Origin: an uncultured Blastochloridaceae bacterium
GTDB taxonomy: Bacteria > Verrucomicrobiota > Verrucomicrobiia > Methylacidiphilales > JBCBYL01
Assembly (NCBI GenBank): GCA_964351865.1
Contig: CAYGPJ010000014.1
Location: 35,556 to 99,555, forward strand
DNA length: 64,000 nucleotides
Direction: 5' to 3'
Part shown: piece after piece, positions 1 to 64,000 of the stretch
Layout of the letters: each line of letters begins with the position of its first letter
Numbering within the stretch: the stretch's first letter is position 1
Translations under genes and position numbers: made by a program
Notes under the pieces: generated by a model
The model's input: only the letters and a program-made list of their open reading frames with translations
Told to the model about the DNA's origin: nothing
Databases searched by the model: none

Positions 1-919
1 TGTGTATGATGCCGTTTTATAATTGTGAACAGAAGCACCCACTCGATAACGCGTTTTTAAGATACTGCAATCACTTCTGGTTTCAGCACCTCAACTGGCT
101 GTTCAATGCCAAGGGACTCCACTTGTTTAAGAGTCGCTTCCGCCACCGTGGAAGATCTATGTTCACCGTGTGTTATCCCAAAACCAGTATCGGTGGCTTG
201 TGGTCAGCCTTCCTGTTGTGGGAATTGTCCTCGGTGCTCACTCCGGCAGCACTGCTTAAGCGGTGCATGCGTAACGTCTCGGCCTCTCGATTTTAAATCT
301 ACTCGACCCGTAATATCTTTGCTTTTGGAGAAGAGATCTGAGCGCCAGATTTTAATCCGACGAGCAGGGAACCCAGTGGAGAGTCGAGACTCAGCACCGT
401 GACTTCGGTGTCCTCTACAGTGACCTCCAACCCGCCAGCAACGGGAGCCAGTAAGAACCAGGCGCTCTCGGTGGCAAACTCGACCTGCACCAGCGCAGAG
501 ATATCGATCGGGGTAGTGGAGTCAAAGGCTTCTATCCGCATATTCTGGAATACGGACAAGTCAGCAATTGCTGCCTGTGCCTGTCGGGCAAAGCCGTCCG
601 CCAGATAGTTTTCTTCGGTCGATCGGGTATCGTATTTCCCTTAAGACTGGCTTTGGTCATCATTCCCTGCGGAGCGAGTTTTGCGGGAGGACTCTTGTAG
701 CGTTTCTATGTTTTTGCGTAATTCGACCGAGATGGTTTGGATGAGCTTAGTCTTGTTCATGTATCAGGAAAAATATGTTAGGAATTCTGAAAGAATATTC
801 AGATCCTTGTTGGGTTTCAGCGTTTTCATTTGGCGTGGTAGCTTAGCGAGAATGCGCATGACGTGGCGGGCGCAGAAAGCGGGGCGGCCATGAAGAACGA
901 ATCTAACATCAACTGATTA

Positions 920-2413
920 TTAGTCGGTTATTTTACTTTCAAAACTCAAGGGGCCGGGATGATTGATGGATGAGGCGTTGGTGGCGTCGCCGGGCATTTC
1001 TAAATGCACGGAATCCGAATAACTGCTGGTACCGTTCGGGATCACTTTACCGTTGATGATGCGTGCCGGTTCATGTCGGTGGGGAGTTGGGTTCTCAGGA
1101 ATCGTATCGCCGGTTTGTTGCGTCCACCGCGCGATGAGTTGTCGCCCGAGCTCCAGATAATTTTTAGAATCGGGATCATCCGCGAGATTGGTGAGTTGGT
1201 GGGGATCGGTGCTGAGTCGGAACAGCTCCTCACTCGGCCCGGGGTCGACGAATAGCTGTTGTTGGGTCGGAGTGGTTTTGCCTGCCACGTGGGCCTGCCA
1301 CAGTTCTTTTCCAGCTGGAAAGTGAGGCTCAGATTCGAGCGCCCCGTTCGGTTGCTCCGGGGTATTATTTTTAATGTAGGTGAAGTCGCCAAAACGCACC
1401 ATCCGCGAGTGATCGGAATAAACGTGCCAGTTCTGTTCCGCAAAGGCCAATTCACGCACGACGGCTGTCGGATCTTTGAGGATCGGCACAAAACTCTGGC
1501 CCTGGACGAATTCAGGCTGCTCCAATCCTGCCAGCTCCAGACAGGTAGCACTCAGGTCGATTGAGCTGATCAAACTTTTCGTTACGGATGCGCTTCGAAT
1601 CAACTGGGGGTAATGGACGACCCAAGGCGTTTTGATACCACTGTCGTAGAGGCGGGATTTGTCACGGGGAAAAGGTCTGCCATTATCGGAAGCGACCACA
1701 ATCAGCGTGTTCTCCAGAATTCCTTGTCGCTCTAATTCTGCCACGACGGCACCGATGTAGTAATCGAAACGACTGACTTCATGATAGTAGTGAGCCAGGT
1801 CTTCGCGTGTGATTTTGGTATCCGCCATATAAGGTGGAACGATGATGTCATCAGTGTTGTATACGGGAGCGTGTTCGGTCTGCTGCCAACCCCGATGAGC
1901 ATCTCTGGAGGCGAGCCAGAAAAAGAAGGGTTGATCCAGCGGGCGGTTCCGCACGTGAGCGACCCAATCGTCAGATCCACCGGATCCGCCGCCTTTGGTG
2001 ATTTGGTTGAAAGCGCGATCCGGATTTTTGAACATATGGTTCTTGCCGGAGAGCACGGTGAAATAGCCGGCGTCTTTTAAGAGTTCAGGAAAACGGATTT
2101 GAGATTCCGGCAGCAGGGCATGGAGTTCCGGTGCGCCGGTATTGTGAGGATAGCGGCCGGTTATGATACTGCATCGGCTCGGACTGCAGCTGCTGGTGGT
2201 CAGATAGGCATTGTCAAATCGCATACCATGTAACGCCAATCTATCGATATGTGGGGTTTGGATAATGGGGTGTCCGTAACAACCAATATCCTCCTGGGAG
2301 ATATCGTCTGAGATGAAAAATATAATGTTCGGGGGTGGGGTTTCCGGTGGGGTAACAGACTTACTACAACCAATCAGCAGCAGGATTAAAAGATAAGGTG
2401 TTGCCGACTTCAT
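920..2413 (-). CDS. Sulfatase (arylsulfatase family), lipoprotein
   Basis: 497-aa ORF; N-terminal lipoprotein signal (LLILLLIGCSKS); sulfatase signature C-S-P-S-R (formylglycine site) in 'TTSSCSPSRCSIITGRYPHNTG'; metal-binding 'FFISDDIS' N-terminal motif. Confidence 0.9.
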   Translation of the reverse strand: MKSATPYLLILLLIGCSKSVTPPETPPPNIIFFISDDISQEDIGCYGHPIIQTPHIDRLALHGMRFDNAYLTTSSCSPSRCSIITGRYPHNTGAPELHALLPESQIRFPELLKDAGYFTVLSGKNHMFKNPDRAFNQITKGGGSGGSDDWVAHVRNRPLDQPFFFWLASRDAHRGWQQTEHAPVYNTDDIIVPPYMADTKITREDLAHYYHEVSRFDYYIGAVVAELERQGILENTLIVVASDNGRPFPRDKSRLYDSGIKTPWVVHYPQLIRSASVTKSLISSIDLSATCLELAGLEQPEFVQGQSFVPILKDPTAVVRELAFAEQNWHVYSDHSRMVRFGDFTYIKNNTPEQPNGALESEPHFPAGKELWQAHVAGKTTPTQQQLFVDPGPSEELFRLSTDPHQLTNLADDPDSKNYLELGRQLIARWTQQTGDTIPENPTPHRHEPARIINGKVIPNGTSSYSDSVHLEMPGDATNASSINHPGPLSFESKITD

Positions 2414-2564
2414 AGCGAAGCAGCCTCAACTTCCAGTGCATCCTTGTCAATGGTTAATTTTCAATAAACCGTTTTGCTTGCAGCGTATTCATGTGGCGTA
2501 GGCGCTCGCGGTGGTGTTTTGGTATATGGGCAAAAGAAAATAAGATGATACGATTAATGATCGC

Positions 2565-2894
2565 ATGAGTATATTTTGGCCTTCAGTGAGCAAACGGGAA
2601 TCCATTTGTTATGTGCATATGGTGCTGGCATTTACTCCATTAGCATTCACGCCATTATGGCTTTATCTGCTGGGAGAGGGATGGGTGAAATTTGGGGGAG
2701 GATGTAAGGATGTGGTTCTGATCTTGCCGTATATGATCTGGGCTTTGTTTTTTGGATTTTCATCCATGGCGCTGATACTCAAGCGCTGGCCGTTGCGCGC
2801 GTGGTTGATAGTTGCCAACGTGATTGCAATAGCCTCAGTGTTGGTGCCCGGAAAAAGGGGTCAGGTGACGATATTGACAGTTTCAAACCATTGA
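2565..2894 (+). CDS. Hypothetical small membrane protein; 3' end overlaps an inverted copy of the transposon-flanking repeat
   Basis: 109-aa ORF with about 3 hydrophobic segments; last 10 codons are encoded by the 19-bp element 'aaaggggtcaggtgacgat' (2855-2873). No recognisable family. Confidence 0.3.
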   Translation: MSIFWPSVSKRESICYVHMVLAFTPLAFTPLWLYLLGEGWVKFGGGCKDVVLILPYMIWALFFGFSSMALILKRWPLRAWLIVANVIAIASVLVPGKRGQVTILTVSNH

Positions 2895-3017
2895 AGTCGT
2901 CTAATTCGTTGACTGCCATTCGAGTCAATCCCGATCCCGACTGGGTCCGGTGATCTATATTCAATCTGCGGTTGGCTCGGCATAAGTCATATTCAAACTA
3001 AGATGCAAATTCTGTCA

Positions 3018-3068
3018 AGATCGTCACCTGACCCCTTTCTCCAAAGATCGTCACCTGACCCCTTTCTC
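3018..3068 (+). repeat. Perfect 25-bp tandem direct repeat (2 copies, 'aagatcgtcacctgacccctttctc') immediately upstream of transposase remnant; 19-bp inverted copy at 2855-2873
   Basis: Read directly: 3018-3042 and 3044-3068 are identical; the reverse complement of the core occurs at 2855-2873. Confidence 0.85.
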
Positions 3069-3075
3069 GACCCAT

Positions 3076-3831
3076 CTGTATCTTGAAACGCCGCAGGGTA
3101 ATCTCAGCCAAGCGATGAGCTGGCTGCAGACAACGTTCACCATCCGTTACAATCGAAAGAAAAAGCGTGTAGGTCATTTGTTTCAAGGACGCTACAAGGC
3201 TCAATTGGTCGAGGACGATCACTACGGGCAGGAATTGATCGAATACATTCATTTGAATCCAATTCGCAAACGAAAGAACGGTCGGGTGATTCAGTTCGGC
3301 GACTGGGAGCAATTGATAAACTACCCATGGAGCAGTCATTTCCAGTATAGTCGTAGCGAGGAAGATTCACGAGTGCCCGTGAACGTTAAATATTTAAAGT
3401 TCTGGGGAAAAGATGAAACAACCGGACGTGCGGCATACCGCAAAAGCTTGAGGAAGCTGGTGACCAATGACGTTCCAGTGGATCCATTTACTGAAATTCA
3501 GGAAAGTCTGGCGATGGGGAGTAAAGATTTCCTCAAGAAAGCAAAAGAGATGGTGGCCGCCAAATCAGGCAAAACCGAAAAAAAGAAAAAGAAGCGCTGG
3601 CAGGCGGTAGATCGTGAAGCGGAAATTAGAAAACGACTCAATAAAGAACGGATAAACGGGTGATGATCTGGGCATTGGTTAGCCTGGCAGGAGTTTCAGG
3701 GGTGAAGTTGGCAAGTGAATTTGGGTATGGGGACGGCAGTGGAATTTACCGTGTGGTGCAGCGATTGAATAAAAAGGCCCAGCACGATGAAGTGCTGTAT
3801 AAGAAGTTGGAAGCGCTGAAAAATCAGTCAA
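3076..3831 (+). pseudogene. Degenerate COG1943 (RayT / IS200-like Y1) transposase-like gene with C-terminal DnaA_C-like HTH; N-terminally truncated and frameshifted near 3660
   Basis: Frame 1 (to 3663) encodes 'LETPQGNLSQAMSWLQTTFTIRYNRKKKRVGHLFQGRYKAQLVEDDHYGQELIEYIHLNPIRK', the conserved core of the RayT/IS200-like family. The HUH N-terminal part is missing. After a frame change at about 3660 the sequence continues as 'LASEFGYGDGSGIYRVVQRLNKKAQHDEVLYKKLEAL', which resembles a DnaA C-terminal-type HTH. The antisense ORF 2998-3339 is spurious. Confidence 0.6.
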
Positions 3832-3920
3832 GAGTCAAGCCACGACCCCGAAGAAGAGTCAAGCCACGACCCCGAAGAGACCCCGAAGAGAGGTGTAAGA
3901 GTCAAGCCACGACCCCGAAG
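3829..3920 (+). repeat. Three tandem copies of a 20-mer 'gtcaagccacgaccccgaag' (REP-like); fourth copy at 5526-5550
   Basis: Copies at 3832-3851, 3858-3877 and 3901-3920. A variant 'gtcaagcctcgaccccg' sits at 5531-5547. The ORF 3660-3950 that 'encodes' RVKPRPRR repeats is an artefact of this DNA repeat. Confidence 0.8.
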
Positions 3921-3995
3921 AGGTGTAAAGGTATAAAAGTGGTAAGGTAGGAAAGTGGCAGCTCAATGCTAGCTCTCCCGTCATTTACCAATCAG

Positions 3996-4724
3996 CTACT
4001 TAGACGTAATCTCCTGAAGCCAGGCGATGAATTTTTCGGGTTGGCTCTTATGTCCACCTCCCGGAATTTCTTCGGTTTTGAGTTCCTTGGCTTTGAAGTC
4101 TTCTTCCAGATATTTGGCCAGGGCCGGATTCTGTTTCCCTGTCAGCGGGGCATCGTTGTCGCTCCAGAACATGTAGATGGGCTGCCGTTTCCAGCGGCTG
4201 GCAAGATCGACGCGCTCCGGGCAATTAGCGCTGCGGTAACACATGGCGGTGAAAACCTTATCATATTCCTCAGCTATGATCATCCATCCGGCATAACCTC
4301 CTCCACTATGGGCAGTGTACACCACCCAGTCCTCATCGTATTCCAGACTGTCCGTCACTCGCTCGATAACTTCCTCGAGGTAATCGACATCCTCAGGAAT
4401 GTGTTTGGAGTGTCGGGAAGAGCGCAAATCAAGGGTAACGGCAATGAAAGGAAATTTCTCAGCACGGTCTTTCCACTGATTCATTTCTTTAGTGGCGGAT
4501 CCCCCATTGGGATGGCCGAAGAAAACCAGTGGTAGGGGACCTTCTTTACCGTAGGCGGTGGGGAGGTAGACAGAAAACTGGTTGTCTTCTGTTCGAGCTT
4601 CCACCGTATACGTCTCCAGTCCTGGCTCAGTCTGCAGTTTATCAGCTGCATGCACGCCTGTGGTAATCATCAGGAGTGCAGTAATCCATGTGGTCCATTG
4701 ACGGCTAGTGGAGTGATAATACAT
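3996..4724 (-). CDS. Secreted alpha/beta-hydrolase fold esterase (dienelactone hydrolase / PHB-depolymerase-like)
   Basis: 242 aa; signal peptide; 'FFGHPNGG' oxyanion-region-like motif and 'TAHSGGGYAG' nucleophile elbow (G-x-S-x-G). Confidence 0.6.
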   Translation of the reverse strand: MYYHSTSRQWTTWITALLMITTGVHAADKLQTEPGLETYTVEARTEDNQFSVYLPTAYGKEGPLPLVFFGHPNGGSATKEMNQWKDRAEKFPFIAVTLDLRSSRHSKHIPEDVDYLEEVIERVTDSLEYDEDWVVYTAHSGGGYAGWMIIAEEYDKVFTAMCYRSANCPERVDLASRWKRQPIYMFWSDNDAPLTGKQNPALAKYLEEDFKAKELKTEEIPGGGHKSQPEKFIAWLQEITSK

Positions 4725-4834
4725 GCGGAATCTTTAACTAGAGAGCTGAGGTTGTAAATAGAAGAAAAATTGAGATCACGAAGTGCCAATATAACCGCAT
4801 TGACAATATGTCTCTATTAATATAGACATAAATA

Positions 4835-5074
4835 GTGAAAGCGAAGATTGTGGATCTGCGATACCGCACCAAAGATGTTCTCGCTTCCCTGGAGCGTGGC
4901 GAGTCGGTGGAAATTACCAGTCACGGTAAATTGAAGGGGGTTATTGAGCCGGTCAAATCATCGGACAGTAAGAAATCCATGCGCGTGCAGGAGCATCCGA
5001 TGTTTGGCAGCGTGCCAGATAAGAAGAGTGTGGATGAGATAATTGATGCGCTGCGTGGTGCTCGTTATTCCTGA
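4835..5074 (+). CDS. Type II antitoxin (Phd/YefM-VapB-like)
   Basis: 79 aa, GTG start. The N-terminal '[35 protein letters not shown]' matches the antitoxin beta-alpha fold pattern. It ends 3 bp before the start of the PIN toxin gene. Confidence 0.6.
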
Positions 5075-5076
5075 CT

Positions 5077-5457
5077 ATGCTGTTTGATACAGACATCCTG
5101 ACTTGGGTGCAGCGTGGTAGCGAGAAAGCCGCCAATGTGATCAATCGATCCGAAAAGCGGACCATTTCTCTGGTCAGCTATCTGGAATTCATTCAGGGGG
5201 CACGGGATCAGAAACACCTGAAGTTGAATCGGGATTTTCTAAAGACACTTGAATTCTCAGTCGTGCCACTCGATGAACAGATTGGCCATCGCGCTGCTAT
5301 TTACATCGAATCGTATGGGCTGTCCCACCACACGCGCATGGCAGATGCCCTGATAGCAGCGACCGCAGTCGAATCCGGCTTAACCCTCTGCACGGCCAAT
5401 GCGAAGCATTACCGGCAAATACCAGAGTTAGAGCTGAAGGTTTTGAAATTAGGGTAG
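5077..5457 (+). CDS. vapC: PIN-domain toxin VapC
   Basis: 126 aa; 'MLFDTDIL' N-terminal acidic motif typical of PIN domains; immediately follows the antitoxin. Confidence 0.75.
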
Positions 5458-5745
5458 GTTATTTTACAGGGGAAAAGAAATAGGGGTGGAACAAAAATAG
5501 GTCTGTCCACTAAGTTTCTCAAATGCGTCAAGAGTCAAGCCTCGACCCCGTTGATAAGAGATACAAGATTAGTTTCAAAACAGGGTTCTGACATGAATGG
5601 CATTCTATACACTTCCGGAACTGTCATACGGAATCGATTTGGTTCAGCAAATTCTATGAATTTGAGTGAAAATGAACGACGAAATGCAATTTCATCCTAC
5701 AGAGCTGACGCCAGTGGCGATCGTTACCTATCAGGGAAACCGCTT

Positions 5746-6702
5746 CTATTCAAAAGAGATAAATTGATCAAGTAAGGGGCTTTTGCGGATGCGCTGGATT
5801 CTATGAGTATAGCGATCCACTTTCTCACGCTGAATTTCCAGCAGTCCCCATTCTTCCAGGGGCTCCAACACATAAATGTTTAACAATTTGTCAGGGGTAA
5901 AATAGGTTACCCCGGATAGGTCGGATTCAAGTTGGGCCAGTGCCATGGGATGCAGTAATTGTTGGCATAGTTGGTCGGCCTCGATCCATGTTGCACCTCG
6001 ATCCTGCAGCGGCTTGAGTGCGTATGGAACTTCGTATTGCAGCCAGTCCAATTCAGGACGCAATCGAGTGCGGTAACCGATGTTGAATTTAGTGAAATAG
6101 GTCAGGAATAGTTGTCGGTAGAGTTTTCCGGCGGATTCTTCCTTGAGGAGGGGTAGTGACTTTTTACGGACCGAGTAGTGTCCTTTGCTGATGCCGATCA
6201 ACCCGCTGAGTTTGCAGATGATGCGGGCAATATGCAGGGGAAACACATCTTCTTCGTTGAGGACCTTATGGTACGAAAGAACTTGTTCCTTGGTTTTTGT
6301 ATCGAAAAAGACATCGACCATCTCGGTGACGAATCCCCGAGTGAAGTTGCCTTTGGGAGTCGATTTGACCCGTCCTGTTTCATGCAGGGCTAGTAGAAAT
6401 TGGCGAATGCGGATGAAACTTTTGGAACCGCTCAGTTCATCGATGGTCAGTTGATCTGAGAATTGAAGGGGGCTTTCCGGACTTCCCATGGGGTGATTGT
6501 ATAAGGTGTGTAGCATCTTGGGACTGAACCCGCCCATCGTTGCCTGGGAAGTGTTATTGTAATCCTGCACGATGGCATCCAGGGCTGCCTGAATGTCTTG
6601 TGGAGCCGAGGCTTCCTCCTGATCCAGCACCTGTTTCAGTTGTGCTCTCAATTCAGGAGGTAGACCACCTCCTTCGGCGGGGTTCGAATTAAATTGAATC
6701 AC
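5746..6702 (-). CDS. Hypothetical protein
   Basis: 318-aa ORF with coding-like composition; no recognisable motifs. Confidence 0.45.
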   Translation of the reverse strand: MIQFNSNPAEGGGLPPELRAQLKQVLDQEEASAPQDIQAALDAIVQDYNNTSQATMGGFSPKMLHTLYNHPMGSPESPLQFSDQLTIDELSGSKSFIRIRQFLLALHETGRVKSTPKGNFTRGFVTEMVDVFFDTKTKEQVLSYHKVLNEEDVFPLHIARIICKLSGLIGISKGHYSVRKKSLPLLKEESAGKLYRQLFLTYFTKFNIGYRTRLRPELDWLQYEVPYALKPLQDRGATWIEADQLCQQLLHPMALAQLESDLSGVTYFTPDKLLNIYVLEPLEEWGLLEIQREKVDRYTHRIQRIRKSPLLDQFISFE

Positions 6703-6760
6703 GCCTTTGAGTGTACCAAAGAGGCTGGCCTTGGATCAAAGAATATGAGAAATTTTTTGC

Positions 6761-7414
6761 ATGGATGACCTTAAAGTGTTCATCTCAAATCGTGACCCGA
6801 GCTGTGGGGAGTGCGGCAAAGTACTCGACCATCACCCGTGGATTACCCTGCAAGGGGAGCAGGCTTTATGTCTGGAATGCGCGGATTTAGATCATCTGGT
6901 CTTTCTTCCGGCGGGCAATACCGCGTTGACACGTCGAGCTCGAAAATACTCTACCCTGTGTGCAGTGGTTCTCAAGTGGAGTCGCGCCCGGAAACACTAT
7001 GAGCGGCAGGGATTGCTTGTTGAGGAAGCCGCGCTGGATCAGGCGGAGCAGGAGTGCGCTGGTGATGAAGCAGAGCGCAGTGCTTTACGGGAAAAGGCAG
7101 CCGAGCGCCGGGAGGCGCTGGATCGTGAGTTTATTAAAGCGTTCGGTCAGACGATTCGTGAGCAATTCCCGGGTTGTCCGCCGGAGCGGGAATATGAAAT
7201 TGCCCGCCACGCCTGCCAGAAATATTCCGGCAGAATTGGTCGTAGTTCTGCCGCCCGTGAATTGGACCCTCAGGCCGTGCGTCTGGCGGTGATCGCGCAT
7301 ATCCGCCATCAGGAGACGGAGTATGATGCGCTTCTTATGCGGGGATTGGATCGTATGGAAGCGCGGGCACGGATTCAGGATGATCTGAATCAGGTAGTTC
7401 GGGATTGGGAATAA
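6761..7414 (+). CDS. DUF2293-family protein (Zn-ribbon-like N-terminus CGxCG...CLxC)
   Basis: 217 aa; N-terminal 'CGECG...CLEC' motif; C-terminal 'IAHIRHQETEYDALLMRGLDRMEARARI' resembles the conserved DUF2293 core. Confidence 0.5.
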   Translation: MDDLKVFISNRDPSCGECGKVLDHHPWITLQGEQALCLECADLDHLVFLPAGNTALTRRARKYSTLCAVVLKWSRARKHYERQGLLVEEAALDQAEQECAGDEAERSALREKAAERREALDREFIKAFGQTIREQFPGCPPEREYEIARHACQKYSGRIGRSSAARELDPQAVRLAVIAHIRHQETEYDALLMRGLDRMEARARIQDDLNQVVRDWE

Positions 7415-7436
7415 AGTCGATTGGACTTCAGGCAGA

Positions 7437-7479
7437 GGGGTAAGGAGTAAGGAGTAAGGATTAAGGATTGTGGATTGGG
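7437..7479 (+). repeat. Heptad direct repeats (taaggag x2, taaggat x2, tgtggat, tgggcgg); related array at 49355-49394
   Basis: Read directly. Shares the 15-mer 'taaggattaaggatt' with the 49355-49394 array. Confidence 0.7.
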
Positions 7480-8005
7480 CGGGAGATAAATAATAAAGGA
7501 GCTGGTTCAACGGGATCAACTCTCGCGCGAAGGCTACTTCAAATGTTTTCGCGAGCGAGCGGCTCGATCCTCATCCATCAAAGAATATGATGGCGGTGTG
7601 ACCTGCCAGGTGAATCCTAATGTTTATAAAGGGGGGGGTGCCTAAAGTTTTTGCAGGATGAGATGGGCTCCATTGTGAATCACAGCACAATGATTGCGTT
7701 GGGTCTGTATTCCGGCTTGGCTATTCGGTTGGTATGAAAAAATCACCTCAAGGGCGATGCTGCTTCATGTTAACGGATCTGGGATCACCGGGTTAGGTGG
7801 GCGAGGCTCCCGCAAAAAATGTGACCATCAGACAAGTCAACTTACTTCATGGCATGAGCTCGCCAGAACCGTCAGGTAGGTCGGCGGTTTGAACGCAACA
7901 TAAAGAAGGTGTCTTTGGTGTATTTCGGGTCCGCAACACACCATTCATTTTAATTAATGATGTGAAATATTTGACAGGTAACGAATTGGCATGACGTTTA
8001 CCTGT

Positions 8006-8500
8006 ATGAAATCAAAAAAATTATTACCAATTATATTAGGATTCGTGGCGGTAGCATTCATCAGTTTACCGGCGGCCAACGCTGAACATCACGAGAAAGA
8101 CATCGTCGATACAGCGGTAGCTGCCGGATCATTTAAAACGCTGGCAGCGGCACTGGATGCGGGTGGATTGATCGATGTCTTGAAAGGGGAAGGACCGTTT
8201 ACCGTATTCGCTCCGACCGATGAAGCCTTCGCCAAGTTGCCGGAAGGAACGGTGGAAACTCTGCTCAAGCCTGAAAATAAGGATAAGTTGGTCTCAATCC
8301 TCACTTATCATGTCGTTCCCGGCAAAGTGATGGCGGCGGATGTCGTTAAACTGACCGAAGCGACCACGGTTCAAGGAACGAGTGTGGATATCAAAGTCAC
8401 AGATGGGACCGTCATGGTGGATGGAGCGAAGGTAATCAAACCCGATATAGCTGCAACTAATGGTGTCATTCATGTCATCGACACGGTGATCATGCCATAA
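8006..8500 (+). CDS. Fasciclin (FAS1) domain protein, secreted
   Basis: Signal peptide [26 protein letters not shown]; '[11 protein letters not shown]', 'LTYHVV', 'NGVIHVID' FAS1 motifs. Confidence 0.9.
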
Positions 8501-8542
8501 GCGATCCTTCAGCCAAAATTATTCGTAAAACAGAACGATCTG

Positions 8543-8585
8543 ATAAGCGGTAGTCCCCAGTGGGCTGCCGCTTATTTATGTGGTG
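8543..8585 (+). terminator. Putative intrinsic terminator after fasciclin gene
   Basis: Stem 'aagcggtagtcc..gggctgccgctt' followed by 'atttatg'. Confidence 0.4.
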
Positions 8586-8597
8586 GTCGTCTACGGC

Positions 8598-8985
8598 GAG
8601 AGTTGCGTCCAAGTACTTGCCTCTAGAGCGTTTCCGAAATATGTTTTAACATGTAGGGCGAGATTGCATCTCGCCAACTTCCATCCCGGCAAGATGCAAG
8701 CTTTAGGCTGCGCCTAAACTAAACAAGTTAGAAAGTTATTTTGGTCGCGCTATCGCGCTGGGTTTTCTTGCCCTACATCTATTTTCCTCTGTTGATCGTG
8801 TGAGAACTTAATTCGGAAAAGCTCTAGTAGTTCGTTGCACGTCTAAAGACGGGTAGGGCGGTTTGTCTCAAACCGCTTTGGGATACGATACCAAATATGA
8901 TATAGAACCCGAAACGGAAACCAGCGCCTTGAGACAAGACGCCCTACCATACCCGTCATCCTATGCGCAACGAACTACTAGTACT
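8598..8985. repeat. Mosaic of non-coding hairpin repeats (families A, C, E)
   Basis: 8650-8675 'catgtagggcgagattgcatctcgcc' (also at 21578-21610). 8688-8779 is family C (also 40883-40998 rc and 63667-63794). 8822-8981 is a family A element: 17-bp terminal IR 'ctagtagttcgttgcac', enclosing a 20-bp inner IR 'ggtagggcg..ttgtctcaa / ttgagacaagacgccctacc'. Confidence 0.8.
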
Positions 8986-9048
8986 TCACAAGTCGCAATT
9001 GGTACGTTCACAGAGTTGCGCTGAAGACGGTTCCCGATATGCTACAGC

Positions 9049-10153
9049 CATGTCATCTCCTGAAGACGCGGCTTCGGAACGTATCGACGGCACCCATCAA
9101 TTGGCGGCGGTGATGTTTACGGATGTGGTGGGCTTCAGTTCTCAAACTCATGCGAATGAGGCAGAAACCTTGAAGGCGGTGGCGCGCGACATGCGCCGGA
9201 TTGGTGAAGTGGTGGATAAACACAACGGACGCTTGTTGAAGACAATGGGCGATGGCGTCTTAGCGCATTTTATGTCCGCAACGGATGCCGTCCGGTGCGG
9301 GATTGAATTTCAAACCGCCATGCAAAAGGGGTTTGGCCCGGATCGAGAGAAGAGCCCGTTACAGCATCGGGTGGGGATCCATCTCGGAGATATGTATGTC
9401 TCCGAGTCCGAGGTGATGGGAGATGGAGTGAATATCGCATCGCGACTCCAGACGATTGCAGAGCCGGGAGGTATCTGTGTGTCACAAACGGTCTATGACA
9501 TTATCAAAAACAAGGTCGCACTAAAGGCGACGTCGCTGGGGCCGCAGGAGTTGAAAAATATCTCGCATGCGGTGAATGTGTACAAGATCATCATCGGAGC
9601 GATTGAAGAAGAAATAAAAGTCGAAACCGACGATCCACCGCGGCAGGGATGGATCAGCTCGTTGCCCTGGAAAACGTGGCAGACGAACTGCAGCGGAGAA
9701 GCTCAGAAGTGGATGGAAAGATCCCGGTCGCGCAGTCAAACCAGCTGGTTGTGGTTGAAAAATTTTGTAAAGACGAAGCGGGGCCAATGGATTGCAGGGG
9801 GTTGCGCCTGTTTATTCGTAGTGATTCTGTTGGGTTTAACCGTAGCACCTTGGGAGGGTGAGGCTCCACCGCTCACCAAGCTGACGAACAGTGAAGTGGA
9901 AACTGCCTTGGCGGGGCGCACCGTAAATCAAGGGAGCTTTCTTTTTGTGCCAACCAAAGGTGAAATTCTTCGCAAAAATATTATCGCGTTGACGCATCTG
10001 CAAACCGAATGGAGTCCATCGGCTGAGGTCTACCGCAGCACCTATCGCTTTGTCCTGCGAGTGCGGGCAGGGAGGGAGACGTATCACGCCGTCATTTCGC
10101 ATGATGGTAATCGGAACATTAAAAAAGTTGAGATTTCTGACGAAGAAAAATAA
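9049..10153 (+). CDS. Class III adenylate/guanylate cyclase with C-terminal TM segment and extra domain
   Basis: 'AAVMFTDVVGFS', 'GDGVLAHF', 'RVGIHLGDMYV', 'GDGVNIASRL' cyclase motifs. The ORF-track start at 8963 lies in a repeat, so the ATG at 9049 (MSSPEDA) is preferred. Confidence 0.85.
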
Positions 10154-10236
10154 GAGCAGTGTGAAGTATCAGAGAAGTTAGGAAATGGATTGCAAGAGAT
10201 CCTCGTGGCTCGGTTGGTGATTTGATTCATCGGTGA

Positions 10237-10930
10237 ATGATGTTAATATATTGGATGCATTATTCTAAAAGATCATCGTGTCGAAAGCCTCATCTCAAAC
10301 CAATGCTGCTGGCAGCCTGCATGTTGGCGGGACTAAGCGGAGCGGCATTTGCAGAACTTAGTGGCAAGCAGATTGCGGATGCCCATGGGATGTATCCGCT
10401 ACCGGAATTTGAATCCATTACCTACACCTTCAATGTTCAACTGGGAGAGAAGAATATTCAGCGCACCTGGACCTGGTGGCCGGGACTGAATCAGGTCAAG
10501 GACCACACGGCAGGAATCACCTATCAGCGCGATGAAATGGATCCGCAAGCGATCGAATCGGATAAGAAATTCATTAACGACCACTACTGGTTATTCTTCC
10601 CCTGGCATCTGGCAACGGATCACGGATCACGGATTAACACTCACCAGCAGTATTGAAAAAGAAGCAAGTCCGCTCAAGCGGGAACCATTGCATAAAGTCA
10701 CGGCAGCCTATGATTCGGAATCGGGTTACACCCCCGGTGATGCCTACGACCTGTATCTTGATGCGACTGGGGTGATTCGCGAGTGGATCTTCCGCAAGTC
10801 AGGCCAGGCAGAACCTTCACGGATTACGACGTGGGAAAATGTTCAGCCGATCGGGGGCATGCGCATGGCCTTGGACTTCATCGGCACGGATGGATTTAAA
10901 CTTTGGTTTACGGATGTGTCGGTGAAGTGA
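10237..10930 (+). pseudogene. Secreted hypothetical protein disrupted by 7-bp tandem duplication (gatcacg gatcacg) at about 10607-10620
   Basis: ORFs 10237-10656 and 10532-10930 lie in adjacent frames. Removing one 'gatcacg' copy fuses them into one roughly 230-aa protein (…PWHLATDHGLTLTSSIEKE…). Confidence 0.5.
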
Positions 10931-10992
10931 TATATCCGGCAGAAACTATTCATCAGGTCCTCGATGAGAATCTCCGATTTTCGGGTAATGGT

Positions 10993-11703
10993 TCACTCGC
11001 CGATGGCTACAGGTTTTAGCGTTATATTAGCGTTAATTGAAAACGAATCGACGGTGGTGCTGTAATAGTTAGAACTAACAGCCGCCGTTGAAACGGCGAC
11101 TTCAGGGTGCAGCAGTCTAGCGCCTGCGGGATAAGCTTCATCAACCAAAGGGGTTAAGGTGCCGCTGCGATCTGGCCGCTCCAACGTGCTACTGCCATTT
11201 GCGTAGTAGACCACCACGGCTTGATCGCCCCATGGATTTAAGTCGGCCTGGACCATGTAATCCGTTGAGATATCAGCAAGTTCAGCATAGGCATAGCGAG
11301 AGATCAGTATCGGGAAACTCTTAGCGGACAGTTGGGTTAAGCCTGACACATAGGACCAACCGACCTGATTGGAGGTCAAGGTGGTAGGCTCTGGTTTAGG
11401 TTCGTAACCATGACAACCAAGAACGGCCCTGTCGGTCAGATACTCAAGTGCGAGCAGGTTTTGAAAAATTTCGAGAGAACTGACAGCCGGATCACCCGAA
11501 ATGGCATTGGACAAATAGGCACCTTGATTATCCTGTGCCTGAAGTTGAAAAACCATTCCTAATTGCCTTGCGTGACTACTGTCGCGCATCATTTTGCTTT
11601 TCGTCAGAGCATAATTGACGGCGGGGATCGAAAGTCCGGCGAGGATCCCGATAATTGTAATTACCACCAGCAGCTCAATCAGCGTGAATCCGTTTTTTCG
11701 CAT
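10993..11703 (-). CDS. Prepilin-type N-terminal cleavage/methylation domain protein (pseudopilin-like)
   Basis: 'MRKNGFTLIELLVVITIIGILAGL' class III signal peptide with the G-F-T-L-I-E motif; internal ATG at 11703 preferred over the ORF-track start. Confidence 0.8.
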   Translation of the reverse strand: MRKNGFTLIELLVVITIIGILAGLSIPAVNYALTKSKMMRDSSHARQLGMVFQLQAQDNQGAYLSNAISGDPAVSSLEIFQNLLALEYLTDRAVLGCHGYEPKPEPTTLTSNQVGWSYVSGLTQLSAKSFPILISRYAYAELADISTDYMVQADLNPWGDQAVVVYYANGSSTLERPDRSGTLTPLVDEAYPAGARLLHPEVAVSTAAVSSNYYSTTVDSFSINANITLKPVAIGE

Positions 11704-12000
11704 AGCTTTTGTTATCAGAGACTGGATAGACCTCAATGATAAAAGACCGATTGGATGTGATGTTTCCATTAAACAATCGGCACAGAGCCAGAAGAAAGGA
11801 TTCATGTATGAATTTAACCATCACTCCAGCGAGATTATCCGCATCGATTGGGCATGATACGTCTGTCAGTTTGGACAGGAGGTAGTGAAACAAGATTAAA
11901 ATGATGAGTCAGTCATCAAGAAAAACTTGATCAACAGGGGACAATTAGCAGGCTCGACGCGGCAGGAAATTGGCGATGGCGTTAAATGGGGAATTGATCC

Positions 12001-12705
12001 ATGAACATGACTGGAAACGCGGGTAAACTACACCGAGATCTTCTCTCGCTGGCGGATGCGAAAACGGCAGCCTCCAGCCAACGTTTTTTTAAACCACGGA
12101 CAGGAGTTACTGGCGATCAATTCATCGGAATCCAAATGCCGGTCATGCGCAAGCTGGTTCGCCAATACCGTCACTTGTCGCTGGAGGATGCTTTGAGCTT
12201 GCTGCCTGCTGATGAACACGAGGTGCGAATGATGGCCCTGCTAATGTTGGTGGATCAGTTCCAGCGAGGGTCGCTGTCACAGCAACGTGCCGTCTATCAG
12301 GCATATCTCGAGCACACGCGCTACATCAACAATTGGGATCTGGTCGACGCTTCTGCCCACCTTATTCTCGGAGCACATCTCCAAAACCGGTCACGCAAGC
12401 CGCTCTATCGATTGGCAAAATCGCAGGATCTGTGGGAACGGCGAATGGCAATTATTGCCACCTTTACCTTCATACGGGCGAGGGACTTTGAGGAGACGTT
12501 GGGAATTGCAGAAGTGTTACTGTCTGATCCGGAGGATTTGATCAACAAGGCGGTCGGTTGGATGCTACGGGAGGTAGGGAATCGAGACCGAAAAACGGAA
12601 GAGCAGTTTCTGGAACGATATTATCAGACGATGCCGCGCACGATGCTGCGCTATGCCATCGAAAAATTTCCTCCGGGAAAACGAGATGATTATCTGAGTA
12701 GGTGA
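12001..12705 (+). CDS. DNA alkylation repair enzyme (AlkD/AlkC HEAT-like repeat family)
   Basis: 'INNWDLVDAS', 'AVGWMLREVG' motifs characteristic of AlkD-like glycosylases. Confidence 0.8.
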   Translation: MNMTGNAGKLHRDLLSLADAKTAASSQRFFKPRTGVTGDQFIGIQMPVMRKLVRQYRHLSLEDALSLLPADEHEVRMMALLMLVDQFQRGSLSQQRAVYQAYLEHTRYINNWDLVDASAHLILGAHLQNRSRKPLYRLAKSQDLWERRMAIIATFTFIRARDFEETLGIAEVLLSDPEDLINKAVGWMLREVGNRDRKTEEQFLERYYQTMPRTMLRYAIEKFPPGKRDDYLSR

Positions 12706-12788
12706 GGCGGCAATGAGCGTTGGTAGTCATCGGGGTTCGATATAATTGCGCTGGTGTAATCCGTAGTGTTTCCCTTACTCTGTGGCTT

Positions 12789-13256
12789 ATGATTACCGAT
12801 ACGTTGGAGAATGCACATCACTACCCGATGGGGCCGGCCTGGGACCAGTCTTTTGAATATATCAAAACACTGACCGCAGATACGCCGGACGGGAAATATC
12901 CGATCGATGGAGATTTGATTTACGCCTGTGTCATGAGTTATACCACGCAACCAGCCAGCGCGGGCATGTTCGAAGCGCATCAGCAGTATGCAGATATTCA
13001 GTATGCCATCGCAGGGCTCGAGGCGATAGCTGTAGCAGATATCAACCGGCTGACGGTGAGTGCTGCCTACGATGCCGGAAATGATGTGGTGCTATTTGAA
13101 ACGCCGTCAGCGATGCCGGGGCAAGTGGAGATGCATCCTGGCACCTTTGCCCTGTTCCTGCCACAGGACGGGCATATGCCTAAAATCCAGTTGGGCGAAC
13201 CACAACAAATCAAGAAGGTTGTCATAAAAGTGGCCTTGTCTGCGTTGGGTCTTTGA
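12789..13256 (+). CDS. YhcH/YjgK/YiaL (DUF386) family protein
   Basis: 'MITDTLENAHHY…HQQYADIQYAIAGLE…FALFLPQDGHMP' matches the DUF386 pattern; start moved to the internal ATG at 12789. Confidence 0.75.
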   Translation: MITDTLENAHHYPMGPAWDQSFEYIKTLTADTPDGKYPIDGDLIYACVMSYTTQPASAGMFEAHQQYADIQYAIAGLEAIAVADINRLTVSAAYDAGNDVVLFETPSAMPGQVEMHPGTFALFLPQDGHMPKIQLGEPQQIKKVVIKVALSALGL

Positions 13257-13334
13257 GAGTAACCCCGGTGGCAGTCTGCGTTCTGAGGTTGTCAGCGGCG
13301 GTGATACCGTTATCGTCATCGCGTCCTCACACTT

Positions 13335-14309
13335 ATGAATTTAGATCTGCCTGTATTCATCGCAAACGGTAAAGAACAGCAAGGGCCGTTTGACCGCGCG
13401 CAACTGCTTCAAATGAAAGCCGACGGCGCCCTGGCCAATGCCAGCCTGTGCTGGCAGGAAGGTATGACGGACTGGCAGCCGATAACGGTTTTACTGGCAG
13501 CGTTGTCTGATTTGCCTGATCGCCCCCATGCCGCCAGCGGGAATGCGCCACCGCCGGTCCCCCTGTCAGCGACACCTGCGCAGGCAACCGCTGACGGGAA
13601 AAACCTGATTGTTCCCGCCTATGTGCTTACAGGATTGAGCTTGGTTCCGGTATTGGGATATTTAACGGGTATCGGAGCGATCATATTGGGTGCGATGTTG
13701 TGTAGTCGTTCCAGAATAGGTCATGGGATAGCAAACATTGTCGCTCCGATTGCAATCGGGTTTCTGATTATGCCGGTGTTGATGGTCGCGGTGCTGACCA
13801 TGATGAAGGGTAGTATTCAGGAAACTTTTGATCGAGTGACGGCGGAACTGGAGCAGGCGTCCGGAAGCATTTACCGCTATGATGATGCCGAACAGCGCTA
13901 TACGGAGCGCCGTGATACTCCATTGACGGAAGCAGAGCAGGCGGTCGTCGGAAAATGGAAAGGTGAGAATCCTGAAATTAAATGGGAAATTCTACGCAAA
14001 TCGGATGGCACTTATGAAATCGTTTATATCTTACCGGGGGAGCAACCGGAGAGGGAAGACTATTCCCGTGGAGTATGGGGAATCGAGGGAGATGAGTATT
14101 ATTACATCGATCTGGAAGTGCGCGGGTATCAAACGCAAGGGACGGCGGTGAAGCAAAGCGAAAAAATCGTGGAAGCGAATAGCTCTATCCTGTGGACCCG
14201 GCATACGGGCGAAAATGGAGATAAGCTGGAGAGCAGGGAATTGCCCGTGCAGGAATTTCAATTTGAGTTCTGGAATCTGCCGGCACGTGAGAACTCGGCG
14301 GTGAATTGA
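13335..14309 (+). CDS. Membrane protein with N-terminal DUF4339 (GYF-like) domain
   Basis: 'NGKEQQGPFDRAQLLQMKADGALANASLCWQEGMTDWQP' DUF4339 signature; 2 TM helices; C-terminal soluble domain. Confidence 0.6.
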   Translation: MNLDLPVFIANGKEQQGPFDRAQLLQMKADGALANASLCWQEGMTDWQPITVLLAALSDLPDRPHAASGNAPPPVPLSATPAQATADGKNLIVPAYVLTGLSLVPVLGYLTGIGAIILGAMLCSRSRIGHGIANIVAPIAIGFLIMPVLMVAVLTMMKGSIQETFDRVTAELEQASGSIYRYDDAEQRYTERRDTPLTEAEQAVVGKWKGENPEIKWEILRKSDGTYEIVYILPGEQPEREDYSRGVWGIEGDEYYYIDLEVRGYQTQGTAVKQSEKIVEANSSILWTRHTGENGDKLESRELPVQEFQFEFWNLPARENSAVN

Positions 14310-14370
14310 ATTAAGTCGAGTGGCAGCAGGAAGTGGTCAGATAGATAGTTGATGGTGCCGGGTTAATAAG

Positions 14371-14865
14371 TTGGTGGGAAGATCGAGACGCGCTAGTATG
14401 ACCGCTGTGAACGTCCCATCTTCTGATCTGGAAAATTACCTGCATGAACATATTCCGCTCTCGCGGGCAATGGGGGTGCGGGTGCATGACTTGCAAGCGG
14501 GGTCGTTGACGCTGGCTGCACCGATTCAGCCGAATATTAATCATCGGGAAACGGTGTTTGGTGGCAGCGCCTCGGCACTGGGAATCCTGGCGGCATGGTC
14601 GATGATCTGGAGCCAGCTGAAGTCTTTGGAAGGGGTGCAAACCAGCATCGTCATTCAGCGCAATCAGATGGAATACCTGCAGCCGATTACTACCGATTTT
14701 GAGGCGACTTGCGCCCTGCCGGATCCGGAGCACTGGGCGCGGCTGGAAAAGATGCTGACTAAAAAGGGGGTGGGTCGAATTACTTTAACCAGCCAGCTGA
14801 ACTGCGAGCATCAGCCGGTCGGGCTTTTTACGGGCACCTTCGTGGTTTTTAATCTCAGTAAATGA
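14371..14865 (+). CDS. YiiD_C/DUF4442-type hot-dog thioesterase-like protein
   Basis: 'ETVFGGSASALGILAAWSMIW' core typical of YiiD C-terminal thioesterase domain. Confidence 0.55.
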   Translation: MVGRSRRASMTAVNVPSSDLENYLHEHIPLSRAMGVRVHDLQAGSLTLAAPIQPNINHRETVFGGSASALGILAAWSMIWSQLKSLEGVQTSIVIQRNQMEYLQPITTDFEATCALPDPEHWARLEKMLTKKGVGRITLTSQLNCEHQPVGLFTGTFVVFNLSK

Positions 14866-14925
14866 ATTTATACAGAATTCACGTCCGGTGCATCAGTCGT
14901 TCATAGCAGTGCAATACACTCAGGC

Positions 14926-15801
14926 ATGATGAATGAGATGATGACGCGCAAAACCTTCATACAACTGCTGGGTGCCTGTGGACTGGTTGGTGTCGGGGCG
15001 ATGAGTTACATGCGGTGGTGGGAGCCGTTTCGATACGAAGTGACGGCAAAGGACGTCCGGATCAACCGCTTTGCTTCGCCACTGCGGATTCTACACCTCT
15101 CGGATTTTCACGCCTCTGAATCGGTATCGTTCCATCAGATTGAAACGGCGGTAGATCTGGCACTTGAGCAGGATGCTGACATTGCCTTTCTCACCGGAGA
15201 TTTTATTACGACCAAATTGCCTGACCCGCAGGAGTATCAACGTATTCTGCAAAAGCTCAGTGAGCGCATGCCGGTGTTTGCCTGTATCGGTAATCACGAC
15301 GGCGGGCGTTGGTCGGCGGGCACCGCTGAAGGTTATCGTGATTTTTCTTTAGTGAAAGATCTGCTCGAGCGAAGCGGAATCACGCTACTGTTTAATCAAG
15401 CGCAGCAGGTGATGGTGGCAGGAAAACGGTTTACGGTGGCCGGTTTGGGTGACACCTGGTCAGGCGATACGAGGCCAGAACAGACTTTAGTGAAAAAAGT
15501 AGTGGAAAATGACGGGGGAGTCAGGCCTGAAGCGATCTTTGTGTTGAGTCACAACCCCGACTGCAAAACCGATTTATTGGCTTACGATTGGGATCTGATG
15601 TGTTGCGGCCACACACACGGCGGGCAATTGGTGATTCCGGTGCTAGGCTGGCGGCCGTTTTTGCCGGTTAGGGATACCACTTTTGCAGAAGGTTTGTGGT
15701 CGCACGGCAGACAGCAGGTGCACCTCACCCGAGGCGTCGGTAATCTCCACGGCATGCGCTTTAACTGCCGTCCCGAGATCAGTATCCTGAATGTGATGTG
15801 A
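14926..15801 (+). CDS. Metallophosphoesterase (calcineurin-like), Tat/Sec-signal bearing
   Basis: 'LHLSDFHAS', 'LTGDFIT', 'GNHDG', 'GHTHGGQ' phosphoesterase motifs. Confidence 0.9.
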   Translation: MMNEMMTRKTFIQLLGACGLVGVGAMSYMRWWEPFRYEVTAKDVRINRFASPLRILHLSDFHASESVSFHQIETAVDLALEQDADIAFLTGDFITTKLPDPQEYQRILQKLSERMPVFACIGNHDGGRWSAGTAEGYRDFSLVKDLLERSGITLLFNQAQQVMVAGKRFTVAGLGDTWSGDTRPEQTLVKKVVENDGGVRPEAIFVLSHNPDCKTDLLAYDWDLMCCGHTHGGQLVIPVLGWRPFLPVRDTTFAEGLWSHGRQQVHLTRGVGNLHGMRFNCRPEISILNVM

Positions 15802-15834
15802 ACGGTCGGGATCGCTAGTGATTAGCGGGTATTC

Positions 15835-16896
15835 ATGAAACTTGCGCCAATGAATGAAAGTATTTACGCTTTTCCGATGAACCTAGACACCGATGAGATA
15901 CTGAGTTTATCCGGGGGGCGGTTTCAGGACTTTGTCGCTAAGCTGGCACCGGAATATCAACAAGTGGTGCAATCGCACATGGAGAGTCGCATGGCGGATG
16001 CCGGCCAAATCCTGATCAATCAGGGAGAGGATTCTGAATTCACTTTGTTTATAGAAGAAGGGGCGGTTGAGGTGATTGTGGGTGACCCTAAATCCAGGCC
16101 GGTCAGTTATCTGGGGCGAGGAGACGTGGTTGGTGAATTGGGAATGCTGAATCAGCAACCGCGCACGGCCACGATCCGCGCTTCATCCTCCGTGGTGTAT
16201 AAAGTGCTTTATGCGGAGGGTTTTAAACAACTGATGACAGAAGTGCCGGGCTTTGCGATTTTCTTTGCGGGTCGGATGGCCCGCCTGGTGCGTGGCAGTA
16301 AGCCGACGCGCCAGCACAGTTCGATCTGCACGGATCTCGGAGGCAAGCTGCCGAATTTCGATCTGGTGGCAGTGCTTTACACCATCGCTTCCAGCGGCGC
16401 CACCGGGGAACTCTCGGTGATGGATGAAGCAGAGGAGAAAATCGGAAGTTTGTTTATCCGCGAAGGTATCGTGATCTATGGCAAATTCCGGAGTCTGGGA
16501 TCCGTGGAGGCATGTTACCAGATGCTGAGTGAGCAATTAGACGGGTCCTTTTCCTTTAGCCCTGCCAACCAGTTGGCTGCAGATGGTGAGCGGGCATGCA
16601 CCGCGACGATCTCCATCGAGAAATTGATCGAACAAACGTCGATCATTCGTGGAGAGTTGGCGACTTTTCCGGAATCAATCATGAGTCTATCGGGGAGTCT
16701 GCAGATCTTGTCACCTGAGGATCCCGGGGCACCGGCAGATATGAAGCGTCTCAACGAAAAGCTGCTAAAATGTTGTCGCGAGGGGATCACCGACTTGCCG
16801 TCGTTATGGCAACACTCCGGATTATGTCTCTATCACTTTGCTAAATCGGTAAACTACATGTGCACGATCGGCATGGTGAAGTTGGTGAGAGATTGA
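15835..16896 (+). CDS. Cyclic-nucleotide-binding domain protein fused to DUF4388
   Basis: cNMP-binding PBC-like 'GDVVGELGML…PRTATIRA'; C-terminal 'LVAVLYTIASSGATGELSVMDEAEEKIGSLFIREGIVIYGKF…ACYQML' matches the DUF4388 pattern. Confidence 0.7.
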   Translation: MKLAPMNESIYAFPMNLDTDEILSLSGGRFQDFVAKLAPEYQQVVQSHMESRMADAGQILINQGEDSEFTLFIEEGAVEVIVGDPKSRPVSYLGRGDVVGELGMLNQQPRTATIRASSSVVYKVLYAEGFKQLMTEVPGFAIFFAGRMARLVRGSKPTRQHSSICTDLGGKLPNFDLVAVLYTIASSGATGELSVMDEAEEKIGSLFIREGIVIYGKFRSLGSVEACYQMLSEQLDGSFSFSPANQLAADGERACTATISIEKLIEQTSIIRGELATFPESIMSLSGSLQILSPEDPGAPADMKRLNEKLLKCCREGITDLPSLWQHSGLCLYHFAKSVNYMCTIGMVKLVRD

Positions 16897-17070
16897 TTCT
16901 TATGCATCCCAGCTTCGGAAGGCACGATCCGGTCATTCTGCGGCGCTACGTTCTTCTCTGGATTGACGCCCCATGGAAGGTCTTACTGCGAACGATGATT
17001 GACGATTTCCGGTGTCGGCCACGTTATTCACTGCCTTGCCAGCGTGCCATCTCTCCTTTAGTTTATTTTT

Positions 17071-18096
17071 ATGAGTGACCAATGGGATGAGCTTTTGGGA
17101 CCGATGACGGATCGGTTCTCTGATTTTTTTGAACGTCTGGATCCGGAATTTCAAACCCTGATCGAACAGAACAGCGACATCCGTAAACGCGAATCCGGGC
17201 AGATTCTCATTCGGCAGGATGAATCCTCGGATACGGTTTTTGTGATCGAGCAAGGCACGGTGGAGGTTTCGGTGGATATTCCGGATGCTAAAATTTCGCC
17301 CCCGCTGACTTATTTGGGCAAAGGTGATTTTGTGGGAGAAATCGGGGTGCTGACCGATGCCATGCGGACGGCGACGATCAAGGCGGCATCTGAAGTGACG
17401 TTTCGTCAGTTCAGTGATTCTAAATTTAAGATGCTGCTGATTCAGGTGCCGGGCTTGGCGGCCTTCGTGGCGCGCCGCTTAGCACGTCAGGTCACGCACA
17501 CCACCGCCAGTGTTGCCTACAACTCCGCTTGCATGGACTTAAGTGGCAAATTGCCGGAGTTTGATCTCATTTCAGTCTTCTATACCGTTTGCTCCGGTGG
17601 TGGCACGGGCGAGTTAAGAGTGCTGAGTGAACAGAAAGATAATATTGGCATGTTTTTCTTCCGCGATGGTCAGATTGAAAAAGCGCGCTTTCGACATCTC
17701 AACGGACCGGAAGCCTGCCGTCAGATGTTTGCGGAGGGCGAGTTGGTGGGCGCGTTCTCGTATCGCAAGCAGGAAGAATCTTCGGCCCCATTTCCTGCTG
17801 AGGCGAACATGCAGTTATCGATTGATGATTTGCTGATGGATGGAGCACTCATGCGTGACATGTATGAGGGTCTGCCGGATTGGTTAAAGAACCTTGAAGG
17901 CAAAATTCAGTTTTCCTACATGCCGAACGATTTTGAGTCCGATGAGGCGCGGGAGAATGCCGCGATCATCTTTGAAAGCTGCGGCACCCAACCGATGGGA
18001 GTAGCCGATGCATGGGTGATGACCGGCTTGTCGCACGTTCCCTTTGCGCAAGGGATTCAGGCGCTGGAAGCGCTGGATGCACTTCAGCGGAGCTAA
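17071..18096 (+). CDS. Cyclic-nucleotide-binding domain protein fused to DUF4388 (paralog of 15835-16896)
   Basis: 'GDFVGEIGVLTDAMRTATIKA' and 'LISVFYTVCSGGGTGELRVL…GMFFFRDGQIEKARF'; clearly paralogous to the upstream gene. Confidence 0.7.
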   Translation: MSDQWDELLGPMTDRFSDFFERLDPEFQTLIEQNSDIRKRESGQILIRQDESSDTVFVIEQGTVEVSVDIPDAKISPPLTYLGKGDFVGEIGVLTDAMRTATIKAASEVTFRQFSDSKFKMLLIQVPGLAAFVARRLARQVTHTTASVAYNSACMDLSGKLPEFDLISVFYTVCSGGGTGELRVLSEQKDNIGMFFFRDGQIEKARFRHLNGPEACRQMFAEGELVGAFSYRKQEESSAPFPAEANMQLSIDDLLMDGALMRDMYEGLPDWLKNLEGKIQFSYMPNDFESDEARENAAIIFESCGTQPMGVADAWVMTGLSHVPFAQGIQALEALDALQRS

Positions 18097-18136
18097 TAGT
18101 AATAGTGGCAGACAACGGCAGTGGCTTGAATTGAAG

Positions 18137-18892
18137 ATGAAAACCGTGCTTCTGAGCCTGATGGCAGCCGGTCTGATGGCTGTAATGCCGACTTACGGAG
18201 TCGAGCAGATCAGCTATGAAATCGAAGCCGTCTACCCGCATGATCCGGAAGCCTGGACTCAGGGCTTATTCTTGCAGACGGGAACGCTCTATGAAAGCAC
18301 CGGCCTGCATGGTCAGTCCAGTCTCAGGGTAGTAGACCTGGAATCGGGTAAAGTGAAACGTCAGATTTTGTTGGATAAGACACTTTTTGCCGAGGGGTTG
18401 ACGCTCTACAACGGCAAGCTCTATCAACTGACTTGGGAGGCAGGTCTATGTCTGATCTATAACCCTGAAACCTTTGAGAGGATAGGGGAATTTCGCTACC
18501 AGGGTGAAGGTTGGGGACTGACACACGATGATGATGGTTTGATCATGAGTAATGGCACGGCAGTGATATCATTCCTGGATTCTGAAACTCATCAGGTGAA
18601 GCGGAGTATCACGGTAACACGTCAGGGACGACCCGTTTCTGATTTGAACGAATTGGAATATGTGGAAGGTGCTATCTATGCCAATATCTGGTATAGCGAT
18701 GAAGTGATCAAAATCGACCCGCAGTCCGGGGTGGTGGTCGGTGTGATAGACTTTTCAAATTTATGGAAGGACAGCACACGCGATGAAGATCAGGTGTTGA
18801 ACGGGATTGCCTACGATGCCAAAACGCAATGTTTTCTCATTACCGGAAAATTCTGGCCTAAGTTATTTGTGATTCGATTAAAGAATTCGTGA
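18137..18892 (+). CDS. Glutaminyl-peptide cyclotransferase (plant/bacterial-type glutamine cyclotransferase)
   Basis: Signal peptide; 'AVYPHDPEAWTQGL', 'LYESTGLHGQSSL', 'GEGWGLTHD' beta-propeller glutaminyl cyclase motifs; start moved to the internal ATG. Confidence 0.85.
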   Translation: MKTVLLSLMAAGLMAVMPTYGVEQISYEIEAVYPHDPEAWTQGLFLQTGTLYESTGLHGQSSLRVVDLESGKVKRQILLDKTLFAEGLTLYNGKLYQLTWEAGLCLIYNPETFERIGEFRYQGEGWGLTHDDDGLIMSNGTAVISFLDSETHQVKRSITVTRQGRPVSDLNELEYVEGAIYANIWYSDEVIKIDPQSGVVVGVIDFSNLWKDSTRDEDQVLNGIAYDAKTQCFLITGKFWPKLFVIRLKNS

Positions 18893-18996
18893 GTATTACG
18901 TGGTGAGATCACCAAGCATACAGTCATGCAACTGTCTGAACGGAGTAACAGCTTTGCCTCGATGGTTGCGATTGTGGATCAGTCGTCTGAATAATC

Positions 18997-19347
18997 TAGT
19001 AGCAGTTCATTGCACATACTTTGACGAATAAGGTGGGGCGTCTTGTCCCAAGGCGCCGGGTTCTACCTCCCGACCACACAGGGTGTCGGCATCGGCACGT
19101 TGGGGATCCCGCGGCCGCGCATACATATCAACATAAGAGGTATAAAACGATATTTAGAGGTCGTATTTCAACAGAGAGCTGAGGTAGTGCGCTTTGTCCT
19201 CAAAGCGCTGGGTGGTCACTACGGGAAAGCGGTTTGGTCCCGACACCCTGCGTGGTCGGGAGCCCTACCTTTGTCATATTCCATATGTTGATGCATAAGC
19301 GCGGCCGCGTGACCCTACCTCTCACTACAGATGCAATGAACTACTTG
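18997..19347. repeat. Family A mosaic repeat element (about 350 bp, non-coding)
   Basis: Terminal IRs 'ctagtagcagttcattgcac' (18997-19016) and 'tgcaatgaactact' (19332-19345). The interior holds 'ggggcgtcttgtcccaaggcgcc' hairpin modules shared with 26266-26620 and 27764-27903. Confidence 0.8.
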
Positions 19348-19355
19348 GGCATAAG

Positions 19356-19628
19356 CTATTTCTTTTTCACATGAGCGCCATTGCCGGTGTGGGAATCGCC
19401 GAAATACTTTTCACTGCGGTATCTGAGCCAGACGCGTAGCACTTGAGGGATCTGTTCGCGCTGAGATTCGGTGAGTTGGTGATAGAGAGCCAGCGCCCGC
19501 TCGCGTTCATTACGGCAGGCTTTATTTTTATGAGCATCCCATAGGCTGCGGGCCACCCGGATACGCCGACAGGTTTCTTTGACCAGCGCGGTGCCTTGCA
19601 GCGGTTTTTGGTTCTTCTTGGCGACCAC
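19356..19628 (-). CDS. Small basic hypothetical protein
   Basis: 90-aa ORF; no family recognised; overlaps an alternative-frame ORF. Confidence 0.25.
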   Translation of the reverse strand: MVAKKNQKPLQGTALVKETCRRIRVARSLWDAHKNKACRNERERALALYHQLTESQREQIPQVLRVWLRYRSEKYFGDSHTGNGAHVKKK

Positions 19629-19721
19629 GTGTGTATATTCACAGAGACACGGCGCAGGTCACGGAGTATTTTTTTCATATTCCATATCCCGAGCCAGTCT
19701 TCTCTGATAGAGTTTCGGCAC

Positions 19722-20864
19722 ATGAGTTCATTTGCAGAGTTAAACGTGCCGGATAACCTGATTGAGGCATTGGCGAGTCAGGGGATTACTGAACCAACCG
19801 ACATTCAAGTTAAGGCCTTTCCGGTCATTCATACCAATCAGGATGCCTGGTTAAGTTCTGCGACTGGTAGCGGTAAGACGTTTGCCTATCTGCTGCCGTT
19901 GCTGGGGAGGATCGACATCCAAAGCACGGATTTACAGTTAGTGATTCTGGCTCCGACACAGGAACTGGCGGTGCAGATTCATACCTGTGTCAAGTCACTC
20001 TACCCGGACAACACGCGAGCACCGCGCACGCAATTACTCATCGGCAGCGCATCGATTCAGCGCCAGAAAGAAAAACTTAAGAAAAAACCACATATCGTCG
20101 TCGGCTCGTGTGGTCGCATGCTGGAACTGGTGCGCGAGAAAAAGCTGAAACTGCATCATTGCCGACATGTGGTGATTGACGAGGCAGATAAGATGCTGGC
20201 GGTCGACAGCTTAACCGATCTGGAACACTTGCTGGATCTGATGGATAACGACCGGCAGTTGATCTTTGCCTCGGCGACAAAGAAAGGAAATGCCTTCGAG
20301 CAGGCTCAGCAGCTTGGGTTGGATGTGCAATGGCTGCGTGGGGAAGACGTTCGGGCAGATCCCCGGATCGAACACTATTTTATCGAATCACCGCATCATC
20401 ACAAAAGCGATGCGTTACGACGACTGCTGCACGCCGTGAAACCGGAGAAGGCGATCGTGTTTTTGCACCGGAATGAAACGGTGGAGCTGGTGCAGTTAAA
20501 ACTGGAGACCAAGGATCTGGACATGGTGATGATTCACGGGGCGAAGAATAAATTTGAGCGGGAAAAGGCTCTGCGACATTTTCGTCAGGGCAAGGCGAAG
20601 GTCTTGGTTTCGTCCGATGTCTCAGCCCGTGGATTAGATATTAAAGGAGTGACCCATATCATTAATCTGGATGCGCCATCCCACTCGGACGACTACCTGC
20701 ACCGCGTCGGACGCACCGGACGAATGGGTGCTACGGGCGTCGCGATCTCGATTTTAGCCCCGAATGAGCAAATGTTGGTGCAGCGCTACGAAAAAGATTT
20801 GAGGATAAAAATCCGGCCTGCACAACTAAAAGAAGGGCAATTCCTGGTAGCCGACGTCAAATGA
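19722..20864 (+). CDS. DEAD-box ATP-dependent RNA helicase
   Basis: Q-motif 'TDIQ', Walker A 'ATGSGKT', 'DEAD', 'SAT', 'HRVGRTGRMG'. Confidence 0.9.
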   Translation: MSSFAELNVPDNLIEALASQGITEPTDIQVKAFPVIHTNQDAWLSSATGSGKTFAYLLPLLGRIDIQSTDLQLVILAPTQELAVQIHTCVKSLYPDNTRAPRTQLLIGSASIQRQKEKLKKKPHIVVGSCGRMLELVREKKLKLHHCRHVVIDEADKMLAVDSLTDLEHLLDLMDNDRQLIFASATKKGNAFEQAQQLGLDVQWLRGEDVRADPRIEHYFIESPHHHKSDALRRLLHAVKPEKAIVFLHRNETVELVQLKLETKDLDMVMIHGAKNKFEREKALRHFRQGKAKVLVSSDVSARGLDIKGVTHIINLDAPSHSDDYLHRVGRTGRMGATGVAISILAPNEQMLVQRYEKDLRIKIRPAQLKEGQFLVADVK

Positions 20865-20969
20865 AAGCAAATGAAAGCTGGTCAATTTGAGAAAACCGTG
20901 AAGAGTATCAGTTGAACCGAATGTCACAGTGACAGACGGGGACTAACACCAAAATAAAGTATATATAAT

Positions 20970-21173
20970 ATGAGTACAGGAATAGTTAAGTGGTTCAATT
21001 CAGAAAAAGGCTACGGCTTTATCACCCCAGATGATGGAGGACAAGATCTCTTCGTTCATCACAGCGAAATTCAAGCGACAGGCTATGCATCGTTAGACGA
21101 TGGCCAAAAAGTCAGCTACGAAGTTGGCCAGGGACAAAAAGGGCCATGCGCTCAAAAAGTCGAAACCGTCTAA
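20970..21173 (+). CDS. cspA: Cold-shock protein CspA family
   Basis: '[15 protein letters not shown]' RNP1 and 'VFVHHS' RNP2 motifs, 67 aa. Confidence 0.95.
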
Positions 21174-21194
21174 ATTTTTTAATTACCTTTTAGA

Positions 21195-21235
21195 CCGCAG
21201 GGGGCATCGATCATTCGGTGCCCCCTGTTTTTTTT
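21195..21235 (+). terminator. Rho-independent terminator after cspA
   Basis: 'cagggggcatcgatcattcggtgccccctg' stem followed by T8. Confidence 0.8.
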
Positions 21236-21290
21236 GCCCGCATTTAGAGCATTTTCGAATGGTGTTCTAACACTGATTCAGGTGGCCCAC

Positions 21291-21612
21291 GATAGGGGAC
21301 GGAGTAATATTTTCCGTGCAAGTGGTATAGGTCCTATGAAAGCAGGGTGGCAGGAAAAAATTACTCCGTCCCCTATCGTTCAGCGATTTGCTGAATTAAT
21401 ACTGAATGTCGCAGATATGCGATTTTATCGGAGCCAGATCTTCAGAGAAAAGACTTTCGCGTATTTCGCGGTTAATTTATTTCTGGAAAAATGGCTCAGT
21501 TCTTTTAACGGGGATAAGAGGGCAGGACTTATAGCGTTTCCGAATTAAGTTCTCACACGGTGACCTGATTAAAATACATGTAGAGCAAGATTGCATCTCG
21601 CCCTACATGTTT
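21291..21612. repeat. Family D and family E repeat elements
   Basis: 18-bp perfect IR 'gataggggacggagtaat…attactccgtcccctatc' (21291-21377). 21536-21612 'agcgtttccgaattaagttctcacac…catgtagagcaagattgcatctcgccctacatg' matches 8627-8675 and rc of 8785-8815. The region 21360-21450 recurs inverted at 63850-63968. ORF 21234-21548 is spurious. Confidence 0.8.
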
Positions 21613-21681
21613 GAACATCATTCGAAAACGCTCTCAATCTTCAATGTATCACGTGATACATTGAAGATTGGCGCGGTGATA

Positions 21682-22371
21682 TTACTTGCGCTTTCCCTTG
21701 TTCATCCAGCCTAGATTGATGGTTGGTTGTTTCCTGGCTTTGGTTTGAGCCGTATGGCCCGTCTTGCCGGCCTGGCTGGAACCGGGGATGAGGGTATCGA
21801 TAAACTGCAGGATCTGATTTTTGCCGGCGGCTGTTTTCGCGGAGCACTGAAAAAACTTGGCCGGGTGAATCGATAGGGCTTCACACTCTTCCATGAACAG
21901 CGCGGTGTGATTCTGGACGGCCGATTTTGAACTGCGGTCCGTTTTGGTGAAGATCAGTGAGAAGGGTAAAGTCATTTCCTGCAGCCACTCGATGAAGGTG
22001 AGATCGCTATCCATCGGCGGGTGCTGGGAATCGATCAGAATGAAAATCTGTTTCAGATTTTCCCGTTCCAACAGGTATTCACTGATATTTTCATTGAACT
22101 CCTGTCGTTCGCGTTTGGAGACTTTGGCGTAGCCGTAGCCGGGCAAATCAACCAGCCGCCAGCGCTCGTTAATTGAGAAAAAATTAATCAACCGGGTTTT
22201 ACCGGGCTGACTGGAAGTGCGGGCCAGTCCCTCTTTGCCGGTTAACATGTTGATCAGCGAAGATTTGCCTACGTTAGAACGACCGAGAAAAGCGAACTCC
22301 GGCACGCTGGCTGGCGGGCAGCGTTCCAGATCAGGTGAACTGGTGAGCAGGGTGGCGGAGGAAATTTTCAT
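21682..22371 (-). CDS. engB: Ribosome biogenesis GTP-binding protein EngB/YsxC/YihA
   Basis: G1 'GRSNVGKSS', G3 'DLPGYG', G4 'TKTD'; basic C-terminal tail. Confidence 0.9.
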   Translation of the reverse strand: MKISSATLLTSSPDLERCPPASVPEFAFLGRSNVGKSSLINMLTGKEGLARTSSQPGKTRLINFFSINERWRLVDLPGYGYAKVSKRERQEFNENISEYLLERENLKQIFILIDSQHPPMDSDLTFIEWLQEMTLPFSLIFTKTDRSSKSAVQNHTALFMEECEALSIHPAKFFQCSAKTAAGKNQILQFIDTLIPGSSQAGKTGHTAQTKARKQPTINLGWMNKGKRK

Positions 22372-22387
22372 TAGTAATGGAAGGGGG

Positions 22388-23506
22388 CTATTTTAAGGGG
22401 CGAAACTGGATACTGAGTTCTTTTTCCAGTCGGGTGATCTTGGGTTTTTCTTCAGGTTCGATCAGTGTGATGGAGGTGCCTGTTTTGCCGGCCCGTGCGG
22501 TGCGACCACTGCGGTGGGTGTAGTATTGGAAATCTTCCGGGGGTTGATGCTGGATCACAAAGGACAGCCCTTCAATGTCGATGCCGCGAGCGGCGACATC
22601 AGTCGCGATCAGAAACTGAACCCGCTCTTTCTTGAAAGCGCGCATTACCTTGTCGCGATCCTGCTGGCTGAGTTCGCCTTGAATGACCCCGACCGCCAGT
22701 CCTTTCTTGGTCAGTTCTTCCCCCAGTCGCACCGATCCGGCGCGGGTGCGGCAGAAGATCAGGCCACGTCGATCGCCTTGTGCTTTGAGATACTCGGCGA
22801 TGTATTCATCTTTTTCGGAGCGGTCAATGATGACGTAGCGGTGGTCGATGTTTTCGTTGACCACATTTGACCAGGCGACTTTGATGCGGTGAGCATCCGG
22901 CGCCATGTTCTTACTGATGAGGGCTTGAATGTGTTTCTGGAAGGTGGCTGAGAATAACCAGGTGGCGCGGCGGCGTTTGGTGAGGCGGAAGACTTCACTG
23001 ATTTCTTCTTTGAAGCCGATGGTCATTATTTCATCTGCTTCATCCAGCACCAAATACTTCACCGCATCCAGTGCGACTGCGTTTGCTTTCAGTAAATCCA
23101 TCAGTCGACCGGGCGTGGCCACCAGAATGTGGGTTGGGCGTTGCAGTCGCTGGATCTGGACGTCGAGTTTGTCGCCACCGGCGGCCACTTCGATGAATAT
23201 TTTATCTTCGCAGTATTTGGTGTAACGGAACAAATGCTTGCCGATCTGTTTGGCCAGTTCGCGCGTAGGCGAGATGATCAGTCCCTGGATATGCGGCAGA
23301 TCCGGGTCGACGCGGGTCAGTAGCGGTAGTCCGAAGGCCGCAGTCTTGCCAGTGCCGGTCTGGGCCTGAGCGATCAAGTCGGCGCCCTGCTTAATCAGAA
23401 AAGGAATGGCTTGCTCTTGAATAGGAGTCGGTTCGAGAATTCCGAGTTCCCGAATTCCTTTAATAAGGTCGTCTGGAACCCCGAGTGATTTGAATGAATC
23501 TGACAT
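22388..23506 (-). CDS. DEAD-box ATP-dependent RNA helicase
   Basis: 'TPIQ', 'AQTGTGKT', 'DEAD', 'SAT', 'HRSGRTARAG'. Confidence 0.9.
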   Translation of the reverse strand: MSDSFKSLGVPDDLIKGIRELGILEPTPIQEQAIPFLIKQGADLIAQAQTGTGKTAAFGLPLLTRVDPDLPHIQGLIISPTRELAKQIGKHLFRYTKYCEDKIFIEVAAGGDKLDVQIQRLQRPTHILVATPGRLMDLLKANAVALDAVKYLVLDEADEIMTIGFKEEISEVFRLTKRRRATWLFSATFQKHIQALISKNMAPDAHRIKVAWSNVVNENIDHRYVIIDRSEKDEYIAEYLKAQGDRRGLIFCRTRAGSVRLGEELTKKGLAVGVIQGELSQQDRDKVMRAFKKERVQFLIATDVAARGIDIEGLSFVIQHQPPEDFQYYTHRSGRTARAGKTGTSITLIEPEEKPKITRLEKELSIQFRPLK

Positions 23507-23642
23507 ATGAGAAAACGGTAGCACAGGGGAGGGGCAGAGAGCGACAAGAAGAATGGATTAAGCATAAAAGATAAACAGAGATTCTGCTCACATTTCTGAA
23601 ATAGATCTGGCAGTGTTGGTAGATCAACAAGCGGATGGCATC

Positions 23643-25382
23643 ATGAAAAATTTCCGGAAGCAACCCGTATTCTATCCACAGTCGTTAAGGCTGCTGCGGG
23701 ACAAAGAAGCGAAAAAGGAGTTTTCATGGTCTGGAGAAATCAGTGCAGGCCTGACGGTCGGAATGATCGCACTGCCGCTGGCGCTGGCGTTGGGTATAGC
23801 CAGTATACCGCAAGGGGTCGAGACGCCGCTGCCGGCACCGGCGCTGGGCATATTGACCGCGATCGTCGCGGGACTGATCATTGCCGTGTTGGGAGGAAGT
23901 CGGGTGCAGATCGGCGGGCCGACGGCGGCGTTTATCCCGATCATCCTGCTCATTGTTTCGGAGCACGGTTACTCCGGCATGCTACTGGCTACCATGATGG
24001 CAGGAGGCATTCTTATTGTGATGGGGCTGGCTCGTATGGGGGCGTTGATCCGGTATATTCCGTGGCCGGTGACCAGCGGATTCACCTCAGGGATTGCCGT
24101 AGCCATCATGCTGACGCAAGTCAGGGATTTTGCGGGACTGACCACCGGAGCAGGAATGCCGCGGGAATTTACCGCCAAAGTGGGGTGGATCATTGATAAC
24201 CTGCATTCGTTTAACGGCTTTGCGATTGGCTTGGCTGTAGCCTGCGTGGCGGTCATCTGGTGGTGGCCCAAGTTGAAGATAAAATATCTTCCGGGTCCCG
24301 TGGTGGCCTTGCTCATGGCAACCCTCTTCACGCTGGTGATGGGTTGGAGCTCCGGACATGGTGTGGAAACGATCGGAACCCGCTTCGGTGCAAACGCCAT
24401 TCCGGATTCGCTGCCGTGGCCCTCCATGCCGGTATGGAGCTGGAGTATGGTGCGGGAACTGATCGGTCCCGCTACCGCCATTGCTTTGCTGGGTGCCATT
24501 GAATCGCTTCTTTCCGACGTGGTAGCGGATGGACTGAGCGGAAACCGTCACGACAGCAATACCGAACTGATTGCACAGGGTATCGCTAATTTGGTCTGTC
24601 CTTTTTTCGGGGGCTTGCCAGCTACCGGGGCGATCGCGAGAACGTCTGCAAATATCAGTAACGGGGGCAAAACCCCGCTGGCGGGAATCATTCATGCGAT
24701 GACCCTGCTGGGGGTTGTGCTGCTGGCGGCGCGCTGGGCGGTGTATATTCCCATGGCGACCATGTCAGCTATTTTGGTGGTAGTCGCGCTACGTATGGGG
24801 GAGTGGCATGAACTGGTCAGGCTGCATAAAATGCCAAGAAGTGACGCGCTCGTGCTGGTCACCACATTTGGGCTGACGGTGGTCTTTGATTTGGTCATTG
24901 CCGTGGAGGTAGGGATGGTGCTGGCCGCGATTCTATTTATAAAGCGGGTTTCGGAGACGACAGAAATCAGTCAAGTGACTGAGGATGACATGCTGGAACG
25001 ACCTGAACATATCGCGCTGGGGAAAAAAATTCCGGACGGGGTGATTGTGTACCGAATTTTCGGACCGTTTCTTTTTGGTGCGGCTGAGATGCTGGAGGAT
25101 GCCCTGCTGCAGCATGGGGCTTTTCCGCGAGTCATTATTCTACGCTTGAATTTGGTCTCGGCGATGGATATCACCGCCCTCAATGCGCTGGAAAGTGTGG
25201 TGGAAAGGGCAGGAAAACACCAGGCACAGGTGATCATCAGCGGCATCCACCGCCAACCACTCGCCATGCTGCTCAAAGCTGATTTCGTTCAAGTGATCGG
25301 CAGAGAAAACTTTTGTGCCACCTATGAAGCCGCGCTGGTGAGAGCGGATCAGATATTAAAAAATCAGGGACAACTTTTGTAG
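23643..25382 (+). CDS. SulP-family anion transporter with C-terminal STAS domain
   Basis: Multiple TM helices, SulP signature region, C-terminal STAS-like 'VIILRLNLVSAMDITALNALESV'. Confidence 0.9.
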   Translation: MKNFRKQPVFYPQSLRLLRDKEAKKEFSWSGEISAGLTVGMIALPLALALGIASIPQGVETPLPAPALGILTAIVAGLIIAVLGGSRVQIGGPTAAFIPIILLIVSEHGYSGMLLATMMAGGILIVMGLARMGALIRYIPWPVTSGFTSGIAVAIMLTQVRDFAGLTTGAGMPREFTAKVGWIIDNLHSFNGFAIGLAVACVAVIWWWPKLKIKYLPGPVVALLMATLFTLVMGWSSGHGVETIGTRFGANAIPDSLPWPSMPVWSWSMVRELIGPATAIALLGAIESLLSDVVADGLSGNRHDSNTELIAQGIANLVCPFFGGLPATGAIARTSANISNGGKTPLAGIIHAMTLLGVVLLAARWAVYIPMATMSAILVVVALRMGEWHELVRLHKMPRSDALVLVTTFGLTVVFDLVIAVEVGMVLAAILFIKRVSETTEISQVTEDDMLERPEHIALGKKIPDGVIVYRIFGPFLFGAAEMLEDALLQHGAFPRVIILRLNLVSAMDITALNALESVVERAGKHQAQVIISGIHRQPLAMLLKADFVQVIGRENFCATYEAALVRADQILKNQGQLL

Positions 25383-25595
25383 GGGTTGTAGGTGTCCGGT
25401 AAGGTTAAAAAAGCAGATGAAGCACTGCGGCAAGAAATCATTACTATGATGAATGCGAAAAAATACCGAATATGTGAGAACTTTAAATAGCTTACTATCG
25501 CTAAATGTGTCATGAATGAATGTAGACCTGCATAGGGTGAATTCCATGTTTATTGGAATAGATTGAATTAAGTCTATGATACTGTTGGCTCCGAT

Positions 25596-25886
25596 ATGAA
25601 ATACAAATTAAACCACATTGACTCAAAAACTCTGGCACCTCTTCTTGCCAGACTCTACTTCATTGCAGGAGCTATTGCTGCCGCCTTCATGCTTGTAGCC
25701 GCCATGTTCGGAGGTAGTAATGCTGACGCATTCGTCTTTACTATTATTATTTTTCTTATCGGATATCCCATTATTGGCTACATCACAGGATTAATCTTCT
25801 GCGCAGCCTATAACTTTTTTTGTAAGGATGGCTCAGGCCTAGTGTTTGACCTTGAAAGAATTGAGCCTGACGACACGAACAGCTAA
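25596..25886 (+). CDS. Hypothetical small membrane protein (AT-rich islet)
   Basis: 96 aa, 2 TM helices; local GC visibly lower than surroundings. Confidence 0.35.
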   Translation: MKYKLNHIDSKTLAPLLARLYFIAGAIAAAFMLVAAMFGGSNADAFVFTIIIFLIGYPIIGYITGLIFCAAYNFFCKDGSGLVFDLERIEPDDTNS

Positions 25887-25970
25887 CAAATCAGTTCTAT
25901 CAACTCACTTCCTGCGGTGCTTCGCTCTGGACGCTCCTTTCCCTCCGTGCCAAACTTTAAAATTTGAAAA

Positions 25971-26255
25971 ATGATGAAACCATTCACTCTATTATTACTA
26001 GGCAGCGTGCTTTTGCTCACGTCGTGTGGCGATGCACAGATCAGGAAAATTATCTTCACATCGCCTGACGGTATCAAAAGGCAATTTGCTTTGGATGACG
26101 GCGACGGCAAGATCACATCGGGGGGGGAAGGCAAAGACACTCACCGTGAGTGTCAGTCGCTCACTTTTTCTGTCCTGGAATCCTCGTATAAAGTGAAAGT
26201 GGATGATACGGTCTATTATTTTCCCTTAGATCACATGGTGGAAATTCCAAAATAA
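25971..26255 (+). CDS. Hypothetical lipoprotein (AT-rich islet)
   Basis: 'LLLTSCGD' lipobox; 94 aa. Confidence 0.4.
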   Translation: MMKPFTLLLLGSVLLLTSCGDAQIRKIIFTSPDGIKRQFALDDGDGKITSGGEGKDTHRECQSLTFSVLESSYKVKVDDTVYYFPLDHMVEIPK

Positions 26256-26265
26256 ACTGAACCAG

Positions 26266-26620
26266 ATGAGTAGTTCATTCGGGCTGTAGAGAGGGGTAGG
26301 GTTCCTCGGTCGCGGTATCCCCAAGCGCCGATCCCGACACCATGTGTGAGCGGAGGTCGAATCGGCGCCTTGGGACCCGTCGCCGCTAAGGCTATGCCGA
26401 GGCAAGCAAGACGCCCTACCTAGGCGTTTCGCAATTTATTTGCCGCACGGTTTGGTAATGCGTCGGTAAGAAATCCTACGGATATTCTCACCCTACACGG
26501 GGAAAATGTAGGACGAGAATGTCCGGCTGTTGCCGGACTTCTTGTCAAACGCCTTGATCATTGCGGCAGATTAATTAGATACCGCTCTAATCGTCAAAGT
26601 ATGTGCAATGGACTACTAGA
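26266..26620. repeat. Family A mosaic repeat element
   Basis: Termini 'gagtagttcattc' / 'gcaatggactactag'; inner 'gggtagggttcc…ggcgccttgggacccg…caagacgccctacc' hairpins. Confidence 0.8.
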
Positions 26621-26677
26621 AGTCGTTTCCTGATGGCTTTGCGTTGAACTGTGGCAATCAAGCGATAGTTTAATGGC

Positions 26678-27742
26678 ATGCTGGTTCGCCTGATCCTAGA
26701 TAATTTCCGCTGCCATCCGCAGTTGGATCTGCGTGATCTGGGTCAGTGCAATGTGCTGACCGGTGCCAATGGGCGGGGCAAGACTTCATTGCTGGAGGCG
26801 GTTTTTCTGATTTCGCGCTGTCGTTCCTTCCGCACTCACCGCACCAAAGAATGTGCCGGTTGGGGTCGCAGTTCATTTGGAGTGGCCGGACGCATGGCAC
26901 AGGAAGTGAACGGCGCGGTACGGCTCAAATATGAATGGACGCGTGCCGGACGGCAGCTCAGCACGGATCAGGAATCCAACCTGAAACTCAAAGCGTTTTG
27001 GGGGTTGCTGCAGGCGGTGGCGATTACGAATCAGGACCGTCAACTGGTTACCGAAAGTGGACGCTATCGGCGCAACTGGATTGATAGTCTGATCGCAGCC
27101 ACTGATCACGAGTATCTGGAGCTTTCCCAGAAAGCATTGCTGTTGCAGCGACAGAAGAGTGCCCTGTTGAAAAGTGAAAAGACGGATCGCACGCTCTGGA
27201 AGATTTTGACGGATCAGATGCGCCCGATTTGCTCGCAAATGGTGGCGGCACGCGACGTCATGACGGAGCGAATGGCGCCAGAGATCGAAGCTCACTACCG
27301 CGAACTGACCGGGCAACAGGAGCAAGTGGGCTTTGCCTGCAACGGGGAGACGGCGAAACGCTTGAGTCGCGACGAAGCAGAACTTTGGCAAGCCGAGCAG
27401 AAGAGTCGGAATTGTGAACTGGGGCCGCATCGGGATGATTGGGATCTGACCTTGCAGAATAAACCGTTGCGGCATTTTGGTTCGGAAGGCCAGCAGAAAT
27501 CAGCGGCATTGGCCATGCGGCTGGCGGAGTTGAAACTGGATACCACCACCAATCCTGGTCGCACGGTGGTGCTGATCGATGATGCGCTGATTGAACTGGA
27601 TGCCGGACGCCGTGAGCGCTTCTGGCAACAGGTGCCGGCCGGGGTGCAGATTCTCTACGCCACGACGGACGCCAGTCGCGATAAAGTCTTTCGGGAATTC
27701 GACCGAGTGTTACAAGTCGAGCCCGGCGAGGTTCGATTGTAG
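26678..27742 (+). CDS. recF: DNA replication and repair protein RecF
   Basis: Walker A 'GANGRGKTSLLEA', signature 'GPHRDD', ABC-like 'SEGQQK', Walker B 'LIDD'. Confidence 0.9.
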   Translation: MLVRLILDNFRCHPQLDLRDLGQCNVLTGANGRGKTSLLEAVFLISRCRSFRTHRTKECAGWGRSSFGVAGRMAQEVNGAVRLKYEWTRAGRQLSTDQESNLKLKAFWGLLQAVAITNQDRQLVTESGRYRRNWIDSLIAATDHEYLELSQKALLLQRQKSALLKSEKTDRTLWKILTDQMRPICSQMVAARDVMTERMAPEIEAHYRELTGQQEQVGFACNGETAKRLSRDEAELWQAEQKSRNCELGPHRDDWDLTLQNKPLRHFGSEGQQKSAALAMRLAELKLDTTTNPGRTVVLIDDALIELDAGRRERFWQQVPAGVQILYATTDASRDKVFREFDRVLQVEPGEVRL

Positions 27743-27763
27743 CAGCGGCTGCCTTCAGCGATT

Positions 27764-27995
27764 ACTAGTAGTTCATTGGATGTGTAGTGAGGGGTAGGGC
27801 GTGTTGTCCCCAACGCGCCGAGGCGTAGCTTGGTGAACCCGGCACCTTGGGACAAGACGCCCTACCTTAATCCTCAAAGGTTTTGTAATGCACTAATAGT
27901 AGACCGTGCAAGACGATATGACGGGAATTGCAGGCCGAGATTGGATCTTGTCGCATTCACCAATCGCTTTCACAACCGGCAAGATACAATCTTAC
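27764..27995. repeat. Family A element (27764-27903) followed by family B element (27896-27995; second copy 40839-40885)
   Basis: 'actagtagttcattgg…gggtagggcgtgttgtcccc…ccttgggacaagacgccctacc…aatgcactaatagtag'; then 'tagtagaccgtgcaagacgatatgacgggaattgcaggccgaga', shared with 40839-40882. Confidence 0.8.
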
Positions 27996-28020
27996 CCTAC
28001 AGTCGGAAAAACTGATGGAA

Positions 28021-29574
28021 CTACCGCTTGCCATCGGTGATACCCGGCCAGTCATCGGTGCGGAAAGGTGAGGCGGGTAGGCCGGCGGAATTGATTAAGT
28101 TCACCTCAGGGTTGGTGGACCATCCGTAGCGCACGGCAACGGGAGCCCCAATTTTTGGATGGGAGACCACCACCGTATTGCCTTCGATCACGGCATCGGC
28201 CCAGACGAATTGCCGATCTTCGCCTGCGATGGCAAAGCCAACGGGGGCATTGCCATCACTGGTGGCCAGTCCGTCAGCGGTGTGGTCGAACTGAATCACG
28301 ATTTGGCTGCCTTCTGTTTTCGAGCCTTGATACAGCGGGCCGGAGTAGGTGATGGGTTGTTGGAACCAGCGACCGATCAGCGGTAAGGTGCCGAGTGATC
28401 CTGTGGGTTCCGTGATTTGGTAGTCCTGCGCCAGCGCCCATAGGGCGAGTCGTTTGCCGACGTCCTGTTTATTCTTGGGATGAATGTCCTTGGCTTCACC
28501 GATATCGATCGCGACGGCCATGCCGGTGTTCGGCAGTTTCAGCGTTTGGAATTGCGCATCCCGCAGCTCGGCCCAAGCATCATCGACTGGTTGCTGGTTA
28601 CGTTCTTTAAAGTTAGCCAGTTGCACGAAATAAAAGGGAAAGTCGCCCTGATTCCAGACAGCTCTCCAATTTTCGATCATGGCAGGGAAAAGCGTTTCAT
28701 ACTGTTCGGCTCTGCCGGCATTGCTTTCTCCCTGATACCAGATGGCACCGCGAATGGGGACCTGGATCAGCGGTGAGATCATGGCGTTGTAAAGCATGCC
28801 GGCAATATTCTGGGGACGATGAGCCTTTTTTTCCTGTGCAGTCATGGGGACCGGAGGATCCATCGCAGCTCGGTTGGCTTGCTGTTTTAAAAATGTTTCA
28901 CGCCTTTCCAGCATCGGGGCAAAGTCGGGGTTTGACCGAAGGGTTTCGAGTGAGGTCCACGCCTCTGCCGGGGTGCCGCCCCAGTTAGTGGAAATGAGGC
29001 CGATAGGGACACCGGTGGTGCCATGGACTTCGCGGCCGAAGAAATAACCGACGGCAGAGAAACCGGCAATCGTTTCAGGAGAGCAGGGTGTCCAACTGGC
29101 ATCAAAGGTATCGATCGGCTCGGCGCTGGTTTTTCTAGGAAGCGTGAGCAGTCGAATGTCCGGAAAGGTGGCAGCCGCAATTTCTGCTGCGGAGCTAAGA
29201 GAATTTTTTACCGACCACTGCATATTGGACTGGCCGGAGCAGATCCAGATGTCGCCCATGATGATGTTCTGCATGGCGATGTTTTCATTACAGGAACTGA
29301 CTTGCAGGGTGTACTTGCCCCCAGCGGGTAGAGCCGGAAAATTGACCTGCCACTTGCCGGAGGCATCAGCCGTGGTGCTGGCCGATTGTCCCGCAAACCT
29401 GACCGTGATGGAGGCATCAGGGGAATGCGTGCCCCAAACGGGGATGTCACGATCGCGCTGCAGCACCATGTGACTGCTGAATGGAGCGGCGACCTCCAGC
29501 GCGGCGACGGAAGTGGATAAAGAAGCGAATAAGGAAGTGACTAAACAAGTAAGGAGAACGAACAGTCGTGTCAT
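28021..29574 (-). CDS. Sialate O-acetylesterase-family (SASA/DUF303) carbohydrate esterase, secreted
   Basis: 'ICSGQSNMQ' and 'GAIWYQGESN' SGNH-type motifs; signal peptide. Confidence 0.8.
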   Translation of the reverse strand: MTRLFVLLTCLVTSLFASLSTSVAALEVAAPFSSHMVLQRDRDIPVWGTHSPDASITVRFAGQSASTTADASGKWQVNFPALPAGGKYTLQVSSCNENIAMQNIIMGDIWICSGQSNMQWSVKNSLSSAAEIAAATFPDIRLLTLPRKTSAEPIDTFDASWTPCSPETIAGFSAVGYFFGREVHGTTGVPIGLISTNWGGTPAEAWTSLETLRSNPDFAPMLERRETFLKQQANRAAMDPPVPMTAQEKKAHRPQNIAGMLYNAMISPLIQVPIRGAIWYQGESNAGRAEQYETLFPAMIENWRAVWNQGDFPFYFVQLANFKERNQQPVDDAWAELRDAQFQTLKLPNTGMAVAIDIGEAKDIHPKNKQDVGKRLALWALAQDYQITEPTGSLGTLPLIGRWFQQPITYSGPLYQGSKTEGSQIVIQFDHTADGLATSDGNAPVGFAIAGEDRQFVWADAVIEGNTVVVSHPKIGAPVAVRYGWSTNPEVNLINSAGLPASPFRTDDWPGITDGKR

Positions 29575-29618
29575 GTCGCCAGCTTATGGGCAATCGATGC
29601 TAATACGAGTAAAAGTCG

Positions 29619-29972
29619 CTATGCGATTTTCTGTTGCCATTCTTCGGCTTTGAAACCAGTCACGCATGTTTCTTTACCAATGACAAACGGGCGCTTTACC
29701 AGATTTCCGTTCTGCTGCATCAATGCGAAGACTTCATCCGGCGTCATGTCGTCGAGCTTATCCTTAATGCCGAGGTCCCGGTAATCCTGACTGGAGGTGT
29801 TGAGCAGACGACGGAGGTTACCGTCGTAGGCCTGCAGCATTTTTCTCAATTCAGCAGGTGACGGGGGCGTTTCACGGATAGGAAGATTTTTGTAAGCAAT
29901 CGATTTGGCGTCCAGCCATTTGAGAGCGTTGCGGCAGGTCGAGCACTTGGCGTAGGTGTAGATTTTCAACAT
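29619..29972 (-). CDS. ArsC/Spx/YffB-family thioredoxin-fold protein
   Basis: 'MLKIYTYAKCSTCRNALKWL' N-terminal C-x-x-C motif typical of the family; 117 aa. Confidence 0.85.
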   Translation of the reverse strand: MLKIYTYAKCSTCRNALKWLDAKSIAYKNLPIRETPPSPAELRKMLQAYDGNLRRLLNTSSQDYRDLGIKDKLDDMTPDEVFALMQQNGNLVKRPFVIGKETCVTGFKAEEWQQKIA

Positions 29973-30074
29973 GGGGGAAATTTAAGGTAAAACGGTAAAT
30001 GCAAAATGTAAAAGTTCCCGAAATTCAGAAAATTTCTGCGTTCTGCATTTTGAACTTTGCGTTTATAGTCAGGT

Positions 30075-31199
30075 GTGGAAAAAATTCTGGTGGGACTCTC
30101 CGGGGGCGTTGACAGCGCCGTGGCGGCCGCTTTGCTGGTTGAGCAAGGCCATGAAGTCGTGGGCGGCTACATGAAAAACTGGATCAACGAGGATGACATT
30201 CCCGGAGAATGCCCGTGGGAGCAGGACGTGGCTGATGCGCAGGCTGTGGCCGATGCTTTGGGGATCGAGTTTCGGGTAGTCGATCTGACGCAGGAATACA
30301 AAAACCGTATCGTGCTCTACTTGCTCAACGGCTATGAGGACGGGATCACACCCAATCCGGATGTGATGTGCAATCGCGAAATGAAATTTGGCGTTTTCCG
30401 CACCTATGCTAAGGCCAACGGCTTTGATGCGGTGGCGACCGGGCACTACGCCCGGCGTCGGCTGAATAAGGATGGCTCGGTGGATCTTTTGGAAGGAGCC
30501 GATAAGAATAAGGATCAGAGTTATTTTCTGGCGCTGATGCAGCAGGACCAACTGGCCGATGCACGTTTTCCGATTGGAGAAATCCCCAAACCGGAAGTGC
30601 GGCAACTGGCGGAGAAATTCAAGCTGCCGGTCGCGACCAAAAAAGACAGTCAGGGAATCTGTTTTATCGGGCAGGTCAAAATGAGTGATTTCCTGCGCAC
30701 CTACGTTCCGGACAAGCCGGGCAAGATCGTCGATCTCAGCGGTAAAGTGATGGGGGAGCACCGGGGCTTGCACCTCTACACGCTGGGGCAGCGCCGTGGG
30801 CATGGGGTGGCTTCGCCTTACCATGGCCAGGCGTATGTGGTGGTGGAAAAACGGGGTGCGACGAATGAACTGGTGGTAGCGATTGAACAACCGGACACTC
30901 CGGGGCTGTTTGCACAGGGGTGTCGGATCGGCAGTCTCTCGTGGACGAATCAACCAATCACCACCGCCGTTAATCTGGAAGCCAAACCACGCTATCGGTG
31001 TGAGCGGCAGGTGATTCGTTTCACCCCGGAGCCAGACGGTCGCGCCAGTATTACCTTCATGGAGCCGCAGCGGGCATTAGCGCCGGGGCAGATTTGCGCG
31101 CTCTATCAGGGGGAGGTCTGTCTGGGAGGCGGGATATTCGAGACTATTTTTCATGATAGCGAACCGGTCAGCCCGGATTCTTTGCCCAATTTCGGATAA
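30075..31199 (+). CDS. mnmA: tRNA 2-thiouridylase MnmA
   Basis: PP-loop '[11 protein letters not shown]', 'ATGHYAR', 'KDQSYFL', catalytic Cys 'QGICFIG'; GTG start. Confidence 0.95.
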
Positions 31200-31250
31200 A
31201 TGATGTATTAGCTAGACGAGATTATAAAAGTCTATATATTAGACAAAGTA

Positions 31251-32540
31251 ATGTTTACCGATTACACCCATCCACAAGCTAAACTGGTCCAGACGATGGA
31301 TCGCATCTATAAATATGAAATGACCACGACTTCGGGGGGCAATTTGTCGCTGGTCGATGAGGAGTCTAAAATGTGGATCACTCCGTCACGAGTGGATAAA
31401 GGAGGTCTACAGGAACGGGATATTGTTAGTATTGACGCGGGTGGAAAAATCACGGGAATACACCCGCCTTCCTCTGAGTATCCGTTTCACCGCCAAATCT
31501 ACGAAGTTCGGCCAGGCATTAAGGCCATCATCCATGCCCATCCGGTGGCCTTGGTGGCATTCAGTGTCGTGCGACAAATCCCGGATGTGCTGGCGTTTAC
31601 TAAAGCCCTCAAACGATGCGGTAAAATTGCGCTGGCTCCTTACGCCTTACCGGGCAGTGAAATGCTGGGTAAAAATATTGCCGACCAGTTTAAAGCGGGA
31701 TGCGATGTGGCGATTCTGGAAAATCATGGTGTCGTTGTTGGTGGAGCAACTCTGGAACAAGCATACGAACGCTTTGAATTGCTGGAGTTTTTTTGTCGCT
31801 CTTTGATTCAGGCCTCACGGATCGGAAAAGTGAAGGCAATGGATCAGTGGGATCTGAAGTTGTTGGAAAATCGGCCGGAGCCGTTGCCTGAGTTGGAACA
31901 GCACACTCCGACCACCCCGGAGAAAGAAGCGCGTGCGGAACTGGCGCGGTTTGTCCGGCGTGGTTATGAACATGGACTGTTTACCGGAATCCAAGGGACC
32001 TTTTCGGCGCGATTAAGTGACGAAGAGTTTCTGATTACTCCACGGCAAGCGGACCGCAGTAAGCTCTCGGCTGGTGATTTGTGCTACGTAAAGCAAGGGT
32101 GCGTTGAGCCGGGTAAAGAAGCCAGCCTAGGGGCGCGCAGCCACCTTGAAATTTATCGGCAGCAACCCGAGGTTAAATCGATTATCAATGCTGCACCGCC
32201 ATCAGCGCTGGGATTTGCGATGACGCGGGAGTCGTTGAATTCGCGCACCATCCCGGAAAGTTATCTCTTTTTGCGCGAGGTGCCGCGTTTGTCGTTGAGT
32301 GATGTCTATGGCAATGAAGGAAGTGTTGCCGCCCAGGTGAGTCTGAGGCAGCCGGTTTCCCTGGTGGACAATGAAGGCGTATTAGTGGTCGCCGCTTCGG
32401 TCTTTGAAGCCTTTGACCGGCTGGAGGTGACCGAGGCAACGGCGCAGTCGCTGGTTGAGTCGTCTACATTGGGGCAAGTCTGTCCGATGGAAGATGCCGC
32501 GATTGAAGAGTTGAAAGAAGCTTTTGGATTAAAGGATTAG
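31251..32540 (+). CDS. Class II aldolase/adducin-family protein with tandem domains
   Basis: Two class II aldolase-like halves (His-rich 'IHAHP', 'ENHG'). Confidence 0.75.
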   Translation: MFTDYTHPQAKLVQTMDRIYKYEMTTTSGGNLSLVDEESKMWITPSRVDKGGLQERDIVSIDAGGKITGIHPPSSEYPFHRQIYEVRPGIKAIIHAHPVALVAFSVVRQIPDVLAFTKALKRCGKIALAPYALPGSEMLGKNIADQFKAGCDVAILENHGVVVGGATLEQAYERFELLEFFCRSLIQASRIGKVKAMDQWDLKLLENRPEPLPELEQHTPTTPEKEARAELARFVRRGYEHGLFTGIQGTFSARLSDEEFLITPRQADRSKLSAGDLCYVKQGCVEPGKEASLGARSHLEIYRQQPEVKSIINAAPPSALGFAMTRESLNSRTIPESYLFLREVPRLSLSDVYGNEGSVAAQVSLRQPVSLVDNEGVLVVAASVFEAFDRLEVTEATAQSLVESSTLGQVCPMEDAAIEELKEAFGLKD

Positions 32541-32559
32541 TGAATGAGGGGAGGTGCTA

Positions 32560-32610
32560 ATGGGGGACGGAGGTTCATTGGCATATGCGAACTCCTCCGT
32601 CCCTTTTATA
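32560..32610 (+). terminator. Bidirectional intrinsic terminator between convergent genes; stem shares 'gggacggag' core with family D repeats
   Basis: 'gggacggaggttc…gaactcctccgtccc' followed by 'ttttata'. Confidence 0.6.
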
Positions 32611-32646
32611 CGACCACTCTTGGAGACAGATTGAATACAAAATGCA

Positions 32647-33237
32647 CTAGATCGCTGGGTGTAAATAGACGGGTTCTAGCGCTAAATCCGTCTCGGAACC
32701 GTTGAGCCGGTAGGCCTGATAGAGAAGTTCGGCATCCGGAGCTACTTTTTCGGGCACGCCCTTCAAGCCGTCGGTGGTCACGGCTAGCGAGCATTTACTT
32801 AGCATGGTTTCCAACTCCGCAAGCGGATACACGGCACTGGGGCGGGTGAGTACACCGTTTTCGTAGGCGGTGAAGAAAAAGGAATTTCTCCGAGCATCGG
32901 TGAAGACCCCTAAAAAAGTGACGTGCTGAAAGCGTAAGCCGAGGGCATCGGAACTGCGGATTGGAATGACAGGTGCGCCAGCTGCACGTGCCAACCCTTG
33001 TGCCGTCGCAATGGCAACGCGGATCCCGCTAAAAGAACCGGGTCCAATTCCAACCAAAATGGTATCTAGCGTTGATAAAGGAATGCCCGCTGATTTCAGT
33101 GACGGTATCAGTGTCTGAGAGATTCTCTGCTGGTCTTGAGGCAGGGATTCACCCGCCTGTTGTTTTTCCTGCGAATAATAGGCCCAAGAGGCGACATGAC
33201 CCGATGTCTCCAGCACCAGCACCGAGTTAGTGGACAT
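32647..33237 (-). CDS. tsaB: tRNA t6A biosynthesis protein TsaB (YeaZ)
   Basis: 'VLVLETSG', 'VGIGPGSFSGIRVAIATAQGLA'. Confidence 0.85.
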   Translation of the reverse strand: MSTNSVLVLETSGHVASWAYYSQEKQQAGESLPQDQQRISQTLIPSLKSAGIPLSTLDTILVGIGPGSFSGIRVAIATAQGLARAAGAPVIPIRSSDALGLRFQHVTFLGVFTDARRNSFFFTAYENGVLTRPSAVYPLAELETMLSKCSLAVTTDGLKGVPEKVAPDAELLYQAYRLNGSETDLALEPVYLHPAI

Positions 33238-34177
33238 AAGACTCCGTGGATAAGCTCGGTGGTGCCGCCGGGAAGGCATTCCAACCGGTGCCGAACTGCG
33301 CAAGAAACGCCAGCGAATAGGCCTGCATAAAAACAAATACCGGCAGCATCACCACCTGATGGATGTAGGGAAACAAGGCGATACAACAGGTAAACAGACA
33401 AAACACGATCACCAATAAGACATTCACAATTCCCAGCCCGATGCTGATCAGCAGATATAAAATCCACTCCAGCGGATAGGAGCAAAATAAATCCCAGCCA
33501 TCTCTCGCGGCTTCCAGCAGGCCGCATTTTTTCAGATACATGCGCGAGACGACGATGTGTTTAAAATAAAACATCAGCACTGCGAAGGTGATGATTGGCA
33601 CGGCGATAGCACCGACGCCTGCCGCGAGAAGTGCCGGTGACAGGTTATCCAGCACCAATACGTCAGTAGCCATCAGCACGCCGGCTACTACCCCGACGCC
33701 GATCATGGCGCAGATAAAAACAACCCCGATGGTCAGATAAAAGTAAAACAACTGCCAGGCCTGCCGGCTGAAAGCTTTCCACGGGGCAGCGATTTCCGCG
33801 CGGTTGCGCGCGACGTTGTCGATGAACATGAAAGTACCGCGGCAACTGACCCACAGCAGTGCGATAGCGAGGGCAATCAGTAAGAGGACCAGCATGATGA
33901 TCATGAAAATGCCAAGGCCAAGCACCAACCCGGCGTAATCGCCAAAAACGGATTCCAGCGAAGACATGAAATCGCCGCCGCCGCCACTCGACTCCTGCGA
34001 ACTGGAACCGGAGTAATTACCGCCGTTACTGGAGTAAGACGCCAGCGATGCCAGGAAGCAACTGAACCCGATCACCAGCCATTTTTTAAAGTCAAACGGC
34101 TCAAACAGAATGCGCCGGGTGTGATCCCAAGCGAACTGCAGCGGCGCAATGACAGAGACGGTGGTTGGGGGTTGCAT
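33227..34177 (-). CDS. Polytopic membrane protein, hypothetical
   Basis: 316 aa, 6 or more TM helices; no motif recognised. Confidence 0.5.
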   Translation of the reverse strand: MQPPTTVSVIAPLQFAWDHTRRILFEPFDFKKWLVIGFSCFLASLASYSSNGGNYSGSSSQESSGGGGDFMSSLESVFGDYAGLVLGLGIFMIIMLVLLLIALAIALLWVSCRGTFMFIDNVARNRAEIAAPWKAFSRQAWQLFYFYLTIGVVFICAMIGVGVVAGVLMATDVLVLDNLSPALLAAGVGAIAVPIITFAVLMFYFKHIVVSRMYLKKCGLLEAARDGWDLFCSYPLEWILYLLISIGLGIVNVLLVIVFCLFTCCIALFPYIHQVVMLPVFVFMQAYSLAFLAQFGTGWNAFPAAPPSLSTESYVH

Positions 34178-34251
34178 GAATCACAGAATAACGACTCATC
34201 ATTCTCAAGCAATCAGGGAATCAGAGAACAGAGCCCCGAAGTAGCTCGACC

Positions 34252-35091
34252 TTATGCCAAGGTATGGTGAATCGTCAGAAAATCAGCGGTGGCCTGAACA
34301 TCATGCACGCGCCAGATCTGTGGTCCGGAACAGCGGAGCAAAGCCGCATACGCCGCCAGCCCTCCCGCCAGCCGGTCTTCGACCGGACGTTGCAGTCGCT
34401 TTTCTATAAACGACTTCCGGGAAAGCCCCCACAACATGGGTCGTCCGAGTGCGGCAAAACGGTTGTCTGCTCCAGCACGAATCAGGTCGAGATTATGTTG
34501 CAGGCTTTTTCCAAATCCGATGCCCACGTCGAAACAAAGCGACTCCTCGGCAATACCCAGGTCGATTAATTGCGCTTGCTGACGTTGCAGAAATTCGCTG
34601 ACTTCAAGCACGACACTCCGATACTGCGGATTATTTTGCATGCGCTCGGGATGGTCGAGGGTGTGCATGCAAATGTAGCCGGCATTCGTCTGGTGAACGA
34701 CGGAGAACATTTCCGGATCCCATAATCCGCCACTGATATCATTGATAATGGAGGCTCCGGCGCGCACAGCGGCACGAGCCACCGTGGCTTTACTGGTATC
34801 GATGCTGATCAGTGCGTCCGGACGTTCCTTGCGAATCGCTTCTATGACCGGCAGAACGCGGTCGCATTCTTCGCCAGGATCAACCGGAGTCGAGCCGGGC
34901 CGGGTGGACTCTCCGCCGACATCAATAATCTCAGCCCCGGCCCCCAGCATTTCCAGAGTGTGTACCAGCGCAGCCTCAGGGGTGGTATATTTCCCGCCGT
35001 CTGAAAACGAGTCCGGGGTGACATTCAAAATTCCCATCAGAACCGGAGTGGTGCCGATTTCCAACGAACCCTTGGTGTGCAATAGTTTCAT
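34252..35091 (-). CDS. folP: Dihydropteroate synthase
   Basis: 'MGILNVTPDSFSDGG', 'DVGGESTRPG' pterin-binding motifs. Confidence 0.95.
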   Translation of the reverse strand: MKLLHTKGSLEIGTTPVLMGILNVTPDSFSDGGKYTTPEAALVHTLEMLGAGAEIIDVGGESTRPGSTPVDPGEECDRVLPVIEAIRKERPDALISIDTSKATVARAAVRAGASIINDISGGLWDPEMFSVVHQTNAGYICMHTLDHPERMQNNPQYRSVVLEVSEFLQRQQAQLIDLGIAEESLCFDVGIGFGKSLQHNLDLIRAGADNRFAALGRPMLWGLSRKSFIEKRLQRPVEDRLAGGLAAYAALLRCSGPQIWRVHDVQATADFLTIHHTLA

Positions 35092-35103
35092 GACGTCATT
35101 GAG

Positions 35104-35877
35104 TTAGCGGGTGGCTTGATAATTCTCCAGATTATGATGTGTCGGTTCAAGCCGGGAAAGTGGGCTGACGCGAAAATGGTGTTGCTCGAGCAGGCACTTT
35201 ACGGCTGAAGCAGGATCCTTGCTATCTTCAAAAATAATCGAGTGCAGCGTGTCCCCGGCTAACAGAGAGGTAAGACCCGCGAGCACTTGAGCTTCATGAC
35301 CCTCGACATCAATTTTGATGACATGGGGCGGCGCGGCCTGACCCCTGCTGATCAAATAGTCTCCGCTGAATGTCGACACTTGAATAGCTTCCAGCGTGGC
35401 GTCGTTCTCCCAATTGTGAAGCCCGTTGCGACCGGCATTGCCTGGGTGGCGGTAAAAGTCGGCGGTTCCATTTTCAGCGTCCAGCGCGATTTGGTGTAAG
35501 TCAATTTCCAGTCGATTGTGATCCGCGGCTTTACTGATGAGCTGTGCCATTGCTGGATTGGGTTCAAAGGCATAAACCGTTGAATCGGGGAAATGTGATT
35601 TGATGGTCAGCGAGTGAATTCCGAGGTTGGCACCGATGTCCCAGAATACCTGACCCGGGCAGAGAGCAGATTCGATGGCCTGCAAAACTTCCTGTTCATA
35701 GTAACCATACTGGATGATGCGGTGGTCAATATACTCGAAAGGATCCAGGAAGAGGCGGATCTGATGACTGGTGTTAACTTCGATTCTGCGTCCTCGGCAG
35801 CAAATGCTGTGAAAGCGGGTGGCGCCGCGGAGTCGCTTACGATAGAGAAATGCAGAAATTCGATCAGAGAGTTTCAT
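35104..35877 (-). CDS. FkbM-family SAM-dependent methyltransferase
   Basis: 'VFWDIGANLGIHS…VYAFEPNP' FkbM motif. Confidence 0.8.
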   Translation of the reverse strand: MKLSDRISAFLYRKRLRGATRFHSICCRGRRIEVNTSHQIRLFLDPFEYIDHRIIQYGYYEQEVLQAIESALCPGQVFWDIGANLGIHSLTIKSHFPDSTVYAFEPNPAMAQLISKAADHNRLEIDLHQIALDAENGTADFYRHPGNAGRNGLHNWENDATLEAIQVSTFSGDYLISRGQAAPPHVIKIDVEGHEAQVLAGLTSLLAGDTLHSIIFEDSKDPASAVKCLLEQHHFRVSPLSRLEPTHHNLENYQATR

Positions 35878-35943
35878 GCGGTTTCTCGAGACGTGCTCGA
35901 CACTGCGTTAAACGCCATCATTCATTGGTCAGGAGGAAACGAG

Positions 35944-38019
35944 TTACGCGCCAGCCGGTGCTCCTTCGAGTCCGGGTAAGGTGCCGTCGTTGTCTTTCTT
36001 TTCTTCCTTCTTATCGGGCAGTCCGTTCAGAGCTTCGTCCGGAATCGGAGTGGCGGGTGGTTCAATGTTCTTGGAAGGAGGATCGCTCATCTTGCCGGTC
36101 TTGATCAGTTCTTCGACTTGCTGGGCGTTTAACGTTTCATATTCCAGCAGCGCTTCGGCTATCGACTCGAGCGCGTCGCGTTTTTCCGTGATGATGTCGC
36201 GCGCACGCTGGTGTGCATCACTGACTAGCTTATGCACTTCGTCATCAATTTCCTGCGCAGTGGCTTCACTGTAGCTGCGGCCACGGGAAATGTCGCGACC
36301 CAGGAAAACCGGATCGGAATCATCACCGTAGCGAATCATGCCCAGTTTTTCGCTCATGCCCCATTGGGTGACCATGCTACGGGCGATACTGGTGGCCTGA
36401 TGAATATCCATTGAGGCACCACTACAGACATCACCCAGAAAGATTTCTTCTGCGACACGGCCACCCATGGTCACGCACATCCGATCGATCAGGCGTTTTT
36501 TGTAATAGCTGACCTGATCCTTTTCCGGTAGCGACATCATCACGCCGAGGGATGGTCCACGTGGGATGATGGTCACCTTGTGGAGCGGGTCGGTGTGTTC
36601 CAGCACGACATTCAGCAGGGCGTGACCGGCTTCATGGTAAGCGGTATTCTTCTTCTCTTCTTCCGTCATGGCCAGACTGCGGCGTTCACGGCCCCAGCGG
36701 ACTTTGTCGCGCGCTTCTTCCAGGTCAGATTGTTCGATCGCTTCGGCATCACGGCGTGCGGCCAGCAGGGCGGCTTCGTTCAGCAGGTTGGCGAGCTCCG
36801 CACCGGAAAAGCCGGGGGTGCCCCGGGCGACCAGATTCCATTTGACGGTTTCAGCCGCTTTGACTTTTCTGGCATGCACCAGCAGAATCTGCTCGCGGCC
36901 TTTGACATCCGGTAGCGAAACATTGACTTCACGGTCAAAGCGTCCCGGGCGCAGCAGGGCGGGGTCGAGCACGTCTTTGCGGTTGGTGGCTGCGATGATG
37001 ATGACGCCTTCCTGGGTATCAATGCCGTCCATCTCGACCAGCAAGGCATTCAGCGTCTGCTCGCGTTCGTCGTGTCCGCCACCGACGCCGTGACCACGGC
37101 TGCGACCAACCGCATCAATTTCATCAATAAAGATCAGGCAGGGAGCATTTTTACGACCCTGTTCAAACATGTCGCGAACACGGGAAGCACCCACCCCGAC
37201 GAACATTTCAACAAAGTCAGAACCGCTGATGCCATAGAACGGCACATCGGCTTCACCGGCAATGGCTTTAGCCAGCAGAGTTTTACCGGTGCCCGGAGGC
37301 CCGACCATCAGCACGCCTTTGGGGATTTGGCCGCCCAAGCGTTGGAATCTGCGCGGGTCTTTGAGGAATTCGACGATTTCAGAAACCTCTTCTTTTTCTT
37401 CATCGATGCCGGCGACGTCTTTAAAGGTGATCTTGTTTTTCTCTTTGTTGAGGATCTTGGCCTTGCTTTTGCCGAAGCTGAAAGCGCCTTTGCCGGCAGA
37501 CTTGATCTGGTGGCGGAAGAAGAAATACATCAGCAGGATGAAGAGCAGAAACGGCAGCATGGTGCCGAGCAATTGCATCCATTGGTTATCAATATACTTC
37601 TGCTGGATATTGGGGAATCCGTATTCGGAAAGGCGTTCGTTGAGGTTTTTGTCGAAGTCCAGATTCACCTCGGTCTTAAATTTGGTGGCCGGCTGCAGGC
37701 GTTCTTCCGGCAGGCCGGGAAGCGGATCGATGAATTCACCCTTCAGGTAAGTGACCCCTTTGGTCGGCTCGGAGTAGATAGCGATTTCCTTAACGTTTTT
37801 GGCTTTGAGCTCTTGTTCCAACAAGGTCGGAGACATGGTGCGGGTGACGCCCTCGGTGGCGGTTTTATGCGCCCAGAAAGCAACCATCAATAGTGAGGCA
37901 GCCAGCATGAAGAGCGTTAAGCCCTTCCAGTTTTTAGGAGACGGTCCGCCTCCCTGTTCAGGTTTGCGATTCGGAGCTTTCGGCAGCTTAGGTGGTTTTA
38001 CTTGTGGTTCGTTACTCAT
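35944..38019 (-). CDS. ftsH: ATP-dependent zinc metalloprotease FtsH
   Basis: Walker A 'GPPGTGKT', Walker B 'DEID', SRH, 'HEAGHAL' zinc motif. Confidence 0.97.
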
Positions 38020-38112
38020 TGTATTTATTCATTATCCAAACGATTCAGGCTACCACAGTGGATGGCTTATGGCAACTGGCACGGGACATTTCGTCCGGGG
38101 CCTATGTCAGCA

Positions 38113-39327
38113 TTATCGGGCCCGGGAGGAAAGATAAACCGCCTTCAGATAATTAAGTTCCGGAATGCCGCCCGGATGGTCGTCAGCGTGAGCGGTAATC
38201 TGGTCTAATTCGAAGGGCTTCCCGCTGATGCTAACCGCCGCCTGAATGGCGCCGACAAAATCGGTGCGCGTGACATGGGCGGAACAGGAACAGCACAGCA
38301 GCGTGCCGCCGGGTTTGGTCAGTCGCAGGCCCTCCTCCGCCAGCTTCTGGTAGGCGGCTAATGCATCTTCCCGGTCTGCTTTGCGCTTGGCCAGCGAGGG
38401 GGGATCGATAATGACGAGATCAAAGCGGTCCGGTTGATTTTTGAGCCATTGGAAGACGTCGGCTTGGATATTCAAGCTGCGGCAGTCGGCAAATTCCGGC
38501 AGGTGGGCATTGAGGTTCCAGTTGGCCTGGCATTCCCGCAAAGCATGGGTGCTGATGTCCACGTTCGTGACCGAGGTGGCGCCGCCGCGGGCGGCATGCA
38601 GCGAGAAGCCGCCGCTGAAGCTGAAGAGGTTGAGCACGGATTTTCCCTGAGCCAGTTGTCCGATGGCGTGGCGATTGTCCCGCTGATCGAGGAAGAAGCC
38701 GGTTTTCTGACCACGAATGACGTCCGCGCGCATGCGTAGACCGTGTTCCTCGAAGATCACCGCATCCTCAGCGGGCGGGCCATAGAGCACAGCGCCATCG
38801 ATCCATGCCGGATCCGGGGTGGGCAGGGATTGGATGTTCCGGCTGAGCCGTAGCACGATGCGCTCACACTGGAATTGGTTCTGGAACAGGGAGATCTGCT
38901 CTTTCAGGTGCGGGAACCAGGCGGTGGTGTAGAGCTTGATGACCAACGTTTTGCCATAAGCATCTAAAACCAGCCCCGGCCAGCCGTCGTTTTCGCCATA
39001 GATCCAGCGTAGACCGTTGGTGCCCGGACGCAGCACCTCGCGGCGCAGGTCGATGGCTGCCTGTAGCTTCTGTTCCCACCACGCCAAATCGATGCGGGTG
39101 GGTTTGCCGGCGTGCAGCACGCGGATGCGGATAGGTGAGTCCGGATCGTAGAGGCCGACTGCCAGAAATTTATCCTGTTTGTCAAAAATGACCGCAAGTT
39201 CGCCCGCGGTGCCGGCCCGGGTTTGGGATTTGATGCTCTGATCATAGACCCAGGGGTGGCGACAGCGGACCTGGCGTTCGGCGGAACTGTTCAGACGCAC
39301 CCGGAGCGTAGGAAGAGATTCAGACAT
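38113..39327 (-). CDS. PUA-domain class I SAM-dependent rRNA methyltransferase (RlmI/RlmK-like)
   Basis: N-terminal PUA-like region plus a Rossmann MTase region. Confidence 0.8.
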   Translation of the reverse strand: MSESLPTLRVRLNSSAERQVRCRHPWVYDQSIKSQTRAGTAGELAVIFDKQDKFLAVGLYDPDSPIRIRVLHAGKPTRIDLAWWEQKLQAAIDLRREVLRPGTNGLRWIYGENDGWPGLVLDAYGKTLVIKLYTTAWFPHLKEQISLFQNQFQCERIVLRLSRNIQSLPTPDPAWIDGAVLYGPPAEDAVIFEEHGLRMRADVIRGQKTGFFLDQRDNRHAIGQLAQGKSVLNLFSFSGGFSLHAARGGATSVTNVDISTHALRECQANWNLNAHLPEFADCRSLNIQADVFQWLKNQPDRFDLVIIDPPSLAKRKADREDALAAYQKLAEEGLRLTKPGGTLLCCSCSAHVTRTDFVGAIQAAVSISGKPFELDQITAHADDHPGGIPELNYLKAVYLSSRAR

Positions 39328-39445
39328 GGAATATTAAGGGAGGGTGGCTGACCGCTGTCAGATCAGAACAGCGGCAACGGATGGCAGGCTTTTTAACAAA
39401 AGAGGGGGTGATGTGGTGGCGTGGGGACGTTGGGATGTTAAGATG

Positions 39446-40153
39446 TTAAGGAGCCAGATTCTGGTTATTTTCTTCTTCGATGGCATCAACCAGATTTTCA
39501 TAATCCGGATAAATTTTCCACCACTTGCGACGCTCGACCAGATATTCAAACAAGGGTTTCTGGCTTTCCATCAGACTCAGCAGGCGTTTTTTCTCGGCTT
39601 CCAGATCCAGGATTTTCATCCCTTCTTCCGTGCCCGCCAGTTCGGTGGCCACTTTCTGCTTCATCGTCTGAAACAGCGCCTTATCTTTCGCAAGCAGCGT
39701 TTCTTCCCGCCCATACCAGAACTCATTTTTTGAGATCGCATCGTAGGCATAAGTGAAATACTGATGGGCTTCTTCGATCGCATTTAAGTCACTGCGGCGT
39801 TCAGCTCGGAAAAAATCGATCAGCGGCTTATTGTCGACCTCGGACTGACGCCGTAGAAAATCATATTCTTCCTCTTCCAGGCCGTAGACCTCAACTGCTT
39901 TTTTGGCGTAGGCCTTATTGACAATGGCATCGATTTCGTTGATGCGAGCCAGCACTTTGGTCGCTTCGGTGTCCATGGAATCGGTTAATTTTTTTACATT
40001 AATTTTACCATTTTCAATGGGGAGTTCTTCTAGCGGGTTTACGGGTTCCTGATCACCGGCGGGCAGAGGGGCAACCAGATCTTGCGCGGTCAGCGGCAGG
40101 ACAGTCACCGCGCCAAATATCAGAGTTAGGGGAATGAATTTAGAAGACATCAT
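39446..40153 (-). CDS. Secreted alpha-helical hypothetical protein
   Basis: Signal peptide; charged helical composition. Confidence 0.4.
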   Translation of the reverse strand: MMSSKFIPLTLIFGAVTVLPLTAQDLVAPLPAGDQEPVNPLEELPIENGKINVKKLTDSMDTEATKVLARINEIDAIVNKAYAKKAVEVYGLEEEEYDFLRRQSEVDNKPLIDFFRAERRSDLNAIEEAHQYFTYAYDAISKNEFWYGREETLLAKDKALFQTMKQKVATELAGTEEGMKILDLEAEKKRLLSLMESQKPLFEYLVERRKWWKIYPDYENLVDAIEEENNQNLAP

Positions 40154-40189
40154 GATGGGTATGAGGGGAGATGGTTTTTACATTAAACA

Positions 40190-40738
40190 TTAATATTCCC
40201 GCAAAGCTTTGTTATAGACGCTGAGGTGCTGCTGGATGAGTCGGATAATGTCTTTCCGCACCGGATCGGAGGTCTGGATTAAGTCCAGCATTTTGATTAA
40301 TTCATTTTGAGTCTCGCTGTATAATTTTTTGCCCTTGCCGAAGCTGTCATCGGGATCCAGTTCCTTGATTTTGGCTCGTAAATCGTCGAGTTTACGCATG
40401 TCGCTCTTGGAAAGGTCTTTTTTGAACTTTAACTCTTCCTGTTGTTCAAACAAATCACGCCGTTTTGAGGCAGTTCCTTTTGCGCGAAAGAAGGCGCCCA
40501 AATCGTCAGCTTGAGCAATCACGGTCTCCATCTGATCCCGCACATCGGCTTCCGGAACCCGCGTTTGTAGCAATTTCATATTACGAATAAAAGCTTCCGT
40601 AACATCCGACAGGTCAATAGTGCTCTGGCTGTTTGAGGCGGGATTGAGCTGAGCGGAGACGGGTGAGATCAGTCCACCAGCCAGTATCAGCATTGAGCCA
40701 ATAAGGACACATCGATTCATTTGCGAGATAATAGCCAT
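40190..40738 (-). CDS. Secreted alpha-helical hypothetical protein
   Basis: Signal peptide; K/E/D-rich. Confidence 0.4.
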   Translation of the reverse strand: MAIISQMNRCVLIGSMLILAGGLISPVSAQLNPASNSQSTIDLSDVTEAFIRNMKLLQTRVPEADVRDQMETVIAQADDLGAFFRAKGTASKRRDLFEQQEELKFKKDLSKSDMRKLDDLRAKIKELDPDDSFGKGKKLYSETQNELIKMLDLIQTSDPVRKDIIRLIQQHLSVYNKALREY

Positions 40739-40834
40739 CAGCTTTCAGGAATCCAGACTTTTTGGCCCTAGCTAAAAGTCTACCATAGTATTGCCGATGC
40801 AGAGGGATTGCGGCCCATGAGTCACAAAATGCTT

Positions 40835-40998
40835 TAGTAGACCGTGCAACATGATATGACAGGAACTGTAGGCCGAGAAAACCCAGCGCGATAGCGCGGC
40901 CAAAAAAATAATTTCTAACTTGTTTAGTTTAGGCGTAGCCTAAAGCTTGCATCTCGGCTCCTTCTAAACTGTCGAGATGCAATCTCGACCTACATTTT
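40835..40998. repeat. Family B + family C repeat elements (reverse orientation)
   Basis: 'tagtagaccgtgcaacatgatatgacaggaactgtaggccgaga' followed by the reverse complement of family C 'gcaagctttaggc…cgcgctatcgcgctggg'. Confidence 0.8.
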
Positions 40999-41029
40999 TT
41001 CAACCCGCCGATGCATCCTGCATCAAGGA

Positions 41030-42055
41030 CTAGATCTGCCAGCCTTGCAGGATGCGCATGTAGTTGGTGCGCTCGAAGGCGGCGGGATCGGGGCAACGCT
41101 GCATGCTCATACTGCCGCGCAATTCATCTAAAGAAGAAAACTCGTGCTGCTGCATCCAGTCGATCAACCCCGCCTTCAGCACCGCCAGTTGCTCGGGCCC
41201 GTGCTTTAAGAGGGAGGACACTAATTGCACCCCGCTGGCACCGACCATCAGGCCTTTAACCAGATCTTCCGTGGTATGCACCCCGCCGGAGAGAATCAGG
41301 TCGGGCTTCACCTTGCCATACAAAGCCGCGATCCAGCGCAGTCGCATCGGCAGTTCGGATGAATCCGACAGTTCGAGGTGCGGTATCGTCTCCATTTCTT
41401 CAATGTCAATGTCCGGCTGGTAGAATCGGTTGAAGAGAATGATGCCATCTGCACCGGCGGCCTCCAGTTTAGCGGTCAGATAAGGCAAGGAGCTGTAGAA
41501 GGGCGAGAGCTTCACCGCCAGCGGCATTTGCACCCGACTGCGCACATTCAGCACTACATCGACTAATCGAGCTTCCACCTCGCTGCCGGATTCCTGAGTA
41601 TCCGTGGCAATGTGATAAAAATTCAGTTCCAGTGCATCCGCGCCGGCCGTTTCGATGCTTTTAGCGTAGCGAGCCCAACCCCCATTTGTCACCCCGTTGA
41701 GCGAGGCGATCACCGGCAGCTTGGTGACCTGTTTGATTTCCTGAATCTTCGCCAGATAATCTTCCGGGCCGATATTGAAGTCCTCGTAACGGGGGAAATA
41801 CGTCAGGGCTTCCCCGAAGATGTCATCATGGGCCTCGGTGTGATATTCCGTGGCGTCCTGATCCATGGTGATCTGTTCTTCAAACAACGAGTGCAGCGTA
41901 ATCGCACCCGCGCCTGCCTGTTCCAGTTTACGGACCCGGTCGGACTGATTTGCCAGCGGCGAAGCGCCTACAATCAGCGGGGAGTTGAGTTTCAACCCGA
42001 GATAGCTGGTGCTCAGATCGGGCGTTGTTAGCGGGCTTAGCGTGGGAGTTTCCAT
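41030..42055 (-). CDS. Dihydroorotate dehydrogenase-like (DHOD/DHPD family) flavoprotein
   Basis: TIM-barrel DHOD-family motifs 'LKLNSPLIVGASP', 'LELNFYHI', 'LSGGV'; start codon overlaps the PFOR stop. Confidence 0.75.
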   Translation of the reverse strand: METPTLSPLTTPDLSTSYLGLKLNSPLIVGASPLANQSDRVRKLEQAGAGAITLHSLFEEQITMDQDATEYHTEAHDDIFGEALTYFPRYEDFNIGPEDYLAKIQEIKQVTKLPVIASLNGVTNGGWARYAKSIETAGADALELNFYHIATDTQESGSEVEARLVDVVLNVRSRVQMPLAVKLSPFYSSLPYLTAKLEAAGADGIILFNRFYQPDIDIEEMETIPHLELSDSSELPMRLRWIAALYGKVKPDLILSGGVHTTEDLVKGLMVGASGVQLVSSLLKHGPEQLAVLKAGLIDWMQQHEFSSLDELRGSMSMQRCPDPAAFERTNYMRILQGWQI

Positions 42056-45000
42056 TATTTTGAACTTTCTGCTGGAGGTTCTTCGGTCGCGGCTAAGGGT
42101 TTAATATCCTCCCCTTTGGCCAGCCGTTCGTAGTAGCTGCGCTGATCGTGAATCTGCTGTTGCATCTGACTGGTCAGATCTTTGGCGCGGGCTGGATTAG
42201 CCCGTTGCAGGATGCGGAAGCGGGTTTCGTTCTCCATGAACTGACCGACCGGAATTTTTGCAGCCTGCGAATCCAGTTTCAACGGACGCACGGTATCGGT
42301 TGCATTGCGTGGGTCAAACCGGTAGAGCGGCCAGTAGCCGGACTGCACCGCCCGCTTCTGCTGCTCCAGTCCGTAGGTCAGCGAGTAACCGTGAGCAATA
42401 CAATGAGAGTAAGCAATGATCAGTGAGGTGCCGGGATAGGCGTCCGCTTCGGCCAGTGCTTTGGCGGTTTGCGTATCGTTGGCCCCAAAGGCCACCCGCG
42501 CCACGTAAACATTACCGTAGCTCATTGCCAACAGCCCCAGATCCTTCTTGGCTTGACCTTTCCCATCCGCAGCAAACTTAGCCACCGCTCCCATCGGAGT
42601 GGCTTTGGAGGCCTGGCCGCCGGTATTGGAATAGACTTCCGTGTCCATTACCAGAATGTTGACGTTGCGCCCCTGCGACATGACGTGATCGAGCCCGCCG
42701 AATCCGATGTCATAGGCCCAGCCGTCACCACCCACAATCCATACGCTCTTACGCACCAGATAATCTGCCAGTGAATTGAGGCGACTCGCCTGATGTGGTG
42801 GCAGGCCGTTGAGTTGCTGGCGCAGGTCGGCCACCCGCTGCCGCTGGGCCACGATGCCGGCCTCGGTTGTCTGATCGGCATCCAGTAATTCATCCACCAG
42901 AACTTCACTCAGCTGGTTGCGCAGGCTCAACAACATGGTGCGGGCCTGTGTTTCTTTCATATCCACCGCGACGCGCATGCCGAAGCCGTATTCCGCATTG
43001 TCCTCAAACAGCGAATTCGACCAGGCCGGGCCACGCCCCGCAGCGTTGCTGGTGTAAGGGGTCGTCGGCAGGTTGCCGCCGTAGATCGAGGAGCAACCGG
43101 TCGCATTGGCGATGATGGCGCGATCTCCGCTGAGTTGGGTCAGCAGTTTCAGATAAGGCGTTTCGCCGCAACCAGCGCAAGCACCGGAGAACTCAAACAA
43201 CGGCTGTGCGAACTGGGCATCCTTGGTGCGACTGAAGTCCAGCTGGGTGCGGTCCGCTTCCGGTAATTCCAGGAAGAAGTCAAAGTTTTCCCGCTCCCGT
43301 TTTAATACCGGCGCCAGCTCAGCAATGTCGAGCGCCTTGTGTTTCGGATGCGTTTTATCCTTAGCCGGGCAGACCATCACACACAGACTGCAACCGGTGC
43401 AATCGTCCGGCGCCAGTTGAATGGTAAACTTGTGTTTCGGATGATCCTTCGAGCGGAAGTCGACCGACTGGAACCAGGCGGGAGCGTCCTTCAGCTCCTC
43501 CTCCGGATAGAACTTGGTGCGGATAGCGGCGTGTGGGCAGACCATCGCACACTTGTTACACTGGATGCAGATACTCGAATCCCAGACCGGAGCTTCCTGC
43601 GCCAGCGTGCGTTTTTCCCAGCGGGCAGTGCCGGTTGGCCAGGTGCCGTCAACCGGGAATGCGCTGACGGGTAACAGATCACCCTCGCCTCGCATCATGG
43701 TGGCGGTAACGCGCTGGACAAAGTCCGGGGCTTGCGCGGAAACGATCGGTGGGCGCGGGGTTCCCTGTAGCGCGGAATCAGCGGTCGGCACCGGCATCGC
43801 ATGCAGGTTGGCCACCGTCTGGTTCACGGCTTCAATGTTTTTTTGAACGACGTCATCGCCTTTTTTAGAATACGTTTTCCGGATAGCTTCTTTAATGGCT
43901 TCCAGCGCGTCTTCTTTGGGGATGACTTCTGAAACCGCGAAGAAGCAGGTCTGCATGATGGTGTTGATGCGTCCGCCCATGCCGGTATCGCGGGCGACCT
44001 GATAGGCATCAATCACATACACGTTCAGATCTTTTTCAACGATCGACTGCTGAACTTCCCGTGGCAGGTGGTCCCAGGTTTCGGCGGGATCGTAGGCACT
44101 GTTAAGCAGGAAGGTGGCTCCCTGCCGCGCGGTCGCCAGCACATCATAGCGTTCCATCAGCGACCACTGATGGCAGCCGATGAAATCTGCCGAGCGGATC
44201 AGGTAAGCCGCCTTGATCGGCTCAGGTCCGAAGCGCAGATGTGAGATGGTCATGGCTCCGGATTTTTTGGAATCATAAACAAAGTAGCCTTGCGCGTATT
44301 TACCCTGATCACCGAGGATCTTAATGGTGTTTTTATTTGCACCGACGGTGCCGTCGGATCCCAGGCCGTAGAAGAGCGCTCGCATCGTATCATCGTTTTC
44401 AATCTCGAAGCTGTCATCCACGCTGAGCGAGAGGTGGGTGATGTCGTCGTTGATGCCGACGGTGAATTGAGTTTTAGGCGACTCGCTTTCAGCGTTATCA
44501 AAAACCGCCTGGACCATCGCGGGGGTAAACTCTTTGGAAGAAAGCCCGTAGCGGCCACCCAATACAGGCATGATTGAGCCATCCGCCCGCATGATTCTGC
44601 CGGTGGCATGCAGGGCGCTGACGACATCCTGATGCAGCGGTTCTGCCGGAGCACCGGGTTCTTTAGTGCGGTCGAGCACCACCACGCGTTGCACCGAAGC
44701 TGGCAGCGCTGCGATAAAATGTTCTGCCGAGAAAGGGCGGAAAAGGTGCACATGCACCACGCCCACTTTCCGGCCTTGAGCGTTCAGATAGCGAACCGTT
44801 TCAGCCACGGTTTCCGCGCCGGAACCCATCGCGATCACGACTGTTTCTGCGTCGGGATCTCCGAGGTAGTCGAAGAGTTGGTAAGACCGGCCGGTGATTT
44901 CCGCTAACTGGTCCATCTGTGCCTGCACGATTTCCGGGATGCGATCGTAATAGGTATTGGCAGCTTCGCGGGCCTGAAAATAGGTGTCCGGATTGTGAGC

Positions 45001-45696
45001 GGTGCCTCGGATTTTCGGGGCATCCGGGGTCAGAGCACGACTGTAGTGGGCCTGAATGGCCTCCGCATCCAGCATGTTGAGGATGGCTTCATCTGGAATG
45101 ATGGAAACCTGATTCAGCTCGTGTGAGGTGCGGAAGCCGTCAAAAAAATGCAGAAACGGAATCCGTGCTTTCAGCGTAGCGGCGTGTGAAACCAGCGCCA
45201 GATCATGCGCTTCCTGCGGATTGGCACCCGCCAGCATGGCAAAGCCGGTTGAGCGCACCGCCATCACATCCGAGTGGTCGCCGAAGATTGACAGTGCGTG
45301 GGTCGCCAGCGTGCGAGCTGCGACGTGCAGCACGAAAGGAGTCATCTCCCCCGCGATTTTCAACATATCCGGTATCATCAGCAACAACCCCTGAGATGCG
45401 GTAAAGGAGGTCGACATCGATCCGGCCTGCAGTAATCCGTGCAAGGCACCGGCGACGCCGGCTTCCGATTGCATCTGCGTGATGCTGGGGGTGTCGCCCC
45501 ATACGTTTTTCAGGGAGTGTGCGGCCCATTCATCCGATAATTCACCCATCGGGGTGGAAGGAGTGATCGGGTAAATCGCGATCGTTTCACTAACGCGATA
45601 AGCAATTGATGCTGCTGCCTCATTTCCATCCATCGTTTTGAGCGATGCGGCAGCTTTAAAGTCCTTAGCTGGAGCAATCATATTAGAAGTAGTCAA
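42055..45696 (-). CDS. nifJ: Pyruvate:ferredoxin (flavodoxin) oxidoreductase, single-chain (NifJ/PFOR)
   Basis: 1213 aa; two 4Fe-4S ferredoxin motifs 'CIQCNKCAMVCPHAAIR' and 'CTGCSLCVMVCPAKD'; TPP-binding 'GGDGWAYDIGFGG'. Confidence 0.97.
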   Translation of the reverse strand: MTTSNMIAPAKDFKAAASLKTMDGNEAAASIAYRVSETIAIYPITPSTPMGELSDEWAAHSLKNVWGDTPSITQMQSEAGVAGALHGLLQAGSMSTSFTASQGLLLMIPDMLKIAGEMTPFVLHVAARTLATHALSIFGDHSDVMAVRSTGFAMLAGANPQEAHDLALVSHAATLKARIPFLHFFDGFRTSHELNQVSIIPDEAILNMLDAEAIQAHYSRALTPDAPKIRGTAHNPDTYFQAREAANTYYDRIPEIVQAQMDQLAEITGRSYQLFDYLGDPDAETVVIAMGSGAETVAETVRYLNAQGRKVGVVHVHLFRPFSAEHFIAALPASVQRVVVLDRTKEPGAPAEPLHQDVVSALHATGRIMRADGSIMPVLGGRYGLSSKEFTPAMVQAVFDNAESESPKTQFTVGINDDITHLSLSVDDSFEIENDDTMRALFYGLGSDGTVGANKNTIKILGDQGKYAQGYFVYDSKKSGAMTISHLRFGPEPIKAAYLIRSADFIGCHQWSLMERYDVLATARQGATFLLNSAYDPAETWDHLPREVQQSIVEKDLNVYVIDAYQVARDTGMGGRINTIMQTCFFAVSEVIPKEDALEAIKEAIRKTYSKKGDDVVQKNIEAVNQTVANLHAMPVPTADSALQGTPRPPIVSAQAPDFVQRVTATMMRGEGDLLPVSAFPVDGTWPTGTARWEKRTLAQEAPVWDSSICIQCNKCAMVCPHAAIRTKFYPEEELKDAPAWFQSVDFRSKDHPKHKFTIQLAPDDCTGCSLCVMVCPAKDKTHPKHKALDIAELAPVLKRERENFDFFLELPEADRTQLDFSRTKDAQFAQPLFEFSGACAGCGETPYLKLLTQLSGDRAIIANATGCSSIYGGNLPTTPYTSNAAGRGPAWSNSLFEDNAEYGFGMRVAVDMKETQARTMLLSLRNQLSEVLVDELLDADQTTEAGIVAQRQRVADLRQQLNGLPPHQASRLNSLADYLVRKSVWIVGGDGWAYDIGFGGLDHVMSQGRNVNILVMDTEVYSNTGGQASKATPMGAVAKFAADGKGQAKKDLGLLAMSYGNVYVARVAFGANDTQTAKALAEADAYPGTSLIIAYSHCIAHGYSLTYGLEQQKRAVQSGYWPLYRFDPRNATDTVRPLKLDSQAAKIPVGQFMENETRFRILQRANPARAKDLTSQMQQQIHDQRSYYERLAKGEDIKPLAATEEPPAESSK

Positions 45697-45967
45697 GCTA
45701 ATAATAAGCAGATAGTCAATTAAATATTACTTATATTAATTCACCGAGGTCGTGGTGATGTCCGGCTGATGGGGAGAAAGCACGGGAGGAGGGTGAGTAA
45801 ATTAAGAAGAGTGAATTATATGGATGCAGAATGTGCGATGGAATGTCGGCACTCCAGTTCCTAGCACGAAGCTGGCAGTTAGCGGCGTCAGCAGGAGGCT
45901 GGCAAGCTCAGCAAGGGATTGATATGGCACCTATGGTTAGGAATAAACCATGGGTCAGACTATCGGA

Positions 45968-46468
45968 TTAATCATCCAGAGCCGTCGGGTGTTCTGCGCG
46001 GACAGCAGCGGCACCTTGTTTGGTAAAGCCTGTTACGATTTGCGCGTGGTTCTGCGCTACCTTAACGGCCTCCGGAGTTTTTCCAACAATGACTACCTTA
46101 ATTCCATTTGTCAGGTATTCGACATCCGTGGTGATTTGATCGTGGAATTTAACCAATTCGACAAATGCAGGATCCCAGCGGCGCACCATGGCACCACTGC
46201 CAAGCCTCTTTTGCATGTATTTGAAATGTTGAATTAAATGGTCAGCAAGCTCCTTATTCTGGGTCGTCGTCGTAGCTTCATATCCGTCAGGTCTCAGTGT
46301 CACTTCACGGTGCAAGTCGTCATGATGCTCCGCCAGATAGTGTATGATCGCTTGCTGTTCTTCAGGTAGCGGGCCTCGATACGACTCTTCACCCCACCCG
46401 GCAAAGTGCCCGCAACAGAACAGGATGGTGGAGAGCATCAGCCAGCGTGGGGATGATTTCAGTTTCAT
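45968..46468 (-). CDS. Secreted hypothetical protein
   Basis: Signal peptide; 166 aa. Confidence 0.4.
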   Translation of the reverse strand: MKLKSSPRWLMLSTILFCCGHFAGWGEESYRGPLPEEQQAIIHYLAEHHDDLHREVTLRPDGYEATTTTQNKELADHLIQHFKYMQKRLGSGAMVRRWDPAFVELVKFHDQITTDVEYLTNGIKVVIVGKTPEAVKVAQNHAQIVTGFTKQGAAAVRAEHPTALDD

Positions 46469-46786
46469 AATGATTTATTTTCGTGGGGTTGTGGTTGCGG
46501 TCAAGAAAAGAGCCGAGGGACAGAGAGGTAGGTCATCGGGGTGTTGGACCGATTCGCAATGCAGAAGACTGAATGCACGTCCGTTGACAACGAGTAAAAG
46601 AAAGAAGTCACGGTAAAATCATACCTAAATCAAGCAACACGTCGATAGGAGAAAGCCATGCGCAGCGCGCACAACAAAAAACAGCCCGGAGGGTGGAAGT
46701 CGGCTTAGTCTTGGGATGATAAAGCTATGGTAAATGGTGTGATGAATGGAATTCATTCCGATGGGTTCACCGGTCGTCACCAAGAC

Positions 46787-48004
46787 CTACGGTAACGGTT
46801 TATCAGCCGGAGTTGTTTCGATCAACGCTTGTAATACGGCATGGTAGCTAGGTTTACGTACGAAGTTCTGGTTGAATAAGAGTGCTCTTTCACCGCCACG
46901 CCATCCCCCGGGAAGAGCATCGGAAATACCCCAAACGCTGATGAAAGAAACCTCAGCCTCGCGGGCCGCTTTAATGAAGCGATAGTAGAGGTCTGCCTGA
47001 AGTGGTTCTATTTTCTCCCAGTCTGCCGTCTGGGGATTCTCTCCTTGGGGTAAACCGACGTCCAGTTCGGTGATGTAAAATTCCACATCCGCTTGCTGGA
47101 ATTTTTTAACATTGGACTTAAAGGCCTCGAAATCGTAATCGCCATTATAATCGAGGTGAGCCTGGATGCCGACAGCGTGGAGTGGGGTATTTGAGTTTTT
47201 AATATGGAGCACCAATTGGTAAAGTGCATCGAGTTTCCTCGGATTTTGGAAGGTCGTGCCTTCGCGCAGCTCCAGTTTACCATCGGTGTGAGCGGCGGCA
47301 TACTCGAGGGCGAGGCGGATGAAGCGGGGATGGGTTTTGTTGACTTGTGCGGCTCCTGTCAGTCCGGAGGCATCGTCCTCGAATCCGATGCCCAACCACT
47401 TGTTGTCCCAGTCACCGTTCCCGTCGGGTAAATACGAGCCGTCACCCAGCAGCAGTTCGTTGAAGAGGTTCCATGCATCGACATTTTTGGTTGCGACCAC
47501 TGATCTGATGTACTTTTCCAGAATGAACTCAAGTTCGGCAGCCGAGTATTGGGTTTCTTTCCACCATGCCGGGAAGTAATAATTGGGCGCCAGCAGCCCA
47601 TGATGTAAGACAAATAGACCGTGGCTTTTGGCCCACTCGGCCTGCGACCAAAGAGGTTCAGTCCAGAAGGAATAGTCCTCTACTTTGGCAGGTTTCTGTG
47701 GAGGCCAGAAGCCTCCCCAGGCCGGATACACGGCTGGCTGGATGCAATTAAAATGCTCGAGCACCAGTTTCCGGATGGACGCGACGTTGGGGCCCTTGAT
47801 GATCCCGTTCTCCCCATCCAAGCTGGTTGATGTGCCTATCGGGGTCCCTTGGGAAACTTGCCGTAAAGTCGGCGCATATTGATCCACAACCGATTTCACG
47901 GAAGTGTCTGCAAAGAGAACTCCAGATGCCAGTCCATATGAAATAACAAGAAAGTAGTGGACCTTTAAAAATGGTCGAACGCGCGAATTCATTTTGGGTG
48001 CCAC
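46787..48004 (-). CDS. Glycoside hydrolase family 10 endo-beta-1,4-xylanase, secreted
   Basis: 'WNLFNE' (acid/base region) and 'ITELDV' (nucleophile) GH10 motifs. Confidence 0.85.
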   Translation of the reverse strand: MAPKMNSRVRPFLKVHYFLVISYGLASGVLFADTSVKSVVDQYAPTLRQVSQGTPIGTSTSLDGENGIIKGPNVASIRKLVLEHFNCIQPAVYPAWGGFWPPQKPAKVEDYSFWTEPLWSQAEWAKSHGLFVLHHGLLAPNYYFPAWWKETQYSAAELEFILEKYIRSVVATKNVDAWNLFNELLLGDGSYLPDGNGDWDNKWLGIGFEDDASGLTGAAQVNKTHPRFIRLALEYAAAHTDGKLELREGTTFQNPRKLDALYQLVLHIKNSNTPLHAVGIQAHLDYNGDYDFEAFKSNVKKFQQADVEFYITELDVGLPQGENPQTADWEKIEPLQADLYYRFIKAAREAEVSFISVWGISDALPGGWRGGERALLFNQNFVRKPSYHAVLQALIETTPADKPLP

Positions 48005-48140
48005 GATCAGTAATATGTCCTCGAACCATGTAGAAAGTTAGAAAGGCCCCTCCGGAGACAGGCGGAAACTACCGATTCCTACTTTAAACCATTAATACTT
48101 TCATACCTTCTTACTTTTACACCTTTACACCCTCACGCTG

Positions 48141-48599
48141 CTAAACCTCCTCCTCCGATTCCCCTTCTCCGATGATCATGTTATCGTGGGGTTGGATGTT
48201 CAGATGGTCGGCATTTTTCGGGCCGTGTTCCAGAGCTTCGAACAGGCGCTCGTTAGACTCACGCAGTCGGCTGACAAAGGTTTTGATCAGCACGGCGATC
48301 CATGGCGGGAGATCGTTCAGGTGCTTATTGAAATCGGCTTTACTGATGAATATGACCGTGGTGGGTCCGAGCGCTTTGGCGGAGGCGCTGCGGGGTTGGT
48401 GATCAATGATCCCCATCTCGCCAAAGATGCCACGGGCTCCGACGCGGCCTAGTTCGACATCTTTGAGTTCGCCATCCTGTTCGATGGTGTGAAAAATTTC
48501 CACCAACCCGTCTTTCACGATGTAAACGCCGTCGGGACGGGTGTCCTGGCTGAAGATAATATCGTCGCGCTGAAAGGTGATGACTTGTTCCGTATCCAT
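48141..48599 (-). CDS. Cyclic-nucleotide-binding domain protein (stand-alone)
   Basis: 'GARGIFGEMGIIDHQPRSASAKA' phosphate-binding cassette. Confidence 0.75.
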   Translation of the reverse strand: MDTEQVITFQRDDIIFSQDTRPDGVYIVKDGLVEIFHTIEQDGELKDVELGRVGARGIFGEMGIIDHQPRSASAKALGPTTVIFISKADFNKHLNDLPPWIAVLIKTFVSRLRESNERLFEALEHGPKNADHLNIQPHDNMIIGEGESEEEV

Positions 48600-48762
48600 G
48601 ATGGGGAAAACCTTGAAGGTTTCCCGCTGAAGTCTCAAGTTTTAGTTTAAGCCTCTGAGAGTCTGTGGCACAGGCGCTCAGTACTCAGTATTTAACGCCG
48701 CAGCCGTAGGGGGCGGTGGTGGGGGTGGAAACCGGCTTGCCGGCCATCGCTTCTTCCAGTGC

Positions 48763-49299
48763 CTAGGCGACGTAATTGGTGGCACCGTCAATATCGTCTG
48801 ATCTGGTGGATGGCACCGAGTCAATGGCACCGCCGTAGATCAGGTTCCCTGCAGGATCAATCACGAACATGTGCGGAGTGGTTTTGGCATCGTAAAGTCT
48901 TCCGACCGTGCCATCTTCGTCTAACAGCAACGCCGTGGCCTGGGTGCCGGTGGATTTGATTTTTTCATTCCAGTCGGCTGCGCTCATGTGACCTTGTTTG
49001 CCGGGGGCAGAGGAACAGATGGAGAGCCAGACCACGTCCTTGCCGGTATAGGCTTGCTGCCATTCCTGCATTTTGCCAGGACGGTAAAACTTTCCAACGA
49101 ATGGGCATCCGTGATTGACCCATTCCAGCACGACGTATTTACCTTTAAAGTCGGACAGGTTATGCGACGTGCCTTTGGTGTCTGTTAAAGTAAAGGCGGG
49201 GGCTGGTTTACCGATTTCAGGAGCAGCACTGACAGCACTCCACTGTGCGACAAATACAATCATCGCAATAATTAACGTGGTGAAGGGAATCGTTTTCAT
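48763..49299 (-). CDS. Secreted thioredoxin-fold (redoxin/GPx-like) protein
   Basis: Signal peptide; 'GKYVVLEWVNHGCPF' resembles the redoxin/glutathione-peroxidase active-site region. Confidence 0.6.
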   Translation of the reverse strand: MKTIPFTTLIIAMIVFVAQWSAVSAAPEIGKPAPAFTLTDTKGTSHNLSDFKGKYVVLEWVNHGCPFVGKFYRPGKMQEWQQAYTGKDVVWLSICSSAPGKQGHMSAADWNEKIKSTGTQATALLLDEDGTVGRLYDAKTTPHMFVIDPAGNLIYGGAIDSVPSTRSDDIDGATNYVA

Positions 49300-49354
49300 A
49301 CGGCAAACATTATACGAATGTTTCCTGCAGGCGCAAATGGGTGTGGGAAAAAAT

Positions 49355-49394
49355 GGGTAAGGATTGAGAATTAAGGATTAAGGATTAAGACTGG
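49355..49394 (+). repeat. Heptad direct repeats 'taaggat' in divergent promoter region (shares 15-mer with 7437-7479)
   Basis: 'gggtaaggattgagaattaaggattaaggattaagactgg'. Confidence 0.7.
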
Positions 49395-49584
49395 CTACGT
49401 CGACTCATTCGTGATTTTGAATCCATCATCCTTGATAGTTTCCGGAACAGACATCGAGCGAGTTCCTGAGTGATCACAGGATTCCCCATTGGTCCAGTTT
49501 GCAGAACCGCGCTGTCACACGATTGTAATAAAAGGATGCATGGTTTGGACTTTATTGTTTGGGTTGGTGGAGGCATAAAACCTC

Positions 49585-51168
49585 ATGCGTGTTGTAAATT
49601 TGTTAGTAGGAATGATGATGGTCGGCTTCCTGTTGTCCGGTTGTCAGCAGGTCGGGAAACGTCCGACGCTGACCATCATCTCAGGTTCGGAAAATAAATT
49701 ACTGGAACCGGTCGTGGCTGAATACGGGCGAGAGCATGGAGTGGATATACAGATGGTGTACAAAGGCTCGGTGGACATCATGCTGGAACTCAAGGACGGC
49801 AGCACCGGTTTTGATGCGGTCTGGCCTGCTAACAGCCTTTGGATTGAGCTTTCAGGGAACCGGAACGTCAGGCATGAGAAAAGTATTTTTCAGAGTCCGG
49901 TAGTGCTGGGAGTCAAGCGGTCCCGGGCGGAGGCCCTGGGGTTATTGGATCGGGCCAACGTCTCGCTGGCTGATTTGGTCGAATTGTCGCGGGCGGGTAA
50001 GCTGCCGTTTATCATGAGTAATCCTACCCAATCCAATTCGGGGGCGATGGGATATCTGGGGTTTCTGCACGGCGTGACGGGTAAAGACACACCATTTACT
50101 GCGGACGATTTAAATCGTCAGGAAACCGAGGTGGCGCTGAAGGCATTGCTGGGGGCGATCGCCCGGACCAGCGGATCCAGCGGGTGGCTTAAAGATCTCT
50201 ATCTCGAAAATGTGGCAGAGTATGATGCGATGATCAATTATGAGGCGTTGATCATTGAGGCAAATCTGTTGCTGGAGGCGCGAGGAGACGAGCCGCTGAT
50301 TTGTCTGTATCTGGCCGAAGGGCAACCCATCGCGGACAGCCCGCTCGGGTTTGTGAAGCATGCGGATGACGCAGATAACGCAAATAAGGAAGCGCTGTTT
50401 CTGGAGTTTCAGTCGTTTCTGCTGAGCCCTGATGTGCAGCAGCGGCTGGCTAAGCTGGGAAGACGCACAGGAGTCTTTGGGCATGGCTCGCTGGATGCCG
50501 ACGTGTTCCGCAAAGAATGGGGTATCGATCCGGAGCGGGTGTTGCAACCGGTGCCACTGCCGGGAGGGGAAGTGATTCAACAAGCCCTGCGGTTGTATCA
50601 GACGCGATTTAAAAAACCATCACTTACCGCTTTCGTGCTCGATTATTCCGGATCAATGAAAGATGAAGGAGAAAAAGAGTTGGAAGCCGCCATGACGGTG
50701 CTGCTGGATCCGGAACAAGCCGAGCGCTTTATGCTGCTGACCGGCGAGCGGGATATGACTTACGTGATTCCTTTCGATTCGGAGCCACGCGATGTGATCT
50801 TTCTGGAGGGAAATGATCCGAAAGGTATTCGTAAACTTCAGAGCCTGGTGCTTGAGCAGCGTGCGGAGGGAGGCACGAATATCTACCTGGCGGCGGAAAC
50901 GGCGATGAAGCGTATTCTGGCAACACCGGGGCGAGAACAATATCAGGTTTCCATTATTCTGATGACAGATGGGAAGAGTTCCGGATCGTTCAATGATTTT
51001 CAGCAGGCGTGGCAGAGCAATGGTGCGAAGATACCGGTGTTTTCGATTACTTTCGGGAATGCTGATGAGGAACAGTTAAAAACCATTGCGAATACCACCA
51101 ATGCCCGGGTCTTTTCGGGGCAGTCTGATTTGAGAAAAGCCTTTCGCAAAGCAAAGGGATATAATTGA
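49585..51168 (+). CDS. Lipoprotein with N-terminal periplasmic-binding-protein-like domain and C-terminal von Willebrand factor A domain
   Basis: Lipobox 'LLSGCQQ'; vWA MIDAS 'DYSGSM…TDG' ('VLDYSGSMKD', 'IILMTDGKSS'); N-terminal domain paralogous to 51760-52839. Confidence 0.7.
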   Translation: MRVVNLLVGMMMVGFLLSGCQQVGKRPTLTIISGSENKLLEPVVAEYGREHGVDIQMVYKGSVDIMLELKDGSTGFDAVWPANSLWIELSGNRNVRHEKSIFQSPVVLGVKRSRAEALGLLDRANVSLADLVELSRAGKLPFIMSNPTQSNSGAMGYLGFLHGVTGKDTPFTADDLNRQETEVALKALLGAIARTSGSSGWLKDLYLENVAEYDAMINYEALIIEANLLLEARGDEPLICLYLAEGQPIADSPLGFVKHADDADNANKEALFLEFQSFLLSPDVQQRLAKLGRRTGVFGHGSLDADVFRKEWGIDPERVLQPVPLPGGEVIQQALRLYQTRFKKPSLTAFVLDYSGSMKDEGEKELEAAMTVLLDPEQAERFMLLTGERDMTYVIPFDSEPRDVIFLEGNDPKGIRKLQSLVLEQRAEGGTNIYLAAETAMKRILATPGREQYQVSIILMTDGKSSGSFNDFQQAWQSNGAKIPVFSITFGNADEEQLKTIANTTNARVFSGQSDLRKAFRKAKGYN

Positions 51169-51755
51169 AGCTAACGCCTGACATAAAACGTGAACTGGTC
51201 GCGTCCGGTGTGGCCTCAGTCGGTGCGATTGGATTAGCCGTGTCGGGGTTGCCGCTGTTGATCGTGGGAGCGGGTGCCGTGGGTTGCTACATCGGGGTGC
51301 GGTCGATTATTCCTGCTCCTCAGACTGACGGTGAACGCTTGGAGGAATTGCGGCGGGAGGCTGCGCGTTACGAATCGCACATTAAAGAAAAGCTTCATCA
51401 TCTGATCAATCATCAGGCCACCCTGCCGGAGGCGGGCAGGAGTTCGATTGCTAAAATTGTGGAAACTTCCCGCTATATTCTGATCGATATAAAAGATCAT
51501 CCGCACAAGTTGCAAGAGGCACAGTTTTATTTAAATCATCATCTGGAGAGCACTGCGAAAATCCTCTCCAAATATCGTGAACTCGTCGCTAAAAAATCTG
51601 ATCGTGCTGCGAAATATGAGGTTCGGATATTAGAACTGCTGGAGCGGGTTGCCGTGAGCTTTGAAAATGGCAAGCGGTCGCTGCTGGATGAGGATGTCGT
51701 GACACTGGAATCAGAAATAGAAATTTTAGATACAACATTAGAACTGGAGTCGTGA
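51165..51755 (+). CDS. Membrane-anchored helical protein, XpaC (PF10112)-like (tentative)
   Basis: Two N-terminal TM helices followed by a helical domain; 4-bp start/stop overlap with the upstream gene. Confidence 0.35.
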   Translation: MKLTPDIKRELVASGVASVGAIGLAVSGLPLLIVGAGAVGCYIGVRSIIPAPQTDGERLEELRREAARYESHIKEKLHHLINHQATLPEAGRSSIAKIVETSRYILIDIKDHPHKLQEAQFYLNHHLESTAKILSKYRELVAKKSDRAAKYEVRILELLERVAVSFENGKRSLLDEDVVTLESEIEILDTTLELES

Positions 51756-51759
51756 ATTT

Positions 51760-52839
51760 ATGAAAGCACAACAAGTTATTGGAATCTTCGTGCTCCTGCT
51801 GACTTTGTCGGTCATCGGAGCGTATTACCTGTTTACGGGTAAAGCGGGCGGGAGTGGTGAGCTGTTATTGATTAAAGGTTACTGCGGCGGGGAGAAAATG
51901 CAGATGATTCGCAACCCAGAGGTCAGTAAAATATTAAAGAAACGCTACGGGATTGAGCTGGATGTCAGCAAGCGGGGGTCGGTGGAGATGGTGACGACCG
52001 AGCCACTGGAGGGGATTGATTTTGTCTGGCCCGGTTCACAGTCGCAATTGGCCTTATGGAAGGCTTCAGGGAAAAGGTATGAAAAAGCGGAGATTCTGTT
52101 TAACAGCCCGATCGTGCTCTATTCCTGGGACATCGTCAGCAAGGGGCTGGAAGGACAAGGAGTGGTAGAGGCTAAAGCGGGTGACACAGATTATGCGAAT
52201 ATGTCGTTACTACTGGAAAAGCTGGAGGCTAAAGAGAAGTGGAAAAACCTCGGTGTGGAGGCGCTTTCCGGACCAGTGCGGGTCGTTTTCACTAACCCGA
52301 ATAAATCAAATTCAGGCAATCAGTTTATGGGCTTATTGGCTACTGTCGCAAACGGTGAAGAAGCGCTCACCGGGCAGCCGTCCGAAAAAATACGAGCCAC
52401 CATGAAAGAAATTGTAGCTGGTTTAGGATACATGCATAGCTCAAGCGGGGATCTGTTCTCGCAATACCTGAGTCAGGGCGTCGGCGCATATCCGATGGTT
52501 GCCGGGTATGAATCGCAAATTATTGAGTTTTCCAGAAAAAACCCCGAGATGCTTAAAAATATTCTGGCGAAGCTGCGGATTATCTATCCGCGACCGACCG
52601 TTTGGTCGTCGCATCCGATGATCGCATTGACCGATCATGGGGAAAAATTACTGGAAGCTTTGCAGGATCCGGAAATTCAGCAGATTGCGTGGCGGGAGCA
52701 TGGATTCCGGCCGGGCAATGCAGCGGTCGGCATTACGATTGAAAATGCACCTATTCCAGGGATTCCCACATCGATCAATTCAATTGTGCCTATGCCGGCA
52801 CTGGATGCGATGCAGGTGCTGATGGAAGATGTGGAATAA
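51760..52839 (+). CDS. Membrane-anchored PBP-like domain protein (paralog of N-domain of 49585)
   Basis: N-terminal TM helix. Aligns with the upstream protein: 'IDFVWPGSQSQLALW' ~ 'FDAVWPANSLWIEL'; 'VFTNPNKSNSGNQFMGLLA' ~ 'IMSNPTQSNSGAMGYLGFL'. Confidence 0.55.
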   Translation: MKAQQVIGIFVLLLTLSVIGAYYLFTGKAGGSGELLLIKGYCGGEKMQMIRNPEVSKILKKRYGIELDVSKRGSVEMVTTEPLEGIDFVWPGSQSQLALWKASGKRYEKAEILFNSPIVLYSWDIVSKGLEGQGVVEAKAGDTDYANMSLLLEKLEAKEKWKNLGVEALSGPVRVVFTNPNKSNSGNQFMGLLATVANGEEALTGQPSEKIRATMKEIVAGLGYMHSSSGDLFSQYLSQGVGAYPMVAGYESQIIEFSRKNPEMLKNILAKLRIIYPRPTVWSSHPMIALTDHGEKLLEALQDPEIQQIAWREHGFRPGNAAVGITIENAPIPGIPTSINSIVPMPALDAMQVLMEDVE

Positions 52840-52934
52840 TGTTCAGTGAGGGGCTCGTGTCGTTACAAAAAAGGGGGCATATTATAAGTGCAAATTCGTT
52901 AGTGCTTGGATAGCTTTTTCATGGAGAGAATATT

Positions 52935-53564
52935 ATGGAAGCGATGATCACAGAATTTTTAAAGCCGGTTAATCTGGGATTGTCGGTTTTATTACTGGTT
53001 TTCATCTTATATTGGCTGATAACGATCATCGGGGGGTTGGATCTGGATTATTTTGATCTCGATATGGATTTCGGGGATGACGCGGATCTTGATGCGGACT
53101 CCGGGTTTTCATTTCTGAAGTATCTTGGCATTGGTGAGGCTCCCCTGATGGTGGTGCTGACCTGCCTAGTCATGTTTACCTGGGCCATGGCGTATATTAT
53201 ATTTGCTGTGTTGAACCTCTACTCGGTGCCGCTGCAACTGCTCATTCTGATTCCGATATTCATTGCCAGTTGTTTCATAACACATTACGTGGCAAAGCCT
53301 TTCGGCTACGTGTTCAACCTGTTAAACAAGTCCTCGGATAAGCCGGTAAAAATTATCGGGCAGGAATGCACCGTGACTACGGGAGAGGTAACCGAGAGCT
53401 TCGGGCAGGCTGAGATCGAACGGGATGGATCGTCGATCGTCATTCAGGCACGTAGTAAAAACGGAGAAATTTTTAATCGCGGTGATACCGCGCTGGTAGT
53501 GGAAGAAGACCGGGAAGCAGGGGTCTGGTATATTCGAAAAGTGAATGCTTCTAATTTAAACTAA
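52935..53564 (+). CDS. YqiJ/NfeD-like inner-membrane protein (OB-fold C-terminus)
   Basis: 209 aa; TM helices separated by an acidic 'DLDYFDLDMDFGDDADLDADSG' loop; C-terminal beta-rich OB-like domain; sits upstream of flotillin as in yqiJ-yqiK. Confidence 0.6.
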   Translation: MEAMITEFLKPVNLGLSVLLLVFILYWLITIIGGLDLDYFDLDMDFGDDADLDADSGFSFLKYLGIGEAPLMVVLTCLVMFTWAMAYIIFAVLNLYSVPLQLLILIPIFIASCFITHYVAKPFGYVFNLLNKSSDKPVKIIGQECTVTTGEVTESFGQAEIERDGSSIVIQARSKNGEIFNRGDTALVVEEDREAGVWYIRKVNASNLN

Positions 53565-53580
53565 AACAAAAGGAGAGAGT

Positions 53581-55602
53581 ATGTGGTTAGCTCAGGTATA
53601 TGGGAATAGTTCAAGTGCGGATCAGTTAGGAGTCTATCTGATGCCCATTATTGTGATTGTGGTCATTCTGGTCGCCGTCGTTTTCGGTACTCTGATAATG
53701 ATTGCTAAATTCTACAAAAAGGTAGATCAGGGGCGAGCATTGGTGCGGAATGGTCTTGGTGGCACCAAGGTGTCTTTCACAGGTATCGTGGTGTATCCGA
53801 TCATTCATCAGTGCGAATACATGGATATTTCGATCAAACGGGTGGAAATTCAGCGTGCTGGTTCAGAAGGGCTGATCTGTAAGGACAATATGCGGGCGGA
53901 TATTACGGTAGCTTTCTTCGTGCGTGTTAACTCCACTAAGGATGATGTATTGAAAGTCGCTCAGTCGGTCGGATGCGCTCGCGCGTCTGATGTGCAAAAG
54001 CTGCGCGAACTCTTCGATGCGAAATTCTCAGAAGGTCTCAAAACAGTCGGACGTCAGTTCGATTTTGTCGATCTCTATAATGCGCGCGGTCAGTTTAAGG
54101 ATGAAATCCTGAAAGTGATCGGAACGGACTTGAACGGCTATGTGTTGGACGATGCCGCCATCGATCATCTGGAACAGACCAAACTCGAATTCCTGAGTGC
54201 GAATAACATTCTCGATGCCTCCGGGATCAAGAAAATTACCGAACTCACGGCTAGAGAGAAGATTCTGGCAAATCAGATCGATCGCGATCGTGAAAAGACG
54301 GTGACCAAGCAGGATGTGGAAGCCGAGGAGGCGATTCTGGAACTGAACCGACAACTGGCAGAGTCCCAACAGAAACAGATTCGCGAAATCGCTACGGTGA
54401 CCGCACGAGAAAATGCGGAAACCGCGAAAGTCACGGAAGAGCAGCGACTGAAGTCTGAGCGTGCTCGCATAGCCGCAGATGAGGAAATTCAGACCTCTGA
54501 AGAGAACAAGAATCGCGCGGTGATCGTGGCGACTCGTAACAAGGAGCGGACGGATGCCGTCGAGCAGGAACGTATCCTGAAAGACCAGCAACTGGAAATG
54601 GTTGAACGCGAACGCATTGTTGAACTGGCTCAGATTGAGAAGCAGCGTGCGGTCGAGCAGGAGCAGAAAAACATTCAGGACGTTATCAAAGAACGTGTGA
54701 TGGTCGAGCGCCTGGTGGTTGAAGAAAAAGAACGCATCAAAGATACCGAAGCATTCGCGGGAGCGGATCGTAAGAAGCAAGTTGCGGTCACGGCGGCCAA
54801 GGAACTGGCGGAACAGGAACTGATCCAGAAAACCCAGCAGGCGGAAGCCGATAAGCAGTCGGCCGAATTGAAAGCACTGCAAGTAGTGATTGATGCGGAA
54901 GCTGCCGAGAAAGCGGCCATCAAAAATTCCAACGCCAAGAAGGTGATGGCTGAGGGGATCGCTGCCGAGCACGCTGCAACCGGCATGGCGGAAGTCTCCG
55001 TAAAAGAAGCAATGGCTGGTGCCGTTCAGAAAGAAGGCGAAGCGGAAGCCAATGTCATCCGTGTCAAAGCGGTGGCGGATGCAGAAGGGATTACCAAGAA
55101 AGCGGAAGCGATGAAACTCTTCGATACGGTCGGTAAAGATCACGAAGAATTCAAGCTGCGACTGGAACTGGAGAAAGACATCAAGCTGGCAGAACTGGAC
55201 ATGCACACGAAAGTGGCGGTCGAGCGGGCTGACATTGTGGGTGAAGCGCTCAAGAGTGCAAACATCGACATCATCGGCGGCGAAAGCACCTTCTTCGACA
55301 AGATTACCGGAGCCGTGGCTCAGGGCCGTGCCATTGACGGAATGGTCAATGAGAGTTCGGTGCTGACGGATGTCAGGGAAGCCTTGTTCGATACCGATGC
55401 TGAAGTGGTCAAAGCCAAGATTAAAAGCCTGACCGGACGTTTCGGGGTGGATACGAATGACATTAAGAATCTGAGTATCGCTGCGGTGCTTTCCTCGGCG
55501 ATCGCAAACACCGGAGACAGTTCCCTCAAGGGGGTCTTCAAGGATCTATTGGAATCGACCAGGAAGCTGGGGCTCGATTCCAAGAAATTCTCAGAGATCT
55601 AA
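53581..55602 (+). CDS. Flotillin-family SPFH/Band-7 protein (YqiK-like) with long coiled-coil
   Basis: N-terminal TM; SPFH domain 'ALVRNGLGGTKVSF…DISIKRVEIQ…DNMRADITVAFFVRV'; about 350-aa E/A/K-rich coiled-coil. Confidence 0.9.
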   Translation: MWLAQVYGNSSSADQLGVYLMPIIVIVVILVAVVFGTLIMIAKFYKKVDQGRALVRNGLGGTKVSFTGIVVYPIIHQCEYMDISIKRVEIQRAGSEGLICKDNMRADITVAFFVRVNSTKDDVLKVAQSVGCARASDVQKLRELFDAKFSEGLKTVGRQFDFVDLYNARGQFKDEILKVIGTDLNGYVLDDAAIDHLEQTKLEFLSANNILDASGIKKITELTAREKILANQIDRDREKTVTKQDVEAEEAILELNRQLAESQQKQIREIATVTARENAETAKVTEEQRLKSERARIAADEEIQTSEENKNRAVIVATRNKERTDAVEQERILKDQQLEMVERERIVELAQIEKQRAVEQEQKNIQDVIKERVMVERLVVEEKERIKDTEAFAGADRKKQVAVTAAKELAEQELIQKTQQAEADKQSAELKALQVVIDAEAAEKAAIKNSNAKKVMAEGIAAEHAATGMAEVSVKEAMAGAVQKEGEAEANVIRVKAVADAEGITKKAEAMKLFDTVGKDHEEFKLRLELEKDIKLAELDMHTKVAVERADIVGEALKSANIDIIGGESTFFDKITGAVAQGRAIDGMVNESSVLTDVREALFDTDAEVVKAKIKSLTGRFGVDTNDIKNLSIAAVLSSAIANTGDSSLKGVFKDLLESTRKLGLDSKKFSEI

Positions 55603-55699
55603 GGATTCTTTCGAATTGCCCTTCATACAGGAATCAGCGGCGTTTAGGCACGGTGTTGGTTTCTGGATGAGGTGGCAGCTTGATGAACCCATCTAAGCT

Positions 55700-58600
55700 A
55701 TGGCTGATAACGACTACAATGAGCTCAAAGAAGCACCCGCAGGCCCATCTGCCCCGGAGGCTGCCAATCCCCAAATGGAGGGAGGCGCTTATGAGATTAT
55801 TCGCAACCGCCTGCTGACGCAGGGCAAGGATCTGGCCGAACGGTTGGATAAGCTCAACAGTGCCCGCCGGGATATTTTCGGGGGGGTCGAACCCAAGCTG
55901 ATCGCTACCGACCGGATCACGACCCAGCACAATTGTGTGCCGCGTGACATGGTGGAAATCGGTGGCGACCGGTTCATCTTCGGTTACAACGTTCGACTGG
56001 GGCTCAAAACCGAGACTAATCTCTCGGATGTCTTCTCCATTTATCAGTATCAGGATGGAACCTTTCATGAAGAATCGCTGGATCAACTGATCCTCAATTC
56101 CGACTTCGAGGACGATTTCAAAAGTCTCTACAAGTATTATAAAGACACGCAGTTTGCGAAATTTCGGATCATCGGCCCGGCCTTGTACATGGTGTTTCGC
56201 ACGGGAAAAGCGGTCGATGACATCAAGACCTTCAAGTGGGCGATTACCGATGATGGTATTCAGTATGTAGGCAACCGGTTCGACCATGAATTCCATTTTC
56301 CGCCGCAGCACGAATTCGAGTGGGTGCGCACACATCGTGATCACCATCAAAGCGGCACTTATCCGCACATTTCGATTGAAGATCGGGTCTTTGTGGAAAC
56401 GTTGGATGGAGACCTGACTATCAAGGTTGAAAACAATACCGAGTCAGGAGAAGGCATTTACACCGAGCCGGTCGATAACAAAGACCAGACCCTGGATGAT
56501 GCGGAAGTCTATTACGCCTCGCTGGGGAATCTGATTCTGATTCGGGTTCGTCCTTTTCAGGAGCAAAAGTTTCGTTATTTTGTCTATAACGAAAAGTTAA
56601 AGCAGGTGCGACGGTTTGATCGCATTCATGATGCTTGTGTGCTGTTGCCCGACGAGCATGGCATCATTTTCCCGAACGGATATTATCTGCAGGGGGGAGC
56701 CTATAAGACGTTTGACCATGATGTGTCAGACATGATTTTTTCCCGGCGGATCGCTTCACCGAACGGGGAAGATTATCTCTACGTCTTCTACTCCCGGTTG
56801 GCCGGTATCTATCTGCTGCTTTCCTACAATATCATCGAGCAGCAGGTGCATACCCCGATTGTCTGTAACGGCTACAGCTTCTTTGATAACGGAGAACTGC
56901 TTTACTTTAAAGCCTCGGAGGAACCGCAGAAGGTGCACGCGATACAGATCTGGCAGACGCCATTTCGCAAGGAAGAAGACACCAGTGCGGTTGCCGAGGA
57001 TAAGGGGGCCATGCTGTTTAAGGTAGGTAATCGTGAAATCGTGCGCCTGATGGCAGACGCCAGAGAGGTCTCCAATCTCATTCAACGCGAAGATATTTAC
57101 GAAGACCTCTATCTGGAACTCTCGCGTGAAACGACGTCGATTTTAGATAGTTACTTCTGGTTGAAAGAACCGGCGGCGTTTCAGATAGACCAACCGATAG
57201 CGGCCATTAAAGAAGCAGCGACCGGTGCGATTGTAGAATTTGAAAAGGTTTCCCGTATTCGTAAAGATACGGAATCCCGCACTGCGGCGGCCCGTGAGAA
57301 AGTGAAGAAGCTTAGCTCGAGTGTGCATACCCAGAGCTATGAAAGTATTGATCCTTTTGTCGCCCACCTCTCAGCGATGCGTGGTTTGCGCGGCGAAGTG
57401 ATTTCACTCAAGGAGCTCCGCTACGCCAACGTGGCCGAGATCGAAGCATTGGAAGCCACCATCGTCGCAGAGACCGAAAAGCTTTCGCAGGGATGTGTGG
57501 AGTTTCTGTTGCAGGAAGATTCTCTGGCACCGTATCGCGAGGCGGTCGAGGATCAACAGTCTCGTATCGGCACAGGGGAAACCGCGGCCGCACTTTCTGC
57601 GCTGGAAGAGGAGATGGAGCAGTCGTCTTCAGAACTGCAGATGCTGATCGATATCGTCAGCAACCTCAAAATTGAGGACACCACGCATACCACGCAGATT
57701 ATTGACGATATCTCGGAAATCTATGCGCAACTGAATCAGGCGAAGGTGGCGCTGAAAAATCGACGTAAGAGTATTTCTTCGGTGGAGATGACGGCCCGCT
57801 TCGGAGCGGAGATGAAGTTGCTGAGTCAGTCGATTGTCAACTTTCTGGATCTCAGTGAAACCGTCGAACAGTGTGACGAGTATCTCACCAAGCTGATGGT
57901 GCAACTCGAAGAGTTGGAAGGGCGCTTCGCGGACTTTGAAAATTTTATCGCTGATCTGACTGAAAAACGGGAAGAGATTTACAACGCCTTTGAATCGAAA
58001 AAACTGGCGTTGATCGAATCGCGCAACAAGCGCTCCAATGCCCTGATGAGCACCGCGGAACGGATCCTGAGTGGAATCCGGAATCGGGTGTTGAAGATGA
58101 AATCGGTGGACGAGATCAACGGCTATCTGGCTGCCGATCTGATGGTCGAAAAAATCCGCGACATCATCCGGGAGTTAAGTGATTCCGACGACACGGTGAA
58201 AGTGGACGACCTGCAAAGCCGCTTGAAATCGATCCGTGAAGATGCAGTGCGGCAGTTGAAAGATCGGCAGGATTTGTTTGTTGAAGGTGAAAACATCATC
58301 AAATTCGGTCGACACCATTTTACAGTCAATACACAGGCGCTGGATCTGACGATTCTGAGGCGCGATGGTGGATTGCAGACGCATCTGACCGGCACGAACT
58401 ATTTCAGGAATATCGAAGATCCAAGAATTTTGGAATGTCGGGATATCTGGGATCAGGAAATTCTTTCGGAGAACGATGAGGTTTATCGGGCGGAGTATCT
58501 GGCTTACCTGTTCTGGAACGATGGAAATGCGGACATCCCGCAGGAAGTGGAAGCGTTGGAAGCAGCGCTGCAGAAGTTCATGGCACCCCGCTATGACGAA

Positions 58601-61102
58601 GGCTACATCAAGGGGGTGCACGACCATGATGCGGCGCGGATTCTGTTAGCCATTCACAGCATTCATGAGTCCATTGGTTTGCTGAGATACCGGCCTGCGG
58701 TGCGGGCGCTGGCGGGATACTTCTGGAGCACGCTGGATCAGGATGAAGCGCGGCATCAGCTCGCAAGAAAAGCTGCCAGCTTCGGGAAAATGCGGCACAC
58801 CTTTCACGCTGAGGGTAAACGACCTTCGGATGCAGGACACTATATCCGGGATTTGAGCCGGCAGTTGGCAAACTTCTGCCAATCATGCCAGTTGTTCAAT
58901 CACGACGACGTGGCTCCGGCCAGTGAATATCTGTTTGAGGCGCTGACGCAGGATCAACCGGCGTTTGCTATCAGCAGTCGGGCGCTGGATCTGGTTCAGG
59001 AATTTAAGCAGTCCCTCAAAGAGCGTGCGGCGGAGAAAGAATTTCAGCAGGCACTGGAATCGGTCGGAGATGCACCGGAAAGTAAGTCGCAACTGGCTGG
59101 CGACTGGATCGACGGGTTTTTGGGCTTTGCCGCGGATGACGATGGACAGCATCCGTTGGCTCGCTACGCGGATGAGGCGGCGTTGTTACTGGCCGGAATC
59201 CTTTCGGATCAGGCGGAGAAAAATATCACCGATCCGGAACAGAAACTGTCCGGATTGAAAGGATCGCACGAGCGGATTCACGAGGGAAGTTATGCCTTCG
59301 ACTACCATGATTTCTTTAGTCGCCTCAGTGCCTTCCGTGAAAAAACGGTGCCTGCGTTTACGACGTATCAAAAGCTGAAAAAAACCATCAACGAAGAAGA
59401 GCGGGAACGCTTACGGCTGGATGAATTCAAGCCGCGCGTGCTGACCTCCTTTGTGCGGAATAAGCTGATTGATAAAGTCTATCTGCCGCTGATCGGTGAT
59501 AATTTTGCCAAGCAGGTTGGTTCAGCGGGTGAAGGTAAGCGGACGGATCTGATGGGAATGTTGCTACTGATCTCGCCTCCCGGTTACGGGAAAACGACGC
59601 TGATGGAATACACTGCCAGCCGGTTGGGAATGATCTTCATGAAGATCAACGGGCCGGCAATCGGGCATCAGGTGACCTCGCTGGATCCGGGCGATGCGCC
59701 GAATATGAGTGCCCGCGAGGAAGTGAATAAACTGAACCTCGCGCTGGAGATGGGCGATAATGTGATGATTTATCTGGATGATATTCAGCACTGTAACCCT
59801 GAATTTCTGCAAAAGTTTATTTCACTCTGTGATGGCCAGCGAAAGATTGAAGGGGTTTTCAACGGGCGTCCGCGAACCTATGATCTGCGTGGACGTAAGG
59901 TCGCGGTGGTGATGGCAGGAAATCCGTACACGGAAAGCGGAGAAAAATTCCGTATCCCTGACATGCTGGCCAACCGTGCCGACACCTATAACCTGGGTGA
60001 TATTATCGGTGAAAATGCGGATGTGTTTAAATTGAGCTACATCGAAAACTCGATCACTTCGAATCCGGCGCTGAACCATCTGGCCAGTCGCGGCCAGAAA
60101 GACATTCACGGCTTGATCCGCATCGCCGAGACCGGCAGTCGGGAAGGGGTGGACATGGAAGCCAGTTACTCCATGGACGAAGTAAATGAAATGGTCGGAG
60201 TAGTGGAAAAGATGCTCAAGATTCGCGATGTCATCCTGGCGGTGAATCAGGCCTACATCAACTCCGCGGCGCAGGCAGACGCTTACCGCACCGAGCCGCC
60301 ATTTAAGCTGCAGGGTTCTTATCGGAATATGAATCGCCTGTCTGAAAAAGTGCGGGCGATCATGAATGACGATGAACTCACGCAAATGATCATTGATGAT
60401 TATACCAATGAAGCCCAAACGTTGACTGCAGGTGCGGAGGCGAATCTGCTGAAATTCCGTGAATTGATGGGATGGTTGACGCCTGAGGAGGCACAACGGT
60501 GGGACGATATCAAAGCGTCCTTCCAGCGCAATCAGTTGTTGCACAGCACCGACGGAGACGATCCGGTGGCACGCGTGGTCGGGCAGTTGTCCGCATTACA
60601 GGCAGGACTTCAGGCCATAGCAGCCGGATTAAAAGACGGAACCGAACATTCCGGACTGCAACAGATACAACTGACCTCGGAAACCTGGGATGAACTCAAA
60701 GCACTGGTGGCAGGGACTCATCCTTCACCGATGCCGCAAACCATATCCGCGGTTGCTCCACCTGCGGGAGAAATGGAGAGCCTCGCGTCACAAGATGACA
60801 TTGCGACTGCCGGGGATGGCGCTGCCGGAAGTTACGAACCCTATAAGGTGGATGTGGTCTACCGCTTTCCGGAAGATTTTTCAGCGCTGTTACAGGAGCA
60901 GATGAAAATTGTGCAAAGCCTGATTGAACCCACCACGAAAGTGGCACGGGACGAGCGTAAGGAATTGCGCAAAACGTTGAAGGACATTCAGGTGGTGCTC
61001 GGTGAGTATCATCACTACCTTGACGAGTTGCAGGGCAAAGCGGTGATCCGTGAAGAAGATGCAGTAGCTACGAGAGCGGAAAAGAAAACAAAGAAAGCGT
61101 AG
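55700..61102 (+). CDS. Giant (1,800-aa) multidomain protein with MoxR/AAA_5-type ATPase core
   Basis: Walker A 'LLISPPGYGKTTL' (about nt 59565-59600); Walker B 'VMIYLDDIQH'; 'VAVVMAGNP…ANRADTYNL' sensor region typical of AAA_5. About 450-aa N-terminal domain without recognisable motifs; central about 400-aa helical/coiled-coil segment. Confidence 0.7.
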   Translation: MADNDYNELKEAPAGPSAPEAANPQMEGGAYEIIRNRLLTQGKDLAERLDKLNSARRDIFGGVEPKLIATDRITTQHNCVPRDMVEIGGDRFIFGYNVRLGLKTETNLSDVFSIYQYQDGTFHEESLDQLILNSDFEDDFKSLYKYYKDTQFAKFRIIGPALYMVFRTGKAVDDIKTFKWAITDDGIQYVGNRFDHEFHFPPQHEFEWVRTHRDHHQSGTYPHISIEDRVFVETLDGDLTIKVENNTESGEGIYTEPVDNKDQTLDDAEVYYASLGNLILIRVRPFQEQKFRYFVYNEKLKQVRRFDRIHDACVLLPDEHGIIFPNGYYLQGGAYKTFDHDVSDMIFSRRIASPNGEDYLYVFYSRLAGIYLLLSYNIIEQQVHTPIVCNGYSFFDNGELLYFKASEEPQKVHAIQIWQTPFRKEEDTSAVAEDKGAMLFKVGNREIVRLMADAREVSNLIQREDIYEDLYLELSRETTSILDSYFWLKEPAAFQIDQPIAAIKEAATGAIVEFEKVSRIRKDTESRTAAAREKVKKLSSSVHTQSYESIDPFVAHLSAMRGLRGEVISLKELRYANVAEIEALEATIVAETEKLSQGCVEFLLQEDSLAPYREAVEDQQSRIGTGETAAALSALEEEMEQSSSELQMLIDIVSNLKIEDTTHTTQIIDDISEIYAQLNQAKVALKNRRKSISSVEMTARFGAEMKLLSQSIVNFLDLSETVEQCDEYLTKLMVQLEELEGRFADFENFIADLTEKREEIYNAFESKKLALIESRNKRSNALMSTAERILSGIRNRVLKMKSVDEINGYLAADLMVEKIRDIIRELSDSDDTVKVDDLQSRLKSIREDAVRQLKDRQDLFVEGENIIKFGRHHFTVNTQALDLTILRRDGGLQTHLTGTNYFRNIEDPRILECRDIWDQEILSENDEVYRAEYLAYLFWNDGNADIPQEVEALEAALQKFMAPRYDEGYIKGVHDHDAARILLAIHSIHESIGLLRYRPAVRALAGYFWSTLDQDEARHQLARKAASFGKMRHTFHAEGKRPSDAGHYIRDLSRQLANFCQSCQLFNHDDVAPASEYLFEALTQDQPAFAISSRALDLVQEFKQSLKERAAEKEFQQALESVGDAPESKSQLAGDWIDGFLGFAADDDGQHPLARYADEAALLLAGILSDQAEKNITDPEQKLSGLKGSHERIHEGSYAFDYHDFFSRLSAFREKTVPAFTTYQKLKKTINEEERERLRLDEFKPRVLTSFVRNKLIDKVYLPLIGDNFAKQVGSAGEGKRTDLMGMLLLISPPGYGKTTLMEYTASRLGMIFMKINGPAIGHQVTSLDPGDAPNMSAREEVNKLNLALEMGDNVMIYLDDIQHCNPEFLQKFISLCDGQRKIEGVFNGRPRTYDLRGRKVAVVMAGNPYTESGEKFRIPDMLANRADTYNLGDIIGENADVFKLSYIENSITSNPALNHLASRGQKDIHGLIRIAETGSREGVDMEASYSMDEVNEMVGVVEKMLKIRDVILAVNQAYINSAAQADAYRTEPPFKLQGSYRNMNRLSEKVRAIMNDDELTQMIIDDYTNEAQTLTAGAEANLLKFRELMGWLTPEEAQRWDDIKASFQRNQLLHSTDGDDPVARVVGQLSALQAGLQAIAAGLKDGTEHSGLQQIQLTSETWDELKALVAGTHPSPMPQTISAVAPPAGEMESLASQDDIATAGDGAAGSYEPYKVDVVYRFPEDFSALLQEQMKIVQSLIEPTTKVARDERKELRKTLKDIQVVLGEYHHYLDELQGKAVIREEDAVATRAEKKTKKA

Positions 61103-61170
61103 CGGTCGAATTCCCTTCTCACTCGACATCAGTAGGGAATCCGCTAACACAGAATCAGGAACGAACGACT

Positions 61171-61923
61171 ATGTTAAAGCGACTATCAAATCTCATCAAA
61201 GGCTTTATGGGCCTGTTCATCAGCGGTATGGAAAAAAGCAATCCGGAGGCATTGCTGGAAGTGGAAAAAGAGAATCTGCGTCAGCAGATATCCAAATACA
61301 ACCAGGGACTGGCGGCTCATGCCGGCATGTGTGAACGCCTGATGAGTCAGGTCAAAAAGCTGGAAGAAGAAGAAAGCCAGTTGACTGGAAAAGCCAAAGC
61401 CCACCTGCGGGCCGGCAATCAGGATGCCGCTGGCCAATACGCGCTGCGCTTACAGACGATTAAACGCGAGCTGATGGAAAACCGCAGCCAGCTGGAATCC
61501 GCTGAACACACTTATCAGGAACTGGTGAAGGCGCGGGACGTGTCGATTCGTTCCGCAAAAGATAAAATTGCATCGCTCAAGAGCAGCATCAGTGAAATGA
61601 GAATGAAAACCGCAGAAGCCGAGCTGACGGAAATGGCTGCGGGGATGATTACCGACATCGGTGGTTCCGGCGATACCTTGAATCGCCTGCAGGAAATGGT
61701 GGAAGAAGAGAAACAACTGGCTGCCGGTAAAGCGCGGGTGGCTAAAGATTCACTGAATACAGATGAAATTGAAATTCAGGAAATTGAACAAAAAGCGCTG
61801 GCGGATCAGGCTTTAGCGGATTTTGCCGCCAGCGAAGGATTAACCCTGGATACCGGATCAGAACCAGCTCCGGCCGAAGACGCCACGGGTGAATCCAAAT
61901 CCATGGGGCCTCAAACCCAGTAA
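61171..61923 (+). CDS. pspA: PspA/IM30/Vipp1-family protein (ESCRT-III superfamily)
   Basis: 250 aa; long amphipathic helices; N-terminal 'MLKRLSNLIKGFMGLFISGMEKSNPEALLE' matches the PspA pattern. Confidence 0.85.
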   Translation: MLKRLSNLIKGFMGLFISGMEKSNPEALLEVEKENLRQQISKYNQGLAAHAGMCERLMSQVKKLEEEESQLTGKAKAHLRAGNQDAAGQYALRLQTIKRELMENRSQLESAEHTYQELVKARDVSIRSAKDKIASLKSSISEMRMKTAEAELTEMAAGMITDIGGSGDTLNRLQEMVEEEKQLAAGKARVAKDSLNTDEIEIQEIEQKALADQALADFAASEGLTLDTGSEPAPAEDATGESKSMGPQTQ

Positions 61924-61975
61924 CAGCATTCAGTGATCGCAGGCCAAAACCGATCACACCTTCAGGGGAATCCTT

Positions 61976-63655
61976 ATGAAGAAGGTTGACTCCTCAGTTC
62001 CCGCTTGGACGCAAGAAATTGCGACCTTGTATGAGAGCGGGGCATACAATCAGTTTATCCTGCACGGTAACCTGAATGATTCTTTCCTGGTCTCCGATCC
62101 GGGCGGGCAGAAACTTGGCGACATCTATTCGCTGATCAATCGCCAATTACTCAGCGGATTCGATGTCGTTCTGACTTACGATTTGGGGCGTGGCATATTA
62201 GCTGAGAAAGGTCGCGAAGCTTTTTCTCAATGGCCTTCACACGACGCAGAAAATTTGCAGACACGTAAACCCAGGGACGCCGTGGTCACCCTGACCCATT
62301 ACTTCCGGTATGTCGCCAATCTGAGAAATATCAGCGGATCATCCAAAGCGCCCAAAGTTGCCGCATTGATCAAAGGAGCCGAGTGGATGGCTCCCGCGGT
62401 CCAGAGCGGACTCAATTACGAACTCAATGCGACCGCATTGATGATGAAGGAATGGAGTCAGGACCCGTTACTGCTTTCGCATCATCTCGCCACGTTTCTG
62501 TTTTCGGAAAACATGAATGATTTGCACCCCTTACTGGCTAATAATCCGCGGGCGGCACGGGTTAAGGTTGATCTGCCGGATGCCGCACAGTGGAAGCGCT
62601 TTTTCTCTTTCGCGGCCGCATCATTTAAGGAAACCCTGCCCGAGACGGACGGAACAAGTTGGCAAGGCAGCGATCAATTTCTAGGGGCCAGCTGTCATGC
62701 GGTCTGGCAGTTATTGCAGCGACGGGCTTATGAAAAAGAACCGCTGAAAATTAGTGATGCCGTCAGCCTGAAAAAATCACTGGTAGAAAAAGAGTGCCAG
62801 GGGTTGATTGAATTTACCGAGTCGGATCGGACACTCGATGATATTGCGGGCCAGGAGGCGATTAAAAATCTGCTGCGACAGGATATCGCCTTGTTGCATC
62901 AGGGGGACACCAAGGCATTGCCGATGGGGTATTTGCTGTGCGGTCCGGTGGGAACCGGAAAAACGTATTTCGTGGAATGTCTGGCTGGTGAGGCCGGCAT
63001 TCCGGTGGTGACTATTAAAAATTTCCGCGATAAGTGGGTGGGGTCGAGTGAAGGGAATCTCGAGAAAATTTTCCGCCTGCTGCATGCGCTGGAACGCTGT
63101 TTTGTCTTCATCGATGAGGCCGACCAATCCCTTGGGAAACGCGACAGTGGTAGCAGCGATTCCGGATTGTCCGGTCGAATCTATTCCATGTTCGCCAAAG
63201 AGATGAGTCAGGTGCGAAATCGCGGTAAAATCATTTGGCTGTTGGCTTCGAGCCGGCCGGACCTGATTGAGGTGGATCTGAAGCGCCCGGGTCGGGTAGA
63301 TGTGAAAATACCGTTATTGCCCGCGCATACCCCCGCGGGAGTGGCTGGATTATTATATGCGCTTTGCCGTAAACAGGGGATCGAGCTGTCCGAAGCACAG
63401 ATCCTGGAGCATCAGGAAATCTTGCCGGAGTGGCTGACGCCAGGCAGTGCAGAAGCTTTAGCCGTCAAACTCTATCGGAACATTAAAGCCGACGGGTTAA
63501 ATCCGTTGGAAGCCTTATCCTCTGCTTTAAATGGTTACCAGAACCCGGTGCCGCGCGATGTGATGGAGTTTCAGATCGATCTCGCCGTCAGGGAATCGTC
63601 GGACATGAGTTTCGTGCCCGAGGCCTTTCAAAAGCCGCAAAGTCAGAGCGTTTAA
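61976..63655 (+). CDS. Classic-clade AAA+ ATPase (FtsH/Vps4/CDC48-type single AAA cassette) with novel about 300-aa N-terminal domain
   Basis: Walker A 'CGPVGTGKT', Walker B 'VFIDEAD', SRH 'SSRPDLIEVDLKRPGRVD'. Confidence 0.85.
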   Translation: MKKVDSSVPAWTQEIATLYESGAYNQFILHGNLNDSFLVSDPGGQKLGDIYSLINRQLLSGFDVVLTYDLGRGILAEKGREAFSQWPSHDAENLQTRKPRDAVVTLTHYFRYVANLRNISGSSKAPKVAALIKGAEWMAPAVQSGLNYELNATALMMKEWSQDPLLLSHHLATFLFSENMNDLHPLLANNPRAARVKVDLPDAAQWKRFFSFAAASFKETLPETDGTSWQGSDQFLGASCHAVWQLLQRRAYEKEPLKISDAVSLKKSLVEKECQGLIEFTESDRTLDDIAGQEAIKNLLRQDIALLHQGDTKALPMGYLLCGPVGTGKTYFVECLAGEAGIPVVTIKNFRDKWVGSSEGNLEKIFRLLHALERCFVFIDEADQSLGKRDSGSSDSGLSGRIYSMFAKEMSQVRNRGKIIWLLASSRPDLIEVDLKRPGRVDVKIPLLPAHTPAGVAGLLYALCRKQGIELSEAQILEHQEILPEWLTPGSAEALAVKLYRNIKADGLNPLEALSSALNGYQNPVPRDVMEFQIDLAVRESSDMSFVPEAFQKPQSQSV

Positions 63656-63666
63656 TCGGGGACTCT

Positions 63667-63968
63667 AGGGCAAGATAGCATCTTGCCGGAATGATCATTG
63701 GCGAGATGCAAGCTTTAGGCTACGCCTAAACTAAACGAGTTAGAAATCATTGGTATTCTCCGCGCTATCGCGCTGGGTTTTCTCGCCCTACATGACCATC
63801 TCCTGTTGGCGAAACATGTTGAGCGAATCGTATGATAGCTGACGCATCCAATAGATGAAGCGCCGCAACTCCGAAAGGATTCGCGAGAGATCTCCGATAA
63901 AATCGCGAGTCTGCGAAATGCTGCATCGACTTACCAAAGCGCTGAACGCTAGGGGACGGAGTAATTTT
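63667..63968. repeat. Family C (63667-63794) and inverted family D (63850-63968) repeat elements
   Basis: 'ggcaagatagcatcttgcc…gcgagatgcaagctttaggctacgcctaaactaaacgagttagaaa…cgcgctatcgcgctgggttttctcgccctacat'; 'tccgataaaatcgcgagtctgcg…cgctgaacgctaggggacggagtaa' is the reverse complement of 21360-21440. Confidence 0.8.
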
Positions 63969-64000
63969 TTCCTACCATCCCGTTTTCAAAAGGCCAATAC

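Follow-up and report, generated by a model that had tools for sequence, protein, structure and literature searches.

The pspA-AAA locus and its two proteins

The window (the whole stretch of 64,000 nucleotides that was analysed) carries close to its end a divergent gene for the membrane-repair protein PspA (bacterial ESCRT-III), followed on the same strand by the gene of a tandem AAA ATPase. The following features were located in the two genes and between them:

61171-61923, + strand: divergent PspA/IM30 (ESCRT-III superfamily) gene, 250 aa, with a PF04012 match
61171-61230, + strand: N-terminal amphipathic segment MLKRLSNLIKGFMGLFISGM, putative membrane-binding helix alpha0
61897-61911, + strand: short C-terminal motif KSMGP of PspA, after a variable linker
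61924-61975, + strand: intergenic spacer between pspA and the AAA gene, 52 bp, read from the sequence
61976-63655, + strand: tandem classical AAA ATPase gene, 559 aa
61976-62791, + strand: D1 (aa 1-272), degenerate AAA+ domain without a nucleotide site
62930-63310, + strand: D2 (aa 319-445), active classical AAA cassette, PF00004
62942-62965, + strand: Walker A GPVGTGKT (aa 323-330)
63032-63049, + strand: pore loop 1 KWVGSS (aromatic, KWVG)
63107-63124, + strand: Walker B FIDEAD (aa 378-383)
63248-63301, + strand: second region of homology (SRH) SSRPDLIEVDLKRPGRVD with R437/R440 (aa 425-442)
63311-63655, + strand: helical lid of D2 and conserved C-terminal extension (aa 446-559), including the stop codon

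Both open reading frames were found on the plus strand at the coordinates given by the original prediction, which had put the gap between them at 53 bp; the real spacer is one base pair shorter. No terminator-like site was detected on the plus strand of this spacer, which is consistent with co-transcription of pspA and the AAA gene, and the promoter and terminator scans gave no signal above shuffled expectation. Minus-strand open reading frames within the region of the two genes were at most 116 aa long, and all of them overlapped the two conserved genes. The window ends 345 nt past the AAA gene.

The PspA protein aligned to PF04012 (PspA_IM30) from end to end, with residues 2-220 on positions 3-216 of the 220 model positions (E = 1e-7), at a score of 32.2 bits that lies slightly under the gathering score of 33.9. 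The model was also matched by all 31 aligned members of the PspA clade (best E = 2.7e-13), and a precomputed PF04012 match was present on 120 of the 120 homologues listed for the window protein. Where the source supplies a name for the homologues, it is nearly always PspA/IM30 or phage shock protein A. The profile of the clade gave no sequence-level match to PspA or Vipp1 in a search of solved structures, and hhalign gave none to E. coli PspA; the window protein was therefore placed in a remote clade. The Pfam profile is the sole source of its putative membership in the PspA family. Its N-terminus follows the pattern MF[KR]R[LI].NL.[KR]GF..LF[IV]SG, which is kept in all clade members, and may correspond to helix alpha0, judging from its position on the PF04012 alignment and from what is generally known of PspA and Vipp1. 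At the other end of the protein, 82 of 142 clade members carry the core K-[ST]-M-G-P, and most others have near variants of it. This conserved tail is a candidate docking or entry tag.

The AAA protein matched PF00004 at residues 319-445 (E = 3.5e-24; 86.2 bits, cut-off 21.2). Walker A, Walker B and the SRH, as quoted in the original prediction, were all located, and the KWVG pore loop was found in addition. All features of the classical AAA clade are present, i.e. both Walker motifs, a two-arginine SRH and an aromatic pore loop 1, and the assignment of the protein to this clade holds. No variation was seen among 30 homologues at residues G323-T330, W354, V355, G356, D380, E381, R437 and R440; the catalytic and pore-loop motifs of D2 are intact and both arginine fingers are kept. 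In the structure model, the segments of low pLDDT (351-357, 383-398 and 428-446) coincide with the pore loops and the SRH, as would be expected of parts that become ordered only in a hexamer. The model also shows the lid and C-terminal region of D2 to be all-helical, without a beta insertion. Residues Y521, Q522, P524 and F546 of the C-terminal extension are among those conserved in the 30 homologues, and no Pfam match to Vps4_C (PF09336) or AAA_lid was obtained anywhere in the AAA protein. Among the best 60 matches of D2 to solved structures, the best were VAT, Cdc48, p97, AFG2 and NVL. A ranking of D2 against Vps4, FtsH and Cdc48 from this profile search was discarded as unreliable, because two-domain targets sum two scores and the list covers 60 matches.

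In front of D2, an N-terminal domain of about 300 aa had been anticipated, possibly an MIT-like helical module for substrate recognition. The region comprises about 270 folded residues and a linker, and a fold check revealed an alpha/beta AAA+ fold and not a helical bundle. Motif location in 30 homologues found neither Walker A nor Walker B in D1, and no P-loop at all. PEX6 was among the top fold matches to D1, and up to 366 residues of the AAA protein aligned to PEX1 in a tandem layout. The protein is a tandem classical AAA ATPase with two AAA folds per chain, the first of which is dead; D1 probably acts as a scaffold or provides a ring for docking. Homology of D1 and D2 at the sequence level was not significant by hhalign (Prob 0.3%). 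The low-confidence alignment still superposes the Walker B and SRH regions of the two domains.

Conservation of the pairing and the genes around it

The association of the two genes, for which a survey had been proposed, was examined from both sides. In the forward survey, which started from the AAA gene on GTDB contigs with one genome per species, 65 of 73 informative loci had pspA just upstream in the same orientation; in the other eight, pspA was missing both from the 10 kb upstream and from the stretch of downstream flank that was covered. In the reverse survey, which started from the PspA clade in metagenomes, 56 of 59 informative loci had the AAA gene just downstream in the same orientation. 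Loci with the dyad came from Verrucomicrobiota, Abditibacteriota/Armatimonadota, Acidobacteriota, Planctomycetota, Desulfobacterota and a Firmicutes MAG, and include named genera of Verrucomicrobiota and Abditibacteriota, among them one complete Abditibacteriota genome. The adjacency is far beyond chance and the pairing is kept in hundreds of bacterial species. Since the linkage is conserved over at least six phyla, a functional partnership of PspA and the ATPase is very likely.

Upstream of the dyad, the window carries six further genes:

49585-51168, + strand: SBP_bac_11+VWA lipoprotein-like gene (Pfam)
51165-51755, + strand: XpaC/Halogen_Hydrol-like transmembrane protein gene (Pfam), unmatched in other dyad loci
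51760-52839, + strand: solute-binding protein (SBP)-like gene (Pfam)
52935-53564, + strand: YqiJ/NfeD-like membrane protein gene
53581-55602, + strand: gene of a transmembrane protein with a long coiled coil, weakly flotillin-like
55700-61102, + strand: DUF3686/DUF7902/AAA protein gene, 1800 aa

The substrate of the ATPase might be something other than PspA, such as a transmembrane coiled-coil protein, the SBP-VWA lipoproteins or damaged membrane proteins, in which case PspA would serve the ATPase as a membrane adaptor or would regulate or inhibit it. A gene for a coiled-coil protein with two transmembrane segments separates pspA from the AAA gene in about three quarters of the other loci (about 42 of 56 loci in the forward survey and, in the reverse survey, 23 of the 36 whose gap measures 300-2000 bp), and the actual client there, or an adaptor, could be this intervening protein. 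Homologues of both SBP genes likewise recur; about half of the other loci have them right in front of pspA. The dyad is, however, kept without the transmembrane coiled-coil gene in this window and at about 40 loci elsewhere, and the most constant neighbour of the ATPase gene is pspA. We regard a different client as possible but rather doubtful. The XpaC-like protein of the window was also considered as a displaced copy of the transmembrane coiled-coil protein, and the comparison was negative.

The three genes at 52935-61102, between the SBP-like gene and pspA, suggest another arrangement, in which the dyad would be part of a larger membrane-organising machine of this lineage, together with the NfeD/YqiJ-like, the flotillin-like and the 1800-aa DUF3686 AAA protein. 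All genes lie on one strand with short gaps, and PspA has been tied to SPFH/Band-7 proteins in the literature (PMC11237479, PMC10936438). The same trio occurs near pspA-AAA elsewhere only in a Planctomycetota locus (L037) and in a close relative (L163, 85-88% identical), L001 being the sequence of the window itself. Among about 130 informative loci, however, the trio adjoins the dyad in only about two independent lineages, and unrelated genes, including one for an alpha/beta hydrolase, separate the two in L037. The flotillin assignment is weak too; the coiled-coil protein (g673) had no Pfam or PDB match, and a FloT match of 16.9 bits was all that was obtained. The block is lineage-specific and not a conserved partner of the dyad, and a larger machine appears unlikely. 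A literature search found no papers on DUF3686.

Anti-phage defence, with an IetA-like ATPase, or a chance adjacency of the two genes is scarcely credible. PADLOC models of IetA did match the AAA cassette (best E = 5e-9), but these matches were partial and limited to the generic AAA region. Against the NCBIfam model of IteA, the AAA protein scored 19 bits (cut-off 510). Searches of plasmids and phages gave no copy of D1; the module is chromosomal, its synteny extends across phyla and its neighbours are transport and membrane genes. No protease partner was seen either, with none upstream and only the last 345 nt of the window downstream.

Comparison with known systems

By comparative genomics, Ravi et al. 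2024 (mSystems, PMC11237479) described PspA beside an 'Inactive-Classical-AAA+Classical-AAA' protein and proposed for this dyad a Snf7-Vps4-like, ATP-dependent membrane remodelling (section 18, Text S2.2 and Table S3). Their examples are Clostridium sp. BNL1100 (AEY64320/AEY64321) and a Handelsmanbacteria operon (OGG56892). The pair in the window, with an inactive N-terminal AAA and an active classical AAA beside PspA, fits the description in that paper and is a further member of the dyad already described; the novelty implied by the original prediction was overstated. Membrane-anchored coiled-coil and solute-binding proteins accompany the dyad as optional genes in both cases. The two also differ: the window has the order pspA-AAA, whereas the Clostridium example has AAA-PspA, the window has no transmembrane coiled-coil gene, and its solute-binding partner is an SBP_bac_11-VWA fusion, where that of Ravi et al. 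is PBPB+OmpA. Their label 'TM+Snf7' was not confirmed for the intervening transmembrane coiled-coil family of the present survey (A4); tried as a hidden relative of PspA/Snf7, this family had no Snf7 Pfam match and was negative in hhalign against the PspA clade. The present analysis adds to their work the linkage numbers, the fold-level test of the N-terminal domain and the candidate C-terminal tag of PspA.

[quoted passage not shown] The original prediction had suggested a possible Vps4-like partner; in the strict version of this reading, an N-terminal MIT-like helical module would bind a MIM-like helix of PspA. However, D1 has an alpha/beta AAA+ fold, no Pfam match to MIT or Vps4_C was obtained, the lid has no beta-domain in the structure model, and there are two AAA folds per chain, not one. 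The score against the CdvC equivalog model NF041006 of NCBIfam was 39.2 bits (cut-off 650), below those against the CDC48 model TIGR01243 (69 bits, cut-off 802.65) and the FtsH model TIGR01241 (64.7 bits, cut-off 600). Lacking MIT and Vps4_C and not being a single-cassette protein, the ATPase is not a Vps4/CdvC orthologue, and recognition of the MIT-MIM type is highly improbable.

A likeness in layout was found in those type II AAA proteins in which one of the rings is inactive (PEX6 D1, NSF D2, Cdc48/VAT), which have the tandem AAA arrangement in common with the window protein. The latter differs from them by the absence of an N domain of the double-psi barrel type in front of D1 in the structure model, by a D1 without any P-loop and by a length of only 559 aa. 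It differs from FtsH in that neither a transmembrane-like segment nor a Peptidase_M41 match was found. The ATPase could be analogous to Vps4 in function while having two rings arranged in a Cdc48/PEX-like way.

Proposed action of the ATPase on PspA

The leading hypothesis, to which we assign a probability of about 0.55, is that the two genes form a widespread module whose ATPase would thread and disassemble PspA polymers in a manner analogous to Vps4. The ATPase would assemble as a hexamer and engage a PspA subunit, in which D1 and the conserved tail of PspA may both play a part. The subunit would then be threaded through the D2 pore and pulled out of the polymer, and membrane-bound PspA polymers would in this way be disassembled, recycled or remodelled.

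The opposite direction of action has an established precedent. In E. coli, PspA restrains the AAA+ protein PspF, a sigma-54 enhancer-binding protein with an HTH domain, and the action between PspA and the window ATPase could be reversed accordingly, as in the reading that gives the ATPase another client. Both systems pair PspA with an AAA+ protein, but the window ATPase is of the classical-clade unfoldase type, without Pfam matches to Sigma54_activat or HTH_8 and without a DNA-binding domain.

Disassembly of PspA by the ATPase would also bear on a wider question, as reviews describe bacteria as having no Vps4-like partner for PspA/Vipp1 and treat the disassembly of bacterial ESCRT-III as an open question (PMC7619361, PMC10936438). 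The conserved two-gene module offers a direct way to test for such a partner in bacteria; a literature search found no experimental work on this tandem AAA ATPase. If the ATPase strips subunits from PspA polymers, ATP-powered remodelling of ESCRT-III was not an archaeal invention, and the architecture with a dead D1 would bear on the proposal that Vps4 descends from an ancestor of the Cdc48 kind. At somewhat less than even odds, hundreds of species in several phyla would have their PspA polymer remodelled by a dedicated ATP-driven unfoldase, which either arose separately from archaeal Vps4 or keeps a Cdc48-like two-domain state similar to the precursor proposed for Vps4. Ravi et al. 2024 (PMC11237479) had independently arrived at the same hypothesis of disassembly or remodelling.

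The pspA gene and the active AAA domain

The original prediction of a pspA gene immediately followed by an AAA ATPase gene described a real pair, although its spacer is 52 bp and not 53 bp.

Features of the pspA-ATPase pair
61171-61923, + strand: pspA, PspA/IM30 family, 250 aa (ORF and Pfam PspA_IM30)
61897-61911, + strand: K-[ST]-M-G-P motif, PspA aa 243-247, conserved C-terminal end of the PspA clade
61976-63655, + strand: tandem AAA ATPase, 559 aa (ORF and PF00004)
62174-62236, + strand: hairpin segment SYDLGNGIRVEKGG..F.QWP, ATPase aa 67-87, almost invariant and specific to the D1 family
ATPase aa 323-330: GPVGTGKT (Walker A)
ATPase aa 353-358: KWVGSS (pore-loop-1)
ATPase aa 378-383: FIDEAD (Walker B)
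ATPase aa 425-442: SSRPDLIEVDLKRPGRVD (SRH)

Pfam PspA_IM30 (PF04012) spanned the whole PspA protein, with residues 2-220 on model positions 3-216 of 220, and gave E = 1e-7 and 32.2 bits, slightly below the gathering score of 33.9. The match is not a stray coiled-coil hit, because PF04012 was matched by all 31 aligned members of the clade (best 2.7e-13) and, as a precomputed match, by 120/120 best database homologues, whose source names, where given, were nearly all PspA/IM30 or phage shock protein A. Other coiled-coil families were matched by only 1-4 of the 31 members, at E around 1e-3. With the clade profile no solved PspA or Vipp1 sequence was found, and hhalign against E. coli PspA was negative; by sequence comparison, the clade is remote from the studied proteins. 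At the C-terminal end of the clade proteins, a variable linker of low complexity leads into K-[ST]-M-G-P; 82/142 members carry this core exactly (KSMGP 44, KTMGP 38), and most others have close variants. Variants with L for M occurred in some members, including the three loci without the ATPase within 6 kb downstream. The position of this tail resembles that of a short linear docking motif.

PF00004 matched the ATPase with 86 bits at residues 319-445 (domain D2). The Walker A, Walker B and SRH motifs quoted originally were all found in this protein, besides the pore loop. Walker A, W354-V355-G356, D380-E381, R437 and R440 were invariant in 30 homologues of only 53-58% overall identity, and by its motifs D2 keeps its hydrolysis site intact, together with both arginine fingers and an aromatic residue in the pore loop. 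VAT, Cdc48/p97, AFG2, NVL and Rix7 were the best solved structures for the D2 profile, in a ranking that is inflated for two-domain targets and does not represent phylogeny. The 559-aa ATPase is a family of its own within the classical AAA clade.

The inactive D1 domain and the comparison with Vps4

The AlphaFold2 model of the whole ATPase, built on a 30-sequence alignment, had a mean pLDDT of 80.3; a separate model of residues 1-272 (D1) reached pLDDT 89.8 and pTM 0.87. The latter is an AAA+ fold, with FtsHi, AFG2, RFC and VAT listed among its fold relatives, and the two-domain PEX1 aligned with the whole-ATPase model over up to 366 residues. An MIT-like N-terminal domain, as had been suggested, was therefore abandoned. 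G-N-x-N-D (aa 31-35) stands in place of a P-loop after the first core strand of D1, and the Walker B strand, VAALIKGAEW, lacks the acidic pair: the nucleotide site has been lost. The ATPase is thus of the tandem AAA type, its D1 dead and its D2 live, a layout shared by PEX6 and mirrored in NSF. Similarity between D1 and D2 was not significant at the sequence level.

A D1-family search of 1.84 billion cluster representatives yielded 1071 clusters at E <= 1e-3 and 463 at E <= 1e-10, full-length members being mostly 530-610 aa; D1 is specific to its own family. In the structure model the segment at aa 67-87 forms an extra beta-hairpin, which could be an interaction surface.

Vps4 has MIT, Vps4_C, a lid beta-domain and a single AAA fold, whereas the ATPase had no Pfam match to MIT or Vps4_C, a modelled lid without beta-domain, and two AAA folds per chain. 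With the curated CdvC model the score was 39 bits (cut-off 650), below the partial scores obtained with the CDC48 (69 bits), FtsH (65) and PAN (45) models, and all four were far from their own cut-offs. Vps4 was rejected as the identity of the ATPase on the domain, fold and CdvC results, and true Vps4 identity is unlikely. The Vps4-like partner originally proposed thus stands as a functional analogy, not as family membership. A 2025 review states that a Vps4-like ATPase appears absent from bacteria.

Conservation of the pair and its possible function

One genome per GTDB species was surveyed from the ATPase side, giving at least 554 loci, the best 80 of which were taken. A pspA-clade gene (51-70% identical) lay upstream on the same strand in 65/73 of these with enough upstream sequence: directly adjacent in 28, as in the window, with a gap of 300-2000 bp in 36 and of about 3 kb in one. 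In a second survey, made from the PspA clade in metagenome contigs, the ATPase lay downstream on the same strand in 56/59 informative loci. Hosts included Verrucomicrobiota, Abditibacteriota/Armatimonadota, Acidobacteriota, Planctomycetota, Desulfobacterota and one Oscillospiraceae MAG. The pair is co-inherited across phyla. A role in defence is unlikely, since D1 had no match in plasmid and phage collections.

In eight loci, L081 and seven others, the ATPase had no pspA in the 10 kb before it or in the downstream flank that was retrieved. L081 comes from the complete genome of Abditibacteriota bacterium IAD-21; there the ATPase gene is flanked by a DUF4259 gene and an opposite-strand PhyH dioxygenase gene.

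Most other loci have between the pair a gene of about 260 aa, whose product starts with two hydrophobic segments and continues as a long coiled coil (9218-9988 in locus L005, 9123-9941 in L029, and about 65 other loci). It was present in 23/36 gapped loci from the ATPase side and about 42/56 from the PspA side; the window, with no copy in its whole 64 kb by tblastn, and about 40 other loci have the dyad without it. Profile comparison showed no similarity of this protein to the PspA clade, and it had no Pfam family and no Snf7 match; it was not confirmed as the protein that Ravi et al. label 'TM+Snf7'.

The window pair fits the dyad of PspA and an inactive/active AAA protein described by Ravi et al. 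(mSystems 2024, PMC11237479), who proposed ATP-dependent remodelling comparable to Snf7-Vps4. The finding is real and biologically coherent, but comparative genomics had described this kind of pair before, and the disassembly hypothesis itself is not new; literature searches found no experimental paper on this tandem ATPase. We favour, with a probability of roughly 55%, a hexamer of ATPase chains whose D2 pore would thread PspA subunits, so that PspA assemblies on the membrane would be dismantled or recycled. D1 would serve as scaffold, possibly as docking ring, with the PspA tail and the D1 hairpin as candidate contacts. The main rival reading, considerably less probable, is that the client is another protein of the locus and that PspA serves as adaptor or regulator, on the model of PspA and PspF. 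The module is a clean starting point for experiments on the disassembly of bacterial ESCRT-III polymers.

No terminator-like site was found between pspA and the ATPase gene on the + strand of the window, in scans that overall performed no better than on shuffled sequence. At 63669-63687, 14 nt past the ATPase stop codon, GGCAAGAT and ATCTTGCC are the arms of a perfect 8-bp stem around the 3-nt loop agc; having no T-run after it, this stem-loop was not called by the terminator scan.

Genes upstream of pspA

Upstream genes in the window
49585-51168, + strand: SBP_bac_11 and VWA protein, lipoprotein-like N-terminus (Pfam)
51165-51755, + strand: XpaC/Halogen_Hydrol-like TM protein
51760-52839, + strand: SBP-like protein (Pfam)
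within 52935-55602, + strand: YqiJ/NfeD-like multi-TM protein, 209 aa (YqiJ_N weak, E = 0.004)
within 52935-55602, + strand: TM and long coiled-coil protein, 673 aa (FloT 16.9 bits only)
55700-61102, + strand: DUF3686/DUF7902/AAA protein, 1800 aa (Pfam)

About half of the loci have homologues of both SBP genes immediately before pspA. No other locus gave a match to the XpaC/Halogen_Hydrol-like protein, whose gene lies between the two. Three more genes lie between the SBP genes and pspA in the window. The first two look, by sequence, like the gene pair of an NfeD/YqiJ-flotillin module. The third, ending 68 bp upstream of pspA, encodes a protein with DUF3686 (E = 1e-185) and DUF7902, an AAA/AAA_5 domain in its centre and a coiled coil at its C-terminus; neither a solved relative nor a paper was found for it, and the DUF3686 label 'ATPase involved in DNA repair' has no support amid the membrane genes of the window. 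The trio is a lineage-specific neighbour and not a core partner: it adjoined the dyad only in the window, in an 85-88% identical relative (L163) and in one Planctomycetota MAG (L037). In L037 the NfeD/YqiJ and TM coiled-coil pair also precedes the DUF3686 gene, the order of the trio is different, and unrelated genes lie between trio and dyad.

Follow-up and report, generated by a model that had tools for sequence, protein, structure and literature searches.

A dispersed palindromic repeat from an uncultured Verrucomicrobiota lineage as a probable GTAG-tagged REP/REPIN-class element with a conserved insert in one hairpin stem

GTAG-tagged REPs consist of a 6-13 bp stem with a 2-3 nt loop and an unpaired GTAG at one end, and the loops described reach about 27 bp (PMC3733652). 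Their stems occur in complementary variants and the units form head-to-head dimers with the tags pointing outward, downstream of ORFs and between co-directional or convergent genes (PMC3733652). Some dimers are embedded in longer palindromes, and one genome can carry several families (Di Nocera, De Gregorio & Rocco 2013, PMC3733652; Nunvar et al. 2010, PMC2817692). Further marks of the class are a copy number of tens to hundreds per genome and a RAYT gene flanked by the same REPs (a REPtron). GTAG-tagged REPs have previously been reported from the PVC superphylum, with Opitutus terrae as an example, and from Chloroflexi (PMC3733652). REPs can also receive other DNA: the non-coding module ssr9 enters them alone, using the transposase of ISPpu9 (PMC12288879).

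Here, we describe family C, a repeat found in a 64-kb stretch of DNA (referred to as the window) from an uncultured Verrucomicrobiota lineage. With a probability of roughly 0.7, it belongs to the GTAG-tagged REP/REPIN class as a non-coding, non-autonomous element, in a variant that carries cargo. This reading files a puzzling repeat of stacked palindromes under a known class that depends on a RAYT transposase, and adds a concrete REP/REPIN example from an uncultured branch of the Verrucomicrobiota.

Family C is present in the window in three copies of 126, 128, and 129 nt (copies 1, 2, and 3), in the orientations +, -, and + given in the preliminary description. The core strings CGCGCTATCGCGCTGGGTTTTCT (23-mer) and GCAAGCTTTAGGCTRCGCCTAAACTAAAC (29-mer), which do not vary among the copies, are each found at exactly three places in the window, with 0 occurrences expected from 100 dinucleotide-preserving shuffles. 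An nhmmer search of the window with the core alignment returned just the three copies (E = 1e-29 to 1e-30), and over about 50 collected loci its matches fell in the window copies only. A 20-mer of the core was absent from 185,579 species-representative genomes and from viral contigs, and a plasmid search in distant mode yielded no match; a 21-mer from the core 3' hairpin region, including 1 nt of the REP2 3' arm, gave one match in metagenome contigs, which is an unrelated chance match. We set the borders where the alignment and the inverted termini stop. The three loci had been placed correctly before, but their ends shift: copy 1 starts at 8652 instead of 8688, its left hairpin at 8653-8675 having been missed, copy 2, on the minus strand, starts at 40994 and ends at 40867 instead of 40883, and copy 3 extends over 63664-63792. 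The copies are composed as follows.

8652-8777, plus strand: family C copy 1, with REP1 at 8653-8675, spacer at 8676-8687, 5' half of REP2 at 8688-8699, core at 8700-8765, and 3' half of REP2 with CTAC at 8766-8776
40867-40994, minus strand: family C copy 2, with REP1 at 40993-40971, spacer at 40970-40959, 5' half of REP2 at 40958-40947, core at 40946-40879, and 3' half of REP2 with CTAC at 40878-40868
63664-63792, plus strand: family C copy 3, with REP1 at 63665-63687, spacer at 63688-63699, 5' half of REP2 at 63700-63711, core at 63712-63780, and 3' half of REP2 with CTAC at 63781-63791

Read 5' to 3', each copy comprises T, GTAG, REP1, the spacer, the 5' part of REP2, the core, TCTYGCC, CTAC, and A. 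In REP1, the GTAG tag is followed by a hairpin with 8 bp in the stem and 3 nt in the loop (GGCGAGAT-TGC-ATCTCGCC), while the spacer is exactly 12 nt long in all copies and unconserved in sequence. REP2 is a second, inverted REP unit, the stem of which is split by a family-specific core of 66-69 nt. Ahead of the core come the REP2 5' arm, its loop, and the opening base of the 3' arm (GGCRAGAT-GCA-A), and behind it comes the remainder of the 3' arm (TCTYGCC); the core thus sits between the REP2 loop and the 3' stem arm, at an identical position in 3/3 copies. The left terminus is TGTAG in copies 1 and 2 and TCTAG in copy 3, where the tag is degenerate (CTAG instead of GTAG), and the right terminus is CTACA, including the CTAC tag, in all three.

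The core itself contains a 35-nt module 1, which forms the hairpin TTTAGGC-TRC-GCCTAAA and, more weakly, pairs as CTAA...TTAG, an AT-rich middle of 11-14 nt that differs between copies, and an invariant 20-nt module 2 with the small hairpin GCGC-TATC-GCGC. The palindromes listed earlier fit this anatomy in part. The hairpin written as 'ggcaagat-gc-atcttgcc' exists but has an 8-bp stem and a 3-nt loop, and the second palindrome is present in the 7-bp form of the module 1 hairpin, whereas cgcgctatcgcg, put forward as a perfect palindrome, is a 4-bp stem with a 4-nt loop. The preliminary description also overlooked the inverted GTAG...CTAC REPs that bound it and the REP2-splitting insert that holds the two internal palindromes. 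Conservation is unevenly distributed over these parts, as the pairwise identities between copies indicate.

REP1 plus tag: 18-22 of 24 positions
Spacer: 1-4 of 12 positions, which is chance level
Core module 1: 33-34 of 35 positions
Core module 2: 20 of 20 positions

Across both modules, the core is identical at 53-54 of 55 positions (96-98%).

The preliminary description had proposed folding as a check, and the folds are indeed strong: as single-stranded DNA, all three copies reach z = -3.2 to -5.3 relative to shuffled sequences on either strand, with z = -4.3 for copy 1. In the three-sequence alignment, REP1 and the split REP2 stem each close on themselves, with Watson-Crick pairs in 78/78 alignment cells. 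Four pairs show double-sided, compensatory changes, two in REP1 and two in the split REP2 stem, the latter occurring as GGCAAGA/TCTTGCC, GCCGAGA/TCTCGGC, and GGCGAGA/TCTCGCC, all of them perfectly complementary. When the partner columns were slid as a control, pairing dropped to 27-50% and the compensatory pairs to 0. RNAalifold also predicts a REPIN hairpin spanning the doublet (REP1:REP2), and the minimum-energy folds of copies 1 and 2 use it, although each REP alone still folds perfectly. The mismatches of the doublet-wide hairpin lie exactly at the covarying positions, and REP1 and REP2 therefore look like independent units and not like one folded doublet. The two core hairpins show no variation in the three copies, so covariation speaks neither for nor against them.

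This pattern is not explained by a unit that was simply copied entire and then drifted neutrally, because the spacer is at chance level and the core is preserved at 53-54 of 55 positions. Possible routes to it include insertion of the core three times at the same position into different resident REP pairs, movement of REP2 and the core as one unit that lands 12 nt from a resident REP, and selection or gene conversion acting on the stems and the core only. An alternative would turn the relation between REP and core around: the core could be a minimal, non-coding, REP-seeking mobile module that was inserted independently three times at the same nucleotide by a REP-specific recombinase (for example of the IS110 type) encoded elsewhere, with the REP pair serving only as landing site. 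It would account for the roughly 97% core identity next to unrelated spacers (with REP1 in between, at 18-22/24) and for the covarying split stems, which differ yet are always complementary, as expected from three different REP targets. In copy 2, REP1 and the first part of the spacer also resemble an older REP lineage present in a relative (L008, see below), and both candidate junctions show a CT dinucleotide, even though the boundaries are ambiguous. A precedent is provided by ISPpu9 and ISPpu10 of the IS110 family, which occupy a fixed position in Pseudomonas putida REPs (PMC1525189), and by ssr9, which does so alone (PMC12288879). If true, the core would be a far smaller counterpart of ssr9/ISPpu9 in the Verrucomicrobiota. 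However, we found no copy of the core free of REPs, and neither a parent IS nor a recombinase among the ORFs examined; the core lacks terminal repeats, and the window's sole REP pair without a core has a spacer of 25 nt and not 12. In addition, the left junction carries the same G in 3/3 copies where the REP consensus has T, which is a better fit to a single ancestral event, and three copies offer little statistical power. We consider independent insertion of a REP-seeking core unlikely.

The inverted termini of family C could also be read as those of an ordinary MITE, that is, a deletion derivative of a DDE-transposase IS that moved by way of 12-nt TIRs (TGTAGGGCGAGA / TCTCGCCCTACA). The element does have clear terminal inverted repeats of 12-13 nt with TG...CA ends, and its size of 126-129 nt, its intergenic site, and its strong predicted fold would suit a MITE. 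Nonetheless, this origin is very improbable: a target-site duplication is absent at every copy (flanks AACA/TCTA, AAAA/GTTC, and ACTC/TGAC), no IS with family C ends was found in the window, and the supposed TIR is the GTAG tag together with the outer REP stem, a hairpin that also occurs by itself and beside Y1 transposase genes in other phyla.

With respect to genomic setting, copy 1 lies 152 nt past the stop codon of a fasciclin gene at 7991-8500(+), copy 2 lies 36 nt past the stop of a DHO_dh-like gene at 41030-42055(-), and copy 3 begins 9 nt past the stop of an AAA ATPase gene at 61976-63655(+). The genes around the copies (fasciclin and cyclase; a DHO-dehydrogenase-like gene and a 182-aa ORF; the AAA ATPase) are unrelated to one another, in agreement with the earlier view of a non-coding, dispersed repeat that is not bound to one gene. 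Their placement 3' of ORFs, with co-directional or convergent neighbors, fits the distribution described for REPs (PMC3733652). In 3/3 copies, family C lies on the strand of the upstream gene, which suggests a role in the 3'-UTR but is not significant (P = 0.125-0.25 by chance). From this starting point, family C could be regarded as an RNA or DNA signal with a host function, such as a 3'-UTR stabilizer, a terminator, a small RNA, or an array of IHF, gyrase, or nucleoid-protein sites, in which the core would be functional. The position of all three copies 9-152 nt past a stop codon, in the orientation of the upstream gene, is in line with such a role, as are the two near-invariant core modules around a variable AT-rich stretch, and E. 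coli REPs stabilize upstream mRNA and bind IHF and gyrase (PMC3733652).

Searches for such a signal gave little to build on. Rfam 15 yielded nothing at gathering score across the window, nor anything at E <= 5 for the region of copy 1 (8600-8830), and scans for sigma-70-type promoters and for terminators found no site common to the three copies; the sole terminator-like call, made at copy 2, corresponds to REP1 read from the other strand. The IHF consensus WATCAANNNNTTR is absent from all copies on both strands with up to one mismatch allowed, which speaks against the IHF site suggested by the preliminary description. Furthermore, the invariant core hairpins provide no covariation evidence, the shared orientation could have arisen by chance, and a relative of 80% identity lacks family C at the site orthologous to copy 2. 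A host signal is thus quite improbable as an account of family C. Separately, a reading as the cyanobacterial HIP1 repeat was rejected, as GCGATCGC is present only three times.

Family C does not stand alone in the window. The neighboring repeat families named in the preliminary description are real, and the copies are embedded in BIME-like mosaics. About 10 REP units of the family C hairpin type are found in the 64 kb, all of them intergenic and 3' of genes, and perfect GTAG-tagged hairpins number 4, compared to a mean of 0.22 in simulated sequences. Outside the three copies, the units include the following.

5678-5700, minus strand: degenerate single REP unit, GTAG-GATGAAAT-TGC-ATTTCGTC
21579-21607, no strand assigned: single REP unit of the family C hairpin type, tagged at both ends, TGTAG-AGCAAGAT-TGC-ATCTCGCC-CTACA
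27929-28001, no strand assigned: plain REP pair with outward tags and without a core, TGCAG-GCCGAGAT-TGG-ATCTTGTC, a 25-nt spacer, and GGCAAGAT-ACA-ATCTTACC-CTACA

The double-tagged unit is located at the center of a 105-bp palindromic element, X (21530-21634), whose arms (AGAGCGTTTCCGAA...) also border copy 1, at 8624-8651 and 8779-8826. Two Logan contigs of the run ERR3534966 end at family C: one (L001) stops within the core of copy 3, at 63726, and another (L057) stops directly after REP1 of copy 2. Short-read assemblies are expected to break at repeated DNA in this way, which is no proof of copies beyond the three.

The RecF encoded in the window is 100% identical to an NCBI/Logan protein, and the relatives next to it, at 88-82% identity, come from Verrucomicrobiota metagenome-assembled genomes. 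In the syntenic relative GCA_038748025.1 (L004), the spacer before engB measures 83 bp and is free of repeats, compared to 564 bp in the window. The RecF-SASA interval likewise measures 140 bp in this relative and 399 bp in the window (between aligned blocks), and the gap between the two genes, which is the site of the plain pair at 27929-28001, is 14 bp and empty in the relative and 279 bp in the window. In the closer relative GCA_039027415.1 (L008, 88%), the same site is 55 bp long and opens with one REP, GTAGGTCGAGATTGAATCTCGAC, followed by AGTTTTAAA; the two closely resemble the REP1 of copy 2 and the beginning of its spacer. Among the sites of family C itself, copy 2 was the one compared: the L004 locus ends one gene before it, and the orthologous site in a relative of 80% identity (L056) holds 334 bp of unrelated sequence, and family C is absent. 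Altogether, of three repeat-bearing intergenic sites, two are short and repeat-free in a relative and one is occupied by unrelated sequence of similar length. The repeats are therefore lineage-specific intergenic additions and not conserved regulatory sequence.

The hairpin type, on the other hand, is widespread. Searching species-representative genomes with the pattern GTAGGNCRAGATTGNATCTYGNC, we obtained at least 42 loci, with about 4 expected by chance (a rough estimate from the size of the collection). The loci listed come from Chloroflexota, Planctomycetota (Pirellulaceae), Ignavibacteria, Gammaproteobacteria (Salinisphaeraceae), Verrucomicrobiota, and others, and they include Akkermansiaceae and the complete genome of Oceaniferula spumae. 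In a looser census of these loci, we counted 78 units, 73 of which carry GTAG. Their stems covary, with GC in 28, AT in 35, and TA in 14 units at one pair and AT in 54 and GC in 22 at another, and many of the units form head-to-head heterodimers with a CTAC end. The REP hairpin type GTAG-GNCRAGAT-TGN-ATCTYGNC thus occurs in at least five phyla, and in two of them it lies beside RAYT-like genes.

These genes were identified by a phmmer search with E. coli RayT against all ORFs of the collected loci and of the window, which picked two ORFs, both adjoining REP matches. The gene in Ignavibacteria (L021, 2510-3163(-)) matches the Pfam family Y1_Tnp with E = 5e-5, over the curated cut-off, and the NCBIfam model NF047646 (REP-associated tyrosine transposase, REP_Tyr_transpos) with E = 9e-19, under the 80-bit cut-off. 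Upstream of this gene lie three REPs, which read hairpin then CTAC; the five REPs downstream of it read GTAG then hairpin. The gene in Salinisphaeraceae (L011) is apparently frameshifted, matches NF047646 with E = 1e-14, and has REPs on both sides. Aligned to RayT, each ORF shows an HUH motif as well as the tyrosine motif Y..NP. At one or a few such genes per genome, chance would place far fewer than two RAYT-like genes with flanking REPs in the roughly 330 kb, which had been sampled for the hairpin only.

Inside the window, no RAYT adjoins any copy of family C, and Pfam scans of 29 window ORFs revealed no transposase. One gene of the enzyme class is nevertheless recognizable as a remnant.

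3070-3663, plus strand: 5'-truncated Y1 (RAYT/TIRYT-like) transposase gene, matching NF047646 with E = 1.2e-8 over profile positions 59-143 of 146 (35 bits, cut-off 80)

Its full-length homologs are about 318 aa long, contain Pfam Y1_Tnp, and bear the JGI label RayT. The gene of the nearest one (P0122, L054) is flanked on both sides by perfect 25-bp TIRs starting GGGGTCAA. Repeats of a similar kind (GGGGTCAG...TTGACAG) lie around the remnant at 2851-2880 and 3012-3068, as do GTCAAGCCACGACCCC repeats at 3830-3930 and at 5530-5563. We considered this gene as the mobilizer of family C and rejected it, as the TIRs of its family (GGGGTCA...TTGACA) are unrelated to family C. The remnant shows that the genome contains this class of enzyme, although as the mobilizer of family C it is unlikely.

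Taken together, the anatomy, the covariation, the location 3' of genes, the lack of repeats at compared sites in relatives (and of family C at its one compared site), and the hairpin beside RAYT-like genes elsewhere argue for the REP/REPIN reading; against it stand the lack of a RAYT flanked by the family C type of REP in the window and the fact that its sole Y1 gene is truncated and associated with TIR-type repeats. Also against it count the missing core matches elsewhere, the mismatched doublet-wide hairpin, the chance-level spacer beside a near-identical core, and an insert that exceeds the described REP loops in size. The RayT connection suggested in the preliminary description fits the GTAG-tagged terminal hairpins, a type that flanks RAYT-like genes in two other genomes, but not for the surroundings of the window copies, where a RAYT is missing.

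Under the REP/REPIN reading, family C would be a head-to-head dimer in which two inverted REP hairpins point their GTAG tags outward and the second hairpin accommodates a structured insert. By analogy with characterized systems, each GTAG-plus-hairpin unit would fold once the DNA is single-stranded, and a RAYT (HUH/Y1 transposase) encoded elsewhere in the genome would recognize, cut, and re-join the units, with the core traveling as cargo. Such cutting and re-joining would leave no target-site duplication. We infer from this analogy that a RAYT may mobilize family C in this genome, and that the core is presumably passive cargo and not a functional module. A REP pair can then carry, or be invaded by, a conserved segment of 66-69 nt while its split stem stays complementary, which bears on the tolerance of RAYT substrates for cargo and on the build-up of REP mosaics. 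Neither the spread of the hairpin across phyla nor the cargo insert alters the current understanding of these repeats.

Among the described systems, the TIRYT/TIRtron type with GGGGWSAS-type TIRs (PMC3733652) resembles the Y1 gene at 3070-3663 and its GGGGTCAG-containing repeats, which are unrelated in sequence to family C. The E. coli REP/BIME system (PMC3333891, PMC3479197, PMC8266576) shares with family C the GTAG-plus-hairpin unit and the mosaics with other motifs, and its HUH/Y1 transposase RayT (TnpA-REP) is the query that finds the REP-flanked L011 and L021 genes by phmmer. Family C differs from the E. coli BIMEs in its hairpin sequence, in having no linker with an IHF site of the BIME-1 (RIP/RIB) kind, and in its phylum. 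ISPpu9, ISPpu10, and ssr9 (PMC1525189, PMC12288879) provide a parallel for foreign DNA at one fixed position of a REP hairpin, but the family C core measures only 66-69 nt, and neither ends resembling A/B boxes nor an IS110 transposase were seen.

The REPINs of Pseudomonas fluorescens (Bertels & Rainey 2011, PMC3116915; PMC3337134) come closer. Like family C, they consist of two inverted REPs around a less conserved spacer, are non-autonomous, lack a target-site duplication, and have been proposed to be mobilized by a RAYT. In contrast to REPINs, each REP of family C is perfectly self-complementary but mismatches the other at the variable positions, so that the doublet-wide hairpin does not seem to be what is conserved, and a cargo insert is present. 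The GTAG-tagged REPs match family C in tag, stem, loop, outward-tagged dimer, and location downstream of ORFs, a likeness to a class with 24 published GTAG families. Copy 1, lying within the X arms, likewise recalls the GTAG-REP dimers embedded in longer palindromes. Family C departs from these REPs in its fixed 12-nt spacer of unrelated sequence and in its second unit, which is split by a conserved stretch of 66-69 nt with two small hairpins, longer than the REP loops described (up to about 27 bp, PMC3733652). The class is thus already known, and what family C adds to it is the cargo insert in REP2: a conserved insert that splits a still-covarying REP stem is its one unusual feature.

The family of GTAG-tagged REP hairpin pairs with a 66-69 nt core (family C) is accompanied in the window by a second palindromic, GTAG-tagged family (GTAGGGCGKYTTGTCYC ... 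GRGACAAGACGCCCTAC) that differs from it, and the genome therefore contains at least two families of the GTAG type. The repeats and associated gene considered here are the following.

8853-8947 and 27794-27865: second palindromic GTAG-tagged family, distinct from family C
18995-19063, 19300-19345, 26269-26314 and 26588-26618: arms related to this second family
21530-21634 and 8624-8651 / 8779-8826, also 21245-21272: palindromic X element, arms AGAGCGTTTCCGAA...
21289-21433 and 63892-64000: further repeat family
About 3070-3663: 5'-truncated Y1 transposase gene (RAYT/TIRYT-like)
2851-2880, 3012-3042 and 3044-3068: repeat GGGGTCAGGTGACGAT.TTGACAG, belonging to the Y1 gene
3830-3930 (three copies) and 5530-5563 (one copy): repeat GTCAAGCCACGACCCC, belonging to the Y1 gene

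Both copies of the second family are nested in larger elements (8819-8986 and 27767-27903), which carry the terminal inverted repeats CTAGTAGTTC.... The X element in turn has a REP as its centre: at 8.6 kb this is the complete first copy of family C, and at 21.5 kb it is one double-tagged REP, a single unit that could have arisen by deletion or excision between two direct repeats, TCTCGCC and TCTTGCC. Directly downstream of the third family C copy lies the 63892-64000 stretch of the further repeat family, which is 80% complementary over 109 nt to 21325-21433; the same family includes a hairpin with perfect 27-nt arms at 21289-21379.

Relative to the syntenic genome GCA_038748025.1, additional genes are present in the window at 18.1-20.9, 23.5-26.7, 31.2-32.7 and 35.1-35.9 kb, encoding a glutamine cyclotransferase and a second DEAD helicase, a SulP sulfate permease, a class II aldolase and an FkbM methyltransferase. 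Small repeats border the first two of these blocks (18995-19345; 26269-26618). As to base composition, GATC is over-represented in the window (447 occurrences in 64 kb, about 250 being expected from length), and GC skew is positive in all 4-kb bins (0.008 to 0.16).

The 5' end of the Y1 gene appears to have been destroyed through insertion or duplication of repeats of its own family. Its nearest full-length homologue, which is intact (P0122; L054, 3001-3960), is flanked by perfect 25-bp TIRs.

In the 88% relative (L008, 4150-4215), a REP unit has a GTAG tag that includes the TAG stop codon of RecF; RecF in the window likewise has ...TGTAG at its end, and a small GC hairpin comes after it (27735-27770). 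Among the matches listed from species-representative genomes (L011-L052), the hairpin type GTAG-GNCRAGAT-TGN-ATCTYGNC is common to genomes from at least five phyla and usually has as its partner a second hairpin, which is specific to the lineage and has CTAC at its end. REPs also form tandem arrays, with a period of 50 in L028 and of 44-46 in L037.
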